Source of the DNA: Promethearchaeota archaeon
GTDB lineage: Archaea > Asgardarchaeota > Lokiarchaeia > Sigyniarchaeales > SOKP01
Direction: 5' to 3'
DNA length: 64,000 bases
NCBI GenBank assembly: GCA_016839705.1
Contig: JAEOTR010000060.1
Coordinates: forward strand, 1-64,000
Part shown: piece after piece, positions 1 to 64,000 of the stretch
Layout of the letters: the number at the start of each line of letters is the position of its first letter
Numbering within the stretch: the first letter of the stretch is position 1
Notes under the pieces: generated by a model
The model's input: the letters and a program-made list of their open reading frames with translations, nothing else
Told to the model about the DNA's origin: nothing
Database searches by the model: none
Program-made: the position numbers and the translations under genes

Positions 1-243
<243 letters not shown>

Positions 244-430
244 AATAAACTGTGAAGTGTATCACAAAACTGTTTTTGGAATTTTAACTTACTTAGGGTC
301 TTAATTAAACTTTCTTCAGTTATAATAACCAAATTATAACTACATTTTTTATACCGCATCTATGATAAAACTTTTCATCTAACGGATATTTACCATAATC
401 CAAGCTTACACCGGTAAAGATGCGACTGGT

Positions 431-442
431 TAATATATAAAG
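431..442 (-). promoter_or_regulatory. Putative TATA box of the 16S transcript
   Basis: Minus-strand TTTATATATTA about 190 nt upstream of the mature 16S 5' end. Confidence 0.5.
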
Positions 443-564
443 AAGGAACAATATATTATAAATTTTTTTGTTTTTCTGCGTAAAACTAAGTTTAGATTAT
501 TAAATTTTCGTAGTTTAAAAATCCCTATTGAAATAAAATAGTATTGTTTCAAATATAGACCTTA

Positions 565-1575
565 GTGAATAATATGCAGCTCAATGAAAAAATAGGAATC
601 TATTTAGACCAAATAAAGCAAATTAAGGGCGTAGAGAATGCTGTTTTGACGCAAAGAGATGGAAATCCAATTCAATCAACAGGAGTTTGGTTTTCCAAAG
701 ACGAAATTTTTAATGTTAGCTCTGCTACAAGCGCAATTTTTAACGTTGGTATACATTTACATCCAAAAGATTTAAAATACATCTTAATAGAAGGGAAAAA
801 GGCAAAGATTTTGATTGCACCATTGAATAGTCCGATACATAATTCATTGAACAGAATTTTAGAATCTCAAGGAGTTTTAGACGATAAGCATGAATTTTTC
901 ATCGCAATTACCGCTCAACCGAATATTAACTTAGGAGGTGTTTTTCTTCAAACTAGTGAGTGTTTAAGAAAGATAAAAACAAGTTTAATAACATCCGGAG
1001 AATCTTTTAAACCTCCTTTAATTCAATTTAATAGTCAAAAGGTTCAAAATATAATAGAGGGATTCAATGTAAAAGAAAATGAAGAAATAAATTTTAAATT
1101 ATCTCCTTTCTCATTAAGTTTTTCGAAACCAACCTCGTTGAAATTATCAAAAGTTTTGGATAATATCTCAGTTACAGTCCCGGATACGAAATATTCCTTT
1201 GTAACAATTGAAGGGGGATTTATCGCATCGAAGATGTTAAAAATTTTTGATGTAAATTCTGAAAAGTTAGATAAGATTTCTGCAATGAGCTATTCTCTCT
1301 TTCAAACATCAAATAGATGTGCCTGGTTATTAAAAAAAATGCATGCAGAAAGTATCCTACTTGATTGTCAGCATTCTTTCCAATTTATCGAAGGGCTGGG
1401 AAAAGCAATCTTTAGTGCTGTTATTGGGAAAACACGACAAAAATTAGGTCTAATTCGATTAATTCTTCCCCAATTTACAAATCAAATTAACAAACTTATT
1501 AAAGAGGCATCTGAAATTCAAGATTTCCGTACATTCGACATTAAAAGGATGTTGGGGGAGTTAGTAATAAAATAA
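565..1575 (+). CDS. Tandem double Roadblock/LC7 (MglB-like) protein
   Basis: Two roadblock patterns: GVENAVLTQRDGNPIQS...ILIEGKKAKILI...NLGGVFLQ and SFVTIEGGFIAS...ISAMSYSLF...KLGLIRL. First gene of an operon ending in an MglA-like GTPase. Confidence 0.8.
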   Translation: MNNMQLNEKIGIYLDQIKQIKGVENAVLTQRDGNPIQSTGVWFSKDEIFNVSSATSAIFNVGIHLHPKDLKYILIEGKKAKILIAPLNSPIHNSLNRILESQGVLDDKHEFFIAITAQPNINLGGVFLQTSECLRKIKTSLITSGESFKPPLIQFNSQKVQNIIEGFNVKENEEINFKLSPFSLSFSKPTSLKLSKVLDNISVTVPDTKYSFVTIEGGFIASKMLKIFDVNSEKLDKISAMSYSLFQTSNRCAWLLKKMHAESILLDCQHSFQFIEGLGKAIFSAVIGKTRQKLGLIRLILPQFTNQINKLIKEASEIQDFRTFDIKRMLGELVIK

Positions 1576-1588
1576 GAACGGTGAGAAG

Positions 1589-2485
1589 ATGAATCTCTTT
1601 AAGATCTTAGATAAATTCAAAAAAAATTATATCTCATTGATTCTATATTGCTTACTAGACAGAATTCCTATTATTGTCTTTGGGGATGATTCAGAAGAAG
1701 TAAATAATTTTTTGATAGAATTATCCGAACTTGTACATTTTCGAAAAGAATTTGTTTTTTATACTGATTTTATTTCCGCTGATGAGTATGAAGATTTAAT
1801 TTCAAATGAAAATATTGATTACAATTACCAAAGAGCGCATATAAGGTGTCCTTGTGAGGTTGCGATTAAAGCTTTAAACACATTTAAACACATTGATTCA
1901 TGGTTGATCGGAATCGTAATCCCAAAAGAAAAAAATGAGGTGGCAAAATTAAAAGATTTTATCGATACAAAATCGAAGGTAATTTTATATATCTCTTTCT
2001 TCTCAAACAGTTTTTCAATAGGGGTAGATCATATAGATTTGAAATCAGTTGATTTAACCCTTGAAGAAAATATACTTAGAAAAATTTCTCAAGACACTGA
2101 AAAAGCATTAATAAAAATGAAAAGAGTACTAAATGATAAAATCACCCTAAATCAACTTGATAAGGATTTAATAACAACATTATTAGATTTCGAAATCGAA
2201 AAGAGTGAGTTAAAAAAGAATATTTTTAAAAGAGAAATTCAAAATTTCTATTCAGGATCAAAGAGAGCATTTTTTATATTATCCAGATTGAATTTAATAA
2301 ACAATATAGACATCTATACAAAGATTAGCAGTAAAACTCTTTTAGAAACTATAGATTACGAAGAAGCGTCAATAGAGAGAATTTTATCATTTATTGGGAA
2401 AGAATGGGGTGAAAACTTTTCAGATTTGATTGAAGATGGAAAAAAATCATTTATAGGTGATAAAATAGTATCACTTTGGGGTTAG
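1589..2485 (+). CDS. Hypothetical protein, possible cDENN-like domain
   Basis: LYCLLDRIPIIVFGDD..V..FL..L..L and SWLIGI resemble the cDENN core pattern. GGTGA SD-like motif upstream. Confidence 0.45.
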   Translation: MNLFKILDKFKKNYISLILYCLLDRIPIIVFGDDSEEVNNFLIELSELVHFRKEFVFYTDFISADEYEDLISNENIDYNYQRAHIRCPCEVAIKALNTFKHIDSWLIGIVIPKEKNEVAKLKDFIDTKSKVILYISFFSNSFSIGVDHIDLKSVDLTLEENILRKISQDTEKALIKMKRVLNDKITLNQLDKDLITTLLDFEIEKSELKKNIFKREIQNFYSGSKRAFFILSRLNLINNIDIYTKISSKTLLETIDYEEASIERILSFIGKEWGENFSDLIEDGKKSFIGDKIVSLWG

Positions 2486-2492
2486 AATTAAT

Positions 2493-3080
2493 ATGATATA
2501 TGATTTTGAAAATGAAACTTTACAAGTAAAAATAGTATATTACGGTCCTGCAATGTCAGGTAAAACAACGTCGGTAAAATTCTTATTTTCTTGTTTTAAT
2601 AAAGAAAATGCATTGAAATCTATTGACAGTACAGTGGGGAGGACACTTTTCTTCGACTTTGGGGTTTTAAAATTTAAAGGGGCTATTTGGGATTTAAAAT
2701 TTTTAGTATATTCTGCAACGGGTCAGGATTTTTATTCTAGCACTCGACCATCGACATTAAATGGAGTAGATGGGATAATATTTGTTGTTGATTCCCAGAA
2801 AGAATGCTTGGAACACAATTTACGTTCATGGAAAGAATTAAAGACATTATTCGGTTTGGAATTTTATACCATTCCTATTGTAATATCATTAAATAAATAT
2901 GATTTACATGAAATGCACAAATTGCATGAAACGGATTTTATGACTCATATTAGCTATTCAAAGTTTAAACAATTAGCATTAACAAAAACTGCTGCAATAA
3001 ATGGAGAAGGGGTAATAGATTCATTTAGCCAATTAATTAGCTTTATATTTCCACAACTAACAATAAAAGTAGATACCTAA
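2493..3080 (+). CDS. MglA-family small GTPase
   Basis: KIVYYGPAMSGKTT, RTLFFDF, ATGQ, GVDGIIFVVDSQ, NKYD. Confidence 0.9.
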   Translation: MIYDFENETLQVKIVYYGPAMSGKTTSVKFLFSCFNKENALKSIDSTVGRTLFFDFGVLKFKGAIWDLKFLVYSATGQDFYSSTRPSTLNGVDGIIFVVDSQKECLEHNLRSWKELKTLFGLEFYTIPIVISLNKYDLHEMHKLHETDFMTHISYSKFKQLALTKTAAINGEGVIDSFSQLISFIFPQLTIKVDT

Positions 3081-3088
3081 TAATAAAT

Positions 3089-3288
3089 TTAGGATTTAAC
3101 ATTATTTTTTTGATACATATTTTTCGAAAGTCTTTTAATATAACCCTGCAAGACAAATTGCTTTAAAAGATTTCTGACTTTCCTTACCTCTGATGCATCA
3201 ATTCCTAAAACGCTTATTAATTGAAAAATTGAAAACTGTTCGGGTAAACCATCCTTGATTCTATTATAGAGTCCCGTCTTTTACTCAC
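3089..3288 (-). pseudogene. Small winged-helix-like ORF with a frameshifted start
   Basis: Open frame 3280..3089 reads KTGLYNRIKDGLPEQFSIFQLISVLGIDASEVRKVRNLLKQFVLQGYIKRLSKNMYQK. The GTG at 3288 is one base out of frame across an A4 run. Confidence 0.55.
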
Positions 3289-3574
3289 ATCAATTCTTAT
3301 TTAATTATCCTATAAAAATGAAGAAATGTTTTTATATTTTATTCAAATCAAGTATAATATACATATTGGAGTAAAGGTTTTTATAATCCTCAAAGTAACT
3401 ATAAATTATCATTCCTACTTTACGTAGATCATCATGTCTAGTCATTTTCATTGAAAATTTACAACCTTATTTTACCCCATTGCTGTTTGGAACCATACTA
3501 AATACATATTTATTATATAATTGAAATACATGGTAATTTATTGAAAAAAATAGCATTAATCTTCTGCTACTAAT

Positions 3575-4261
3575 TCAAAAATCCCGGATATCCTTAGCAT
3601 TATCTCCGATTGGAGCTTCGCCATCCCCATATATCTGGTATAACCCTGTTCTTCTCGCACATTCAGTAAAACTACGATAAACGTCTTTTCTTTTCTCATA
3701 AAGAGCACAAGTTTTATAAATTATTGGATTCCATCTATAATATTCGTCATTAGGCTCATACCATAGTTTTTCATCTTTTAAAACTTGCTTAAAGTCTTCT
3801 TCTCCTATAACTTCAGTGAGATCTTGTTTGTTTAACATAACAATAAGTGGAATTTCGGTAATTAATTTACCTCGTGTAATATTCTTCAATTCCTTTAAAG
3901 ATTCAATATTATCTTCAAAAAGATGTGTTTGGGAATCAACAGTAAAAATAACGCCATCTGTCCCCTTAAATATTTTTTTCCTTAAGGGAGAAAACCTCCT
4001 TTGCCCCGCTACAGTATACACATGATAAAAAACTTGTCCTCTGGGTTTTTGCTTAGTAGATTGGAAAATACCTCGATCAAAATATAAGGTCGATCCACTT
4101 GCCATTGAAATTTTTGTTAAATTGCCAGTTGGAGCAATATCTTTTTCATTTTCTTTTGTATATCTATATAAAGTGTCGACCGTTGTTGTTTTTCCTGAAC
4201 TTGCCATACCCCAATAGAGGATCTTTATATAAACCTTATGGTCTGCTGTGTATCGAACCAT
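3575..4261 (-). CDS. Second MglA-family small GTPase
   Basis: KILYWGMASSGKTT, STLYFD, TVAGQ, GTDGVIFTVDSQ, NKQD. Confidence 0.9.
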   Translation of the reverse strand: MVRYTADHKVYIKILYWGMASSGKTTTVDTLYRYTKENEKDIAPTGNLTKISMASGSTLYFDRGIFQSTKQKPRGQVFYHVYTVAGQRRFSPLRKKIFKGTDGVIFTVDSQTHLFEDNIESLKELKNITRGKLITEIPLIVMLNKQDLTEVIGEEDFKQVLKDEKLWYEPNDEYYRWNPIIYKTCALYEKRKDVYRSFTECARRTGLYQIYGDGEAPIGDNAKDIRDF

Positions 4262-4476
4262 GGAAATATCTACCTAAATAAATCAATTATAAAGTAAATA
4301 AATCGTTCTTATGTGTATTTTGATGTAAAATTAGATTAGATGAAAAAAATTTCTATTTTTTAATAAAATAAATAATTTAGTACTATTATAATTAAGTATT
4401 TATTATTCCTTTTTGGTATTTTTACTTTTTTACAAAATAAAAATTAAATATTGAGTAATTATTATTTTAACAATCT

Positions 4477-4785
4477 CTAACTTTCTACAAAAGTTTCTCC
4501 TAATCTAATTTTGTAATTGCACCATAGAATTAATTCATTGTATTCATTTCCGACTTTACCTTCTCTTATTATCAAATTAATTATATCTGAATACATAATT
4601 TCTCTTTTGCCTTGAAATGATTTACTTAATTTATTTTTAATTTCTTCTAGCACTCCTATGTTATTGATTGGTATACTCATAAAACTTTTATAATTTTGTT
4701 CAGTTTTCATATGACACATCTTAAGCGAATAAATTATTCGTGATTGTAACCATACTAACTCTAGACCAAACAATTTAAATCCCAT
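4477..4785 (-). CDS. Hypothetical protein (true start may be downstream)
   Basis: ORF track; no recognisable motif. Confidence 0.45.
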   Translation of the reverse strand: MGFKLFGLELVWLQSRIIYSLKMCHMKTEQNYKSFMSIPINNIGVLEEIKNKLSKSFQGKREIMYSDIINLIIREGKVGNEYNELILWCNYKIRLGETFVES

Positions 4786-4932
4786 ATTTTTTACTTTTCA
4801 TTTTCTCTCTCTCTTTCTCTATAGAACGTAATTTCATTATTCAGTAAGATTATTTCATTGAACCTTACTACCATTCTACGCAGTTAAAATAAGGCAGGAT
4901 TGAAATTTGAAATCTAAAACTGAATATGAATT

Positions 4933-5958
4933 GTGATTGAAATTAATCAAGAAGTATATAAAAGCGAAGTTAATGAAAAGTGTCCTGAGTGTAAAGGAAG
5001 TGTTATTATTAATAGCTTTGAAAAGGTTTGCAAAAATTGTGGCTTAGTGATTAACGAGTTATTTAAAGCATCTTCATTTATTTTTAGTAAAGAGAATAAA
5101 ACGGGTAATCTCAGTAAACAATATGTCGCATTGGGCGAAAGAACAGATTTTATAGGTGGATTAGGTTCATTTATTGATTATGAAAATTCAAAATATTTAA
5201 AGGATAAAAAAGGAAGGTTATTGCCTCCGAATGAACAAAAACTGTTTAGAAGACTTAAAAAAAATTATGCCCAATTCTTAAGAATCAAAAATCATGAAAC
5301 GGAATATCGAGTTTTCAATATTCTAAATAAGATTTCATTATACCTTAATCTAAATAAAAATATTCGGAATAATGCGGCATATTACTATAAAAAAATACAT
5401 AAGATTGAAGAAAAAGTAATAAACAACATATCCTTAATCGCTTTTTGTGTATTTCTAGCTGTTAGGAAAGAGTATCACAATGCACCGATAACAATTAATG
5501 AAATTGCAAAAGCCTTTCAAAATTTTGGACATCGTGTTAATCCCAGGTTGATCCTGCGTGATGGAATAAGATATAAACACCATTTAAATAATGAGTCGAT
5601 ACCCCACAAAAGTGAAGATTATCTCATAAGGCTAACCAATCAAGTTATGAATCATAAAGATCTTTTAGAAAGGTTAAAGAGAAAAAAATCATCTTGGACT
5701 AAGGAAGAATATCAAAATTTACTTCTTAAAAAATGTCGGGAAATATTGATAGAGTTACCGTTATGTCATCGTGGAGGAAGAAATCCTTTTATTTTAACGG
5801 GGGCTATAATATATCTAGCTGATAAATTACTAGCGAAAGAAAATATACAAAAATCGGTCTTAACCCAAAAAGTAATATCTGAAGCTACAAAAATTGCTGA
5901 ATATTCCATAAGGGATCATTATGTCAACCTATTAAAGCCTCTTTTTCTCAATAACTGA
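4933..5958 (+). CDS. Divergent TFB/TFIIB-family paralogue
   Basis: Zn ribbon CPEC..CKNCG, two cyclin-like repeats, GRNP motif, C-terminal HTH QKVISEATKIAEYSIRDHY. Confidence 0.85.
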   Translation: MIEINQEVYKSEVNEKCPECKGSVIINSFEKVCKNCGLVINELFKASSFIFSKENKTGNLSKQYVALGERTDFIGGLGSFIDYENSKYLKDKKGRLLPPNEQKLFRRLKKNYAQFLRIKNHETEYRVFNILNKISLYLNLNKNIRNNAAYYYKKIHKIEEKVINNISLIAFCVFLAVRKEYHNAPITINEIAKAFQNFGHRVNPRLILRDGIRYKHHLNNESIPHKSEDYLIRLTNQVMNHKDLLERLKRKKSSWTKEEYQNLLLKKCREILIELPLCHRGGRNPFILTGAIIYLADKLLAKENIQKSVLTQKVISEATKIAEYSIRDHYVNLLKPLFLNN

Positions 5959-6098
5959 ATATGTCAACCCCTTAAAAAAGTTCAAGATATAAAGAGATTA
6001 TTCATAATCTAAAATAATAAATTCTATTAAATTTTTTATTAAAATAATTTGAATTTATTATAAATAAGTGGATATTTAGTTTTAAAATAAAAAAAAGC

Positions 6099-6211
6099 GC
6101 TTCTGTAGTGTAGACCGGTCAATTCAAATGGTAGTTATAGAATGCTACGATTAAGACTAAGCATCTGAGGCTCTCACCTTCGGGACCCGGGTTCAAATCC
6201 CGGCAGAAGCA
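6099..6211 (+). tRNA. tRNA-Glu(CTC) with 38-nt intron (6123-6160) at position 21/22
   Basis: Acceptor GCTTCTG/CAGAAGC, anticodon loop CT-CTC-AC, T arm CCGGG-TTCAAAT-CCCGG. BHB-like junction: helix GGTC/GACT with bulges AAT and AAG. Confidence 0.93.
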
Positions 6212-6303
6212 TTATTAACATTATTTATACTTAGAATATAACTAATAATGAGTACATTTATTTATTTTCGTTAAACTGTCTTTATGATCGAACTCAAAAG
6301 ATT

Positions 6304-6717
6304 TCAATCATGAACCGTTGTAGATGTGGGAGAGATTTTATTTAATAAGTCGAGGAGATTCGATATTAAATCAATATATATTCTTATCAATTCAATATCT
6401 GTTTCATTTCGAAATTTTTCTGTTAACCACTGAATCTTTTCAGAAATAGCATCTTCTAATGAATTATAGACAGTTCCTTTAATACTCGTTTTGATACTTA
6501 GATTAGTCTCAGAACCAATTTTTTCTTTTTGATAATTTTGAGCGACGGTATCATTCATAACAACAACTTTCCTGTCACAGCTAGGGCAATACTTTTCCCC
6601 ACTTTTATTTCTGAATATAGGATTATTACAAACTGGACAGGCTATATTTAACATAGTGTGACCCAATCTTAGAAGATCAGCCATTTTAACAATATCTTTG
6701 CTAATTTTAATCCCCAC
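6304..6717 (-). CDS. UPF0148/SSSCA1 (autoantigen p27) Zn-ribbon protein
   Basis: MADLLRLGHTMLNIACPVC..PIF.....YCPSC. Confidence 0.85.
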   Translation of the reverse strand: MGIKISKDIVKMADLLRLGHTMLNIACPVCNNPIFRNKSGEKYCPSCDRKVVVMNDTVAQNYQKEKIGSETNLSIKTSIKGTVYNSLEDAISEKIQWLTEKFRNETDIELIRIYIDLISNLLDLLNKISPTSTTVHD

Positions 6718-6770
6718 AAATTAATAATTCAATTGCAGTAATTTAATAAATATTTTTTAAAACAGAAGTT

Positions 6771-6965
6771 TTATTCGCGGTTTTGTATTTTTAATAAATT
6801 CACTATGTATCCTGAAATCCTGTTTCTCAAATGCTTTGAGTCTACTTCAAGATATTTGTCCAAAAGTTTTTTATTTTTTTCAAAATTGGTTGTAAACACA
6901 TCTGGATATTTATTTATTAATTCTTTAGATACGTTTTTTATTGTTATTGGTCTTACTTTTCCCAT
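6771..6965 (-). CDS. rps17e: 30S ribosomal protein S17e
   Basis: MGKVRP..IK...F..NK......SKHLRNRISGY. Confidence 0.96.
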   Translation of the reverse strand: MGKVRPITIKNVSKELINKYPDVFTTNFEKNKKLLDKYLEVDSKHLRNRISGYIVNLLKIQNRE

Positions 6966-7039
6966 GTTAGTAACTTTATTTTTTCTTTAATCTTTCGTAA
7001 TTTAAATTTTTGGTAAAATAAATTTTTTTCGCAATTATT

Positions 7040-8287
7040 TTGGTTTTTATAGTTTTAAGCAAAAATTCTAATGTGAGAAAGAGATTAATTATTTTATTTC
7101 TATTTGTATTGATCATCGAAATTCTTAGTATTTCAAATTCTGTTATAGGCTTTGAGTGTAATCTCGACTATATAGAAGTTGATAAAGAAAGCTATTATCC
7201 TAATGAAATGATCAATATAAACGCCTCCTGGGGATTAGATTATAATCCCATTAATGTAGAAGCTTATATTCAAGTTAGACTTACTGATGAATTTGATGTT
7301 GTATTTTGGAACTCCTCTAAATATGATGGAATTGGTAATTACACAGAAAATTGGAATATAAATATAAATCAATTAAATCTAACTCTTAATAATTATACTC
7401 GTAGTTTATATGTAAAATTTTTGAGTGTTTACCACCAAATTGGTACAATGGATATAATATCAAATCTATTAGAAACAATTCAAATTACTATAATAAAGCG
7501 AATTCCTTATTGTCAGTTAATAGGATTTAAAGATCGAATAAACTACGGAGAAAATTTAAGTTTTCAAGCAAGATTTTTTGATAGTATAATTGAGAATAAT
7601 ACATTCTTGAATAATCAATTGATTACATTTCAAATAAGTTCAAATAGCTCTATTATATTTCAATCTAATTTCACAACTAATGATTTAGGGATAATAAATA
7701 TATTTGTATCTTCTGTTGATGATTTCGGTCTAGGTGTAAATAATTTGGTATTGAAATTGGGTAAAAACAATGTTTTTAATGATTCAATATTTCAGTATGA
7801 AGTTTTTGTAGATAGAAATCCAGTTTTTATTGATGTAATTAACTTTAAAGATATAATAGAATCATGGGAAGATTTAAGAATTAATTTATTCTATTATTAT
7901 TATTTCAATAACACGTTATATCCACTTGAGAATCAATCAATTGAGTTAGCAATTTTGAGAGATAATAACATTACATACACACAAATATTTAGTACAGATA
8001 AAGATGGGATATTATCGGTAGCCATCTCTCATAAGTTGTTTAGTTCTAATAAGGAAAATAAAGATTTAACATTAACTTTGAAATATAATGGTTCCCTTTA
8101 TTTAGAAAATAAAACACTCTCCTTAAATCTAAACATAAAAATCTATAAACAAGAAAGTAGATTTCAATTAATTCTTATATCCTCTGTAACTGCATCGGCA
8201 ATAATTGTACTGATTTCACTGGTAATATTATTTAGATTTAAGAGACCAAAGAAAATAATATTGCCTGAAATCACAATAAGATATTGA
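7040..8287 (+). CDS. Membrane-anchored surface glycoprotein
   Basis: N-terminal signal/TM, beta-rich repeats (FTTNDLG, FSTDKDG), many N-x-S/T sequons, C-terminal TM followed by a basic tail. Confidence 0.7.
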   Translation: MVFIVLSKNSNVRKRLIILFLFVLIIEILSISNSVIGFECNLDYIEVDKESYYPNEMININASWGLDYNPINVEAYIQVRLTDEFDVVFWNSSKYDGIGNYTENWNININQLNLTLNNYTRSLYVKFLSVYHQIGTMDIISNLLETIQITIIKRIPYCQLIGFKDRINYGENLSFQARFFDSIIENNTFLNNQLITFQISSNSSIIFQSNFTTNDLGIINIFVSSVDDFGLGVNNLVLKLGKNNVFNDSIFQYEVFVDRNPVFIDVINFKDIIESWEDLRINLFYYYYFNNTLYPLENQSIELAILRDNNITYTQIFSTDKDGILSVAISHKLFSSNKENKDLTLTLKYNGSLYLENKTLSLNLNIKIYKQESRFQLILISSVTASAIIVLISLVILFRFKRPKKIILPEITIRY

Positions 8288-8542
8288 ATTCTAAATTGGC
8301 AATCTTCGAAGAATTATAGAAAATTTATCACAGAAAATCCCAATAAATGAATAAATTTAAGGTTATTTCGTCAGATTCCTTTTGGGGGAGTTAAAGATCG
8401 TTTTTAACCATTGTGTATGAAATGGTTTTATATTCATTTATTCCATCTCGATTTTCTAATAAAAAATTAATACTCTGTATTTAATTATAAACGATCCTCT
8501 TTTAAGATTATAATATATTTCTATTGTGAATTCGTTGCTACT

Positions 8543-9742
8543 ATGGAGTATTTTGAAGAATTATTAAAAAAGCCATCATTATTTCTCGATGAGAGTAAGC
8601 TGGATATGAATTATGTTCCAGGGAAACTACCACACAGAGATAAAGAATTGTCCCTTCTATCACAGTTATTCCTAACATTAATTACAAATCCAAATTCAAT
8701 CTCAAGAAAAATTTTAATAACAGGTAAAACAGGAATTGGAAAAACAGTTACAGTAAAAACTTTTGGTGAAATTCTAAAAGAAGTATCGGCTAAAAGAAAT
8801 ATTTGCATCAAATATGTTCATGTCAATTGTCGAAAAGAAAGAACTAGTTATAAAGTTTTAATTAAAATTATTCGATTAATTAACAAGAATTTTCCTAAAA
8901 GAGGGTATTCTCCTCAAGATTTATTAGAAAACCTAATCGATTTTCTTACTAACCAAAATATACATATTCTGATTGTTTTGGATGAGTTAAGTTACCTCAT
9001 TAACAAAGGAGAGGATTTGATTTATTTGTTAACTCGGATTAATGATGATTCGGCAAATGTTCAACAGAGAGTATCAATTATCGGAATTGTGCGAGATCTT
9101 TCATGCTTAAATAATTTAGATTATAGTACTATAAGCACATTGCAAAGAAATATCATTAAATTCAGTAGCTATTCTAAGAAACAGATTTTTGACATCCTAA
9201 ACTATAGAGTTCTTTTAAGTTTAAAAGAAAATGTTATATCTAAAGACCTGATAAAGATGATTGTAGAATCAACCTATACTAATGGTGATATCAGATATGG
9301 GTTAAATATAATATGGAAGGCAGCTAAAATTGCTGAAAGTCGAAATTTAACATTTATAGATAATGAATGTGTTAGACTTGGGAGTCAGGAATTAGTTCCA
9401 TTTTCAACTTTAGATGTTCTAAAATATATGTCATCTCAGAAATTATTTTTTTTACTTTCAATTGTCAAAGGATTACAAATTTCTAATATGACAGAAATAT
9501 CCTTTTTAGATGTTATAAAAAGATACTATATTATATGTGAAAACATAGGTTTGAATCCTAGGTCGAATTCTCAACTATGGAATTATCTTCAAGAATTTAA
9601 ACGGGAAAGCATAGTTCTTATCAATATCTTAAGTGAGAAAATCAAAGGGAGAAGAGCATCAATTCAAATTCCGGAAATAAATTTACCAAAATTAGAAAAA
9701 ATTATTACAGAGATACTGAAATTGAAAGAAATCGATATCTAA
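8543..9742 (+). CDS. cdc6: Cdc6/Orc1 replication initiator
   Basis: YVPGKLPHRD, Walker A GKTGIGKT, HVNC, Walker B VLDE, GDIR sensor, C-terminal winged helix. Confidence 0.93.
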   Translation: MEYFEELLKKPSLFLDESKLDMNYVPGKLPHRDKELSLLSQLFLTLITNPNSISRKILITGKTGIGKTVTVKTFGEILKEVSAKRNICIKYVHVNCRKERTSYKVLIKIIRLINKNFPKRGYSPQDLLENLIDFLTNQNIHILIVLDELSYLINKGEDLIYLLTRINDDSANVQQRVSIIGIVRDLSCLNNLDYSTISTLQRNIIKFSSYSKKQIFDILNYRVLLSLKENVISKDLIKMIVESTYTNGDIRYGLNIIWKAAKIAESRNLTFIDNECVRLGSQELVPFSTLDVLKYMSSQKLFFLLSIVKGLQISNMTEISFLDVIKRYYIICENIGLNPRSNSQLWNYLQEFKRESIVLINILSEKIKGRRASIQIPEINLPKLEKIITEILKLKEIDI

Positions 9743-9743
9743 T

Positions 9744-10034
9744 ATGATTAAATCTGAGAATAAGTTTTTAATAGAGGATCTATTAGGATCAAAAGCAAGA
9801 GTTAAAATATTAAAAGCTCTAGCACTGAATGAAGAATTAACTATTTCATTAATTATTAATGCAACTAAATTAAATTATTCAAATGTTAGAAAACATCTAA
9901 ATCACCTAAAAGAACTTGATTTAATCCAAGAAAAGAATTTTGGAAGGATAAAAATATTTAGATATAGAATAGAAAATATAAAAGCACGGAGTTTTAAAAA
10001 ATTTATCGACATTTGGGAAGGGGATTTCTATTGA
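9744..10034 (+). CDS. Winged-helix (ArsR-like) protein
   Basis: LLGSKARVKILKAL...LNYSNVRKHLNHL...FGRIKIF. Abuts cdc6. Confidence 0.8.
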   Translation: MIKSENKFLIEDLLGSKARVKILKALALNEELTISLIINATKLNYSNVRKHLNHLKELDLIQEKNFGRIKIFRYRIENIKARSFKKFIDIWEGDFY

Positions 10035-10044
10035 TATTATAACC

Positions 10045-10695
10045 TTGTTTTTGGTGATAAATTTTGCTTTTATGAGTACGATCTTCCTTTTCTTTATCCA
10101 TTCAGATATTAAATTCAGGAAAATACCACAAAGGTATTTTATATTCAGTTATATTATTGGCCCCATTTTAAATATCTTTGAATTCCTAATCTTTTTCGAA
10201 AAAATTGTGGTTATTATATATTTAAAACTTTTTGTAGCTATTTTTGTATTTTCCTTAGCTTTTATTTTATTTATTTTGAAAATCATTGGTGGAAGTGATG
10301 GTAAACTCCTTATTTTTATTTTTTTTGTGCATCCGATTCTATATCTGAATGTATACATTATTTTTTCTTTTTTCCTGATCTTTTCATTATTCTTTGTTGT
10401 TTTTTTTACAGTTAACCTAATCTTCAATAACATTTTTGGAGATGGTTGTTCGTTCATACTCTTCTTCAATTTAAATTTTAAACTCTCAATTTTTAAAAAA
10501 GTTTTCTTTAAATGTTTTTATAAGTTCTTCAATTATGTTGATCTAGGTGATTATCTTGAGAGGAAACACTATATAAAATCGTTATATTTAATATATAATT
10601 TTAATAAAAACAAGTTTCAAATACTATGTCAAATCCGTCCTCCTTTAATAGTACTTATAATCCTCTCTTATTATATTGTTTTCTTTTTAAATTAA
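10045..10695 (+). CDS. Prepilin peptidase, A24 family
   Basis: Multi-TM protein with both catalytic Asp motifs, SDIKFRKIP and IGGSDGK. Confidence 0.85.
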   Translation: MFLVINFAFMSTIFLFFIHSDIKFRKIPQRYFIFSYIIGPILNIFEFLIFFEKIVVIIYLKLFVAIFVFSLAFILFILKIIGGSDGKLLIFIFFVHPILYLNVYIIFSFFLIFSLFFVVFFTVNLIFNNIFGDGCSFILFFNLNFKLSIFKKVFFKCFYKFFNYVDLGDYLERKHYIKSLYLIYNFNKNKFQILCQIRPPLIVLIILSYYIVFFLN

Positions 10696-10783
10696 ATCCT
10701 TTAACATATATCGTGGAAATAATTTTAAATTTAATGATTTTTACTAGAAGTATGAATTTTAATTATTATGTGAAAATATTATT

Positions 10784-11176
10784 ATGGAAATTGAAAAAAC
10801 AAGAGAAACTTCGTGGAGAATTCAGTTAAAAAATAGAAATGAAAATATCGAAATAACCTCAGTTGAGATTAGTGGTGAAGTTCGGATTATCAAACTAGCG
10901 CTTCTGAAAAATGAAAAAACAATAAAAGTTGAAATGAATAAAGAAGAATTTTTTAATTTTCTGTCTTTAATCTCTGCTTTCAAAGATGTAGTGATAGGAG
11001 AGGATATAATGAGAATTGATGAAGGGGCATCTATAAAGGAAAAAGAACCTCAAAAGGTAGAAGATATTTCTGACATGGACAATACGATATATCCCATTAA
11101 TACTGAATCATCAGAAAATAATATTAAAGAATCTGATGAAGATGAATTAAACCCTGAAGAATGGGATCCTTGGTAG
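10784..11176 (+). CDS. Hypothetical protein with acidic tail
   Basis: Compact beta/alpha N-domain followed by a tail ending DEDELNPEEWDPW. Confidence 0.7.
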   Translation: MEIEKTRETSWRIQLKNRNENIEITSVEISGEVRIIKLALLKNEKTIKVEMNKEEFFNFLSLISAFKDVVIGEDIMRIDEGASIKEKEPQKVEDISDMDNTIYPINTESSENNIKESDEDELNPEEWDPW

Positions 11177-11182
11177 TATCCT

Positions 11183-11674
11183 TTAATTACTTCTCTTATC
11201 AATTCTAAATTCACAGTTCTCTAGATTTAAATCTTCCAGCGAACATTGTGTTTCTTCTACATTTACTCTGTATAATGCAAATTCTCCAAATCCTGCTAAT
11301 AATCCCGTGATAAAATAACAAAAATATTTTGATTTGTTTTCTAATTCTGATGAGATATTATGGTGAAGATCGATAACAATTGAATCTTTGGATATTTTTT
11401 TAGGGTTAAACCGTCCCCATCCATGATTACTTAAAATATTTGTGAATTGATTCACTAAATCGTCTAATGATTTTGGTTTTAAATTTTCTTCCCAAGTTTG
11501 TATCAACTTCCAACCCGCTTTTTTACCTAACCATACTAATAATGATTTCACACCTTCTCCGTAAATAGAAGCTAAAATATCTATCACTCGAGGGGGAAAA
11601 AAAGCAAAACGATCGTTAAATAGCTGATATTTCCCTTTGCCAAATTTTAAACCCTTTAATTTTAAATTTCTCAT
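11183..11674 (-). CDS. V4R-domain protein (TRAPP/Bet3-related fold)
   Basis: LGKKAG...GWGRF...CYFITGLLAG...VEETQC...CEF. Confidence 0.85.
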   Translation of the reverse strand: MRNLKLKGLKFGKGKYQLFNDRFAFFPPRVIDILASIYGEGVKSLLVWLGKKAGWKLIQTWEENLKPKSLDDLVNQFTNILSNHGWGRFNPKKISKDSIVIDLHHNISSELENKSKYFCYFITGLLAGFGEFALYRVNVEETQCSLEDLNLENCEFRIDKRSN

Positions 11675-11856
11675 AATTATTATCAGCTTTTTTTCTTATA
11701 TAATATTTTCTAACGCAATTTAGGGTAAAGAATCTAATTTATTAAAAAGGGTTAGTATTTCTTATTACAACTTCTATTAAGATGAAAAATTAAGACTCTT
11801 TCTCCTAGTTAAACAAGATGTTGACTTTAAATAATTACTTACCAATGTTTTTGTGA

Positions 11857-12156
11857 ATGTTGGAGTTAAATATTCTACTATTAGAAATTTCAATAATTTT
11901 AGGCATTAATATTTTAATTTTCATATTCTCCCTTCTTTCAACTGATCTCCTCATAACGTTATTGTCATTTCTAATCTTTTTAATTTTACTATCCCCATTT
12001 CATATATTAATAGAAAAATTAGAAATAACAATATTTGTAAATAATTTTGAAAGTTCTCTAATTTACAAACTCTTTTTTTATTATTCCTATTTAATAAATA
12101 CTTTTATTGGAATATGTTTGTTTGTTGAATTGATTTATCTTTTTATTTATTGTTAA
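11857..12156 (+). CDS. Small membrane protein
   Basis: About three hydrophobic segments. Confidence 0.55.
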   Translation: MLELNILLLEISIILGINILIFIFSLLSTDLLITLLSFLIFLILLSPFHILIEKLEITIFVNNFESSLIYKLFFYYSYLINTFIGICLFVELIYLFIYC

Positions 12157-12183
12157 AAGTTGGATCCCTTTCAGTTTTTATTC

Positions 12184-13707
12184 TTATAAGAAATTAGAAA
12201 TATTCATAAAAGAAATAAAAAATGTAAGGATGAATATAATATTTGATGCTAAGATTATCGGTAATCTTCTAATGTAACATATAATTTTTAGAAAATAATT
12301 TGAAGTTATTGAGATACTTGATATTAATACGATTAGTATGATTAATATACTAAAAACGTTAAGTGGATTTTCAAAAAATAGCAGAAATACATTCTCAACT
12401 AAGTTAATATTTCTAATGATAATATTAAAGAAAGGGAATAATCCTGATATACTTCCTGTAATAATTGGGAGGAGAAAAATAAAAAAGAGAATTTTAAACT
12501 TCTCACCCTTCATAATGACTTCTAATTTTTTTTCAAGCTTTTGATGTTTATGTATTATCGTTAAGATTTCTAAAATCTTATCAGATGTATAATAAGCGCT
12601 TCTTTCTGTATAACTTTTAATTGCATCCAAAATTATTACATAACGTAAAGATTTCAATTCTGTTTTTAAAACTTCTATTATTTCACTAAATGAATAAGAA
12701 AAATTTAGAAGATAAGAAATTTGATTCTTTAAAGGCTTCTTCAAAATTGTAAATAATGTCTTATTCTGGTTATACGATTTAAGAAGAGCATTTTCAGGAG
12801 ATAAATTAGTTCTTAAATGATTTGCAAAACCTCTTAGGAATAGGAGAAATTCTTCATATTTTTTTCTTTCATGACTCGAAAAATCGTTTATTAATCCTAT
12901 CAAATAACCTTGGTTTCTTATAAATTTCTTGAACAATAGATTGATAAAGATAATAAAAAATGGGATAAAAAGGATTAAGAATAGGACATTTATTAATTGA
13001 AATAAAATGAGAAAACATATACCTATTGGGAAGAATATTCCAATAAAAAATAGAACGCTAATTTTTGATTGTATCTGTCTGAGATAAATTTTAAACTGCT
13101 GTTCTAAAGAGCTCTCATTATCATTGATGTAATTATTATATTTAAAGTGATTAATTAATAAACTTTTAACAAAATTATCAAAATCGTTTGATGGTGTTTT
13201 TAATTCAATTAATTCTTTTTCAGGATTTTTTCCTTCGTGTACTCTTCTGAAAATAGATTTGAAATAAACTGAAATCGGAATTTTATATGTTTTAACTAAT
13301 TCAATGAAGCGAAGACAATTATCAGAATTTTCTTTGTTAGTTTTTTGAATTAATGAGAAATTAATTTTAATAATATAAAGAACTGAATTTAAAAGTGATT
13401 CCTTTTTTGTTATATCTCTATAGAGAATTGAATTAAACTTATAGGATGCGATCATTGAAAGAATTATTGAATAAAGGATAATTATTAAAAAATTAAGAGA
13501 AGTAAGGAATAATGAAATTATTATTGAGATAAAAAATGAAATTAAGAAGATAACAAAGCTTGCTTTGTTGACATCAGATTCATTAGTATTATATAATGTT
13601 CTATAGAGATCACGAAATCTATCATCCAAATTCTTAAATCTAAACTTAGGTATTTTATAACCATGAAATTTAGAGCAAATTTGAACATATTTTTCAATAT
13701 ATTTCAT
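12184..13707 (-). CDS. Type IV filament membrane platform (TadB/TadC/ArlJ-like, two T2SSF-like units)
   Basis: Twice repeated pattern of cytoplasmic domain plus TM block (EGKNPEKEL; NLSPENAL). Lies downstream of a secretion ATPase. Confidence 0.7.
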   Translation of the reverse strand: MKYIEKYVQICSKFHGYKIPKFRFKNLDDRFRDLYRTLYNTNESDVNKASFVIFLISFFISIIISLFLTSLNFLIIILYSIILSMIASYKFNSILYRDITKKESLLNSVLYIIKINFSLIQKTNKENSDNCLRFIELVKTYKIPISVYFKSIFRRVHEGKNPEKELIELKTPSNDFDNFVKSLLINHFKYNNYINDNESSLEQQFKIYLRQIQSKISVLFFIGIFFPIGICFLILFQLINVLFLILFIPFFIIFINLLFKKFIRNQGYLIGLINDFSSHERKKYEEFLLFLRGFANHLRTNLSPENALLKSYNQNKTLFTILKKPLKNQISYLLNFSYSFSEIIEVLKTELKSLRYVIILDAIKSYTERSAYYTSDKILEILTIIHKHQKLEKKLEVIMKGEKFKILFFIFLLPIITGSISGLFPFFNIIIRNINLVENVFLLFFENPLNVFSILIILIVLISSISITSNYFLKIICYIRRLPIILASNIIFILTFFISFMNISNFL

Positions 13708-13720
13708 ATAATCTACAATT

Positions 13721-14143
13721 TTAGTATAAATTTATAAATTTTACAAGGATGTTTGATAAAAGATAAGAGATATTTAGGAGATACGTCTGTGGGGGAAGAT
13801 TATGAAAAAAACAGTTATGAAAACTTGCGTTATATGAGGAGGTTTTACTATATATATTACCCTCAATAAGAAATTCACTAACAATATAAGTATTAAAAAA
13901 TGTCAAGTTAAGATTACTAGGATATTGTATATCTTGTAAATAAGATCCCTCTGGGTTTTGAATTATATAAAGAACGGCTTCATTAATCTCATCAAGAAAA
14001 TCTATATAAGTTTCTAATTCATTCATTTCTTTTTCACTATATTTTGTTAATTCACCTAGAAATGGAATTAGGATCGCAGAGAAAATTGTGAGTAAGAAAA
14101 TACTAAACCCTATAAGTAATGACTTTTCAAAAAGATTTGTCAT
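13721..14143 (-). CDS. Pilin-like protein
   Basis: N-terminus TNLFEKSLLIGF plus a hydrophobic helix, similar to the Flp-like pilin at 23036. Sits between ATPase and platform genes. Confidence 0.55.
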   Translation of the reverse strand: MTNLFEKSLLIGFSIFLLTIFSAILIPFLGELTKYSEKEMNELETYIDFLDEINEAVLYIIQNPEGSYLQDIQYPSNLNLTFFNTYIVSEFLIEGNIYSKTSSYNASFHNCFFHNLPPQTYLLNISYLLSNILVKFINLY

Positions 14144-14159
14144 AAAAAGGAATTCAAAT

Positions 14160-16316
14160 TTATAGATTTAAATCCCTCTTTTTTTTCCACTCAGCCCAAA
14201 ATTGATTAAGAGAATCAATGGATATGAATGAATGATAAGAGATTTTATGGAATAAATCTATTAATTTTAACTTGTTTAATGAATTTATTTCTGTTATAAA
14301 TTCGAAGATTTCTTTATAAATAGTTATAATAGCTGTAAACTTTTCTTTGGGCAAATTTTCATTTTTTTTTAATTCATTCATTATTTTAGTCTCATAAAGG
14401 GATTTTGATAATTTCCACGTCTTTGAATATGGATCATAGTTAAAAATTGAATCATAATATTTATCTCCCTTAAAATTCCCCTTATTAACTTCAGAAATTG
14501 AAAGAATCCGTCTTTTATTTTGGTCCTTTTTCATCAAAATGATAAGGTCAAGATCGGATAAACATGATTTATCTATATGAAAGTGGTACAGAAAACGATT
14601 TATTAAAGAGTCGATATTATTCCCATGAATTGTTTGAAAGCCCTTTAAACCTGCTGCTAAACAATGAAACATAGCTTCTGATTCTTCTTTTGTTAGAATC
14701 TCTCCCAAATATATTATATCCGGCGTTCTATGCAAGAGAGTTTTTATTATATTACTTTTTGAATATTTTTGCGTTAAATGATCTTCTAATGAATCTACCT
14801 GATATTTTAATTGATGTTTATCAAAATCATGCTGTTTTAATGACTCTGTTACATTTTCAACGTATATTTTCCTAAATTCTTTGGGAGTCAATAGATCCAA
14901 AGTATTAATTAAAGTCGTTTTACCTGTGTCTGTTTCACCCGTAATCGTTATATTTATCTTTCTTAAAATACTAAAATAGAGGAATGCTGCCATTAATGAA
15001 TCTAAAGTTCCATTTTTCAAGAGATCCTGAATTGTGAAAATATTTTTGTTTAATTTTCGAATATCCAAGGCGAAATTATGTAACTGAATAGGATCAACAT
15101 CAATTGCAAATCTACAATAGAAGTATTCGTTTTTTATAACCAATTTTATACTAGGATTCATATAATCAAGTCTTTTTCCACTATATAATCGTGCCATTGT
15201 TTTTAATCGATCTATCTCTATTGATGTTAATTTTATTTTGGTCCTACATCGACCATATTTTTGATGGTTGACATAAATATTATCATCGGGTGAATCCAAG
15301 AATATTTCTTCTACTAGATCATCAACTAAGATTGGGAATAATTTATCTAAGTGTAATTTTTTTAAAGATGCTAGAAATCCTATCCTTTTTATTTCAAGCT
15401 CAGGAAGATTAAATTTTGAGTTTAACAATTCTATAGATTTGTCCTTATAGAGATTTATTAGTGTTTCTAAAGGTATTATTCTATCAAATTCAGCACCTTC
15501 TATATTTAATTCAATATTGTTGATGATTTTCTCGATGTAGTCTTTTTCTTTATCTTCCTCAAAAAACATATTTATTTTATAAAATTTCTCATTTTCAAAT
15601 GATCGTTGATAGATATTAACTTGAAAGCTGTCATACTTTCCAATTTTATAAGTCTTTAATAACGGTTCACTTTCCTTTGAATTATATTCTTGAAATTCAT
15701 GAATACAATTATCATCATAAACAATTTTAGAAAGAAAATGTGTATAGAAGTTGACATCTTTATTATGGTAATCTTTAAAATATTGAATTACTCTCAAGTT
15801 ATTAAAAATTGTAAGAATATTTTTTGTTAGCTTTTCAAGGTATACCTTGCAATTTCTGCATATCAAATTATTTAATTCTATTTTATTAAAATTTAAATCC
15901 AATTCTGAGATAACCTTATATACTTGGAGAGGATCGTAATAGTCAGACTCTTTTATTCTATGTAATTCGGCAAAATTAGTGGAGAATCCACACTTAAATT
16001 CCTCGAAACGACATTTATTCGTTCTCATATTTACTATTTTTTGAACGATCTTATCGATTTTTTTGATTTTTTTAAAATATTCTAATAGAATTTCAATCTG
16101 ATAAGATTCAATTAGAAAATCGTTCCACGAAATTGAACTAATATTTGCATTTTTATGAAGAAATAAATTATATAATAAACAGGATAAGCATCTGTTATTT
16201 GCGCTTGGGTTTTCCTTTCTTGAGATACACTTTTGGCAATCAATAAATTGTATTAATTCTCTTTTTCCCGCGAAATTTTCTTTTTCTTGAAAGTAACTAA
16301 CATTCTTTAAAATCAT
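14160..16316 (-). CDS. Type II/IV secretion ATPase (TadA/VirB11/ArlI-like) with Cys-rich N-terminal extension
   Basis: Walker A GETDTGKT, RTPDIIYLGEI, His-box QTIH, DIRK motif. N-terminal CQKC, CLSC and CRNC. Confidence 0.9.
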   Translation of the reverse strand: MILKNVSYFQEKENFAGKRELIQFIDCQKCISRKENPSANNRCLSCLLYNLFLHKNANISSISWNDFLIESYQIEILLEYFKKIKKIDKIVQKIVNMRTNKCRFEEFKCGFSTNFAELHRIKESDYYDPLQVYKVISELDLNFNKIELNNLICRNCKVYLEKLTKNILTIFNNLRVIQYFKDYHNKDVNFYTHFLSKIVYDDNCIHEFQEYNSKESEPLLKTYKIGKYDSFQVNIYQRSFENEKFYKINMFFEEDKEKDYIEKIINNIELNIEGAEFDRIIPLETLINLYKDKSIELLNSKFNLPELEIKRIGFLASLKKLHLDKLFPILVDDLVEEIFLDSPDDNIYVNHQKYGRCRTKIKLTSIEIDRLKTMARLYSGKRLDYMNPSIKLVIKNEYFYCRFAIDVDPIQLHNFALDIRKLNKNIFTIQDLLKNGTLDSLMAAFLYFSILRKINITITGETDTGKTTLINTLDLLTPKEFRKIYVENVTESLKQHDFDKHQLKYQVDSLEDHLTQKYSKSNIIKTLLHRTPDIIYLGEILTKEESEAMFHCLAAGLKGFQTIHGNNIDSLINRFLYHFHIDKSCLSDLDLIILMKKDQNKRRILSISEVNKGNFKGDKYYDSIFNYDPYSKTWKLSKSLYETKIMNELKKNENLPKEKFTAIITIYKEIFEFITEINSLNKLKLIDLFHKISYHSFISIDSLNQFWAEWKKKRDLNL

Positions 16317-16437
16317 TTAAACTTATTTTTAAAAAGAAAAATTTAAATAACCCCATTTTATTCATAAGAGAAAATCAGCAGATTTGAATTAGAATGTAAA
16401 AATTTATTTATTTTGAAAAATTCAATTCCAAAAGTTA

Positions 16438-17466
16438 GTGGTTATTATGGGTCATCGTAAAAAGCATGCACCAAGACATGGATCATTAGCATTTCTCCCA
16501 AGAAAAAGAGCGGCGTCTATTAAAGGCAGAATAAGACACTGGGAAGACAATTCAGAACAGGTAAATTTTCTTGGTTTTGCTGGTTTTAAAGCAGGAATGT
16601 CACATGTTCTCTATATTGAAGACCAACCAAATAGTCCATATTATGGAAAAGAATTAATGAAACCTGTTACTGTTGTTGAAGTTCCCCCATTGGTGCTTAT
16701 TGGGGTTAGAGTCTATAAAGAAGATGATTATGGTAAATATGTTATAGGAGAAATATTTACAAATGAATTTAATAATTTTATAACTCGCAAAGTAAGTCTA
16801 CCAAATATTGAAAATTATGACATTAAAGACTTAAAAAATAAAATTCTAAAAGAATTGGATGAGACATGTAAGATTAGAGGAGTTTTTCAGACTCAACCTC
16901 ATAAAACGTCGCTTCCTAGAAAAAAACCAGATATAATCGAAATTAAAGTTAATTCTTCGAATAGGCCAAAAGATGAATTCAACTTTGCTCTAAAAAGTTT
17001 AGGGAAAGAGATTAGAGCTAGAGATGTATTAAATGAAGGTGAACTAATTGACACTATTGCAGTAACTAAGGGTAAGGGTTTTCAAGGCCCTGTTAAACGA
17101 TATGGAATTAAAATCTTAACTAGAAAAAATAGTAAAATAAAGAGAACAGTTGCTTGCATTGGCCCTTGGCACCCAGCCCGAGTTCTTTATACTGTTCCAC
17201 GCGCGGGACAAATGGGATTTCATCAAAGAACGGAATATCATAAAAGAATTATGTTAATTGGTGAAAATGAGGAAGAAATCAATCCAAAAGGAGGATATCT
17301 AAGATATGGAAAGATTCAGGGGGATTATTTATTACTCCTTGGCTCAATCCCCGGACCAAAAAAAAGATTAATACGGATAAGAAAAACAATAAGGCCACTA
17401 AAATCATTTGTAGTTAAAACTCCTGAAATAACATTTATTAGTCGAGAAAGTCACCAGAGAAAATAA
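16438..17466 (+). CDS. rpl3: 50S ribosomal protein L3
   Basis: PRHGSLAFLPRKRA, GFKAGM, TKGKGFQG, GQMGFHQRT. Confidence 0.98.
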   Translation: MVIMGHRKKHAPRHGSLAFLPRKRAASIKGRIRHWEDNSEQVNFLGFAGFKAGMSHVLYIEDQPNSPYYGKELMKPVTVVEVPPLVLIGVRVYKEDDYGKYVIGEIFTNEFNNFITRKVSLPNIENYDIKDLKNKILKELDETCKIRGVFQTQPHKTSLPRKKPDIIEIKVNSSNRPKDEFNFALKSLGKEIRARDVLNEGELIDTIAVTKGKGFQGPVKRYGIKILTRKNSKIKRTVACIGPWHPARVLYTVPRAGQMGFHQRTEYHKRIMLIGENEEEINPKGGYLRYGKIQGDYLLLLGSIPGPKKRLIRIRKTIRPLKSFVVKTPEITFISRESHQRK

Positions 17467-17481
17467 ATTTAAAGTGTTTTT

Positions 17482-18270
17482 ATGGAAAAAATTAATGTTT
17501 ATGATTTAGATGGGAAGAAAAAAGGATTAATTGATAAGCCTGAGATATTTAACGTAAAGCCCAGAAAAGATCTTATTCAAATGGCTAATAATGTAATTCA
17601 GAGTAGAAATAAGCAAGCTCAAGGAAGAGATAGAGCAGCGGGATTAAAAAACATTTCTGAAAGTTGGGGTACTGGTTATGGTATGTCCCGAGCACCTAGG
17701 AGAAAAGGATCAGGATTTCCTACTTCACGACATGTTGGAAGGGTTCCTTTCGCTAGGGGTGGACGCCGTACACATCCGATTAAATCCGAAAAAGTAGGGA
17801 GAAAAAAAATTAATAAAAAAACGAATAAAGCCTCAATTATTTCCGCAATTTCTGCTTCGGGTGATAGGATATGGGTAAAAAAACGAGGGTATAATATCGA
17901 TAATATTCCTGAATTACCGCTAGTTGTTGATGATAAAATCCAGACAGTGAAAAAAACCGAGACGATTTTCACTGCATTATGCAATTTAGGATTAAAAGAG
18001 GAGTTATTTAAAATAAGAAAGAGTAAAAAAATAAGAAGTGGAAAAGGTAAAGCTAGGGGTCGTAAATATAAAATTAAAAAAGGTATATTGATCATAATAA
18101 AAGATGATTTTGGGATAGTTAAAGCTTCAAGAAACATCCCTGGAACAGATATTATTAAGTTAGATAATCTGTCCATTAATAAACTAGCACCTGGTGGTGT
18201 TTTAGGAAGATTAATATTATGGTCACAATCCGCTTTTAATCAATTAAATAACTATGAGGTGTCCATTTAG
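17482..18270 (+). CDS. rpl4: 50S ribosomal protein L4
   Basis: SESWGTGYGMSRAPR, GGRRTHP, LAPGG..GRL. Confidence 0.97.
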   Translation: MEKINVYDLDGKKKGLIDKPEIFNVKPRKDLIQMANNVIQSRNKQAQGRDRAAGLKNISESWGTGYGMSRAPRRKGSGFPTSRHVGRVPFARGGRRTHPIKSEKVGRKKINKKTNKASIISAISASGDRIWVKKRGYNIDNIPELPLVVDDKIQTVKKTETIFTALCNLGLKEELFKIRKSKKIRSGKGKARGRKYKIKKGILIIIKDDFGIVKASRNIPGTDIIKLDNLSINKLAPGGVLGRLILWSQSAFNQLNNYEVSI

Positions 18271-18271
18271 T

Positions 18272-18535
18272 ATGGAAAGATTTTATACTATAATTAAAAG
18301 ACCTTTGATTACTGAAAAAACATTTGATTTGATCGAAAAAGAAAACAAGCTTGTATTTATTGTTAGCAGATTTGTTAATAAAAGCCAAATAAAAAGGGCT
18401 GTAGAAAAAATACATAATGTGAAAGTGATTAAAGTAAATACAATGATAACAACAAAAGGAGAGAAAAAAGCCTTTATTAAACTTCACCCAGATAATTCCG
18501 CACAGGATATTGCTATCGATTTAGGAATTTTCTAA
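18272..18535 (+). CDS. rpl23: 50S ribosomal protein L23 (start moved to ATG 18272)
   Basis: PLITEK...ENKLVF...KVNT...GEKKAFIKL. Confidence 0.96.
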   Translation: MERFYTIIKRPLITEKTFDLIEKENKLVFIVSRFVNKSQIKRAVEKIHNVKVIKVNTMITTKGEKKAFIKLHPDNSAQDIAIDLGIF

Positions 18536-19648
18536 TTTTTGCTTGAAGATCTTAAAATTAAATTTTGATATTTCATCCAAACCCAATATCTGAACATTCT
18601 TCAATGAGGTAAAATTTTTAATTTTTAATAATTTTTTAGCGTCGTCTTCATCCAGGACAATAATATAGATGAAATATTTAGCTAAATATTTTTGAATTAT
18701 TCGTTGGATAAATTCTGACCTTAGTTTTGACATAGTTAAGAATAAAAAAGTCTGTTCCACAAAAAGTAAGTATTTACTAAGCCTTATGAACTCTACATTA
18801 TTCTTTAATAAGTTACGCTCAAACTCTCGATTAAACTTTAAAAGTTCCTGTGATTTATTTGGATAATTGTTTAGGAATATATGTGAGTAATATTTAAGTA
18901 AAAAGAAATTGTGAGAGATTCCTTTCCTCCACAAAAAATTATGAAATTCTTTAATCTTTATATTTTGCTTTTTTATAACATTATAATTGAAGAAACCATT
19001 AACATTCTTCTCTGTACTGGATAAAACATCTTTTTTAATAACTTCTTCGGTAAAAAAAAGAGAGAATTTAATTTCTTCATTATTATCGCATAAAAAGTTG
19101 ATTATTAAATATCCTTTCTTATTAAAATTGTTGATAATCCTAATAAAATTATGAATAAAAGAATCTTGACTATCTAATTTATCTAAATTAATAGAAAAAA
19201 AATCTAGGTGAAATGAGGTGTCTTTGTTTACAATTAATATTGATTCAGCAAGCTTTGTTAAGCTTGTGTTTGAATCAATTTTGTTAAGGAATAATCCAAG
19301 AAATTTTTGTTCTAAAATTGATTCTACATGAAATTTAATTGGTAGCTTCTTTTCGGTAATATTTTGGCGCATTATGTTAAATACCCGCACGATATTCTCT
19401 TTTTTAATATCCTCAAAATTTAGTAAAAAGAGTATTTTCTTTTGTTGTAAAGTATTCAATTGAATTGAGTAATATTGAATAAATCTTTTCTTTAAAAATT
19501 CATTCAAAATAGGAATAATTTGATTAAAGGAATTGGCTTCAAACACCGCAAAAGCGACAATTTTCTTATTCCTATTCAAACTTTTATAAAATATTAAGTA
19601 TCGATCAACTAAGTATGATAATAATTGATACTTTCCCTTTTTGACCAT
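18521..19648 (-). CDS. Hypothetical protein
   Basis: 375-aa ORF; no recognised motif. Confidence 0.7.
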   Translation of the reverse strand: MVKKGKYQLLSYLVDRYLIFYKSLNRNKKIVAFAVFEANSFNQIIPILNEFLKKRFIQYYSIQLNTLQQKKILFLLNFEDIKKENIVRVFNIMRQNITEKKLPIKFHVESILEQKFLGLFLNKIDSNTSLTKLAESILIVNKDTSFHLDFFSINLDKLDSQDSFIHNFIRIINNFNKKGYLIINFLCDNNEEIKFSLFFTEEVIKKDVLSSTEKNVNGFFNYNVIKKQNIKIKEFHNFLWRKGISHNFFLLKYYSHIFLNNYPNKSQELLKFNREFERNLLKNNVEFIRLSKYLLFVEQTFLFLTMSKLRSEFIQRIIQKYLAKYFIYIIVLDEDDAKKLLKIKNFTSLKNVQILGLDEISKFNFKIFKQKLENS

Positions 19649-19820
19649 ACATTAAATATTTTGTTATTAATTATAAAAACACAAATTTTTTGATTTCGAT
19701 CAATTAGAGAAAATTGAAGTGATAAATTCTAGTAGAATTGAAATTATGTTCAAATTGTACTAAGGTAAAAAATTATAATCAATACGACATTTTATATGTA
19801 AAACATGCAGGAGAATTAAG

Positions 19821-20012
19821 TTGAGTAAATTCGAAAGATATAAAAAAAAAGCAGAACCTTATATTTATCCTCATAAACACTGTAAGGAATGTGGTGAAAT
19901 GATAACAGAAGCTTTTACTTATTGTCCTGAATGCTATAAGAAAAGAAAAGAAAAGAAAAAAAGAAAATTTTTCAAAAGGAAAAAAAAGCAAGAGGAAAAG
20001 CTAACTGTATAA
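19821..20012 (+). CDS. DUF2116-like Zn-ribbon protein
   Basis: PHKHCKECG..I.....YCPEC followed by a basic tail. Confidence 0.7.
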   Translation: MSKFERYKKKAEPYIYPHKHCKECGEMITEAFTYCPECYKKRKEKKKRKFFKRKKKQEEKLTV

Positions 20013-20085
20013 AAAAAGTGATATAGATTCATTTTTCTCTAAAGTTTTTTCAATATTTTAATTTTAAACCATTGTGATATAAATA

Positions 20086-21900
20086 ATGAGAATTGCAGTT
20101 CTAAATAAGGATTTTTGTAAACCTAATAAATGTAGTCCTTATGGGGAAAAACCATGTATAAAATATTGCCCGAGAGTTAGAACAGGAGATAAAACTATTG
20201 TCTTAAGTAAAGATGAAAAATACGTAATAATCACTGAAAGCCTCTGTTCGGGTGAAGGCATTTGTATTAAGAAGTGTCCATTTAAGGCAATTAGCATTGT
20301 TAATTTGCCAGATCCTTTAGAAGATCAAATAACATACCGATATGGATCAGATCAGTTTTCTTTATTTCGCATGGCAATTCCAAAAAAAGGAAAAGTCCTT
20401 GGATTAATCGGTGAAAACGGCATTGGAAAAAGTACAATGCTAAAAATATTATCGAATGAATTAAAATTAAATCTTGGTAGATTTGGTGAAAATGCTCCTG
20501 ATTGGAAGGAGATTATTGAGCATTTTAAAGGCTCAGAATTACACCAATATTTCGAAGATCTTCGAGAAGGAAAGTTGAACATAGTATATAAACCTCAAAA
20601 TATTACAGTAATTCCACAATACGTAACCGGTAGAGTTGTTGATTTATTAAAGAAAAATGATACTGAAGAAAAATTAAACCAAATTGCTGAGAAGTTAAAC
20701 CTTACTAAAATTTTAGAACGAGATATCTCTGTGTTGTCCGGAGGAGAACTTCAACGAGTGGCTATCGCGGCTGCTTATCTTAAAAATGGGGATGTATATC
20801 TTTTCGACGAACCCAGCTCATATTTAGATGTTAGCGAAAGAATAAATATGGCAAAAATAATAAGGGGATTATCGGCAGAGAATAAAACCATCATTGTTGT
20901 AGAACATGATTTAGCAATATTAGATTATCTAAGTGATTATGTTTCTATCTTATATGGTGAACCTGGGGTTTATGGAATTATTTCTCATCCTCAAGGGGTA
21001 AGAGTTGGAATTAATATATATTTAAATGGGTATATAAAAGATGAAAATGTGAGGTTTAGAGAAGAATCTATAGTATTCCATGAACGTCCACCTCAAGAAT
21101 CTCTTTATAGTTCTGGAGATGTTATTTTTTCTTATGATGATGTTGATATATCTCTGGGTAATTTCAAATTTTCTGCTTCTGGCAGTGAAATTCATTCTGG
21201 TGAAATTATTGGTATTTTAGGACCTAATGGAATAGGAAAGACTACATTTATAAACTCAATTGCTAATTTAGTAGATAATGAAACTCAGGAGACTATGAAT
21301 AAAGAAACTAAAAGCAAATTAAGTGTAGCTGTAAAATCCCAATATATAAAATTTGATGATGACAGAATAATCTCAGATCTCATAAATGAAATTAAATTAG
21401 CTGCACATCTTAGTCAATCCTATAAAAAAAGATTGTTAAATAGTTTAAAATTAGAGCGTTTAAGAGAACGTTATATTTCAGAGTTAAGTGGCGGAGAATT
21501 ACAAAGAGTTGCAATTGCTAAATGCTTATCGACAGATGCGGATATTTATCTTTTAGATGAACCTTCAGCATTTCTAGATGTTGAGATGAGACTTCAGGTT
21601 GCTCAATTATTAAGAAAATCTATTGAAGAATTAAAAAAAGCAGGTTTTGTTGTAGAACATGATATAATTACTCAAGACTTTATTGCTGATTCAATACTTG
21701 TGTTTGATGGTATTCCAGGACTTGAAGGAAATGCTTTAGCTCCTCAAAGTTTAAGAGATGGATTTAATATGTTCTTAAAAATGATGGGTATAACATTCAG
21801 GAGAGATTCAATAACCAAAAGACCAAGAGTAAATAAATCTGGAAGTAATAAAGATGCATATCAAAAAAGAATTAATGAATTTTATTATATTCCTAAATAA
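20086..21900 (+). CDS. Ribosome recycling ATPase ABCE1/Rli1
   Basis: N-terminal Fe-S domain and two ABC domains (GENGIGKS, LSGGELQR, GPNGIGKT). Confidence 0.97.
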   Translation: MRIAVLNKDFCKPNKCSPYGEKPCIKYCPRVRTGDKTIVLSKDEKYVIITESLCSGEGICIKKCPFKAISIVNLPDPLEDQITYRYGSDQFSLFRMAIPKKGKVLGLIGENGIGKSTMLKILSNELKLNLGRFGENAPDWKEIIEHFKGSELHQYFEDLREGKLNIVYKPQNITVIPQYVTGRVVDLLKKNDTEEKLNQIAEKLNLTKILERDISVLSGGELQRVAIAAAYLKNGDVYLFDEPSSYLDVSERINMAKIIRGLSAENKTIIVVEHDLAILDYLSDYVSILYGEPGVYGIISHPQGVRVGINIYLNGYIKDENVRFREESIVFHERPPQESLYSSGDVIFSYDDVDISLGNFKFSASGSEIHSGEIIGILGPNGIGKTTFINSIANLVDNETQETMNKETKSKLSVAVKSQYIKFDDDRIISDLINEIKLAAHLSQSYKKRLLNSLKLERLRERYISELSGGELQRVAIAKCLSTDADIYLLDEPSAFLDVEMRLQVAQLLRKSIEELKKAGFVVEHDIITQDFIADSILVFDGIPGLEGNALAPQSLRDGFNMFLKMMGITFRRDSITKRPRVNKSGSNKDAYQKRINEFYYIPK

Positions 21901-22171
21901 AAAATAGTATTAAGCCTTATTTTATTGCTAATTTTGTGTATACCCCATTATTTCCATTGGAAGTTTTTAATTTGGTTTTTTTACCTGATTATATTTTGTT
22001 AATTCTTTAATAAAATAATTTAAATATAATTGAATAATTTTTAGCTGGGGCTTTATTTTATTATATTATTTAGAATTTTTTATTTAATCTATTTTTTTAT
22101 TAATTTTGCAATGGAAATTATGGAGTATCTCTAAAATATTTATCAGATAATAATAAAAAAAAAAGGTCATT

Positions 22172-22423
22172 TTATATTTTTCTCCAGAAGACTAAAGGAC
22201 GGCCTCTTTTTCCATTAGTACGAGAGAATTTTTCGATTAACTTTCTTTTCTGAAGTTTTACTAAATTATCATAAATTGTTGTTCTTGCCGTGTTCAAATA
22301 CTTAACCAGGTCTTTACGGGTAGAGGCTCCTGTTTTTTCTAGAGTCTTAAGCAAATTATTTTGAATTGGTGATAAAAATTCTTTTGGTTCAGAAAATCTA
22401 TCAATTTCAGATCTATTAGCCAT
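22172..22423 (-). CDS. Small winged-helix regulator (TrmB-like HTH)
   Basis: ARTTIYDNLVKL...GKRGRP. Confidence 0.8.
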   Translation of the reverse strand: MANRSEIDRFSEPKEFLSPIQNNLLKTLEKTGASTRKDLVKYLNTARTTIYDNLVKLQKRKLIEKFSRTNGKRGRPLVFWRKI

Positions 22424-22537
22424 AATTTATTCCTCCAATTTTTTAATAGATTATAAAACGACAATTTCTCGACATTATAATCATATTGTAAAGAAAGGGT
22501 TCCTATGATCATAATAATCCCAAATGATATATAAATG

Positions 22538-22572
22538 ATGCTTATTTATGCATTATTATCATCAATAAGCAT
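22538..22572. promoter_or_regulatory. Inverted repeat between divergent regulator genes
   Basis: ATGCTTATTtATG-9 nt-CATcAATAAGCAT. Confidence 0.5.
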
Positions 22573-22633
22573 AAAGATTTATAAATGAAAATCACTATTT
22601 AAAAATTGGATTATAAACTCAAAACGTAGAATA

Positions 22634-23020
22634 ATGACTGAAACTTCAAGAACCACAGTAACCCTTAATAAAAGCTATATGAAATTGGTTGAAGAACTTG
22701 TTGATGTTTTTGGGGCTACTAAAGCTCAGGTAATTAGCAATATCGTAGAATCTTTTTTTAATGATAGCCACAATGATGCGCTGCTAGAAAAATTAAGAGC
22801 GCGAAAGAGAAAAGAAAATCCCCCTGAAGAAGCGGAGATAGAAGAAAAGATTATGAAATATTTAAAAATAGCAGATAAAATACCTTTTGACGTATTTTTA
22901 GATCATTTAAATCTTGATATTGAATTTGTAGTAAACCAGCTTGATGATTGGGCGGAAAAATTTCAGTTTTTATTTATAGATAATAAGATAATTAAAGTTC
23001 AAGAAGAAAAATCGACTTGA
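22634..23020 (+). CDS. Ribbon-helix-helix protein with C-terminal helical domain
   Basis: RTTVTLNKSYMKLVEELV...TKAQVISNIV fits a CopG-like pattern. Confidence 0.7.
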   Translation: MTETSRTTVTLNKSYMKLVEELVDVFGATKAQVISNIVESFFNDSHNDALLEKLRARKRKENPPEEAEIEEKIMKYLKIADKIPFDVFLDHLNLDIEFVVNQLDDWAEKFQFLFIDNKIIKVQEEKST

Positions 23021-23035
23021 ATTATTATTTTTAGT

Positions 23036-23257
23036 TTATCCTCCAAAAATGTTTAGGAAGTCACTTGAAAGACCAACAGTCCAATCAAGTATGGATGTAA
23101 TTACACCGGTGATAATAAAAAATATAAATAAAGCAAAGCCGATGAGTAAAGCGTATTCTACAAGACTTCCACCATAATCATCCGAAAAAAATTCCTTAAT
23201 TTTAATACCAAATTTTTTAAAGACATTTTTAATATTCATTCTTATCTTAGGTCTCAA
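23036..23257 (-). CDS. Flp-like pilin
   Basis: Basic leader, then FFSDDYG|GSLVEYALLIG and a hydrophobic helix. Mature length about 44 aa. Confidence 0.8.
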   Translation of the reverse strand: MRPKIRMNIKNVFKKFGIKIKEFFSDDYGGSLVEYALLIGFALFIFFIITGVITSILDWTVGLSSDFLNIFGG

Positions 23258-23307
23258 AACAAGCTTTTAAACTAAACGATATTTAAAAAAAATTATGGAT
23301 CGAATAA

Positions 23308-23721
23308 TTAAAATTTCAATTGTCCATAAATTTCATTAAGTTCTTCATCACTTGCTTGATTCTTTGGTATCTCTAATCTAAATTTATCATCATCATAACT
23401 CCTCGGAATAATATGCATATGAAAATGTTTGACTACTTGACCAGCTGCTGCAAAATTATTTTGGAGGATATTGTATCCATCTATTTCTAAGCTTTTATGA
23501 ATATTTATTGAAATTTTTTTAACCACCTTAATAGTCTCAGCTAATTCATCCTCAGGAATGTCTTCTAGAGTAGAATAATGCTTTTTAGGAATGACAATGG
23601 TGTGTCCTTTGGAGATAGGTGAAATATCTAGAAAGGCTAAATTTAGATCGTTTTCAAACACAATCTTTGAGGGAATTTCTCTTTTTATAATTTTACAAAA
23701 TATACAACCAGCTTCATTCAT
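23308..23721 (-). CDS. HIT-family hydrolase
   Basis: CIFCKII, GHTIVIPK, HFHMHIIP. Confidence 0.95.
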   Translation of the reverse strand: MNEAGCIFCKIIKREIPSKIVFENDLNLAFLDISPISKGHTIVIPKKHYSTLEDIPEDELAETIKVVKKISINIHKSLEIDGYNILQNNFAAAGQVVKHFHMHIIPRSYDDDKFRLEIPKNQASDEELNEIYGQLKF

Positions 23722-23850
23722 TCTATTAAACCCATTTCAAATATTAAGTTGTCTAATTTAGTAATTGTCTTTTAAATTTAAATTAAAAAACCATTACTGA
23801 GATTTATCATAATAAATTATAAAAATTTTTCACATTATGAACAAAAGCCT

Positions 23851-24675
23851 ATGATTATTATGTTTCTTCAGGATATACATTCAATTTTATTAAAGAAACT
23901 TTCTCCCAAAAGTTTTAAATTAAACTCTGAGATTTATGGGTTGCAATATGGTAAAAACAGAATCAACAATATAATAAAAAAAGTAATGCTCACGATTGAT
24001 TTAAGTATTGAAGCATTACATTTTGCGGTAAGAAACAAAGTAAGTCTAATAATTTCCCATCATAGCTTAACTAAAGAATCAATCAATACATTTAATCAGA
24101 ATTTAATAAACAAATTAACATTACTTACTAAATATCCAATTTCAATATTTGTTTTAAACTCTTCATTTATCGCAGCAGAAGGAGGAGTATCAGAAACTAT
24201 AGCTGAAGCACTTTATTTAAATGTTGAAAAAACTTTTGAAATTAAGAATTATAAAGGTATTAAAGTTCCCATTGGACGAATTTGCACTCCAAAATATTAC
24301 TTAAGAAAAGATCAAAAAATGACGATGGAAAGATTGTTGAAGAGAATTAAAACAAATATAGAATTATCTCATGTTTTATATGTAGGTAATCTCAAAACAC
24401 TAATTAATAAAATTTGCATTGTTGGTGGAGATACACCCAACATAAAATACCTAAAAAAAGCACTGAAATTAGGATGTGATTGCTATATATCTGCCAAAAT
24501 TAACTACATGGATGCAATCTTTGGAAGGGATATGGGTCTGGCTTTAATTGAGGCTTCACATTATAAGATTGAAATCCTGGCGTTGAAAAAACTATCTAAT
24601 ATCCTAAGTTTAGAATTCCCCCATGTCGAATTTCTGTTATTTGAGTCAGGTGACCCTTTTCAAATTTCCTTTTAA
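23851..24675 (+). CDS. Nif3-family protein (partly degenerate metal site)
   Basis: GLQYG, LTIDLS, ISHH, GGVS, SHYKIE. Confidence 0.85.
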   Translation: MIIMFLQDIHSILLKKLSPKSFKLNSEIYGLQYGKNRINNIIKKVMLTIDLSIEALHFAVRNKVSLIISHHSLTKESINTFNQNLINKLTLLTKYPISIFVLNSSFIAAEGGVSETIAEALYLNVEKTFEIKNYKGIKVPIGRICTPKYYLRKDQKMTMERLLKRIKTNIELSHVLYVGNLKTLINKICIVGGDTPNIKYLKKALKLGCDCYISAKINYMDAIFGRDMGLALIEASHYKIEILALKKLSNILSLEFPHVEFLLFESGDPFQISF

Positions 24676-24808
24676 AAAAATAATTAAAAACCTTTGAGCA
24701 CTAGAAAGAGCTAAACATATTTAAATAAAAGTTTAAATTTATTAGATATAATTTGATTTTAAAGAAATTTTAAATTTTTCCTTATTCAGGATTAATAGTG
24801 AAATTAAA

Positions 24809-25390
24809 ATGCCAATAATTGAATATAACGGGAAAAAACCCGAAATTAGTACACATTCTTATGTGAGCCCCCAAAGTACTATAATTGGGGATGTAAGGGT
24901 AAGTGATAATGTAATAATCTGGCCGGGGTCAATCATTCGGGCAGAAAACGCCCCAATAATGATAGGGGAATACTCAACGATATTTGATGGAGTCATGATG
25001 TTAACAAGATCTCAGAGAAGTTCCATCAATATTGGCAGATACTGCATAATTGAGTCTGGTGTTGCTTTATTAGGGTGTTTCATGGAAGATTATGTTCAGA
25101 TAAAGGAGGGAACTCTTGTCTTCGAAGAAGCCTCTATAGGTGAGGGTGTAATCATTATGAATGAAAGTCAAGTTCCTCCGGGATTAACGATCCCCGCCCG
25201 AACCGTTATGAGGGGAATTCCTGTTGAATCAATCAGAGAACAAACCAGGAACGATGTATTAAAACAAAAGGATCGTGCCGAAAATTATTCCCAATTATTC
25301 ACGAAAATAATAAACCAACTTCCAAATGCTCAAGGCTACTTGTTGACTTTACCTGATTTTCTAAAATTTTTAATAAAAAAAGATGAATAA
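24809..25390 (+). CDS. Gamma-carbonic-anhydrase-like beta-helix protein lacking Zn histidines
   Basis: GKKPEI...IIGDV...IWPGSIIRAE hexapeptide repeats. Confidence 0.8.
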   Translation: MPIIEYNGKKPEISTHSYVSPQSTIIGDVRVSDNVIIWPGSIIRAENAPIMIGEYSTIFDGVMMLTRSQRSSINIGRYCIIESGVALLGCFMEDYVQIKEGTLVFEEASIGEGVIIMNESQVPPGLTIPARTVMRGIPVESIREQTRNDVLKQKDRAENYSQLFTKIINQLPNAQGYLLTLPDFLKFLIKKDE

Positions 25391-25414
25391 AAAAAATAAA
25401 AGATGAGGGTATAA

Positions 25415-26314
25415 TCAGACCAGAATATTTAACATTTTAACGAGTTCCTTATATCTCGAACGAAGTGTTACTTCAGTTACGCCGACCAAATTGGCAATCT
25501 CTTTTTGGGAAACTCTTTTGTCCTTCATTTTACAAACGAGGTATAAAGCCCCTGCACATAAACCCTTAGGATCTTTCCCAGAAGTAGAAAATTTAGAAAT
25601 GAAAGATTGTAAAATTTTAATAGTTGTATTCTCCGCTTCAGCATCTAATTCTAACTCTGCGATAAATCTTGGGATAAGAGAGATTGGATCAGTAGATGGA
25701 ACTTTTAGATTTAATTCCCTAATTAGAGTTCTATAACATCTTCTAACATTCTTGGCACTAATAGATGTTTCATCTAAAATTTCCTGTAATGTTCGGGGAA
25801 TTTTCCTTTCTCTGCAAGCGAAATATAGACAAGCAGCAACCATTCCGTTAATTGATCTCCCCCTTAGTAACTTTTTCTTGAAAGCCTCAATATAGAGTCG
25901 TATGGCGGTTTTCTTTACATGATTAGGTAAATTTAAATTACTACCGATTCTTTTTAATTCAGTTGTTGCTATTAACATATTTCGTTTATCCCAAGTCATT
26001 CGAGAATTCCATTTAGCAGCTCGTTTCAAATCAGGGCTTTTAATACTTGTTTTGTCTATAATTGTGCTCAATCCCATATCTGGTAGAAGAATCGAGATGG
26101 GAGAACCTGTACGCTCTCTGCTTTCTTTTTCTTGCTTAGTAAAGGCTCTCTTACCACTATGAGAAATATCAACTATTCTTTCACTGATTACTAATCCGCA
26201 TTGACCACAAACAATTTCTCCCCTTTCATGCAGCGGAATAACTTTTCCCTCGCATTCAGGGCATGAGTTTGAATAATTACTTAAATCTGATTCTATTTCC
26301 ATAATAATACCCAA
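25415..26314 (-). CDS. tfb: Transcription initiation factor IIB
   Basis: CPEC...GEIVCGQCG, RTGSP, RGRS, PRTL, GKDP, QKEIA...VTEVTLRSRY. Confidence 0.96.
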   Translation of the reverse strand: MGIIMEIESDLSNYSNSCPECEGKVIPLHERGEIVCGQCGLVISERIVDISHSGKRAFTKQEKESRERTGSPISILLPDMGLSTIIDKTSIKSPDLKRAAKWNSRMTWDKRNMLIATTELKRIGSNLNLPNHVKKTAIRLYIEAFKKKLLRGRSINGMVAACLYFACRERKIPRTLQEILDETSISAKNVRRCYRTLIRELNLKVPSTDPISLIPRFIAELELDAEAENTTIKILQSFISKFSTSGKDPKGLCAGALYLVCKMKDKRVSQKEIANLVGVTEVTLRSRYKELVKMLNILV

Positions 26315-26556
26315 TTCTTATATTTAAAAAATTAAAATTCCTTATACCTAAATACTACAATTTTTTAATTGAAAACTATCCCGTACACCGAAAGAAAATT
26401 GATTTAAAAACTATTTCGAACTTTTTGTGACTGAAAATCGAAAACAATCTCTGATGCAAATATTATAAACATAAATATACTATTTAAATGTTTCGCTCCC
26501 CAATGGGAACTCATGGGGAAATGATGTATATTATCCCGATATTCCACTATTAATGT

Positions 26557-27183
26557 TTACAGGAAAAGTGGAAGAAAGGGGGTAAAACCAAATAAGACAC
26601 ATCCCATAACACTCGAAAGTAACCACATCATTGTTTTTCTTGGATTATTGATTATCCGGTTATTATTTATTAAATACCAGAGACTTAACACGATGTTTAG
26701 AAATGAAGTTAAGGAGAAAAAAGAAAAGCAATAGTATATAGTTTTTTCATGGGGAAGCTGAACTATAGTAAAGTCTTTAATTCCATTCAAATAAAAAGGA
26801 TCAATCCCGCTAAATTCTATAAAGTTAAAAATCAAACGATCTGGTAAAGGATCCAAAATCCATATTAAAAAATATATCCCATAATTAAATAGAATTCCAA
26901 ACGCTAAAGAAATATAAACCGTACCTAAAATTAATCTTGATTTAGTTAATGTATCCTCATCTTTTTCAACTTTTTTTAACCTAGGTTGAAGATAAATCCC
27001 CCTCAACCTCAATAAAGTTAGAATTCCAATGGCGAGGATGATAAAAACGAAGATAAATTTCATATACTGGATAAAAATTAAGAAAAAGTTATTAAATGCT
27101 ACACACCAGTTTTCTAAGCCTAAAATTATATCATCAACCACATTATCAAAAGAGAGAACCTTTTTATTTAAGAAGAACACCAT
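26557..27183 (-). CDS. Membrane protein
   Basis: About four TM segments. Confidence 0.7.
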   Translation of the reverse strand: MVFFLNKKVLSFDNVVDDIILGLENWCVAFNNFFLIFIQYMKFIFVFIILAIGILTLLRLRGIYLQPRLKKVEKDEDTLTKSRLILGTVYISLAFGILFNYGIYFLIWILDPLPDRLIFNFIEFSGIDPFYLNGIKDFTIVQLPHEKTIYYCFSFFSLTSFLNIVLSLWYLINNNRIINNPRKTMMWLLSSVMGCVLFGFTPFLPLFL

Positions 27184-27253
27184 TTCAAAATATTATCTAA
27201 TAGAGTCTATTTAAAGTCTACAGAATCATAGATTTGGTTTAATTAAATTGATA

Positions 27254-27685
27254 TTAAGTAATTTTTTCGCATTCATTATTAATGTTTTTCATCGTCGTGT
27301 TGAAGTCTTGCCACCAATCTTGCCCCTGTTGAGAGACTAACATAGGTTCTACCTTTCTAGAATCCAAACACCTAATTTCTTCTTTATGAGCTTTAATCTT
27401 TGTTTTCCAAATTTCAGAAAAAATTCCCTGTAAATTGATTTTAACTTTCTTAATTAATTCTTCATAAGAAACTGATACGTCTTCGGTCTTTTGTAGTTTT
27501 TGAAGCTGCTCAAATTTCACTTTTTCTTTTGCCCTGTTTAAATCTCCGCAACTAATTTTGATCGAAAATGGCTCGTCTTTCCCCCATTTACAGAATTTTT
27601 GTATTTCACATAAGGAGCAATAAATTTCAAAACTAATTGTATAATCCTCTAATCCAATAATGGAGTAATTTAAGGTTTTAGGCAT
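27254..27685 (-). CDS. Hypothetical Cys-containing protein
   Basis: CSLCEIQKFC...SCGD...C, possibly metal-binding. Confidence 0.7.
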   Translation of the reverse strand: MPKTLNYSIIGLEDYTISFEIYCSLCEIQKFCKWGKDEPFSIKISCGDLNRAKEKVKFEQLQKLQKTEDVSVSYEELIKKVKINLQGIFSEIWKTKIKAHKEEIRCLDSRKVEPMLVSQQGQDWWQDFNTTMKNINNECEKIT

Positions 27686-27835
27686 TTTTCTTTCTCTTAT
27701 ATTTACATAAAAAATATAACCTTTTCTCTAATATAATTTAGGTCAAAAAATTTTTTAAACACTATTTATTAAATTATTCGTTAAAGAACCTTTTTTTTAA
27801 ACTTAACCATAAAGAGTTCTTAAATTTCCCGACAA

Positions 27836-27909
27836 GGGAGAGTGGCTTAGCCTGGTATAGCGCACGGCTGATAACCGTGAGGTCGGGGGTTCGAAGCCCC
27901 CCTTTCCCA
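27836..27909 (+). tRNA. tRNA-Ile(GAT)
   Basis: Acceptor GGGAGAG/CTTTCCC, anticodon arm CACGG-CTGATAA-CCGTG, T arm GGGGG-TTCGAAG-CCCCC. Confidence 0.96.
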
Positions 27910-27978
27910 TTATTTTTTCCATGAGTTAATTTCAATAACCTTCATTCACATATTTAATTATATTACTAGAATGTAAAT

Positions 27979-28578
27979 TTGAAAATGAAAATTATCATTA
28001 TCTCTGGAACTCCCGGTTGTGGTAAAACCTCTGTAGCAAATGAATTGTTAAAGTTAATCGATGCCAAGATCATTACCCTAAACGAGCTGGCAGTTTCAGA
28101 TGATTTTTCTTTCGAATATGATAATGAAAGGAAAACGTACATAGTTGATTTTAAGGTATTCCTTCCCTATATCTTGAAGAAAATCAAAAAAATAAAAAAG
28201 AACGAGCCACCATTCTTAATAATAGAAAGCCATTTCTCAGATATTATCCCCAAAAAGTACATTGATTTTGCATTTATTTTGAGATGTGATCCAGATGAAT
28301 TGTCCAAACGGTTAAAAAAAAAAAATTATGATGTAAAAAAAATAACAGAAAATGTACAATCAGAAATTATGGGAAATTGTGTGAATTTTTTAATTGAAAA
28401 AATGTTAAAAAAGCCCATATATGAAATTGATACTACGAATCTAGACATTAAATCAGTAGCTAAAACTATTAATGATATAATATTTGCTAAAATTGATGTG
28501 GAAAGATATTATTTGGGCAAAGTCGATTGGCTTGAAAAGCTATTTCAGGAAGACCGGCTAGCTGAGTTTTTTGATTAG
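27979..28578 (+). CDS. AK6/Fap7-type adenylate kinase
   Basis: GTPGCGKT, IIESH, LRCDP, ENVQSEI. Confidence 0.9.
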   Translation: MKMKIIIISGTPGCGKTSVANELLKLIDAKIITLNELAVSDDFSFEYDNERKTYIVDFKVFLPYILKKIKKIKKNEPPFLIIESHFSDIIPKKYIDFAFILRCDPDELSKRLKKKNYDVKKITENVQSEIMGNCVNFLIEKMLKKPIYEIDTTNLDIKSVAKTINDIIFAKIDVERYYLGKVDWLEKLFQEDRLAEFFD

Positions 28579-28590
28579 AAGTAAAAAATA

Positions 28591-30252
28591 GTGATTGTGA
28601 GAATTGTGAAATGGGAGATATCTGATATTGATGCTTTAGGACGGATCGGAAAATTAATCGTAAATGATAAAGAGATAGTTACTCCAAATTTACTCCCTGT
28701 TTTCCATCCTTACAGAAATATTCTTAACCTTTCAGATTTGAAGAATATAGGTGCTCAGTGTGTTTTCACAAATGCTTATATCATTTATCAGAATTCTGAA
28801 ATTCGGGATATGGTTTTAAGTAAAGGTCTACACAAATATTTGAAATTTGATGGAATAATTGCCACCGATAGTGGTGCGTTTCAGAAATATATGTACAGCA
28901 AAACTGATTTTGAGCTAAATGCTCAAGACATAGAAAAATTCCAAGAAGATATTGGCTCAGATTTCCCTGTAATTTTAGATGAACCCGTCCAACCTGATGA
29001 TGATTATGAAACTGCCAAAAAGAAAGTTAATTTATCAATACAACGTGCTAAAGATAATATTAGTCGAAGAGTCAACGATAAGTGTCATTGGTTTGGACCC
29101 ATTCATGGAGCAAAATATATGGACTTATTGGAATTAAGCACTGTTGAAATGAGCAAATTGGATTTTGATGTTTATGCGGTAGGGGGTTTAGTAAAATCTC
29201 TCTTAAATTATCGGTTTGACTTAGTGATTAAAATTCTTTTAAAAGTTAAAGAGAATCTCATTTGGAACAAACCAATTCATATGTTTGGGCTTGGTTTGCC
29301 GCAATTCTTCTCCTTAGCTGTAGCCTGTGGATGTGATTTAATGGATTCAGCGGCTTATATCCTATTTGCTAAAGAAAATAGATATTTCACCCTATCCACA
29401 GGAACAAGGAATTTAGAAGAATTAGAAGAATTTCCCTGTCATTGTCCGATATGCTGTGAATATAAACCCAAAGAAGTAAAAAATTTCGATGATGACTTGA
29501 GAACGGAATTACTAGCAAAACATAATTTATATATATCCTTTTCAGAATTAAGAACAATACGTCAAGCCATTAAAGAGGGGAATCTATGGGAACTCGTGGA
29601 GCAGCGAATAAGAAATCACCCCCGTTTAGTAGATGCTTTCGGAATAATAAAGTCAAATGTAAGTATATTTGAAAAACATGAAAGTGTTTATAAACCTAAA
29701 GGGAGACTATTTAGCTCCCCCGAAAGTATACATAGGCCTTTACTTCATAGGTATAATTTAAGAATAAAGAACAACTATAGAGTCCCCCCTGAAGTAAAAT
29801 TTCTTATTATTCTACCTGAATTAGACGCGAAAGGCTATCAATCTCCTAGTATTAAGAGTTGGTTGGAAAAAATTGAAAATAATACAATTATCCAAAGGCA
29901 ATTTCTTCATGTTGCTTTTATTTCTGACTTTTTTGGAATCCTACCTCTTGATTTGAATTCTACTTTCCCGATGGGCCAATTTGAATCAATAAACCGGATA
30001 ACAACTAATGATATTATATATCAATACTTAGCTCAAAGAATTGAGCATTATTTTAAATTTCATGGGGAACATTATTATAAATGCGGTATATTAACTCCAA
30101 ACCATTATATTAATCAATTCAATGAAGAAACCGAATATTCAAAGAAAAATATTATTGTTAGTATATTTAATAATTTGAAATTTAAGTTCCCATTAAAATT
30201 CTCCATTTTTGAGGATATTCCAGGAATCTTACAATTTTTCAAGGATGATTAA
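28591..30252 (+). CDS. tgtA: Archaeosine tRNA-guanine(15) transglycosylase
   Basis: TDSGAFQ, HMFGLG, GCDLMDSAAY, CHCPIC..H zinc site. Confidence 0.93.
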   Translation: MIVRIVKWEISDIDALGRIGKLIVNDKEIVTPNLLPVFHPYRNILNLSDLKNIGAQCVFTNAYIIYQNSEIRDMVLSKGLHKYLKFDGIIATDSGAFQKYMYSKTDFELNAQDIEKFQEDIGSDFPVILDEPVQPDDDYETAKKKVNLSIQRAKDNISRRVNDKCHWFGPIHGAKYMDLLELSTVEMSKLDFDVYAVGGLVKSLLNYRFDLVIKILLKVKENLIWNKPIHMFGLGLPQFFSLAVACGCDLMDSAAYILFAKENRYFTLSTGTRNLEELEEFPCHCPICCEYKPKEVKNFDDDLRTELLAKHNLYISFSELRTIRQAIKEGNLWELVEQRIRNHPRLVDAFGIIKSNVSIFEKHESVYKPKGRLFSSPESIHRPLLHRYNLRIKNNYRVPPEVKFLIILPELDAKGYQSPSIKSWLEKIENNTIIQRQFLHVAFISDFFGILPLDLNSTFPMGQFESINRITTNDIIYQYLAQRIEHYFKFHGEHYYKCGILTPNHYINQFNEETEYSKKNIIVSIFNNLKFKFPLKFSIFEDIPGILQFFKDD

Positions 30253-30254
30253 GA

Positions 30255-30677
30255 GTGCCAACTATTGAGAAAATTTATGCATGGGGTCACAAGAATATTT
30301 TATGTACTCATAAAACAACAATAGAGATTACTAAAGAAACAGATTTAACAAAAAGGGGAGATTGTGTTTTAGCAGTGGGCGCATCAAAAGCATGCTTAGA
30401 TCTAACTCCTGAATTAAAAAATAAGATTAAAAATGAAAAAAAGTTTAAAGTTAAATTGGAACTAGATGATATTCAAGATTATTTTTACGGTTTTGGAAAT
30501 AAAGAATTGAAATTGTTAGATAAATCTGACATGGTTTTTCGTAAAAGTAGTTTTATCTGTGATAGAACAGTCTTAATAAACTGTTCAAAATCATCCAAAG
30601 AATTAAGTAGGGAATTAGTTAATAAATTAAAAAATCCTAAAAAGAAATTATCTTTAATGTTTGAAGTAAATGAGTAA
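30255..30677 (+). CDS. DUF371-family protein
   Basis: GHKNI..THKTTIEITKE..LT.RGDC, MVFRKS.FI.DRT. Confidence 0.9.
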   Translation: MPTIEKIYAWGHKNILCTHKTTIEITKETDLTKRGDCVLAVGASKACLDLTPELKNKIKNEKKFKVKLELDDIQDYFYGFGNKELKLLDKSDMVFRKSSFICDRTVLINCSKSSKELSRELVNKLKNPKKKLSLMFEVNE

Positions 30678-31830
30678 AAATGGGTGTAGTAATAAGGCGG
30701 AAATCAACTTTCTAAAAGTAAAAAAAACTAATGGCCAGTATATCATTCAATTACTAAAAGAACATTTTAAAAAAGATTCTATTATTGACCATAAGTATAA
30801 AGTATCTTATGAAGACAATTTCATATTCTTCCCTTTGGTAGAAAATAAAGATAATATTGAAAAATTAAAAAAAAAGATACACAGTTTTATAAAATATGAA
30901 ATTATCTCTCGACAACCGATTAATAAAGCAAACTACAAATACAAGTCTCTCCAAGAAGCTTTAACCGGGAAAATTCCTGAAAATTACTTCAGTATAATTC
31001 CAAAATCCTATGATATTATAGGAAATATCGCAATCTTAGAGTTTGAAAAACCATCTCAAATTGGGGATTATGAATTTAGTGAGTACAGAACCTTAATTGC
31101 TGACGCGGTGATTGGTGTAAATAAAAATGTTCAATCAGTATTTGAGAAAAAAAGTGAAATTAAAGGGGATTATCGACTAAGAGAATTTGCACATTTGAGT
31201 GGTGAAAATAAGTCAGAAACGACACATAGAGAAAATGGTTGCCAATTTAACCTTGATATAAAGAAAACATATTATACACCAAGATTAATATATGAACGAC
31301 GTAGAATTTCAAATCTTCAAATTCAGGACAACGAAATAATTGTTGATATGTTTGCTGGAGTAGGGCCTTTCTCAATTCAGATAGCTAAAGTTAATCATGT
31401 GAAAATTCATGCTTTTGATGTAAATCCACATGCTTATAATTACCTCCAAGAAAATATTGAAATAAACAAACTTAAAGAAGAGGTTTTACCGTACAATATT
31501 AATATTAGGGAGTTACTTCACCCTTCAAACCAAATTGGGAAACAGTTATATGGAACTGTAGATAGAGTTATAATGAATTTACCCGAACAATCAATATACT
31601 TTATTGACGTGACATGTTTCCTAATGAAAAAATCTGGTGGAATTTTACATTTTTATCAAATTTCAGAAAAACCAAATCCAATAGAAAAAACAATAAAAGA
31701 TTTAGATAAAAAGTTGAATGATTATAATTGGGTTATAGCTGAAATTGAAAATTCTAAAATAGTGAAATCTTATTCCCCAAAAGCAGAGTTAGTTGGAATA
31801 GATTTGGGTATCAAACCTTTGAATTCATGA
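30670..31830 (+). CDS. trm5: Trm5-family tRNA (G37) methyltransferase
   Basis: SYDIIGNIA, HRENG, VDMFAGVGPF, DRVIMNLP. Confidence 0.88.
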   Translation: MSKNGCSNKAEINFLKVKKTNGQYIIQLLKEHFKKDSIIDHKYKVSYEDNFIFFPLVENKDNIEKLKKKIHSFIKYEIISRQPINKANYKYKSLQEALTGKIPENYFSIIPKSYDIIGNIAILEFEKPSQIGDYEFSEYRTLIADAVIGVNKNVQSVFEKKSEIKGDYRLREFAHLSGENKSETTHRENGCQFNLDIKKTYYTPRLIYERRRISNLQIQDNEIIVDMFAGVGPFSIQIAKVNHVKIHAFDVNPHAYNYLQENIEINKLKEEVLPYNINIRELLHPSNQIGKQLYGTVDRVIMNLPEQSIYFIDVTCFLMKKSGGILHFYQISEKPNPIEKTIKDLDKKLNDYNWVIAEIENSKIVKSYSPKAELVGIDLGIKPLNS

Positions 31831-32005
31831 AAGAGTTGCTTATACATTTATCCAATCCACATTTTGAGTAAATTTTTTTATACTTAACATGGTTATTAAT
31901 TCATTACTTTGTTTAAAATCTTGAAAATAGTTTTTAGAGCTTAAAAAAAATTATCTCTTCTCTTAATTTAAATTAGTTTAAATACTCGAGTATAGAAAAA
32001 ATTAG

Positions 32006-33295
32006 ATGAACTTAATTAAAAGTAACTATCTCGCGTATTTTGTTGTCTATTTTACTATTAACATAATGAATATTTATCTTCTAATTTATTTCCCTTTGTA
32101 TTTTTTCGACGTTTTAAATATTAACCGGCAGGCTTTAGCGTTAACACAGTTCATTTCTAAAAGCACGTTGATACTAGCTATCTTTTTGGGCTATTTTTAT
32201 GATAAATTTGCTCAAAAGAAGAAATTTATTATATCAATTTCTGGAGCTATCTTTTTTTTTAGTTTTCTTCTATTTATTCTGTTCCGTAATACTTTATTTT
32301 GGTTTGGTGTCTTTCTATCAATAAGTTTGGTCACAAAAACGGTAATCCAAACAGGAATGAGTAAATTAATGTTTGAATTAGTTAAATCAAATGAAGACCT
32401 TAAAAAGAATGTGATACTGATCTCTAACGCGAGTTCCTCCCTTGGAGCATTTATACCGACGATTTTTTTTAGTATAATTGTCTTAGACTTTTATTCATTT
32501 TCTCTGTGGAATTCCTTCTTTCTAATCGGCTGGATAATTTCTTTTCCTCTTTTATTAACTTTCTTCCTGATTAAAGACACCAATCATGAGAGAATCAATA
32601 CTCAAAATGAGATAAAGTTAGTACCTCAGAACCAAGAAATAGGTATAAGTTCTAAATCTAAACTTTGGTTGACAATCATAGTATACGTTTCTTATTTTCT
32701 TTTTTGGGGCAGCTATTTGTTTGGATATCCATTAAGTTCTTGGATTACCTTTAAGTTTGGCCAGAATGCATTCAAATTTTATTCCTCCTTTTATATCATC
32801 TTCTTCCTTTTTAACATGACTGGATTTTTTATTGCAAAGAAAATCCATAAAGAAGGAAACGAAACGAAAGTCATAATGATAGGAATTTTTAGTGTTGTAA
32901 GTCTTTTTCTTATCTATCCATATATATCTTTTTTTCCAATTTTCTTCATTTTATACTCTTTTGAAGCTTTTATTTATGGCCTCGTGATATCCAACTTCTT
33001 ATATATTATTATTGATATTTCTAGAAGAGGAAAATATGAAAACCTAAAATACCAAATAATGCAGAGTTCCAGTTATTTAGGTAATGCAATTTTCACTTCA
33101 TTAGGTATATTTCTATCGAGCTATTTTTCTACAACATCATTGATGGTGATTTCAGCATTTTTTGTTCTGTTAGCTGCAGTTCCTTTGATAGTAAAAGAGA
33201 TATCATATTTTTCTACTAATAAAAATATGAAAATTAATCTACAGAATCAGAAAATCATGGTAGGATATAATAAAAGCTCCTTGAAAATGGATTGA
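32006..33295 (+). CDS. MFS transporter
   Basis: About 12 TM segments; motif-A-like GYFYDKFAQKK. Confidence 0.75.
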   Translation: MNLIKSNYLAYFVVYFTINIMNIYLLIYFPLYFFDVLNINRQALALTQFISKSTLILAIFLGYFYDKFAQKKKFIISISGAIFFFSFLLFILFRNTLFWFGVFLSISLVTKTVIQTGMSKLMFELVKSNEDLKKNVILISNASSSLGAFIPTIFFSIIVLDFYSFSLWNSFFLIGWIISFPLLLTFFLIKDTNHERINTQNEIKLVPQNQEIGISSKSKLWLTIIVYVSYFLFWGSYLFGYPLSSWITFKFGQNAFKFYSSFYIIFFLFNMTGFFIAKKIHKEGNETKVIMIGIFSVVSLFLIYPYISFFPIFFILYSFEAFIYGLVISNFLYIIIDISRRGKYENLKYQIMQSSSYLGNAIFTSLGIFLSSYFSTTSLMVISAFFVLLAAVPLIVKEISYFSTNKNMKINLQNQKIMVGYNKSSLKMD

Positions 33296-33423
33296 AGTTT
33301 AATGGTTACAGATTTAAAACTTCAAGCACATAACATTATTAATATATTAAACGAATTTTTATTCAAATACAAAAATTCGCTCAGGAATTAAGTTTTATTG
33401 TTTAATAAAAGAATGAGATTAAG

Positions 33424-33523
33424 CGGACCTGGCAGGAATCGAACCTGCGATCTTTGGATTAGAAGTCCAACGCCATATTTACCCAATTTTTAATAAAAAA
33501 CCACCAGGCTTGGCTACAGGTCC
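33424..33523 (-). tRNA. tRNA-Arg(TCT) with 25-nt intron (33503-33479) at position 19/20
   Basis: Acceptor GGACCTG/CAGGTCC, anticodon arm TTGGA-CTTCTAA-TCCAA. BHB-like junction: helix GCCT/GGGT with bulges GGT and AAA. Confidence 0.92.
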
Positions 33524-33860
33524 ATGATGAAGTTATTTAATATTTAGAATACAATATTATCTTTAAATTTTTGCTAAGGGATTTCTAATCGATTTAGGAC
33601 ATGAAATAATAGATAGAAAAAAAGAATCAACTTAAAATAAATTTAATCTCAATTAATTGAATGAAGGTGATGGATTTTAGAAGGAGATTTATCTTGTATC
33701 CTTCATAAGTAATTACGTCGGTAAGAATTTCCTTAAGGGCATTTACTAAATTAATAATTTATTAATATATTTCCTTTAATAAATGAGATTCTTTAATTAA
33801 ATTTAAGATAAATGATGAATTTTGCAGTTTGAATTAGTAAGTTAAAGGAGAGTATCGAAT

Positions 33861-34592
33861 TTGTATATAAAGCTCAAAACCAAACTTTATATCCATCAAA
33901 ATATACCTTATTCTTTTAATTGGAATAAACAAAATCATAAAGACAAATACTCTCAGATAACTTCTAATCGAGAAGAATTAAATAAATTAAAAATGCACTT
34001 CAAAAGAGTATATGATGGGATAATCCCTAATAACTTATTTAATTCTCGAAACCTCCCGAGAATCTCACAATTTAAAATAAGGGGTATAAAAACTAGCTTT
34101 ATTAGGAGTTTTAGTAAAAAATTAATCAGATCCGATAAAATAAAATACCACGATTCAAATTCAAAATTACCCCTTCATGCTCAAAAAGTTTTTGAAATTT
34201 ATAGGGTAAATAGAATACCCGGAAACCCCGGACATGAACCAATTCTAAAAAATATCCTAATTAAGGATAAAAATTCAATAGCTATTGAAGTTCCAGTTTG
34301 GAATGAAGCAGAGGCCCAGCGGATTACTGGACATATAGATTTAATCCAAGTTGAAAACAATACAGTTAAGGTTATTGATTATAAACCAGAGGGCAATTTT
34401 CTCTTTTCTTTACCACAAGTGGCCATGTATGGATTTATATTAAAATCTAAATTGAATATTAAAAATCTTAAATGTATTTCCTTTAATAAAGAAGAAGCTT
34501 GGGAATATGACCCTAACATCTTATTGTCTGACATAAAAGATTATTTGGTTTCCCATCGAATTAATGAAAGACCCTGGGAAAATTATTTATGA
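33861..34592 (+). CDS. PD-(D/E)XK nuclease (RecB-like)
   Basis: EVPV...GHIDL...IDYK...QVAMY. Confidence 0.85.
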   Translation: MYIKLKTKLYIHQNIPYSFNWNKQNHKDKYSQITSNREELNKLKMHFKRVYDGIIPNNLFNSRNLPRISQFKIRGIKTSFIRSFSKKLIRSDKIKYHDSNSKLPLHAQKVFEIYRVNRIPGNPGHEPILKNILIKDKNSIAIEVPVWNEAEAQRITGHIDLIQVENNTVKVIDYKPEGNFLFSLPQVAMYGFILKSKLNIKNLKCISFNKEEAWEYDPNILLSDIKDYLVSHRINERPWENYL

Positions 34593-34613
34593 AATCTTAA
34601 AAAATTAAGGAGT

Positions 34614-34880
34614 TCATTCTTTCCCTTCTGATTTTCCTTGATCTACTTTAGATTTTAGGTATCCCTTCAATAGTAAATAACACAAAAATAAGGAAATAAA
34701 CTCAATAATTAAGCCAAAAAAAGTGATTACTGTTCCATTATACCCGAGATATCTTAATAATATTGCTATAACTAACCCTGAAGAGGCTAATGCAAAAATG
34801 ATAAAACTTTTTACAATTTCCTTAAACGAATCTTTAATGTAAACTATTTCTCTCTTAATCCAAGAAAATACTGAGGGCAT
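34614..34880 (-). CDS. Small two-TM protein
   Basis: Two hydrophobic helices. Confidence 0.65.
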   Translation of the reverse strand: MPSVFSWIKREIVYIKDSFKEIVKSFIIFALASSGLVIAILLRYLGYNGTVITFFGLIIEFISLFLCYLLLKGYLKSKVDQGKSEGKE

Positions 34881-34988
34881 AAATAATAATCTGTGTTTTG
34901 TAATAATTTTTTAAATAAATTAAATAAAGAATATTTTAATATCTTTCTTATTTTGTAGGGAAGTCTGACAACACTATTATTCTATTTC

Positions 34989-37220
34989 TTACTTTTTTTT
35001 AAATTTAGAATATAACGCTTTATCTAATAAACGTCCGATTTTTTTAGCTAATTGTGTAGCAATTTCATACCTTTCACCATCAAGTAGGCCTGGTTTATCT
35101 TTTGGGATTTTATTTATACCTCCTCTTTTATTTAGAACATCTACGCCTAATTTACTTACCATATTCCTGATTTTTTCATAGTCAGGTAGATTTATTTTGG
35201 GATCAAAAGATCTGATTTTTTCTACAGCAAAATTAAAGAATTCGCTCATTAAATCTATTGGATCTCCTTTCAATTCGCTATGAAGTTTAATATTTTCAAT
35301 CGCTGTTTTAGAATCTTTTTCTTGCCAATAAAGTTGATTCGGATTAATACCAGGACTGTTAATTCTCATAAGTGAACCCGTAATTCTTCTTTCAATCCAA
35401 TTCAATGTACTAAGTTCTTGTATTTCACGTATTTTCTTAGCTTCTACTTCCTTTTCTTTTTCTTTTTCTTCAATTTTTTGTTCTACTTCGATTTTCCTTG
35501 CTCGCTCAACCTTTTCTAATCTTTTGACTAGGTCATACCCAATACAATAAGATATAGGTGATATTAAATCCGATTTTAATTTTAATGAAGCGATATCCTC
35601 ATAGATCGGGCTAACATCATTCTCTAATTCAGATATCCCCTCTTTTAAGGATGTTTCAATAAGTCGGGCTAAAATAAAGCCATTAACAAGGAACGGTTGA
35701 TTTGAAGCATTTAATACAATAACTAATTCCTCTTGTCGCTTGAATATACGGTCAATTATTAATTCTTCTAGCTTAATTCTTACCCATTCCTCTGATTCTG
35801 TAGTACCAAAAATCTTTTTCAAGGCTAGAAGGTATAAGGATCTATCATTAGAAACTTTAAAAAATAATTCAATTATTCGACTGAGTTGCCTTAAAATTTT
35901 AGATAAGATATAGAAAAAAATGTCCCTTGCGATTTCATTGATGATTTCATCAAATTCAAGAATGAATATTATATGAGAATAATTCATTAATTTTAATTCA
36001 TCAATAAACACTCTATCAATAATTTGCTTTTTTTTTTTATAATCTTGCCTATCAGTTTTATTAGGTTTTTGATCGTTTAACGCTAAGAGGTCAGGTTTTT
36101 TTAGATTGTACCTGATCATATTTCTTTTTACGTTTTCAGCTAAATCTTTATCTAAGTTTAATAAATAAGGAATGTTAAAAACTCCATACCTATTCAAAAT
36201 ATAAACAATTTCATCAAAGCTCGATTCATTTAAACATTGTAAATAATAAATAAAATCATTCGGATTCTCTTTCAATTTTCTTACTAAGACGAATTTTAAA
36301 TAATTAAGAATTTTATTTTCAAACTGCTCATAATTTATTTTTTCTTTAAGACCCTCCTCAATGTTCTTTATTAAATATTTTTTAATTTCATTAGCAGCTT
36401 TGAATGCTTTCATTCCGGGAATAGAAATAGGAAAACGGTCAAAATTATAATCCACGACACGCCTTTTAATCATTCTTACTGGCATAGCCTCAATTTGTAA
36501 TTCTTTATATGACTTAAACTCAAAATTTGAACGAAGTTTGTTTATAATTCTACTCAATGAGGCTAATTCGATAAATTTATCTTCTTTTTCCTCTGATTCC
36601 AGTTTTTTTTCAATATCAACAGAGATTTCCTTAAAAGCGGAACTTTCTTCCAATATATCTGTCTTAACTTTATTAACTAAACCTATAAGATCGCTAATTA
36701 AGTCATAAAAATAAAATGGTGGATAATTGATTATAATTTCTTGAATTTCTTGTTCAATTCGACCCTCAATATCTTTAATCATTTTTTCCCTTTCAATTTC
36801 TTGGAGTTCGGGTGATCTCTCTTCAATTAAAAGGGAAAGAAAATTATTTTCAAGGTCTATTATCTTATTGAGAAGGTTCACCTCTAAAGAAAGTGAATTT
36901 TTTAAAAGGGTCTCTACTTCCTCAAATAAATTTCTCTTTTCAAATGATTCTAAATTTCTTGTTGAATCGAAGGTAAACTTACTTGAGTCCAGGGCACTCT
37001 TTACTCTAATCCCTAAATTATGATATATATGAATTGTGGCAGTTGCAATTAATAAATCATTGAAGGTTGTGTCTTTGCTAACAAGTTCAAAGATTTTACT
37101 CATATCCGCTTCTCTTTTGAAATGTGAAATTATTAAATCAACTGTCTGAAAAAACCTAGATGTACTTTCAACTGCTGTTGTTTTTCTCTTTACACCACTT
37201 ATCATACCTACTTCATCCAC
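34989..37220 (-). CDS. Large helical hypothetical protein
   Basis: 743-aa ORF overlapping the upstream ORF by 13 nt. Confidence 0.8.
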   Translation of the reverse strand: MDEVGMISGVKRKTTAVESTSRFFQTVDLIISHFKREADMSKIFELVSKDTTFNDLLIATATIHIYHNLGIRVKSALDSSKFTFDSTRNLESFEKRNLFEEVETLLKNSLSLEVNLLNKIIDLENNFLSLLIEERSPELQEIEREKMIKDIEGRIEQEIQEIIINYPPFYFYDLISDLIGLVNKVKTDILEESSAFKEISVDIEKKLESEEKEDKFIELASLSRIINKLRSNFEFKSYKELQIEAMPVRMIKRRVVDYNFDRFPISIPGMKAFKAANEIKKYLIKNIEEGLKEKINYEQFENKILNYLKFVLVRKLKENPNDFIYYLQCLNESSFDEIVYILNRYGVFNIPYLLNLDKDLAENVKRNMIRYNLKKPDLLALNDQKPNKTDRQDYKKKKQIIDRVFIDELKLMNYSHIIFILEFDEIINEIARDIFFYILSKILRQLSRIIELFFKVSNDRSLYLLALKKIFGTTESEEWVRIKLEELIIDRIFKRQEELVIVLNASNQPFLVNGFILARLIETSLKEGISELENDVSPIYEDIASLKLKSDLISPISYCIGYDLVKRLEKVERARKIEVEQKIEEKEKEKEVEAKKIREIQELSTLNWIERRITGSLMRINSPGINPNQLYWQEKDSKTAIENIKLHSELKGDPIDLMSEFFNFAVEKIRSFDPKINLPDYEKIRNMVSKLGVDVLNKRGGINKIPKDKPGLLDGERYEIATQLAKKIGRLLDKALYSKFKKK

Positions 37221-39502
37221 TCCCTATAGACTTCTTTAAAATTATCTGATAACTCAAATCGAACATTATTATGCCAAAACTTAAAATCTATTACATGAAA
37301 TAGATCTCCCTTAAACAACTCTTTTTCTTCATTTGTTAAATTATGCTTTAAAATTAAAGAGAGGGGTCTTGGGATAAGTTTTGAAAAGTATTTTAGGTAG
37401 ATCTTTTCTATATATTCATTATAGGTATCAATATTGTTAATATTGAAGAAGTTAATCGGAACTCCTTGCTCAATTTGAAAATCTAATGTGCCAATAGCTT
37501 CTTTAATTTTTCGTTTAACATACTTTGGGAATTCTTCATTTATTCCTAAGCTTAATTCATATTGTTTATAAAATTCAATTAATTTCCTTTTTTCTTGGGC
37601 ATCGGAGATACCTGCGATATAATTATCCAAGAATTCTAAAAACTTGTTTAATTTCTGTTCATTAGTTTCTCGATTCTCAAAATATTCTAAGAAATTAGTA
37701 TAAATTTCGGTTAAAGTCCAATCTCTTCTTTCTTCAATTTTGAGGAATTTTTTAGAATAGTCATTTATCCACTGTAAAACATACGATTTCCATTCTAAGT
37801 TAATTCCACCGATCCTTTTCTCTAAAAAGCGATAGAATTTATTGGTAAAGCTAATAGGATCTTGTACTTCACTTCCGGATTCATCCTTAATAAACCGATT
37901 TATCGTTGAGTGCCTTAGAATGTAGCTCAATAAGTAGTCTAACTCACTCGAGAACTTTTTAAACTTATCTATATGAAATTTAATTAGATTAATGTTCTGA
38001 TCTATTTGGATTTCAGCAAAGGAAACTAGATCTTCTATTTTCAAACTAATCTTATCAAAAAAAGTGTCAATGTTATTATTAACTAGATTACGGAATTCTA
38101 AAATTAACTTGTTTTCTTCAAAAGTTTTTGATAATGTAGTTGATTCAACTTCTATTAGATTAAAAAGATGATCTATAAATTCCTGTATTAATTTTAATCC
38201 CAAAATCTTTGCTGGTTTTTTTTCCTTATTAAATTGAACCTTAAGATTTTCTGTTAATTCAATTGCTAGTGTTTTTAATCGACGGTGAGAAAGATATGCG
38301 GGAAAGGATCTTCTAATCATATCTAAGCTTCTTTTTACAATTTCTGAAAAATAATTAAATACTGATTTTAATTCTGAAATCCTTAAATTCTCCTTTTGAA
38401 TAACGGAATGATTAAGGAACTTAATAATAATTTCGCAAATTTCTTTAAAATCTTCATTTTCTAATTTTCCTTTATTTACAATGAAAAGGGAGTAATTTTC
38501 TACTAATACCGATAAATCTCCCATTTCTCCCGTTGCGAGAAAATCATGTGAATACTCTAAAAATTTGTTTAAATATCTTTCCAAGGCTAATAATATCTTG
38601 GAACTTTGAGAAATTAACCACTCTCCATTTTGAAGTTCTTTTGAATCAACAATCTCTTTTCTGATACTTTTTATTAAAAATTTAACTAATTCATCTTGAT
38701 ACTCATCCAACGTTCCCATATTTGCCAGGTTGATAAGACTTGTTCCCAGATTTAATGTCTTATCAACAATAAAGTTCGCACTTGGCTCAGATATCGAATA
38801 TTTAAGGTGTTCCAGTGCCTCTTGACCTTCAAAAGGCATCTTCACCTTTTCAAACCTACTATTTAATAAATTAATTTCAATAGGTTTTTTATACCATAAA
38901 ACTTCTACGTCTGATATAATTTTAGCATATGTAGTTAACATTTCCTTTTCTGTTGGTAGTGATGTGCTTAAACCAATTAGTCTTTTATTCCATTTTTCTT
39001 CGATTAAATCCCCAAAAATCTTTTTGCTAAACCTTGAAGCAAATTTATTATAAAACATCTGTCTACTTTTGTTAGAAAAGTCTGGGCGATCAGCAAATTC
39101 TTCAACTTCATAAAAGAGTTTGCTTATACTATTCATTGAAGCACTGGATTTGTGAACATCCAAATACCCAGTCTCTGGTTTTAAGGCAAGGAGCAAACTC
39201 TCACATTCCTTAAACTCTCCTGGAATAAATATCATCGATTTAGGATAAATCTGCGTTTTTGCAGCTTTTTCATCAAGATTATATAATTCAAACTCAATAC
39301 TAAACACTTCTGCTCCAGTATAGTCCCTTAATATAGCATTATACATCGCTAAATATTTTATAACCTCCTGTGAGAGCTCATTAACTTTTTCTCTTGTCAA
39401 TCTTCCGGGACCAATAACGTCACCAGCGATGAGATCATTTGGGGATGAGTATCCAAATATTAAAGAAAATTGGTAATTAATAGATTCTCGTGTGGTTATC
39501 AT
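37208..39502 (-). CDS. Large helical hypothetical protein
   Basis: 764-aa ORF. Confidence 0.8.
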   Translation of the reverse strand: MITTRESINYQFSLIFGYSSPNDLIAGDVIGPGRLTREKVNELSQEVIKYLAMYNAILRDYTGAEVFSIEFELYNLDEKAAKTQIYPKSMIFIPGEFKECESLLLALKPETGYLDVHKSSASMNSISKLFYEVEEFADRPDFSNKSRQMFYNKFASRFSKKIFGDLIEEKWNKRLIGLSTSLPTEKEMLTTYAKIISDVEVLWYKKPIEINLLNSRFEKVKMPFEGQEALEHLKYSISEPSANFIVDKTLNLGTSLINLANMGTLDEYQDELVKFLIKSIRKEIVDSKELQNGEWLISQSSKILLALERYLNKFLEYSHDFLATGEMGDLSVLVENYSLFIVNKGKLENEDFKEICEIIIKFLNHSVIQKENLRISELKSVFNYFSEIVKRSLDMIRRSFPAYLSHRRLKTLAIELTENLKVQFNKEKKPAKILGLKLIQEFIDHLFNLIEVESTTLSKTFEENKLILEFRNLVNNNIDTFFDKISLKIEDLVSFAEIQIDQNINLIKFHIDKFKKFSSELDYLLSYILRHSTINRFIKDESGSEVQDPISFTNKFYRFLEKRIGGINLEWKSYVLQWINDYSKKFLKIEERRDWTLTEIYTNFLEYFENRETNEQKLNKFLEFLDNYIAGISDAQEKRKLIEFYKQYELSLGINEEFPKYVKRKIKEAIGTLDFQIEQGVPINFFNINNIDTYNEYIEKIYLKYFSKLIPRPLSLILKHNLTNEEKELFKGDLFHVIDFKFWHNNVRFELSDNFKEVYREWMK

Positions 39503-39793
39503 AATTTCTGTAAAGGCAAATGTTAGTTTCTTATTTTAAAAACTAATAGTAATTAATCCTTTTAAATGAATTTAAACAAAATTTAGGAATTGTTGTAAAT
39601 ATTTTTAAGTTTATATAATATTAAAATTTACTATTGATTGATATGTTGTTATAACACGTAGATCTCTTTAATGAATTCTTGTTTTTAATCTGCTTTTACA
39701 ACACAATATAAAAATAAAAATATAATAAGCAAAATAATTATTATAATTATAATATTTTATAAAAATTCCTTAAAGCACTAAAGGTGTAGGCTT

Positions 39794-40198
39794 ATACAGT
39801 TTGGATCCGATTTAGGTATAAATCAAGAAGATATAGAGAAAATTAGTCCACAAATTACCTTTATAACCTCTAATGCAGATATTGAAGCGATTGCGCTTGT
39901 CAGTTCTGAAGGTTACCAGATTGCATTTTCAGCATTACCCCAATATCATGTGGATGGGGACCAATTTTGCGGACTTGCAAGTGCATTATTAATGACAGGT
40001 AGATCTACTATTCAAACATTATTTCAGGAGGATTTAAGTGAAGTCATTGTTAGGGCAGAAAATGGTTATATTATCATAACCAACGCTGGAAGATTAGTAA
40101 TAGTTTGTGCGGGAACTATTATTGATACTTTGATGAAATCTGTAAAAGTCATGCGCATAGCGGCTAAAAACCTATATAAAATATTCGAGAATCGATAA
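39794..40198 (+). CDS. Roadblock/LC7 protein (extended to a probable ATA start)
   Basis: The frame upstream of GTG 39950 encodes the missing roadblock elements ADIEAIALVSSEGYQIAFS. Downstream it reads EVIVRAENGYIII. Confidence 0.8.
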   Translation: MQFGSDLGINQEDIEKISPQITFITSNADIEAIALVSSEGYQIAFSALPQYHVDGDQFCGLASALLMTGRSTIQTLFQEDLSEVIVRAENGYIIITNAGRLVIVCAGTIIDTLMKSVKVMRIAAKNLYKIFENR

Positions 40199-40375
40199 TA
40201 CTTTTTTTTTGGTTATTTCCTATCAAGGGAAATCTGCTTTCAATTTTAACAAAAATGTAAAACCATATACCCATAGTTTAAAAATATTACAAAAATATCA
40301 AAAGGAAAGAGTTAACTTTTTAAGCCTTAAAATAAAATAATCAATAACATTATAATAACTTTAAAATAATGTCTT

Positions 40376-40444
40376 ATGACGCTTGCTAAAAACCTTCTGT
40401 GGTGTTGGCAGTGGCCTTGGCGTGGCGATAACGCCTTTGCATAG
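40376..40444 (+). CDS. Putative Trp leader peptide MTLAKNLLWCWQWPWRGDNAFA
   Basis: 22 codons including four TGG, ending 136 nt upstream of trpB2 on the same strand. Confidence 0.75.
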   Translation: MTLAKNLLWCWQWPWRGDNAFA

Positions 40445-40518
40445 GACTTAATTTAATGAAAGCATCTCTCTTCTCTTGGTTTTACCCTTTCAAAAATTAA
40501 ATTTATATCTTTTATGCG

Positions 40519-40549
40519 CATTAATCTATTGGCATCCAATAAATTAATG
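40519..40549. promoter_or_regulatory. Inverted repeat/hairpin in the trpB2 leader
   Basis: CATTAATcTATTGG-CAT-CCAATAaATTAATG, a 13-bp stem with one mismatch. Confidence 0.6.
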
Positions 40550-40580
40550 ACACACATTTAATATAAAGAAACAATTATAT

Positions 40581-41996
40581 GTGGTAAAGAAAATGACAGA
40601 TTATTTTAAAGCAAGGATAAATTTAGAGCCCAGTGAGGTTCCAAAGGAATGGATAAATATTGTACCCGATTTACCAACTCCTATGACTCCTTTGGTTAAC
40701 CCAATGGATGGAAAACCTGCACCACCGGAAATGGCGTTTGCAATTTTTCCCAAAGAGTGTGTGTTGCAAGAAGTATCACAAGAAAGAACAATTCCTATCC
40801 CAAATGAGTTAAGAGAGATTTATGCTAAATCTTATAGACCTACACCTCTCCATCGCGCCTTAAGGTTGGAACGGGAGTTAGGAACAGAAGGAGATGACAT
40901 TAAAATTTTTTATAAGAATGAATCAACATCTCCTACAGGATCACATAAACCAAACACTGCTATAGCTCAAGCATATTATGCCAAGAAAGACGGACTAGAA
41001 GAGCTAGTTACAGAAACAGGTGCGGGACAATGGGGTTCAGGTTTAGCATACGGGTGTAATTTATTTGACATCAAATGTACTGTGTACATGGTAAGAGCAA
41101 GTTTTACACAAAAACCAGGAAGAAAAATCTTAATGAGATGCTATAATGCTGAAGTTCATGCAAGCCCTTCGAGATTTACAGAATCAGGAAAATTATTTTT
41201 AGAAAAAGATCCAGATCATCCTGGAAGCCTAGGAATTGCAATCTCTGAAGCTATTGAACATAGTATGAGTAGTGATAAAATAAGGTATTCTTTAGGAAGT
41301 GTTGTAAATTTTGTGCTTTTACATCAAACCGTTATTGGACAAGAAGCAAAGATACAATTAAATAAAGCGGGGATCAAAGATCCTGATATAGTCATTGGTT
41401 GTATGGGAGGCGGATCTAACTTCGCTGGGTTAATGATTCCTTTCGCCAGAGACAAATTAACTGGAGCTAATTCAGAAATAGAGATCATCGGAGTAGAGCC
41501 ACGAGCCTGTCCAAGTGTTTGCAAAGGACAATATCGTTGGGATTTTGGGGATACAGCAATGAAAGGACCTATAGCAAAAATGCATACTTTAGGTCATACA
41601 TTTATTCCTAGCCCAATACATGCAGGGGGATTAAGGTATCACGGAATGGCTCCGATTGTTTCAATTTTAAACAACAATAAGGTAATCTCAGCAACAATGC
41701 ATCATCAAACGGAAGTTATAAAAGCTGGAATTCAATTTGCTAAAACGGAAGGGATTCTTCCTGCTCCTGAAACTGCTCATGCCATAAAAGAAGTCATCGA
41801 TCAAGCCATAAAAGCCAAGGAAAACAACGAAAAGAAGGTAATACTCTTTAACTTTAGCGGTCATGGATATTTTGATTTACTAGCTTATAAAGAATATATG
41901 ACAGGTGCATTAGAAGATTACGAATTACCTACTGAAAGCATTAAAAAAGCTCTAGAGTCAGAAGAAATGCCAAAAATCGATGAATCACAGTTTTAA
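40581..41996 (+). CDS. trpB2: Tryptophan synthase beta chain 2
   Basis: RPTPL.RA..LE, SPTGSHKPN (PLP lysine), TETGAGQWG, GGGSN, IHAGGLRYHG, FNFSGHG. Confidence 0.95.
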   Translation: MVKKMTDYFKARINLEPSEVPKEWINIVPDLPTPMTPLVNPMDGKPAPPEMAFAIFPKECVLQEVSQERTIPIPNELREIYAKSYRPTPLHRALRLERELGTEGDDIKIFYKNESTSPTGSHKPNTAIAQAYYAKKDGLEELVTETGAGQWGSGLAYGCNLFDIKCTVYMVRASFTQKPGRKILMRCYNAEVHASPSRFTESGKLFLEKDPDHPGSLGIAISEAIEHSMSSDKIRYSLGSVVNFVLLHQTVIGQEAKIQLNKAGIKDPDIVIGCMGGGSNFAGLMIPFARDKLTGANSEIEIIGVEPRACPSVCKGQYRWDFGDTAMKGPIAKMHTLGHTFIPSPIHAGGLRYHGMAPIVSILNNNKVISATMHHQTEVIKAGIQFAKTEGILPAPETAHAIKEVIDQAIKAKENNEKKVILFNFSGHGYFDLLAYKEYMTGALEDYELPTESIKKALESEEMPKIDESQF

Positions 41997-42099
41997 TACA
42001 ATATTTACTTTTTTTTTATTATTTTTATTAATTCTTGATATAGAGAAAATCTTAAAATTTAGGGATGCTTTAAATATTAAAATTTTATGAGTTTGGTAA

Positions 42100-43170
42100 T
42101 TGATGAATATAACTTCGGTTATAATTATATGTTTACTCTATTTTTATGGCTTATTTCTGCTTTATGTCACTTATCTGACAAAAAAGAAAGGCGATAAAGG
42201 AGCTTTCATTAATAATGCAGCAAATTCTATAGTTTTCATTATTTCAATTACAATTAATTTAATTCTAATTAACATTATAAATCCCCTCAGTGCTTATTTT
42301 GTTGCTTTTCCGTTTGATTTTTTAATGCTAGGATTTGTTATTGTATATATTCCTATTTTTTATATTCTAGTAATTAAAGAAAAGAGGAACATAAATAAAG
42401 GAAAGAGCTCAGTAGAAGAATTTACTCCTAGAACGAAAGATCTCCCATTAAAATATGATATTTATCGAAAATTAACTCATTTAATCGTTCTTGGAATAAT
42501 TTTTTTCTATTTTACTCTCGGATTTTTAATTCAAAATTTTTTCATTTATATTTTAGATTTTTTACCAAGTTTCTTTATTGGAATGTTTGATATAGGTGAT
42601 GATATAATGGTTTTTACCCAAAACTTAGTTGTTTTCTTAGTTGGTGTATCTTTAATCGGATTATTAACAGCAGACTTTACCAGAATTTTAAAACCAACGT
42701 ACTACCCTTTAAAAGCTGTAAACCAAATATTGAAGAAAAAAGAATTACATATGAGATTGGGACCTCATATCTCTATGAGCATTGGTTGTTTTTCAATAAT
42801 TCTACTTTATGGATTGTTTCAACCTATTGGTCCGCTGATAATTTGTACATCAATGGCTATGGCGGTATTTGGAGATACTTCATCTAATTTGATTGGTAGG
42901 GTAATTGGAAGGAAAAAAATCCGCGATACAAGTAAAACATATGAAGGATTAATTGCTGGAATTATTGTTGCCTTCGTCTTCGGGGTGATAGTTTTAATCT
43001 TATTGCACAATTTTTATTTGCCTAGAAATTTAGGATTAATTTTTATTCCATTAATAGGTGCTATTATTATTGGTTTGATTGATTACTTAGATCTAGAAAT
43101 TGATGATAACCTCTCTTATACTTGTGTCCTTTCGATGTTATTATTTTTTAGTGCCATTTTGCTATTCTAA
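42100..43170 (+). CDS. Dolichol/phytol kinase-like CTP-dependent membrane kinase
   Basis: RKLTH, GD....IG...G, KTYEG, IDDNL. Confidence 0.85.
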   Translation: MMNITSVIIICLLYFYGLFLLYVTYLTKKKGDKGAFINNAANSIVFIISITINLILINIINPLSAYFVAFPFDFLMLGFVIVYIPIFYILVIKEKRNINKGKSSVEEFTPRTKDLPLKYDIYRKLTHLIVLGIIFFYFTLGFLIQNFFIYILDFLPSFFIGMFDIGDDIMVFTQNLVVFLVGVSLIGLLTADFTRILKPTYYPLKAVNQILKKKELHMRLGPHISMSIGCFSIILLYGLFQPIGPLIICTSMAMAVFGDTSSNLIGRVIGRKKIRDTSKTYEGLIAGIIVAFVFGVIVLILLHNFYLPRNLGLIFIPLIGAIIIGLIDYLDLEIDDNLSYTCVLSMLLFFSAILLF

Positions 43171-43227
43171 ACCAATGTAATTAACTTCGAATTAACAAAA
43201 CCTTTTTCAATTAAGCTGATTTAAATT

Positions 43228-43740
43228 ATGAAAATGATGGAAGAAAAATTAAAAATAGTAAAAATTACCAAAGGAACCGTAATCGATCATATTGACGCGG
43301 GTTATGCTTTAACAATTCTAAATTTAACTGGTCTTGATGAGGTTAAAAATTTAATAACTATAGGAGTTAATGTCTCCTCTAAAAAATATAATACAAAAGA
43401 TATCATCAAGATCGAGAACGTTTTTTTAAATGAAACTCAAATGCAACAAATTTCAATACTCTCACCAAATGCTACTATATCTCTAATTGAAGAGAATAAT
43501 GTAATTGAAAAAAAAAAAGTAGAATTACCAAAAATAATTAAAAAACTGATACTATGTGTTAATCAAACCTGTATTTCAAATTCTGAAAAAGAACCGATCG
43601 ATACAGAATTTTTAGTTTTAGAAGAGAAACCATTAAAAATACAGTGTATCTATTGTGAACGTATTTATAAATTAGAAGAAATAGTATTTACATCCAAAGA
43701 AAAAAAGGAAAAAATTGTAAAACAGAGAATTCTCTTGTAA
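43228..43740 (+). CDS. pyrI: Aspartate carbamoyltransferase regulatory chain
   Basis: GTVIDHI.AG, KDIIKIE, C.N..C and CIYC. Confidence 0.95.
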   Translation: MKMMEEKLKIVKITKGTVIDHIDAGYALTILNLTGLDEVKNLITIGVNVSSKKYNTKDIIKIENVFLNETQMQQISILSPNATISLIEENNVIEKKKVELPKIIKKLILCVNQTCISNSEKEPIDTEFLVLEEKPLKIQCIYCERIYKLEEIVFTSKEKKEKIVKQRILL

Positions 43741-43755
43741 TGAAATTCTTAGAGC

Positions 43756-44208
43756 TTAATAGATAAATAACTCTAATATTGAAGAGAAATCCTGGATAAA
43801 AAAAAGGATAGTGTGAGTAAAAACACCACAAATCATAAACATAAAGAAAAATATACCTATCCCCGGTAAAATAATCCTTTTCCAGTTCCATTCTTCTTTA
43901 TCATATTCATATTTTAAAATGAAAAAGCTTACGATAAAAGGAAAGAGAAACCACCATATTAACATCCATAAAAATAAAAACCATCCAATTAAACCAAAAA
44001 TCAATCTTCCAATAATAGCGCTTGAAGCACCAGTTATCGCTCTTATCCAGTAAAGTTTTGTTTCTTTTTCTAATCGGAGATCTAAATCTGTTGCAGGAGT
44101 TTTTACTGCTTTTTCGCCCGTAGCGTTTTTTTTTTTATATTCTTTCTCTTTTTCCTTTATTAATTTTTGCCTTCTTTTTCTAATATCCACTTTCCTACGC
44201 TTTCCCAT
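43756..44208 (-). CDS. Three-TM protein, EMC6/Get2-like (start moved to ATG 44208)
   Basis: Basic N-terminal helix, then LYWIRAITGASSAIIG..IFGL.G and three TMs. Confidence 0.55.
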   Translation of the reverse strand: MGKRRKVDIRKRRQKLIKEKEKEYKKKNATGEKAVKTPATDLDLRLEKETKLYWIRAITGASSAIIGRLIFGLIGWFLFLWMLIWWFLFPFIVSFFILKYEYDKEEWNWKRIILPGIGIFFFMFMICGVFTHTILFFIQDFSSILELFIY

Positions 44209-44278
44209 ATTACTAATATAAATATTATTTACTATAAAAATAATTATATATCTTGATAAACTAAAAACTAGACAAATA

Positions 44279-46333
44279 ATGATGAAAATAGCTAAAGAAT
44301 TCTCTAATTTCGATGTTTTCGCCATAGTAAAAGAATTAGATACGATCCTAACAGACGGTTCGATTTCTAATATTTACGAAGTTAAAGATTTACTCATCTT
44401 AAAAATAAGTACAAATTTTGGGAAAAAAAATTTAATTATTAAAAAAGATTCTCGGATTAATTTAACTGAATTTGATTATCCGATACCAGATTATCCCAAC
44501 CAGTATATTAGAAGTTTAAGAAAGCTGCTCAAAAATAGAAGAATACTTAACGTCACTCAATATAAATTCGATAGAATTATAATAATAGAATTAACCAATA
44601 GAGAAGATGGATCATGGAAATTCATAATTGAATTGTTTAATAAAGGGAATTTTTTACTTTTAGATCAAAATAATTCCATCATTATCGCAAAAAGATATCG
44701 GAAATTTAAAGATCGAAGCATTCTTCCAAAAAAAGAGTACATTTTTCCTAAATCCAATGAAAAAGATTTCTTTACTTTAAATAAAGAAGATTTTAAAGCC
44801 TTTTTTGAAAATTCTGAAAATGAAATTGTAAGAGAAATATCAAGAAAATTAAAACTCTCTGGATTATATAGCGAGGAAATATGTTTTAGAGCAAACGTAA
44901 ACAAAAAAGAACTCGGTAAAAATCTGAACGATGATCACTTCACTAAATTATATGAATCATTTAAAAAAATAAGAAATGAAATGATGTTTGGTTTAGTTAA
45001 AGCTTATATAGTTTTTAACGAACAAGAAGATGAAGTTGCTGTTTTGCCATTCGAAATAGAGATTTTTAGAGATTACAAAAGAAAAGAATTTTCTTCCTTT
45101 AATGAAGCGGTTGATGAATTTTATTCTAAGATTGATTATGAATCAATAAAAAGCCCAAAAGATAAGAAGATTAAAAAAATGATTAAAGATCAGCAAAAAA
45201 TAATAGTAAATCAACAAGATTATCTCGAAGAACTTAAACTAAAAAAGAAGAAGTATTACGAATTAGGGGATTTTCTTTATAAAAATTTCAATAAGTTTGA
45301 AAAGTTACTTTCAGTAATACTAGATGCGAGAAATAAAGGATACCCTTGGAAAGAAATAAATGACAAATTGATAACAGCTAGGAATGAAAAATTAGATGAT
45401 GCAGAGTTTTTTGATAGAATTACCCCCTCTACAAACCAACTCTTAATTAATATAAATAATGATAAGGTAAATTTAGATTTAAGAAAATCGCTTGGAGAAA
45501 ATATAAATTTAATATATTCTAAGGGGAAAAAAGCTGAAAAGAAAATAAAAGGAACTGTTTCAGCAATCAAGAAAACCAATGATAAAATCATCAAACTTAC
45601 ACTTGAAAAGGAATCTTTGGAAATGGGGATTGATTTTCTTGTTAAAAAACCGAAGAAAAAATGGTATGAAAAATTTAGATCGTTTCACTCCTCAGAGGGA
45701 TTTCTAATTATAGGAGGGAGAGATGCTGCTACTAATGAAATTATTTTCAAGAAATATTTAGAACCTTCTGATTTAGTATTTCACACAAATTTTCCCGGTT
45801 CACCTTTGGTTGTAATTAAGAATCCTGAAAATAAAGAAATTACATCAATTACGATTAAAGAAACCGCAGAATTTGTAGCTAGTTTTTCCCGAGCTTGGAA
45901 AGAAAATTGGGGTGTGGTTGATACATTTTATGTGAATCCAGACCAAATTTCAAGATCACCCCCAACAGGGGAATATTTACAAAAAGGATCATTTATAATA
46001 ACCGGGAAAAAGAACTTTATAAAGAATGTAAAAACTGAACTTACTATTGGCTTACTTCTTGTTGAACTAAATGTAGGAGAAAGCAACCAAAATAAAGGCT
46101 ATTTTCCTACAATCATTTGTGGTCCAGAAACTGCAATCAAAAAACAAGCAAATAATACTATAACAATAGTACCCTCCAAATCTAATGGTTTAACAAAAGG
46201 AAAATTAGCTAAAGAATTAAAATCTCATTTTATTAGAGATATTGATAAAGATTTGAAGAAATGGTTAGAATTATTATCTCTAGATGAGTTATTATTATAC
46301 CTTCCGAATGGATTTTCTATGATTAAACCGTAA
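44279..46333 (+). CDS. Ribosome quality-control factor Rqc2/NEMF (NFACT)
   Basis: FDRII, IIELF..GN, KWYEKFR, GGRDA..NE, GEYL.KGSF. Confidence 0.93.
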   Translation: MMKIAKEFSNFDVFAIVKELDTILTDGSISNIYEVKDLLILKISTNFGKKNLIIKKDSRINLTEFDYPIPDYPNQYIRSLRKLLKNRRILNVTQYKFDRIIIIELTNREDGSWKFIIELFNKGNFLLLDQNNSIIIAKRYRKFKDRSILPKKEYIFPKSNEKDFFTLNKEDFKAFFENSENEIVREISRKLKLSGLYSEEICFRANVNKKELGKNLNDDHFTKLYESFKKIRNEMMFGLVKAYIVFNEQEDEVAVLPFEIEIFRDYKRKEFSSFNEAVDEFYSKIDYESIKSPKDKKIKKMIKDQQKIIVNQQDYLEELKLKKKKYYELGDFLYKNFNKFEKLLSVILDARNKGYPWKEINDKLITARNEKLDDAEFFDRITPSTNQLLININNDKVNLDLRKSLGENINLIYSKGKKAEKKIKGTVSAIKKTNDKIIKLTLEKESLEMGIDFLVKKPKKKWYEKFRSFHSSEGFLIIGGRDAATNEIIFKKYLEPSDLVFHTNFPGSPLVVIKNPENKEITSITIKETAEFVASFSRAWKENWGVVDTFYVNPDQISRSPPTGEYLQKGSFIITGKKNFIKNVKTELTIGLLLVELNVGESNQNKGYFPTIICGPETAIKKQANNTITIVPSKSNGLTKGKLAKELKSHFIRDIDKDLKKWLELLSLDELLLYLPNGFSMIKP

Positions 46334-46335
46334 AA

Positions 46336-47073
46336 TTAAGGAAAATTCTCTCTTATCTTCTTGATATTCTTATAATCATCAAATAAAATACCATCAATTC
46401 CTTGACTGATTAAGGACTTTATTTTGTTTAAAGGGTGTTCATAACTTAGAAATTCCCAAGATAGAACCAAAATTTCATTTGCATGGCATTTTTCAATGAA
46501 TTTCTCTGATACTAAATCCGACTTTAAATTTATCATATTAAATTTGAACCTTTTTTTAACCTCCAATCCCATTTTCAAAAATTCTGGTAAGGATAAACCG
46601 ATACCTTTTGTAATATTAAAGCAGATTTTAATTCGTGGATTTTCATTTTTTATCTTTAATAAAACATGCAAATGTCTTCCGCTAATAACCGTATCCTCCA
46701 ATAAATTTTTTTCTTTAATAACTTCTACAATATCATCTACCAAACCTTCTTCTTTTAAATCAATCATAAAATATGATTTACTTTTAAATTCGTTTAAAAT
46801 ATCTGTTAATAAAGGAATAGTGCTTCTATGAATAACCGTCTTAAAAGCGTTAATTTTCTTATAAGTAAAATCCTTTATGTACCCTGATCCATTAGTAGTT
46901 CTGTTTAAATTAGAATCATGGAATACTACTAACTTCCCATCTTTAGTTTTCCGAACATCAACCTCAATATAGTTTGCCCCATATTCTATAGCTTTTTTAA
47001 AAGCTAAAATCGTATTCTCATCAAAATCTCTTCTAGTTCCTCGATGTCCAATGAAAAGAAAGTTATTAATCAT
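46336..47073 (-). CDS. Glycerophosphodiester phosphodiesterase
   Basis: GHRG, ENT, EVDVRKTKDG, HD. Confidence 0.92.
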   Translation of the reverse strand: MINNFLFIGHRGTRRDFDENTILAFKKAIEYGANYIEVDVRKTKDGKLVVFHDSNLNRTTNGSGYIKDFTYKKINAFKTVIHRSTIPLLTDILNEFKSKSYFMIDLKEEGLVDDIVEVIKEKNLLEDTVISGRHLHVLLKIKNENPRIKICFNITKGIGLSLPEFLKMGLEVKKRFKFNMINLKSDLVSEKFIEKCHANEILVLSWEFLSYEHPLNKIKSLISQGIDGILFDDYKNIKKIRENFP

Positions 47074-47085
47074 TTTATTGATATA

Positions 47086-47502
47086 TTATATTTCCTGGAC
47101 CAGATATAAATAAATTAGAATTAATAAAAGTCCTAAAAAAGTAAAAATAAAAACTATGTAATTTAATATTGTCTGTCCTAAAGAAAGAATGAAAAGTAAC
47201 AGTAGTTCTTTCCAATCTAATGGTTTTCCTGCCATTTCCTTATAATTTCCAATGCTTATCATCATGAATAGGAAAAATAGGAGGATAACAATAACTTTTA
47301 TTAAAATATCTATAATATTAGAAAAGAGATTTATTCCTACAAAAATTGAAATTATTTCTAAATTAAATAAGATTGAAATTACAAAAAAGATTAAACCGAG
47401 AACACAAGAAATCACTACTGTTCTAAAGGCAAATTTATCCTCAGATATTCTTTTCGATTTTGATTTCTGGTCTTTAGTTTGAACCTTAGGGATTTTTGAC
47501 AT
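47086..47502 (-). CDS. Membrane protein
   Basis: About four TMs. Confidence 0.7.
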   Translation of the reverse strand: MSKIPKVQTKDQKSKSKRISEDKFAFRTVVISCVLGLIFFVISILFNLEIISIFVGINLFSNIIDILIKVIVILLFFLFMMISIGNYKEMAGKPLDWKELLLLFILSLGQTILNYIVFIFTFLGLLLILIYLYLVQEI

Positions 47503-47503
47503 A

Positions 47504-48304
47504 TTAAGTTCTTAATCTTTCCATTTTTTCTTTTAATTTGAATAATTTGTAGATATAATACCCAGAGAGAATTCCAATAATACTAAAAACGATGATTGAT
47601 AAAACTTTAAGGATAAGATCAATAAGTAATAGCTCTCCTATTGGGGGGTTAATTATGTTAATAATGATTATCTCACTTTTTATAATCCCATCGGGATATG
47701 AAGGTGTTTTCCCGTAAGTAATATTGAATGCGTAACTACTTTCATCCTCTAGTATTGCATCTTCTTCATATCCGTCTGCTATTGGTTGATTAATCATGAT
47801 AGAAAATTCATAAATAGAAACTTTTCCATTCAATTTCCCTGCTCCTTCACCATGATAAATAGTGTCGTTTAAAAATAAACTATTATTAATAAAATAATCA
47901 AGATAAATGAAATCGTTAGTATTTATATTTAAAAATTGAACTATTTTCGCATCGATAAAATCTTCTTGATTTTCCAAAGAACTATTGGAAATTAAAAGAC
48001 CAACAAATTCCGTGGAATTGTGAGCGCTTAATTCTAAATCAACTTGAATAGAGATAAAAAGATTTGATTTATCTTGCATAACCCATAGATCTATTGGTAA
48101 ATCTGTCAAATTGATCTGTGTTTTAAAGGCTTTTTTCCATTCACCAACAGAATCATCAATATCACCGTCAATAATCGGAGCTTTTCCATATTCCGCATCA
48201 ATTTCCTCAACAGCACCATAACTATTGATAATGAATAAAGATGAAATTAGTAAAAAATTAATTATTAAAATCCCGCTTAATATCGAATAACCTATTTTTT
48301 TCAA
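47504..48304 (-). CDS. Membrane-anchored CBM9/DOMON-like extracellular protein
   Basis: Signal peptide, APIIDG....EW, QD..NLFI, YEFSI, C-terminal TM. Confidence 0.65.
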   Translation of the reverse strand: MKKIGYSILSGILIINFLLISSLFIINSYGAVEEIDAEYGKAPIIDGDIDDSVGEWKKAFKTQINLTDLPIDLWVMQDKSNLFISIQVDLELSAHNSTEFVGLLISNSSLENQEDFIDAKIVQFLNINTNDFIYLDYFINNSLFLNDTIYHGEGAGKLNGKVSIYEFSIMINQPIADGYEEDAILEDESSYAFNITYGKTPSYPDGIIKSEIIIINIINPPIGELLLIDLILKVLSIIVFSIIGILSGYYIYKLFKLKEKMERLRT

Positions 48305-48465
48305 AATAAATAATTATTGCTTGTATAGTTTTGTTGAATATTAAAAGTGATAATTAAAATTTAATTTAATATTTTTCCTTACTTTTTTCAATAAAAATTC
48401 AATATTTAACAAAATCCAAAGTAGGAAATAAGAAAAAAATAATATGAATCTAAATTTCCTTTGAA

Positions 48466-48915
48466 TCAATTTAGATCTTTAGGTAAGAAAACAATACAAT
48501 TGAACTTATTCAAATAAGTAATGATATAATTAACCAAACGCTTAATTTCCCGTTTTGCTTCAGTTAAATTTTTGTTGTTATATTCAGCAAAACTTTTTGG
48601 GCCTATTGCGATGAGCGCACCACTTAAATCTTTTTCCCTCTTGATAAAAAGCCAAAACGGCATCATTTTTTCATTATCTTTAATAATTAGGAGCATCCAA
48701 GGATTTAGAGTCCAATCAGTTTCATCCGGACCTAAAACCTTGTCTATTGCCTTATTCGTAAGATATTTTTTAGTCATCTTTATCGATTTAACAAGAGCAT
48801 TAAAAAAACCTCGTTTTATTTTTAAATACCCCCCAAAAAAAGGTTTCGCATCAAAAAGTTCAAGTTCTTTATCTGTCCCGTCTGAAAACTTTAAAAAAAC
48901 CTTCCAAATACTCAT
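48466..48915 (-). CDS. Hypothetical protein
   Basis: 149-aa ORF overlapping the upstream gene by 4 nt. Confidence 0.7.
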   Translation of the reverse strand: MSIWKVFLKFSDGTDKELELFDAKPFFGGYLKIKRGFFNALVKSIKMTKKYLTNKAIDKVLGPDETDWTLNPWMLLIIKDNEKMMPFWLFIKREKDLSGALIAIGPKSFAEYNNKNLTEAKREIKRLVNYIITYLNKFNCIVFLPKDLN

Positions 48916-49358
48916 GATTTAGATATTTTACTGCTTTGTAATCCAACTTCTTCAATTTTTACTTTTTTAAATATATTTTTTATCTTCTCAAACGAATTTT
49001 TTAATTCCTCACTTTTTTTCTCTGAAAATCTCAAATTTAAATAACACTCATAAACTAACTGGTTCTTTAACTTTAAAAATCCTGATGTGTGAATAATTTG
49101 AAATTTTTGTAGAATTTTCGAAATTTCTTTTAAAATCTTTTTTGATAGCTTTAAACTACACAAACTAACTTTAATAACTTTATCTTTATTTATTGGATAA
49201 ATTGCTAGTTTAATCGAATTTTCAATGAAAGATTGAACAATAAGGAGATATTCACAATCATTTATACTATTAAATGAAGTGATAGGAATTTCTAAATTTG
49301 CATAAGTAAATTCATTTATTTTTTGAATGTAAGCATTTGTTATGTTTGATTTCTCCAT
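48912..49358 (-). CDS. Hypothetical protein, possible C-terminal ACT-like fold
   Basis: Beta-alpha-beta-beta-alpha-beta pattern around IIHTSG. Confidence 0.55.
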   Translation of the reverse strand: MEKSNITNAYIQKINEFTYANLEIPITSFNSINDCEYLLIVQSFIENSIKLAIYPINKDKVIKVSLCSLKLSKKILKEISKILQKFQIIHTSGFLKLKNQLVYECYLNLRFSEKKSEELKNSFEKIKNIFKKVKIEEVGLQSSKISKS

Positions 49359-49405
49359 TTTCTATTAAGCTGATATTTTTGATATTTTATTATTTTAGTC
49401 GTTTT

Positions 49406-49732
49406 TTATAAGAGTTTGTTTTCTTTTAAAGACTTAATTGTTCCAGAAGTCTTAATTGGGGATAAAATTACTCTTTTTCCATTAATTTCCTGTATGAGAG
49501 TTAAAGCAGTAATAATAATTTCTTTTGTTTCATGTGAACATCTAATAATCCCATAATTTTCCTCTAGATTGAGTTCTACTAGCCATAATCCAATTTTATT
49601 TGCACCTTTCATCCCAAAATACCTCCATATAGATTGCCATATAGTTTTTAAAATAATATTTTGATCAAAAAACAAATCTCTCTCTTTAATTATTTTAAAA
49701 TTAATATATCTCGATCTTTCATTTTTAACGAT
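49406..49732 (-). CDS. rnp2: RNase P protein Pop5/Rpp14 (extended to a probable ATC start)
   Basis: ERSRYINF lies upstream of the TTG at 49675; also FG..G, GIIRC.H, TSGTIK. Follows Rpp30. Confidence 0.88.
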   Translation of the reverse strand: MVKNERSRYINFKIIKERDLFFDQNIILKTIWQSIWRYFGMKGANKIGLWLVELNLEENYGIIRCSHETKEIIITALTLIQEINGKRVILSPIKTSGTIKSLKENKLL

Positions 49733-49745
49733 TTTATATCCCCCC

Positions 49746-50453
49746 TTATACTAATTTTACTCCTGGTTCAATTAATCCAACATTTTGATTCCTAGTTTTT
49801 TCAACTAAGATTTTGGGATTTGAAATGTAGGCTTTTTTTGCAAGATTCATTGGGATTCCTAAGAGTGAATTACATATACTTAGTAGCGCTCTAGGATGTC
49901 TAAAATTAAATATATCAGTGAAATTTCCACTTATTATAAAATTTGCCTTTAATTTTCGTGCTAATTGTATGAACTTAAATAAATTTCTAAAATTCTTAGA
50001 TTGGGCTGCCTTATTTCTAACCATAATTGGTGCTAATGAAAATTCTATAAAAGAATTATTTTGTTTTGTTAAGGAGATAACTCCTGGGGTAATTGTTTTA
50101 ATTATTTCTGGATCAGAAAAGGAAATAATATCAACCCTTGAATCTTTCGCTGATTGTAATTGAACTTCCTTATTCAAAGATTCAATAGATAATATACCTG
50201 TAAAATTACCATATTTCTTAATCTTTGCCCTAAAATTCTCAAGTTTATTTATTCTTAAATTAATTCGGAAAAAAATATTAACTTTTGAACTATTTTGCAT
50301 TTTTTTTCTAAAGTCTGAAGGAATTATTTCTATCCCATTCTTTGGTTCAAGTATAATATTCTTTATGCCTAGGTCATTACAAATATCTATTTTTTTCTCA
50401 ATCTCGTTAAAATCATTGATATTCACAGGAATTCTCGATTCAAAGTATGTCAA
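49746..50453 (-). CDS. rnp3: RNase P protein Rpp30
   Basis: RVDII, IEFSL, IISG......RHPR. Precedes Pop5. Confidence 0.85.
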   Translation of the reverse strand: MTYFESRIPVNINDFNEIEKKIDICNDLGIKNIILEPKNGIEIIPSDFRKKMQNSSKVNIFFRINLRINKLENFRAKIKKYGNFTGILSIESLNKEVQLQSAKDSRVDIISFSDPEIIKTITPGVISLTKQNNSFIEFSLAPIMVRNKAAQSKNFRNLFKFIQLARKLKANFIISGNFTDIFNFRHPRALLSICNSLLGIPMNLAKKAYISNPKILVEKTRNQNVGLIEPGVKLV

Positions 50454-50815
50454 AAAAGTAACTACCTCTCTAAGACAGCTTTATATTATTTAATCACAAA
50501 GTATTTTTTTAAAAAAAATAATTTTATTATACTAAATATTCAAAATATTAATTCCTTAAAAATGAGGGCTTTCGTAATTAAAAAATGAGATTTCCAAAAA
50601 CTTAGAATTTATCATTTTTTAATTAAGACAAAATTTTCCCTAATTGTTTGGTAATAAAGTTTATTTTAAATTTGCAATATGGATTAGTATGTCTAAAAAA
50701 TTAATACCTGGTGGCGATTTGACAGTTATATGGCTTTTGAAAGAGGGTGTTTCAAAAATTTTTGGCTTAGTTGATATAATATAATTTAATTATATTATTT
50801 AGGTGAAATTAAGAA

Positions 50816-51610
50816 ATGAGTGAAAATTTTTTAGAAGGAAAAATAGCCTTAGTTACAGGAGCAGGTAGTGGATTTGGGCGGGAAATGGCGATAAATTTTG
50901 CAAAAAAGGGTGCAGATTTAGTTTTAAACGATATTGATCTAGAAAGCATAAAAGAAACTCGTGATATAATTCTAAACTCACATGAAGTTGAAATAATGTT
51001 AGCAGAAGCAGATATCTCTGATGAGGAACAAGTAAATCTCATGAGTAAAAAAGTTTTTCAGCAATTTGATAATGTTTTTGTACTAGTTAATAACGCCGGG
51101 ATAAGGGGAGGGTCATCATCTTTGAAGACTAAGATGATAGACTATGATATGGTCATGAATGTAAATGTGAAAGGTGCGTGGAATGTAACAAAAGCTTTTT
51201 ATAAAAAAATGAGAAGACAGAAATTCAGACCATTAGCAGGGAAAATTATAAATATTACATCATGCGCAGGCACAGAGTGCGGATTGAATCCATTTATTGG
51301 GATATACAGCGTGAGTAAAACTGCACTTATAGCTTTTACAAAACTTTGGGCTCTTGAATTAGGATCATCCAATATTTCTGTTAACGCAATTTGCCCTGGT
51401 ATCTTTCTCACCCCAATATATAATAATGATCCAAATTTCATTAGAGAATGGATAAAAATGAGGAATGTAAAAATTCCTTTAGATCAAATTGGGGAACCTA
51501 ATCAAGTTGCTGATGTGGCATTATTCTTAGCCTCACCAGCTTCAGATTATATTACAGGACAAAATATTATAATTGATGGCGGGATGACAATTTCAATAAA
51601 TAAAATATAA
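50816..51610 (+). CDS. Short-chain dehydrogenase/reductase
   Basis: TGAGSGFG, NNAG, YSVSK. Confidence 0.95.
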   Translation: MSENFLEGKIALVTGAGSGFGREMAINFAKKGADLVLNDIDLESIKETRDIILNSHEVEIMLAEADISDEEQVNLMSKKVFQQFDNVFVLVNNAGIRGGSSSLKTKMIDYDMVMNVNVKGAWNVTKAFYKKMRRQKFRPLAGKIINITSCAGTECGLNPFIGIYSVSKTALIAFTKLWALELGSSNISVNAICPGIFLTPIYNNDPNFIREWIKMRNVKIPLDQIGEPNQVADVALFLASPASDYITGQNIIIDGGMTISINKI

Positions 51611-51630
51611 TTCCGTCCGAGAAAAAAAAA

Positions 51631-52230
51631 TCATTTTCCTCGTCCTTTATTTGCTCGAATACTAGGTCGAGTTTTTTCAGATCCCCATCCTTTTTTATGT
51701 AAACCTCTCGATCTCTTTCCAGCAGATGTTAAACCCCGAGTTACTCTCTTCTTATGTTGAGATTCAATGATCCAATTTATCTTAGGGTCTGATTTAATCA
51801 CAGGATGCGATGGATCAACTAAAATAACTTCATAATACCAATGTCTTCCATCAGAGTATATTTTATAGCTATTAAGAACCTCCATATTAGGATACTTTCT
51901 TTGAACTCTCTCTTCAGCAATCCATTGCAGGTTTTTGCCCGTAGTGTATTTGGAAACACCCATCGCTCTAGGTTTTCTTCCTCTCTTTGGGCGAATTTTA
52001 TGCATTCCCCCTTTTCTAATTCTAGCCCTTACAACGATATATCCTTGTTTAGCTTTATATCCTAATTCTCTAGCACGGTAAATTTTAGTTGGTTTTTCGA
52101 CTCTTTGAATTGATTTACCCTTCCGATATTCAATACCACGATACCAATGTGGTGTTTGATACCCTTTTTCGTGTTTCTCAAAAGTTTCTTTGACATGGCT
52201 GTATCCAGACTTCAAGTTATACGAACACAT
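51631..52230 (-). CDS. rpl15e: 50S ribosomal protein L15e
   Basis: ARELGYKAKQG, AEERV.RKYPN.EVLNSY, RGLTSAG. Confidence 0.97.
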   Translation of the reverse strand: MCSYNLKSGYSHVKETFEKHEKGYQTPHWYRGIEYRKGKSIQRVEKPTKIYRARELGYKAKQGYIVVRARIRKGGMHKIRPKRGRKPRAMGVSKYTTGKNLQWIAEERVQRKYPNMEVLNSYKIYSDGRHWYYEVILVDPSHPVIKSDPKINWIIESQHKKRVTRGLTSAGKRSRGLHKKGWGSEKTRPSIRANKGRGK

Positions 52231-52284
52231 CCCTAAACTAATATTAATTAAAAATAAGCATATTATATTATTTTTATGGTTATT

Positions 52285-53217
52285 CTATTCAGTTAAAAAA
52301 CTCATCAAATAATTTGTGATTTTTTCCGTAATCATTGTACTAGCTTGAATTTGCGTTTCTACTGTTTGACTCCCGATATGTGGTGTAAGAATTAAGTTAT
52401 CTTCACATGAACATAAATCCAAGTTAGTTAAGGGTTCTTGTTGATAAACATCTAATGCCGCACCACCTATCTCCTTTTTTTTTAACGCCTCGACTAAAGC
52501 GCCCTCATCAATCAAATTTCCTCTAGCTGTATTAATTAAAATGGTATTTTTATTCATTAAATTAAGTCGCTTTTCATTTATTGTATTTTCAGTTTCCTTA
52601 GTTGAGGGTAAATGTAATGAAATTATTTGTACATCTTTTATAAGATCATCTACATTACGATAAACGGTATAACCTAATTTTCTTGCTATATCTATAACCG
52701 ATTTATCTGTATCGTATATTCCGATTTTCATTCCAAAAGCAGAACATCTTTTTGCTACCTCCTGACCGATATTACCAAACCCGATTAGACCGATCTTCTT
52801 ATCCTTAATAGTATATCCCATATAGTGACCTTTGCACCACCTACCGCAATGCATTGTCTCATCCGCTTTTGAGATATGTCTAGCTAAGTTTAGGATTAAT
52901 GCTATTGTTAATTCTGCTACTGAAACAGATGGGGCTTCAGGAGTATTAAATACTTTAATGCCTAATTCTTCTGCCTTTTTAAGGTCGATGTTGTCAAGAC
53001 CAACACCAGCCCTTCCAATCACCTTTAATCTTTTACCATTTTCTAATATTTTAGCAGTCAGTTTTGTTCTGGATCTAACTATAATAGCATCATAATTCTG
53101 AATTTCTTTTTCTAATTCACTTGGGGTTAGATCATAAAATTCTCTATATTCGAGCTTATTTGCATTAAAAATCTTCAGAGATTCCTTCTGGATCTTATCT
53201 GTAATTAAAATCTTCAT
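52285..53217 (-). CDS. D-2-hydroxyacid dehydrogenase (short SerA-like)
   Basis: RAGVGLDNID, GFGNIG, INTARG, TPHIG. Confidence 0.92.
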   Translation of the reverse strand: MKILITDKIQKESLKIFNANKLEYREFYDLTPSELEKEIQNYDAIIVRSRTKLTAKILENGKRLKVIGRAGVGLDNIDLKKAEELGIKVFNTPEAPSVSVAELTIALILNLARHISKADETMHCGRWCKGHYMGYTIKDKKIGLIGFGNIGQEVAKRCSAFGMKIGIYDTDKSVIDIARKLGYTVYRNVDDLIKDVQIISLHLPSTKETENTINEKRLNLMNKNTILINTARGNLIDEGALVEALKKKEIGGAALDVYQQEPLTNLDLCSCEDNLILTPHIGSQTVETQIQASTMITEKITNYLMSFLTE

Positions 53218-53310
53218 GTAAATCTAAAAAAAATTATTTTTAATACCTAGAATAAATTATCCTAATCATTAATTGCTTAAAGATTTATTTCTTCTAAATT
53301 TTGTTAACTT

Positions 53311-53778
53311 ATGGAAAGAAAAAACAAGAGTAAAGAAACTCTCAGCAAAATAAAGGTTGAGAATCAAGAAGGGTTATCAGTATCGTATGATAGAGATGAA
53401 TTAAAGGAAAAATTCCCCCATTTAGTAACTGAAATTGCGGGAAAAAAGAAAATAGTAAAAATCGATTCAATTGAGAATAACTTTGATTTAAAGCAATTAA
53501 AGGATGAGATACCATATTCAGATGAATTAATAAACCCAGGTGCTATTGATTTTTTAAGAAGATGCACGAACAATGATGAGGCTCTAAATATCTTAGATTA
53601 TTTACTAAAACAAAAAGAAATCTCAGAAAAAGATTATAATACATATAAAGATCAGATTCTATCTGGGGAAGGACTAAAAAAATTCATTGATAAGCATGGG
53701 GGCTTTAAAGATCATGGTTATTATGAAAAGAAATATAGGAATTTGACTGGAAGCAAATTAAAACAAAGTAAAAATTAA
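53311..53778 (+). CDS. DUF2095-family protein
   Basis: FPHL..E, P..IDFLRRC...EAL.I.DYL, K..GYY. Confidence 0.85.
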   Translation: MERKNKSKETLSKIKVENQEGLSVSYDRDELKEKFPHLVTEIAGKKKIVKIDSIENNFDLKQLKDEIPYSDELINPGAIDFLRRCTNNDEALNILDYLLKQKEISEKDYNTYKDQILSGEGLKKFIDKHGGFKDHGYYEKKYRNLTGSKLKQSKN

Positions 53779-53831
53779 GTGAAAACAATACTATGCATAA
53801 AGAAGATAAGGCACCATAATTATTATATTAC

Positions 53832-53913
53832 GAGAAGAAAAATGATGAGCTTATGACAATAAGAACTAATGCTCTTAGTTATGATTCATGTCGCCCCAAT
53901 CTGATTTTTTCTC
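53832..53913 (+). ncRNA. Box C/D guide sRNA
   Basis: C box ATGATGA (53842), D' AAGA (53861), C' ATGATT (53881), D box CTGA (53901). 9-bp terminal stem GAGAAGAAA/TTTTTTCTC. Confidence 0.85.
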
Positions 53914-53947
53914 TTTAATTTTATAAGTTTGAGTTTCAGATCATGCA

Positions 53948-54271
53948 TCATGAAACATTTTCTAACTGAATTTTTAATTTTAATCCTTTTTCTGTTAAAA
54001 AATGCTCCTTTTTTACTACTTTAATAAGGTTTAGTTCAAGTAAAACAGGAATTCTCCCTTTAACACACGAGATTGGCAAACCTGAAAAGAGTTTAATTGT
54101 CTCATAATTCTTCGCACCTTTATCAATAGCAAATAAGATCTCAATTCCCATATAACCTAAGAGATTTTTTAAATCTTCTTTAGATTCTTCCCCATTAATC
54201 ATTCTATTCTTGCACCAATTTTTTATAAGAAAAACTATTTTCTGCCTTGTTATCTCAGGAATTACTCCCAC
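53948..54271 (-). CDS. Small winged-helix protein
   Basis: ILFAI...YETI...RIPVLLELNLI......LTEKG. Confidence 0.7.
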   Translation of the reverse strand: MGVIPEITRQKIVFLIKNWCKNRMINGEESKEDLKNLLGYMGIEILFAIDKGAKNYETIKLFSGLPISCVKGRIPVLLELNLIKVVKKEHFLTEKGLKLKIQLENVS

Positions 54272-55475
54272 TATTATTTGATTTCATATCATCAATGCTT
54301 AATAATGGGGATTCCTCCTCCTCTTTATCTACATCTTTTACTTTTCGACTATATTTGTTGGTAACGACTGGTTCAGATTCTTTTGGTAAGAGTTTTCTCA
54401 TCCATTCAGGGAAAGCAGTGGTAATTTGCAAGTTTGTCTTTAAAACTATATATGTTTCCCCATTATTATTTAGTTCTTCAATCACATCATATTTCTTTAA
54501 AAATTCAATTGTTTCCATCAATGAATCTAATGACTTTTTTGTAACTAGTTTTGGTAGCATATCTTTTAAAATCAAACCGTTTCTTAATTCCCTAAGCACA
54601 CTATACTTTTTAGGATCAGCCATTATTTGAAATAGAGTAAAAGTATCTTCTTTTAATTCATAATCGCTTTTTTTCTCATATTTACTATAGTATTCTTGGA
54701 CCTTCGGTAAGAGCAAATCAATTAATTCAGGTTTATCATCAATATACTCAATAACTGTATCCGGGGGAATTCTTTCCGCATTAACTTCCTTTAATAATAG
54801 GACATATTTTTCTACCAAACCAATTTGATTAATAAATATAAATTGCTTTTCAACTAAACTATTAATTATTTCCTCAAAATCTTTATCTGGAAACTTTTTG
54901 AAAAACCATTCACGTAACCACTCTAAAGTTATCGGACCCTTGGATAGCATTTCTAAAGTATCAAACATATGTTTCTCATTTAGTAAAATTGCAATTTTCT
55001 GTTCTTCCGTTTTCTCCCTTGTTTCTTCGTCGATAGTCTTGTATAAGTTTTTTAACCATGCCTTTACAAATGCCTCATTCTTTAATATTATCTCTTTTTC
55101 ATTTTCATGATAATTTAAATCATTTATATAGAACGCAGTATAAATCTCTTCATTTGATTGCAACTGCTCTGAGAATTCGATACATAGATCCGAAATTTTT
55201 TCCTCAATTTCTGGTAATATTTGTTGGTCCACGACTGTAGAAACCATCAACATTTCTTTATTTCCACGAGCCCAGTCTGAGTGAATTTCAAAATAATAAT
55301 TCATTGATTTTAGATTTTCAAAAGAGTGAGTGAAAAAACCTTCATTAAATTGTTGATCCATGATATTAGCTAACTTTACTGCTAAATCTTTGTCTAAAGC
55401 GTTTTTTGGATACGAATTAAAAACTAATGGTCCGATCTTGCGATGAAAATATGATATGGCTACAATAGTCTTCAA
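54255..55475 (-). CDS. Longin/uDENN (FLCN/NPRL2-like) plus winged-helix protein
   Basis: ISYFHRKIGP...SYP and SDWARG in the longin region, followed by two wHTH-like units. Confidence 0.65.
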   Translation of the reverse strand: MKTIVAISYFHRKIGPLVFNSYPKNALDKDLAVKLANIMDQQFNEGFFTHSFENLKSMNYYFEIHSDWARGNKEMLMVSTVVDQQILPEIEEKISDLCIEFSEQLQSNEEIYTAFYINDLNYHENEKEIILKNEAFVKAWLKNLYKTIDEETREKTEEQKIAILLNEKHMFDTLEMLSKGPITLEWLREWFFKKFPDKDFEEIINSLVEKQFIFINQIGLVEKYVLLLKEVNAERIPPDTVIEYIDDKPELIDLLLPKVQEYYSKYEKKSDYELKEDTFTLFQIMADPKKYSVLRELRNGLILKDMLPKLVTKKSLDSLMETIEFLKKYDVIEELNNNGETYIVLKTNLQITTAFPEWMRKLLPKESEPVVTNKYSRKVKDVDKEEEESPLLSIDDMKSNNSGSNS

Positions 55476-55683
55476 TTAATGAATCTCCATTAGGATTTTT
55501 TTAATAATTAAGCACTGCAGCTATTTTTTGATGTTTAACCTAAAATAAATTAATATTAAAGATTATATATTATTAAAGATAAATAAATATATCTTAACTC
55601 AACCTCTAATATCTTTAGACTAATAAAATACGCAGTTAATTTATTTTACTCTTTTAATTCTAATAAAAAGATAAGCATTAACA

Positions 55684-56421
55684 ATGTGCCCTATAAAACT
55701 AGTTGGTTTCGATCTTGATGATTGTTTGTTTGACTCCACAGGATTATCTGATAGAGCAAGAATCAAAGGGATTGATGCAATGATTAATTTAGGTTTAAGA
55801 ATTGATAGAAATGAAGCTATCCGGATAATTTATGATATAGTTCAAGAATACGGCTCGAATTTTTCTAAACATTTTAATCTCTTCATTAGAAGATTAAACC
55901 AATTAAATGAAAATGTAGAATTTATCCGTTATAATGATCGATATAAATTTATTGCCGCAGCAGTTATGGCATATCATGAAGAAAAAGTTAATTCAATTAG
56001 ATTGTATGATGATGTTGAAATATGTCTTAAAAAATTAAGAGAATTGAAAATTAAAACCGCAATTATTACAGATGGATTACCAATAAAACAATATGAGAAA
56101 ATATTAAGACTGAAAATTGATGAACTTTTCGATTTGATCATCATATCAGATGAGATTGGTATAAAAAAGCCAAATCCTGAGTTATTCAATTATGGATTAA
56201 AAAAATTTGGTATTAAGGGTGAAGAGGCTATATATATAGGAGATCGTCTTGATAAAGATATTCTTCCTGCAAATATAAACAATATTCATAGTGTCTATCT
56301 TCACAGGGGGGGAAAGTATGATAAATATGATGCAAGCTTAAAAAATGAAGGATATATCAAGCCGGATTATGAAATCACCAACTTATATGAATTATTTGAC
56401 ATAATTGATGAAATTCAATAA
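55684..56421 (+). CDS. HAD-family hydrolase
   Basis: FDLDD, IITDG, KKP, IGDR..D. Confidence 0.93.
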   Translation: MCPIKLVGFDLDDCLFDSTGLSDRARIKGIDAMINLGLRIDRNEAIRIIYDIVQEYGSNFSKHFNLFIRRLNQLNENVEFIRYNDRYKFIAAAVMAYHEEKVNSIRLYDDVEICLKKLRELKIKTAIITDGLPIKQYEKILRLKIDELFDLIIISDEIGIKKPNPELFNYGLKKFGIKGEEAIYIGDRLDKDILPANINNIHSVYLHRGGKYDKYDASLKNEGYIKPDYEITNLYELFDIIDEIQ

Positions 56422-56447
56422 TAAAGAAATAAAAAAGTAGGTTAATA

Positions 56448-57260
56448 ATGAAAGTAGCATGTATTCAACCTCAAATATTGCAGGAGAGAAATCAATGTTA
56501 CCTCGAAGTTGAAAAAATTTTAAAAAACCTGCTCGAAAAACACAAAAAAAATGAAATAATTTGTCTACCAGAAAGGTGGGTTCCATTTTCTAAGAATTTA
56601 TTGGAAAATCTTCAAGAGGAGAGAGGAGATGACTATAAATTTGCTAAAAATTTATCAAAGAAATATAACATAAAAATAATATCTGGAGCAATTTGGGAAA
56701 AAAGATCTAGTTCTGAAAAGCCAGTAATTACTAGCTATTTTTTTAATGAAAATGGTGAAGAGATTGGGAGACAAGACAAGATCCACTTATATGCATATGA
56801 ACAAGAACAGTTCGAACCAGGAAAGGTGTTAAACCTATTCGAAATTGACAGATCATACTATTTTGCGATTTTAATATGTTTTGATATAGCTTTTTTTGAA
56901 ACTCCTCGTGTTGCTGTTGAGAATGGTGCAGATCTTTTATTTTCACCGACTCAAATAAGAGAAGATGGAATGTTTAATTGGGACGTTTATTTAAAAGCGA
57001 GAGCTCTTGAAAATCGTGTACCCATTGTAGCATGTAATACTTATGGTAAGTATCTTCGAAGAAAATTTATCGGAGAGAGTAAAATTATTTCATTTCGAAA
57101 AGGGAGTGTATCCCCATCAAAACTTAAGATATTAGAAGGTCCTAGTAGTTCTAGTGGGTTTATCTCTGATGACATTGATTTAGATTTTCCTCGAAAACTA
57201 AGAAAAATCCGATTGAATGAAAAAATCGATAAAAATAATATAATTGTGAAGAAAATATAG
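56448..57260 (+). CDS. Carbon-nitrogen hydrolase (nitrilase family)
   Basis: E-K-C triad: LPE, KIHL, ICFD. Also ARALEN. Confidence 0.92.
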   Translation: MKVACIQPQILQERNQCYLEVEKILKNLLEKHKKNEIICLPERWVPFSKNLLENLQEERGDDYKFAKNLSKKYNIKIISGAIWEKRSSSEKPVITSYFFNENGEEIGRQDKIHLYAYEQEQFEPGKVLNLFEIDRSYYFAILICFDIAFFETPRVAVENGADLLFSPTQIREDGMFNWDVYLKARALENRVPIVACNTYGKYLRRKFIGESKIISFRKGSVSPSKLKILEGPSSSSGFISDDIDLDFPRKLRKIRLNEKIDKNNIIVKKI

Positions 57261-57283
57261 ATTTGGGATAATAGAAGAAGATT

Positions 57284-58240
57284 ATGAAAAATTCTGCAGA
57301 ATTACAGAAGATTTTATTTACAGGTTTAGAAGATGGAGGAAAAACCTCAATTTTATTACTATTAGATAAAAAATTCAGTTTACTGCCCGCAGTTAAACCT
57401 ACAATTAAAGCTAAGAGAACTTTCTATACTAACTCATTATTAGGAATCCAAATTACCCGTTGGGATTTAGGAGGTCAGAAAATATATAGGAAAATATATA
57501 TTAATGAGAAAAGCAAATACTTTACAGAGACACAAACTATTTTTTATATAATTGATATCCAATCCCAAAGTAAGTTTGATGAAGCTTTAACTTATCTCAA
57601 AGATATCACTAACATTGTTTCAGAAACTCACATTGAAAATTTTCAACTTCTAATATTACTCCATAAATTTGATCCCGATATAAGAGATAACAGTACCATT
57701 ATTGAGAATCAAAGATTTCTAGAGTCGCAAATCACTAAAATTATTGGAAATCTAAAACATTCGATTTATAAAACTTCAATTTATGATGTAGCAACATTAT
57801 TAAGAGCTTTTTCCGATGGAGTTTTTTATGCCACCCCTAAGTCTAAAATGCTTCAGGGACTTTTAAAGGATTACATGGGAAAAACATTCAATAGTGCCAC
57901 ACTCTTATTAGATCAGAACTGTTTCATTATAGCAAGCAGGTCTACAAATGAAGATTACCAAAGAATTTGTGAAGAGATTGCCCCAAGACTAACTCGTGCT
58001 CTTGAGAAGCTTGAAGAATGGGCAATAAATACTGTTGATATAGTTACAACTATCGAATTTCCAGAAAAACACTCAGATTTCCAAAAAGAAGGCATTATTT
58101 TTCTTAGGAAATTAGATATTACCAACACAAGACTCTATCTTATTGCTCTATGTTTAAATAAAAATGTTAAGCTCAAGTCTTATGAATATCTACCAATATT
58201 AGCGGATAATTTAAAGAATTTATTAGAAAGTTTTAAGTAA
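57284..58240 (+). CDS. Rag/Gtr-like small GTPase with C-terminal roadblock/longin-like domain
   Basis: GLEDGGKTS, WDLGGQ, HKFD, TSIYD, followed by a domain beginning ATLLLDQNCFIIAS. Confidence 0.8.
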   Translation: MKNSAELQKILFTGLEDGGKTSILLLLDKKFSLLPAVKPTIKAKRTFYTNSLLGIQITRWDLGGQKIYRKIYINEKSKYFTETQTIFYIIDIQSQSKFDEALTYLKDITNIVSETHIENFQLLILLHKFDPDIRDNSTIIENQRFLESQITKIIGNLKHSIYKTSIYDVATLLRAFSDGVFYATPKSKMLQGLLKDYMGKTFNSATLLLDQNCFIIASRSTNEDYQRICEEIAPRLTRALEKLEEWAINTVDIVTTIEFPEKHSDFQKEGIIFLRKLDITNTRLYLIALCLNKNVKLKSYEYLPILADNLKNLLESFK

Positions 58241-58358
58241 TTGTTTTCCCTTTAGTCTAAAATCAAATTCTTACTTATTTTTATTTTTAGTGACCCGTCT
58301 CTGAGGGGGTTTAAATACTTTAATTTTAAAAAAATTAAAAAAAGAATTATTTTATAAG

Positions 58359-59552
58359 ATGACTTTTAAACTCGATATTAATAATCATTTTGTAGGACCT
58401 AAGGCAATTTTTGACCCAAATTTCATACCTCCTCGAATCCTTTTTAGAAGGAGAGAAGTAAAATCCTTATCCTCTATTTTAACTGATTCCCTTTCTGATG
58501 AATTTTGCCTTAATATTCTCTATCAAGGGATTAATGGTATAGGGAAAAAAGTAATAATAAATAAAGTTATAGATGATCTTTCAAGAAAAAATAACGGATT
58601 CAATAACATTCATAAAGTACATATTGATTGTAAAGAAAAAGATTTTGAGGAATTGACATTTTCGGTGTTAAACGACTTAATTAAGATTTCTCAGCTCAAT
58701 ATTAATTTTGAATCTCTCTTAAACTCAAATCTGTCTCATTTATGGAACGTTTTTAATCTAATTTGTAAAAAGACTGATTGTAACCTATTCTTTATTTTTA
58801 CTAATGTCGAACATTTAAAACCAGTTATATTTAAAAAATTTCTCCATCTCGGTAAGGAAAATAATATCACCTCTATCTACACTATAAACAAAATATTTCG
58901 ACCGACAACAATCGATATACTATCTGAATTTGATTTAAAAAAAAAGTTGAGTTATTTTTCCTACAAGGAACTATTTTCTATCTTAAAACAAAGGATGTTA
59001 CAAACATTTTCACATGAGGTGGATCAAGAACTAATTAAATACATAACAGATTTAGTTTGTGAACAATATGTTCCAGTTCCAGGAAAAGGAATCGAAATAT
59101 TTAGAGATCTCTATCCTCTATTAAAAGATAACCAAAGTATGAGGAATTTTAAATTAATAGAACTTTGCCAGAATCATTTTGATCAAATGCAAATTAATGA
59201 TGAATTTTCTATGTTAGATTATATTTCTGAAGAGGATTTGTTACATTTATTGTTTTTAGACAATCTATCGAATTATTTTTTAAGCAGTATGAATTACTAC
59301 ATCAAATTAAATGAACTCAAGGAGATTTATAATATTTCTTGTGAAACTTTAGAATATAAAAAAAATATAATTGAATTTCAGAATATAATTAAAGAGCTGT
59401 TAAATATTGGAATAGTAAGACCTTCGAAGAATTCTCAAAGAGAAAATAGACCATATTTTTTTGACGATGCTGCAACTACAGATTCTTTCTTTATGGTAAT
59501 ATCTCCAAATCAGTTAAAAGCTATTATAGATACTTTATTTGAAAGATATTAA
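58359..59552 (+). CDS. Cdc6/Orc1-like AAA+ paralogue, probably ATPase-dead
   Basis: FDPNFIP.RILFR..E, GINGIGKK, HIDC. Walker B position reads IFTNVE. Confidence 0.75.
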   Translation: MTFKLDINNHFVGPKAIFDPNFIPPRILFRRREVKSLSSILTDSLSDEFCLNILYQGINGIGKKVIINKVIDDLSRKNNGFNNIHKVHIDCKEKDFEELTFSVLNDLIKISQLNINFESLLNSNLSHLWNVFNLICKKTDCNLFFIFTNVEHLKPVIFKKFLHLGKENNITSIYTINKIFRPTTIDILSEFDLKKKLSYFSYKELFSILKQRMLQTFSHEVDQELIKYITDLVCEQYVPVPGKGIEIFRDLYPLLKDNQSMRNFKLIELCQNHFDQMQINDEFSMLDYISEEDLLHLLFLDNLSNYFLSSMNYYIKLNELKEIYNISCETLEYKKNIIEFQNIIKELLNIGIVRPSKNSQRENRPYFFDDAATTDSFFMVISPNQLKAIIDTLFERY

Positions 59553-59667
59553 ATTTAGTAGACGTAAAATTGATTCTATTGAATTCAAGACAGAGATTCC
59601 AAGCGGGAAATTGTGCCAAAAATCGAAAGGAACATTAATTTTTTTTATATATTTGACATGCCTATTA

Positions 59668-59724
59668 TATATATAGTGGTAATAACTCTATTTTATATAT
59701 AGTGGTAATAACTCTATTTTATAT
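59668..59724. repeat. Perfect 26-bp tandem duplication (about 2.2 copies)
   Basis: AGTGGTAATAACTCTATTTTATAT occurs at 59675 and 59701. Confidence 0.9.
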
Positions 59725-59751
59725 TACAAACGAAGTAAATGGAGAATAATT

Positions 59752-62700
59752 TTGACTTACATTAAAAAAATATCTATGACTGGTTTCAAATCATTTGGAG
59801 ACCGAACAGTAACGATAAAACTTTCAAGTGGGTTTACTTGCATAGTGGGGCCTAATGGGGCAGGGAAATCCAATATTATAGATGCCCTGTGCTTCGCCTT
59901 AGGAAGGTTAAGTAAAAAAACAATGAGAGCTAAAAGTCTTGAAGATTTAATTTTTGCTGGATCTCGTGGTAAAAATCCGTCTCAAAGAGCCTCAGTCACA
60001 ATGTATTTTGATAACTCTGATAATGTGTTTCCAGGGGGCACGGATACTTTTGAAATCACACGTACAATAAAAAGAGGAGGGGGTGGCGGTTATAAGATGA
60101 ATGGAGCAAAAACCACCCGTCAACAAATTCTGAACGCATTAGCCGCAGCAAATATTGATCCTGATGGTAGCAATCAATTTGTCTTACAAGGAAAGATTGT
60201 TGAACTTACACATATGGATACTGAAAACAGAAGATTATTCATTGAAGACCTTATAGGACTTCAAAAATACGATGAGATGAAAGATTCTACCTTAAAGGAA
60301 TTAGAAAAAGCAGAAAGAGATTTGGGACAATTTGAAGCAATTTTCAAAGAAGTATCCTCTCAACTTAAGAAAGTTGAAAAAGAGAAAAATGATGCATTGC
60401 TTTGGAAGGAGTTTGATGAACAAATAAACTTTTTAAATTCTCAATTGATTGCGCTAAAGATTTCAAAACTGAGAGAAGAAGAGGATGAATTAGAAAAGAA
60501 AATTGAATCTACTTTAAAAATCATTGAAGAATTAAAGGAAAAAATTAATAGGCAAGAGGATGTACTTACACAAGAATCACTTGTTATGGATAATATTCAA
60601 AAAGCAATAAGCGAGAAGGAAAAAGAAAGAGAAGAAATAAATGAGGTTATTACTCAATTAAAAACAAAAATTTCCTCTAACAACACAACCACAAATTACG
60701 CCAAAAAGTCAATAGAAAAACTGAACACTGAAATAGAGTCCCTATCAAGTTTACAGATGAAGCTTGAAGAAGGCCAAACTATTAATACCTTAATTGAAGG
60801 GGTCGTAAATGAAATTAGTGAATCCGAAAATAAAATCGAAGAAGCTAAAAAAGAAATAGAAAAAAGACAACAAACCCAATCAGAATTAGATATTAAAATT
60901 AAAGACAATGAAGAAGGAAAATCATCATTTAATAGTGAAATCTCTAAAATACAACAGAAGATTTCATCAAATAATGCTCAAATTAAAGTTCTTAAAGATA
61001 ATATTAAGAAAAATGAAGATAAGAAGATTAAGTTAGAAACAGAATTGAATAAGCTAAAAAAAGATGCTGAGAGTATAGATGAAGCCATTGATGATGCAAA
61101 AAAGGTAGAAAATGCAATAAGATCACAGATAGATAATTTAAAGACTCAAGTCGTTGAGGAAAATCAAAAGCAAAAAGATCTGGAAAATAAAATAAATAGT
61201 TTTCAAGAAAGTAAAAACAATTTAAATACAAAGTTAACAAATTTACAATCTAATTTATCTTCTCTTACTACAGAGATAAGTATGAATAATGGGAGTATTC
61301 AAGATTTAAATAATAAAAAGATAGAAACTGAAACAAAGATCCAGGAATTGAGCGATGGTAAGGATACAGAAATAGTAGTAAAAGGTTTATTAACTGAAAA
61401 TGAAAAAATCAATAAGGAAATAAAAGAATTAAAGGGAAAATTAAAAGAAGAAAACTCAACCTATAAAAAAAATGAACAAGACCTAGAATTACTAAAAGTG
61501 AAAAAAGATTCATTCGGATCTGAAATTAATGATAATAGAGGAAAAATTGATACTAGAAACACAGAATTAAAAATTTATACAAAAGAATTAACTACACTTG
61601 AACGGGAAAAAAATAGCTTAGAATTACAAGTAAACACTTTAAACAATAATATTTCAAAAATAGGAGACGAAATAGAAAAATTTAGCGTGAAAAAAGATAA
61701 CATTCAAGGTCGTTTAGAAGACCTTACAAAAGAGAAAGATAATGTATTAAAGAAAATTGAATCTTCCGAAATGGAATATGAGAAGAGCACTAGAGATATT
61801 ACCGGAATTCTACAGATATTAAACATGCTTACTCAAAACATTAATATCTCTGTTGAATCAATAAAAGGCAATATACAACAATCAAACGCAGAGGCAATCG
61901 AGACCTCTGCTGAAGACTTTAAGAAATATGTTCTTGATGTTGTAGATATAATGAAAACTGTTGAAGAAATTGGCAGTGATACAGAACTAGCAACTGAAAT
62001 GTCATTAATGCTTAAATCCATTATGAAAACTCTTAAGTTATTTACTGATAATGCAGATGATACAATTGAACAGTTGATAGAGAAGGTTAAAGAATCAGCG
62101 GACATCGAAATTCAATCCTCAACATTAACATTTGATAATTTCGTTCAAGATTTAATGGAAATCCTTGAAAATGTCTATCTTTCTTTAAGAAAATTAACAA
62201 TGTCGAAGAGTCAAGAATTATATAAACAATTGGAGGAGATATCTGAAAATATAAACTCCCAAACTGATGATTTTAATAATATCGAAAAGAAATTAACAGA
62301 AAATAATATTCAGAACAAGCATGATACTGAAAATGTCTCGTCATTTAATCGCAGACTTGATGAAATTAATAAAAGGAATCAAGAATTAAACGAGAGAATG
62401 AAAAAATCAAATCAAGAAATAAATGAAAGAAATGGAATCATTAATGAGAGGCAAAAGGAGTCAGCAAATATTGACCAAGAAATACAACAATTAGAGGGAG
62501 TTAAAGAGACTTATTGGGAAAATATTTCAAAAATTCAAGATAATATCGAGAAAAAACAAATAGATTTAGAAAATTTGAGAAATAAAATACAAGAATTGCA
62601 TGGAATCCAAAATTTGTTTGAAAATATAGTGGAAATAGAGGAAAATATTCAAAAATTAAATAGCATAATTGATGAAAAGAAAAATTTAATTATTAATTCA

Positions 62701-64000
62701 CAAGAAGGTATAGAAAAGAATCAGGAAGAACAAAATTCTTTACAAAAAGAAATTGATGCTCTCGTTTTACAAAAAGAAAATTTTTGGGAAATAACAAGCA
62801 ATATACAAAAACAGATAGAAGATAAAAATAAAGAACTAGAAGAAAATATGGATCGATTGAGAGCACTTGAAAATGTTATGAGGATCATTAATACAATTGA
62901 AGATATAAAAAATGAAAATAATGAGGCAAAGGATAATATTGAAGCTTGTTTAAGCCAAACAAATGGGTTCAATTCACAAGTAGATGAGATTCAAATCAAA
63001 GTAGATCAAGCCCAAAAAATAATAGATTCATTCAGAAGTGATAAAACTAAAGAATTAGAATCACAAAAAACAGCCCAAAAAGAATTAAATAAATTTAATA
63101 AAGATTTACAAAAACAACAAAAAAAATTAAATGAGTTAAATAAGAATAAAGAAAGAGAGCAAAAAATTGATGAATTGAACCAAGAAATAAAAGATACTCA
63201 AAAGCAAATTGAATCGGTATTAAAAGAATTGGAAACATTTAAAGGTGATTTAGACTCAGAAAATGAGAAAAAAGATGCTAAACAAGAGGAAATTGATAAA
63301 CTAGCTAAAGAAAAGGATGAGTCTTGGAAGAAACAGAAGCAACACCAAAAAATGATTACGGACTTAAAGTCAGATCTCTCAATGGAGAATTCAAAGAAGA
63401 ATAACTTTGAATCTAAAAAAATTATCTGTGCTGATCAAATAGAAACTTTATTCCAAAGGTCTAAGGATTATGGCTCTTTACCACCAGTTACAGAAACTCT
63501 TTCAGAAAGCGATTTACAATCTGATATTGTAGAAGCTGCAAATAAGAAAAAAGTCCTTGAACCTGTTAACTTAAAAGCAATCGAACAGTATGATACTGTA
63601 AAAGAAAGATTTGATGAAATTGATATGCGTAGACAAACAATTCAGAGAGAAAGAAAATCGATTTTAGACGCTATAGATAAAATCGAGTTGGAAAAAACAC
63701 GTACATTTATGAAAGCTTATCATGAAATTAATCGTGAATTTTCGCATGTATTCCAGAAATTATCTCCCGGGGGTTCAGCAAAAATGATATTAGATCGTCC
63801 GGATAAACCATTTGAAGGGGGAATTAGTATAGAAGCGAGACCAAGAGGAAAAAAAATAAGTTCATTAGAAATTTTAAGTGGCGGTGAGAAAACACTCGTG
63901 GCGCTCTCGTTTATCTTTGCCGTCCAGGAGTTCTATCCCGCGCCTTTTTACGTTTTAGATGAGATCGATGCAGCCCTTGATGGTCCTAATGTACATCGAA
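59752..64000 (+). CDS. smc: SMC-family ATPase, 3'-partial, no recognisable hinge (absent from the ORF track)
   Basis: TTG start; GFKSF, GPNGAGKSN and Q-loop LQG; long coiled coil; then PVNLKAI, LSGGEK and PAPFYVLDEIDAALD, all in the same frame. Confidence 0.93.
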   Translation, partial: MTYIKKISMTGFKSFGDRTVTIKLSSGFTCIVGPNGAGKSNIIDALCFALGRLSKKTMRAKSLEDLIFAGSRGKNPSQRASVTMYFDNSDNVFPGGTDTFEITRTIKRGGGGGYKMNGAKTTRQQILNALAAANIDPDGSNQFVLQGKIVELTHMDTENRRLFIEDLIGLQKYDEMKDSTLKELEKAERDLGQFEAIFKEVSSQLKKVEKEKNDALLWKEFDEQINFLNSQLIALKISKLREEEDELEKKIESTLKIIEELKEKINRQEDVLTQESLVMDNIQKAISEKEKEREEINEVITQLKTKISSNNTTTNYAKKSIEKLNTEIESLSSLQMKLEEGQTINTLIEGVVNEISESENKIEEAKKEIEKRQQTQSELDIKIKDNEEGKSSFNSEISKIQQKISSNNAQIKVLKDNIKKNEDKKIKLETELNKLKKDAESIDEAIDDAKKVENAIRSQIDNLKTQVVEENQKQKDLENKINSFQESKNNLNTKLTNLQSNLSSLTTEISMNNGSIQDLNNKKIETETKIQELSDGKDTEIVVKGLLTENEKINKEIKELKGKLKEENSTYKKNEQDLELLKVKKDSFGSEINDNRGKIDTRNTELKIYTKELTTLEREKNSLELQVNTLNNNISKIGDEIEKFSVKKDNIQGRLEDLTKEKDNVLKKIESSEMEYEKSTRDITGILQILNMLTQNINISVESIKGNIQQSNAEAIETSAEDFKKYVLDVVDIMKTVEEIGSDTELATEMSLMLKSIMKTLKLFTDNADDTIEQLIEKVKESADIEIQSSTLTFDNFVQDLMEILENVYLSLRKLTMSKSQELYKQLEEISENINSQTDDFNNIEKKLTENNIQNKHDTENVSSFNRRLDEINKRNQELNERMKKSNQEINERNGIINERQKESANIDQEIQQLEGVKETYWENISKIQDNIEKKQIDLENLRNKIQELHGIQNLFENIVEIEENIQKLNSIIDEKKNLIINSQEGIEKNQEEQNSLQKEIDALVLQKENFWEITSNIQKQIEDKNKELEENMDRLRALENVMRIINTIEDIKNENNEAKDNIEACLSQTNGFNSQVDEIQIKVDQAQKIIDSFRSDKTKELESQKTAQKELNKFNKDLQKQQKKLNELNKNKEREQKIDELNQEIKDTQKQIESVLKELETFKGDLDSENEKKDAKQEEIDKLAKEKDESWKKQKQHQKMITDLKSDLSMENSKKNNFESKKIICADQIETLFQRSKDYGSLPPVTETLSESDLQSDIVEAANKKKVLEPVNLKAIEQYDTVKERFDEIDMRRQTIQRERKSILDAIDKIELEKTRTFMKAYHEINREFSHVFQKLSPGGSAKMILDRPDKPFEGGISIEARPRGKKISSLEILSGGEKTLVALSFIFAVQEFYPAPFYVLDEIDAALDGPNVHR

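What the first reader, a model, noticed from the sequence alone, without database searches (positions are those of the whole stretch)
40376..40580. Trp-codon leader peptide upstream of trpB2: candidate ribosome-sensed attenuation in an Asgard archaeon
Seen: a GC-rich island in an AT-rich spacer encodes MTLAKNLLWCWQWPWRGDNAFA*, with four TGG codons in alternating positions, on the same strand just upstream of trpB2. Behind the Trp codons is a hairpin GGCG-ATAA-CGCC (40424-40435). Its 3' arm can alternatively pair with GGCGT (40419-23), which overlaps the last Trp codon. Next come a pyrimidine tract (about 40465-40490) and a 13-bp stem (40519-40549). Known: Trp-rich leaders (trpL) control bacterial trp genes, while characterised archaeal trp control uses repressors such as TrpY. 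Archaeal termination uses U-tracts and aCPSF1/FttA. I know of no demonstrated leader-peptide attenuation in archaea. Inference: ribosome stalling on low Trp-tRNA switches termination or translation of trpB2.
Basis: partly seen in the sequence, partly recalled or inferred. Interest (0 to 1): 0.88.

Follow-up and report, generated by a model that had tools for sequence, protein, structure and literature searches.

The report
Tryptophan-sensing leader peptide in Asgard archaea
A 22-codon mini-gene with four tryptophan codons, wrapped in a conserved folded RNA, sits in front of this archaeon's tryptophan-making gene and in front of tryptophan genes across many Asgard archaea; it most likely lets the ribosome sense tryptophan shortage, a control well known in bacteria for which I found no published report in archaea.

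Summary
Observation confirmed; interpretation partly supported.

The ORF at 40376-40444 is the only upstream ORF with at least 3 Trp among 1,048 genes tested. It recurs before trpB2 in 81 of 91 family loci: in-frame ATG in 73/81 (other frames 2, 2), and 0/77 in-frame stops before the first Trp. Related leaders precede trpB2 in 11 further Asgard families and 14 trpD-led operons, including L. ossiferum. Three families with TrpY beside trpB2 show none. The same genome has Cys, Leu and Ile leaders before cysK-like, leuS and ileS genes.

New here: a covarying helix (P0) pairs the uORF start region with the segment after its stop (16/18 clades). U4 tracts follow (77% vs 20-26% background).

Ribosome sensing of Trp-tRNA is likely (~0.88). 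The output is unresolved: aCPSF1/U-tract termination is favoured here; an RBS switch is predicted in one distant family. Nothing is shown experimentally. The scan found this leader before on other genomes (e.g. e1-5425522).

The parts
40307..40324 (+). Purine-rich BRE-like segment plus TATA-like box (core 40317-40324); inferred promoter of the leader, start site inferred near 40345-40352
   Evidence: TTTWWAW lies 75-90 nt before the first Trp codon in 76 of 81 orthologous leaders; coordinates. Start site not mapped.
40345..40378 (+). 5' arm of helix P0: 5' UTR plus the uORF start codon (inner 8 bp at 40371-40378)
   Evidence: Duplex with 40440-40460 at -10.6 kcal/mol; native -7.4 vs cross-paired -4.6 vs shuffled -4.0 over 67 leaders, for this target only; 16 of 18 clusters
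40376..40444 (+). Leader ORF, 22 codons, Trp at codons 9, 11, 13, 15
40419..40435 (+). Hairpin H1 over the last Trp codon; family register 40419-23:40431-35, second register 40424-27:40432-35. In most relatives the stop codon lies in or next to its loop
   Evidence: 88% of cells paired, 2 pairs with changes on both sides; more stable than shuffles in 99% of 81 leaders
40440..40460 (+). Conserved CAnnGG motif and 3' arm of P0; in this lineage it contains the shifted stop codon (40442-40444)
   Evidence: TG of the uORF ATG can pair with the motif's first two bases in 67 of 67 leaders, though both sides are nearly invariant; same motif 18 nt after the last Trp in the four small f8 genomes
40465..40513 (+). 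Pyrimidine/U-rich zone, candidate aCPSF1 (FttA) terminator; U4 tracts at 40480-83 and 40510-13
   Evidence: At least 2 U4 tracts at +30..+75 from the last Trp in 77% of leaders vs 20-26% of intergenic windows. The window copy has only one U4 in that interval and is C-rich instead
40516..40555 (+). Distal hairpin H2 (core 40519-40549) with conserved loop-side TCCAAT
   Evidence: 90-93% paired with changes on both sides; G-U 38 vs A-C 10 cells (not independent); also present in trpD leaders and kept in three loci that lost the uORF
40583..40587 (+). Weak Shine-Dalgarno-like GGTAA
   Evidence: G196 of alignment A1 nearly invariant
40593..41996 (+). trpB2, stand-alone type-2 tryptophan synthase beta subunit (regulated gene)
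   Evidence: TIGR01415 599 bits, cut-off 519; PRK12391 655, cut-off 366

Best explanation
A cis-acting, ribosome-read sensor of charged tRNA-Trp that sets how much trpB2 is transcribed. (1) A promoter near 40320 makes one transcript carrying leader and trpB2 (inferred; weak RNA-contig support in L. ossiferum). (2) A ribosome translates the leader (frame selection shown; translation inferred). (3) With Trp plentiful it runs to the stop and leaves. The untranslated U4 tracts then emerge unprotected, and aCPSF1/FttA cleaves and terminates, with a 3' end predicted near 40480-40515 (inferred). (4) With Trp-tRNA scarce it dwells on the Trp codons, which lie 1-2 codons before the stop in most relatives. 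This blocks H1, leaves the P0 3' arm free, and keeps a ribosome next to RNA polymerase while the U tracts pass, so termination is escaped (inferred). P0 encloses the whole uORF and is melted by a ribosome at the start or stop. Whether P0 is the read-through fold or the terminating fold is not resolved. Probability of the sensing step alone is about 0.88; of this full chain about 0.55.
For: Frame and start under selection: in-frame ATG 73/81 vs 2 and 2; in-frame stops 0/77 vs 50 and 41. Target specificity: trpB2 in 12 families, 14 trpD-led operons, two copies in L. ossiferum, one per trp locus. The codon changes with the pathway: Cys, Leu, Ile. A TrpY-family repressor was not found in 0/25 genomes of this family, and lies next to leaderless trpB2 in f24, f13, f26. 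U4 enrichment at a fixed distance. Two U4 tracts are the minimal aCPSF1 signal and the Loki orthologue reads them (PMC8716108). FttA contacts U-rich RNA 30-36 nt from the 3' end, and ribosome/FttA exclusion is hypothesised (PMC11616081; PMC8116511). Full-length aCPSF1 in 33/41 genomes of the order. RNA contigs run from inside both L. ossiferum leaders onward, one into trpB2 (4 runs, one study).
Against: No ribosome-dependent change in U-tract accessibility in folding models. A stalled ribosome covers only about +13 while the U tracts start near +40, so protection needs coupling that is unproven in archaea. In bacteria a stalled ribosome usually exposes RNA to Rho, the opposite sign (PMC13675443). 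U bias is weak or absent in f5, f7, f8, f21. aCPSF1 over the cut-off was not found in this 93%-complete assembly. The window copy has only one U4 in the main zone. Genomes are related, so counts overstate independence.
Confidence: 0.55

Rival explanations
1. Same ribosome sensor, but the output is translation initiation: ribosome position decides whether the downstream Shine-Dalgarno sequence is sequestered.
For: In four f8 genomes (one genus, 1.3-1.4 Mb) P0 is very strong (z -3.7 to -8.5 in three tested) and competes with an anti-SD:SD hairpin: RBS opening costs 4.7-5.7 kcal/mol with P0 and 7.9-10.3 when its 5' arm is blocked. Mycobacterial poly-Cys leaders work this way (10.1101/834739). One trpD spacer is only 44 nt.
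Against: In the window's family the trpB2 RBS opening energy is 5.9-6.1 in every ribosome state (60 leaders). No consistent shift in most other families. In f8 the ribosome-free state also predicts 'on', so the switch would rest on kinetics.
Confidence: 0.2
2. Same sensor, other output: ribosome-dependent mRNA cleavage or decay, or ribosome hand-over and reinitiation as in eukaryotic uORF control.
For: Conserved structure without a thermodynamic switch. H2 persists where the uORF is lost, which suits a stability element. aCPSF1 is a ribonuclease.
Against: Spacers of 44-450 nt with hairpins and an SD-like element argue against scanning or reinitiation. No direct sign of a processing site.
Confidence: 0.12
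3. The TGG repeats are an RNA-protein or RNA-RNA recognition array (TRAP-like), or the Trp-rich peptide or leader RNA acts in trans; the codon identity is incidental.
For: Codons between the Trp codons are conserved at nucleotide level (CAG 78/81, CCT, CGT), giving a 6-nt periodic repeat.
Against: The repeats stay in frame with a start, usually exactly 8 codons upstream (56/81), across a variable N-terminus without stops. Spacing and flanking codons differ in other families. Cys, Leu and Ile leaders use synonymous codons of their own amino acid.
Confidence: 0.06
4. trpB2 has its own promoter inside the spacer and the H2 palindrome is a DNA operator; the uORF is an independent small transcript.
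For: A TATA-like run precedes H2 in many relatives. H2 survives loss of the uORF in L006, L012, L073.
Against: G-U outnumber A-C 38 to 10 in H2. The leader follows trp genes to different loci. An RNA contig bridges leader and trpB2 in L. ossiferum (weak).
Confidence: 0.05
5. Chance ORF in a GC-rich patch.
For: Short ORFs are common (2,225 in upstream spacers); 7 of 1,048 genes have a 2-Trp tail by chance.
Against: Unique in the genome at 3 or more Trp, and conserved in frame in 81 loci.
Confidence: 0.01

Closest known systems
E. coli trpL ribosome-mediated transcription attenuator (Rfam RF00513; details from memory)
   Same: Short leader ORF with clustered Trp codons before Trp-synthesis genes; a hairpin over the Trp codons and stop; pairing of the leader start region with a distal segment; cognate leaders for other amino acids and synthetases.
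   Different: Archaeal host and promoter. No GC hairpin plus U run and no 2:3/3:4 alternative. Alternating rather than tandem Trp codons, close to the stop. No Rfam match at gathering level.
Actinobacterial terminator-less leaders: mycobacterial poly-Cys sORFs and the LEU element (10.1101/834739; PMC1262725)
   Same: Cognate codons at the very end of the ORF, no intrinsic terminator, pyrimidine tract behind, a closing stem. The same genome has a poly-Cys leader before a cysK/M-like gene.
   Different: There the shown output is RBS sequestration, which is not predicted for this family though it is for f8. These leaders have an inferred 5' UTR of about 25-30 nt rather than being leaderless.
E. 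coli tnaC / Rho-dependent attenuation
   Same: A ribosome dwelling near the leader stop could keep a termination factor off an unstructured pyrimidine site; aCPSF1/FttA is the archaeal functional counterpart of Rho (PMC11616081).
   Different: tnaC senses free Trp through the nascent peptide and induces catabolism (from memory). Here several Trp codons imply tRNA sensing for biosynthesis, and the peptide N-terminus varies.
Archaeal trp regulators TrpY (M. thermautotrophicus) and Tar (T. kodakarensis) (PMC6737238)
   Same: Trp-responsive control of trp genes in archaea; TrpY homologues flank trpB2 in other Asgard families.
   Different: DNA-binding proteins acting at initiation. No TrpY homologue found in this genome or in 25 family genomes with one query.

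Membership tests
Classical leader-peptide transcription attenuator (trpL type) | Short ORF with clustered cognate codons upstream of the cognate pathway genes | tested here: met
Classical leader-peptide transcription attenuator (trpL type) | Start codon and reading frame conserved | tested here: met
   73/81 vs 2 and 2; 0/77 in-frame stops vs 50 and 41
Classical leader-peptide transcription attenuator (trpL type) | Intrinsic terminator (GC-rich hairpin followed by U run) between leader and gene | tested here: not met
   None found; H2 is followed by A-rich sequence
Classical leader-peptide transcription attenuator (trpL type) | Mutually exclusive antiterminator and terminator chosen by ribosome position | tested here: not met
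   H2 stays formed (p about 0.8) in all states; U-tract accessibility flat
Classical leader-peptide transcription attenuator (trpL type) | Match to Rfam Trp_leader | tested here: not met
   No match near a gathering score
Classical leader-peptide transcription attenuator (trpL type) | Regulation by charged tRNA, lost on codon substitution | not testable with these tools
   Needs reporter or Ribo-seq/Term-seq
Poly-Cys-type translational attenuator (mycobacteria) | Cognate codons adjoining the stop codon | tested here: met
   Last Trp 1-2 codons before the stop in 66/81; 7 codons in the window lineage
Poly-Cys-type translational attenuator (mycobacteria) | Stalled ribosome frees the downstream RBS | tested here: inconclusive
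   Not predicted in this family; predicted in f8
Factor-dependent attenuation (tnaC/Rho type, here aCPSF1) | Factor-loading site in untranslated RNA just behind the leader stop | tested here: met
   At least 2 U4 tracts in 77% vs 20-26%; weaker in the window copy
Factor-dependent attenuation (tnaC/Rho type, here aCPSF1) | Termination factor encoded | tested here: inconclusive
   Not over cut-off in this 93% assembly; 33/41 genomes of the order
Factor-dependent attenuation (tnaC/Rho type, here aCPSF1) | Premature 3' ends that depend on the factor and on leader translation | not testable with these tools
   Only assembled contigs available
TrpY/TRP-box regulon | TrpY gene and TGTACA boxes at the promoter | tested here: not met
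   No TrpY match in G000 or 25 family genomes; no TGTACA in 40198-40593
TrpB2 (type-2 tryptophan synthase beta) | Passes TIGR01415 cut-off, below TIGR00263 cut-off | tested here: met
   599 vs 519; 154 vs 392

The most novel reading that the evidence does not exclude
Asgard archaea run a genome-wide, probably ancient system of amino-acid-sensing leader peptides (Trp, Cys, Leu, Ile at least) in which the uORF lies inside the loop of a closing helix and ribosome dwell time gates cleavage by aCPSF1, the CPSF73 orthologue. That would be attenuation built from bacterial-style ribosome sensing and a eukaryote-type 3'-end nuclease, in the lineage closest to eukaryotes.
Probability: 0.45. Interest if true: 0.93.

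Novelty: new variant of a known kind. Interest (0 to 1): 0.84.

Why it matters
Leader-peptide attenuation is treated as a bacterial device; the archaeal trp regulators described so far are DNA-binding proteins (PMC6737238). Ten literature searches found no archaeal case (subscription journals are largely not covered). If true, this gives defined natural loci at which to test an open question: whether an archaeal ribosome and aCPSF1/FttA compete for the transcription complex, so far a hypothesis (PMC11616081, PMC8116511). The leaders are short, occur in a cultured Asgard archaeon (two copies in L. ossiferum), and can be moved into M. maripaludis, where the Loki aCPSF1 already works (PMC8716108). 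It also bears on where eukaryotic uORF-based amino-acid control came from, and offers a way to predict gene function in Asgard genomes from the leader's codon.

Tried and rejected
Rfam scan: only sub-threshold chance hits. RNAalifold on the raw alignment returned just 3 pairs because registers shift between clades; replaced by named-pair counts. A long-range pairing of the CAnnGG motif with the H2 loop side (ATTGGA:TCCAAT) looked like a 2:3 antiterminator: 81% paired but often broken, about one compensatory case, and never formed in constrained folding; not accepted. The first constrained folds left out the 5' UTR and masked everything upstream of the ribosome, so they missed P0; redone. A genome-wide duplex test for P0 across distant families was significant in only 12 of 46 leaders, so P0 is not shown to be universal. 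A pause-site reading of the motif (Y then GG, 8-9 nt after H1) rests on memory and is absent in most families; left as speculation. The uncovered stretch 1423-1594 of L080 in the RNA contigs cannot place a start site: the two paralogous leaders diverge there and short tips are pruned. Xie and Reeve 2005 is not held. One search used a wrong family accession and says nothing. A Met-rich ORF on contig C9 and a short Met ORF before a cysteine desulfurase were not pursued.

Full report
OBSERVATION. The 22-codon ORF at 40376-40444 has Trp at codons 9, 11, 13 and 15. The gene behind it is trpB2, with relatives of 70-93% identity in Promethearchaeota (Lokiarchaeia) genomes. In this assembly (93% complete) neither trpA nor trpD was found. 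Among 1,048 genes with an upstream spacer of at least 150 nt, this is the only one preceded by an ORF with three or more Trp near its end; seven have two.

CONSERVATION. Of 91 distinct trpB2 loci in the family, 81 carry the Trp cluster about 160-190 nt before the start. An ATG lies in frame 12-36 nt upstream in 73 of them, against 2 and 2 in the other frames, and in 56 it is exactly 8 codons before the first Trp. Between start and first Trp the sequence varies, yet has no in-frame stop in 77 loci, against 50 and 41 in the other frames. The last Trp is 1-2 codons from the stop in 66 of 81. The window and its two closest relatives share a 1-nt deletion that removes the fifth Trp and shifts the stop. 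These loci are related, so the counts describe depth of conservation and are not independent trials.

BREADTH AND TARGETS. Trp-tailed ORFs precede trpB2 in 31 loci of 11 further Asgard families, with spacers of 64 to about 450 nt. Those with only two Trp are individually weaker. RNA contigs of L. ossiferum showed a second, diverging copy of its leader; it lies at the head of the trpD-led biosynthetic operon. In all, 14 trpD-led operons carry such a leader. Families f24, f13 and f26 instead have a TrpY-family gene next to trpB2 and no leader was found there; TrpY was not found in 25 genomes of the window's family. Family f12 has TrpY elsewhere and leaders in some loci, so the exclusion is not strict. 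The same genome holds a poly-Cys leader before a cysK/M-like gene (found), a Leu leader before leuS (6/6 loci) and an Ile leader before ileS (3/22 loci) (leads from earlier scan notes). A codon that changes with the pathway is the strongest argument that the ribosome reads these elements.

RNA ANATOMY. A TATA-like box lies 75-90 nt before the first Trp codon in 76 of 81 leaders. H1 covers the last Trp codon. H2 (40519-40549) is conserved, with changes on both sides and a G-U over A-C bias that points to RNA; it also occurs in trpD leaders. Codons between the Trp codons barely drift, so RNA pairing constrains them too. Native arms pair at -7.4 kcal/mol against -4.6 for arms from different genomes and -4.0 for shuffles, and no other downstream segment shows this. 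Native beats cross-clade pairing in 16 of 18 clusters, weakly in the largest one. I looked for it after scan notes on the Cys and Ile leaders described similar pairings. Behind P0 come U4 tracts: two or more in 77% of leaders against 20-26% of intergenic windows.

MECHANISM. No bacterial terminator is present. Folding with a masked ribosome footprint leaves H2, the U tracts and the trpB2 RBS unchanged in this family. What does change is H1, blocked by a stalled ribosome, and P0, which drops from about 9.5 to 5.8 expected pairs when the ribosome sits on the stop but stays when it sits on the Trp codons. So the sensor geometry is clear and the output is not. Published work makes termination the best guess: two U4 tracts are the minimal aCPSF1 signal, the Loki enzyme reads them in M. 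maripaludis (PMC8716108), FttA binds U-rich RNA 30-36 nt from the 3' end, and exclusion between FttA and a coupled ribosome is proposed but untested (PMC11616081). aCPSF1 is in 33 of 41 genomes of the order though not in this assembly. Against it, the stalled ribosome does not physically cover the U tracts, and uncoupling normally favours factor-dependent termination. In four small f8 genomes P0 competes with an anti-SD:SD hairpin, which predicts translational control there; the output may differ between lineages. RNA contigs bridge leader and trpB2 in L. ossiferum, a weak hint from one study that says nothing on levels or ends.

COMPARISON. It works like a bacterial leader-peptide attenuator but is not a member of the trpL family: two defining features, the intrinsic terminator and the antiterminator alternative, were tested and not met, and Rfam has no match. 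It is closer in layout to terminator-less actinobacterial leaders (PMC1262725; 10.1101/834739) and, in the favoured mechanism, to Rho-dependent attenuation. Archaeal trp control in the literature I could read is by TrpY and Tar (PMC6737238). From memory, Xie and Reeve 2005 suggested that the second codon (Trp) of trpY might sense charged tRNA; the paper was not available to check. Ten searches found no report of leader-peptide attenuation in archaea; coverage of subscription journals is poor.

EARLIER SCAN NOTES. The scan reported the same Trp leader on other genomes (43 notes match), and Cys, Ile and Leu leaders. These are not independent evidence; the claims used were re-tested here except the DPANN case.

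VERDICT. A real, conserved regulatory element. Ribosome sensing of Trp-tRNA about 0.88; aCPSF1/U-tract termination as output 0.55 overall; RBS control 0.2. New variant of a known kind, in a domain where that kind is unreported. Interest 0.84.

Noticed in passing
G000:C73, 113 nt upstream of 82855-83853 (-); L141, L145: Leader ORF ending in 7 Cys among its last 9 codons before a cysK/cysM-like gene (below the curated cut-offs); Cys-rich ORFs at the same place in 12 related loci, with a hairpin whose loop holds the stop codon.
   Followed up: yes
G000:C30 upstream of leuS (L331): Leu-rich leader 135 nt before leuS, conserved in 6 of 6 loci, followed by a U tract. Lead from e1-5576757.
   Followed up: partly
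G000:C97, stop at 77713 (-), upstream of ileS (L346): Ile-rich leader 151 nt before ileS; clear in 3 of 22 ileS loci only. Lead from e1-5577202.
   Followed up: partly
L127:787-1290 (-) and other f24, f13, f26 loci: TrpY-family gene beginning Met-Trp, divergent from trpB2, with TGTACA in the f24 spacers; no Trp leader found there. L127 is from Ca. Freyarchaeum deiterrae.
   Followed up: partly
L006, L012, L073 upstream of trpB2: uORF lost but H2 kept, with compensatory changes; L073 also keeps the 3' half of H1 and the CAnnGG motif. Loci without the uORF mostly have shorter spacers (163-284 vs median 357 nt).
   Followed up: partly
L286:4251-7022 (-), L. ossiferum: 923-aa TrpC-TrpF-TrpB1 fusion in the trp operon that carries the second leader copy.
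   Followed up: no
window 39794-40198 (+): Roadblock/LC7 gene upstream of the leader; its frame is open for 134 codons from an ATA, the first common start (GTG) gives only 82. Possible unusual start codon.
   Followed up: no
G000 whole assembly: No trpA, no trpD and no full-length aCPSF1 found (93% complete). trpB2 may be the only Trp-making gene, an indole-salvage role known for TrpB2 from memory.
   Followed up: partly
G000:C9, 121 nt upstream of 70801-71457 (+); L142: 29-codon ORF very rich in Met before a gene of no known family.
   Followed up: no
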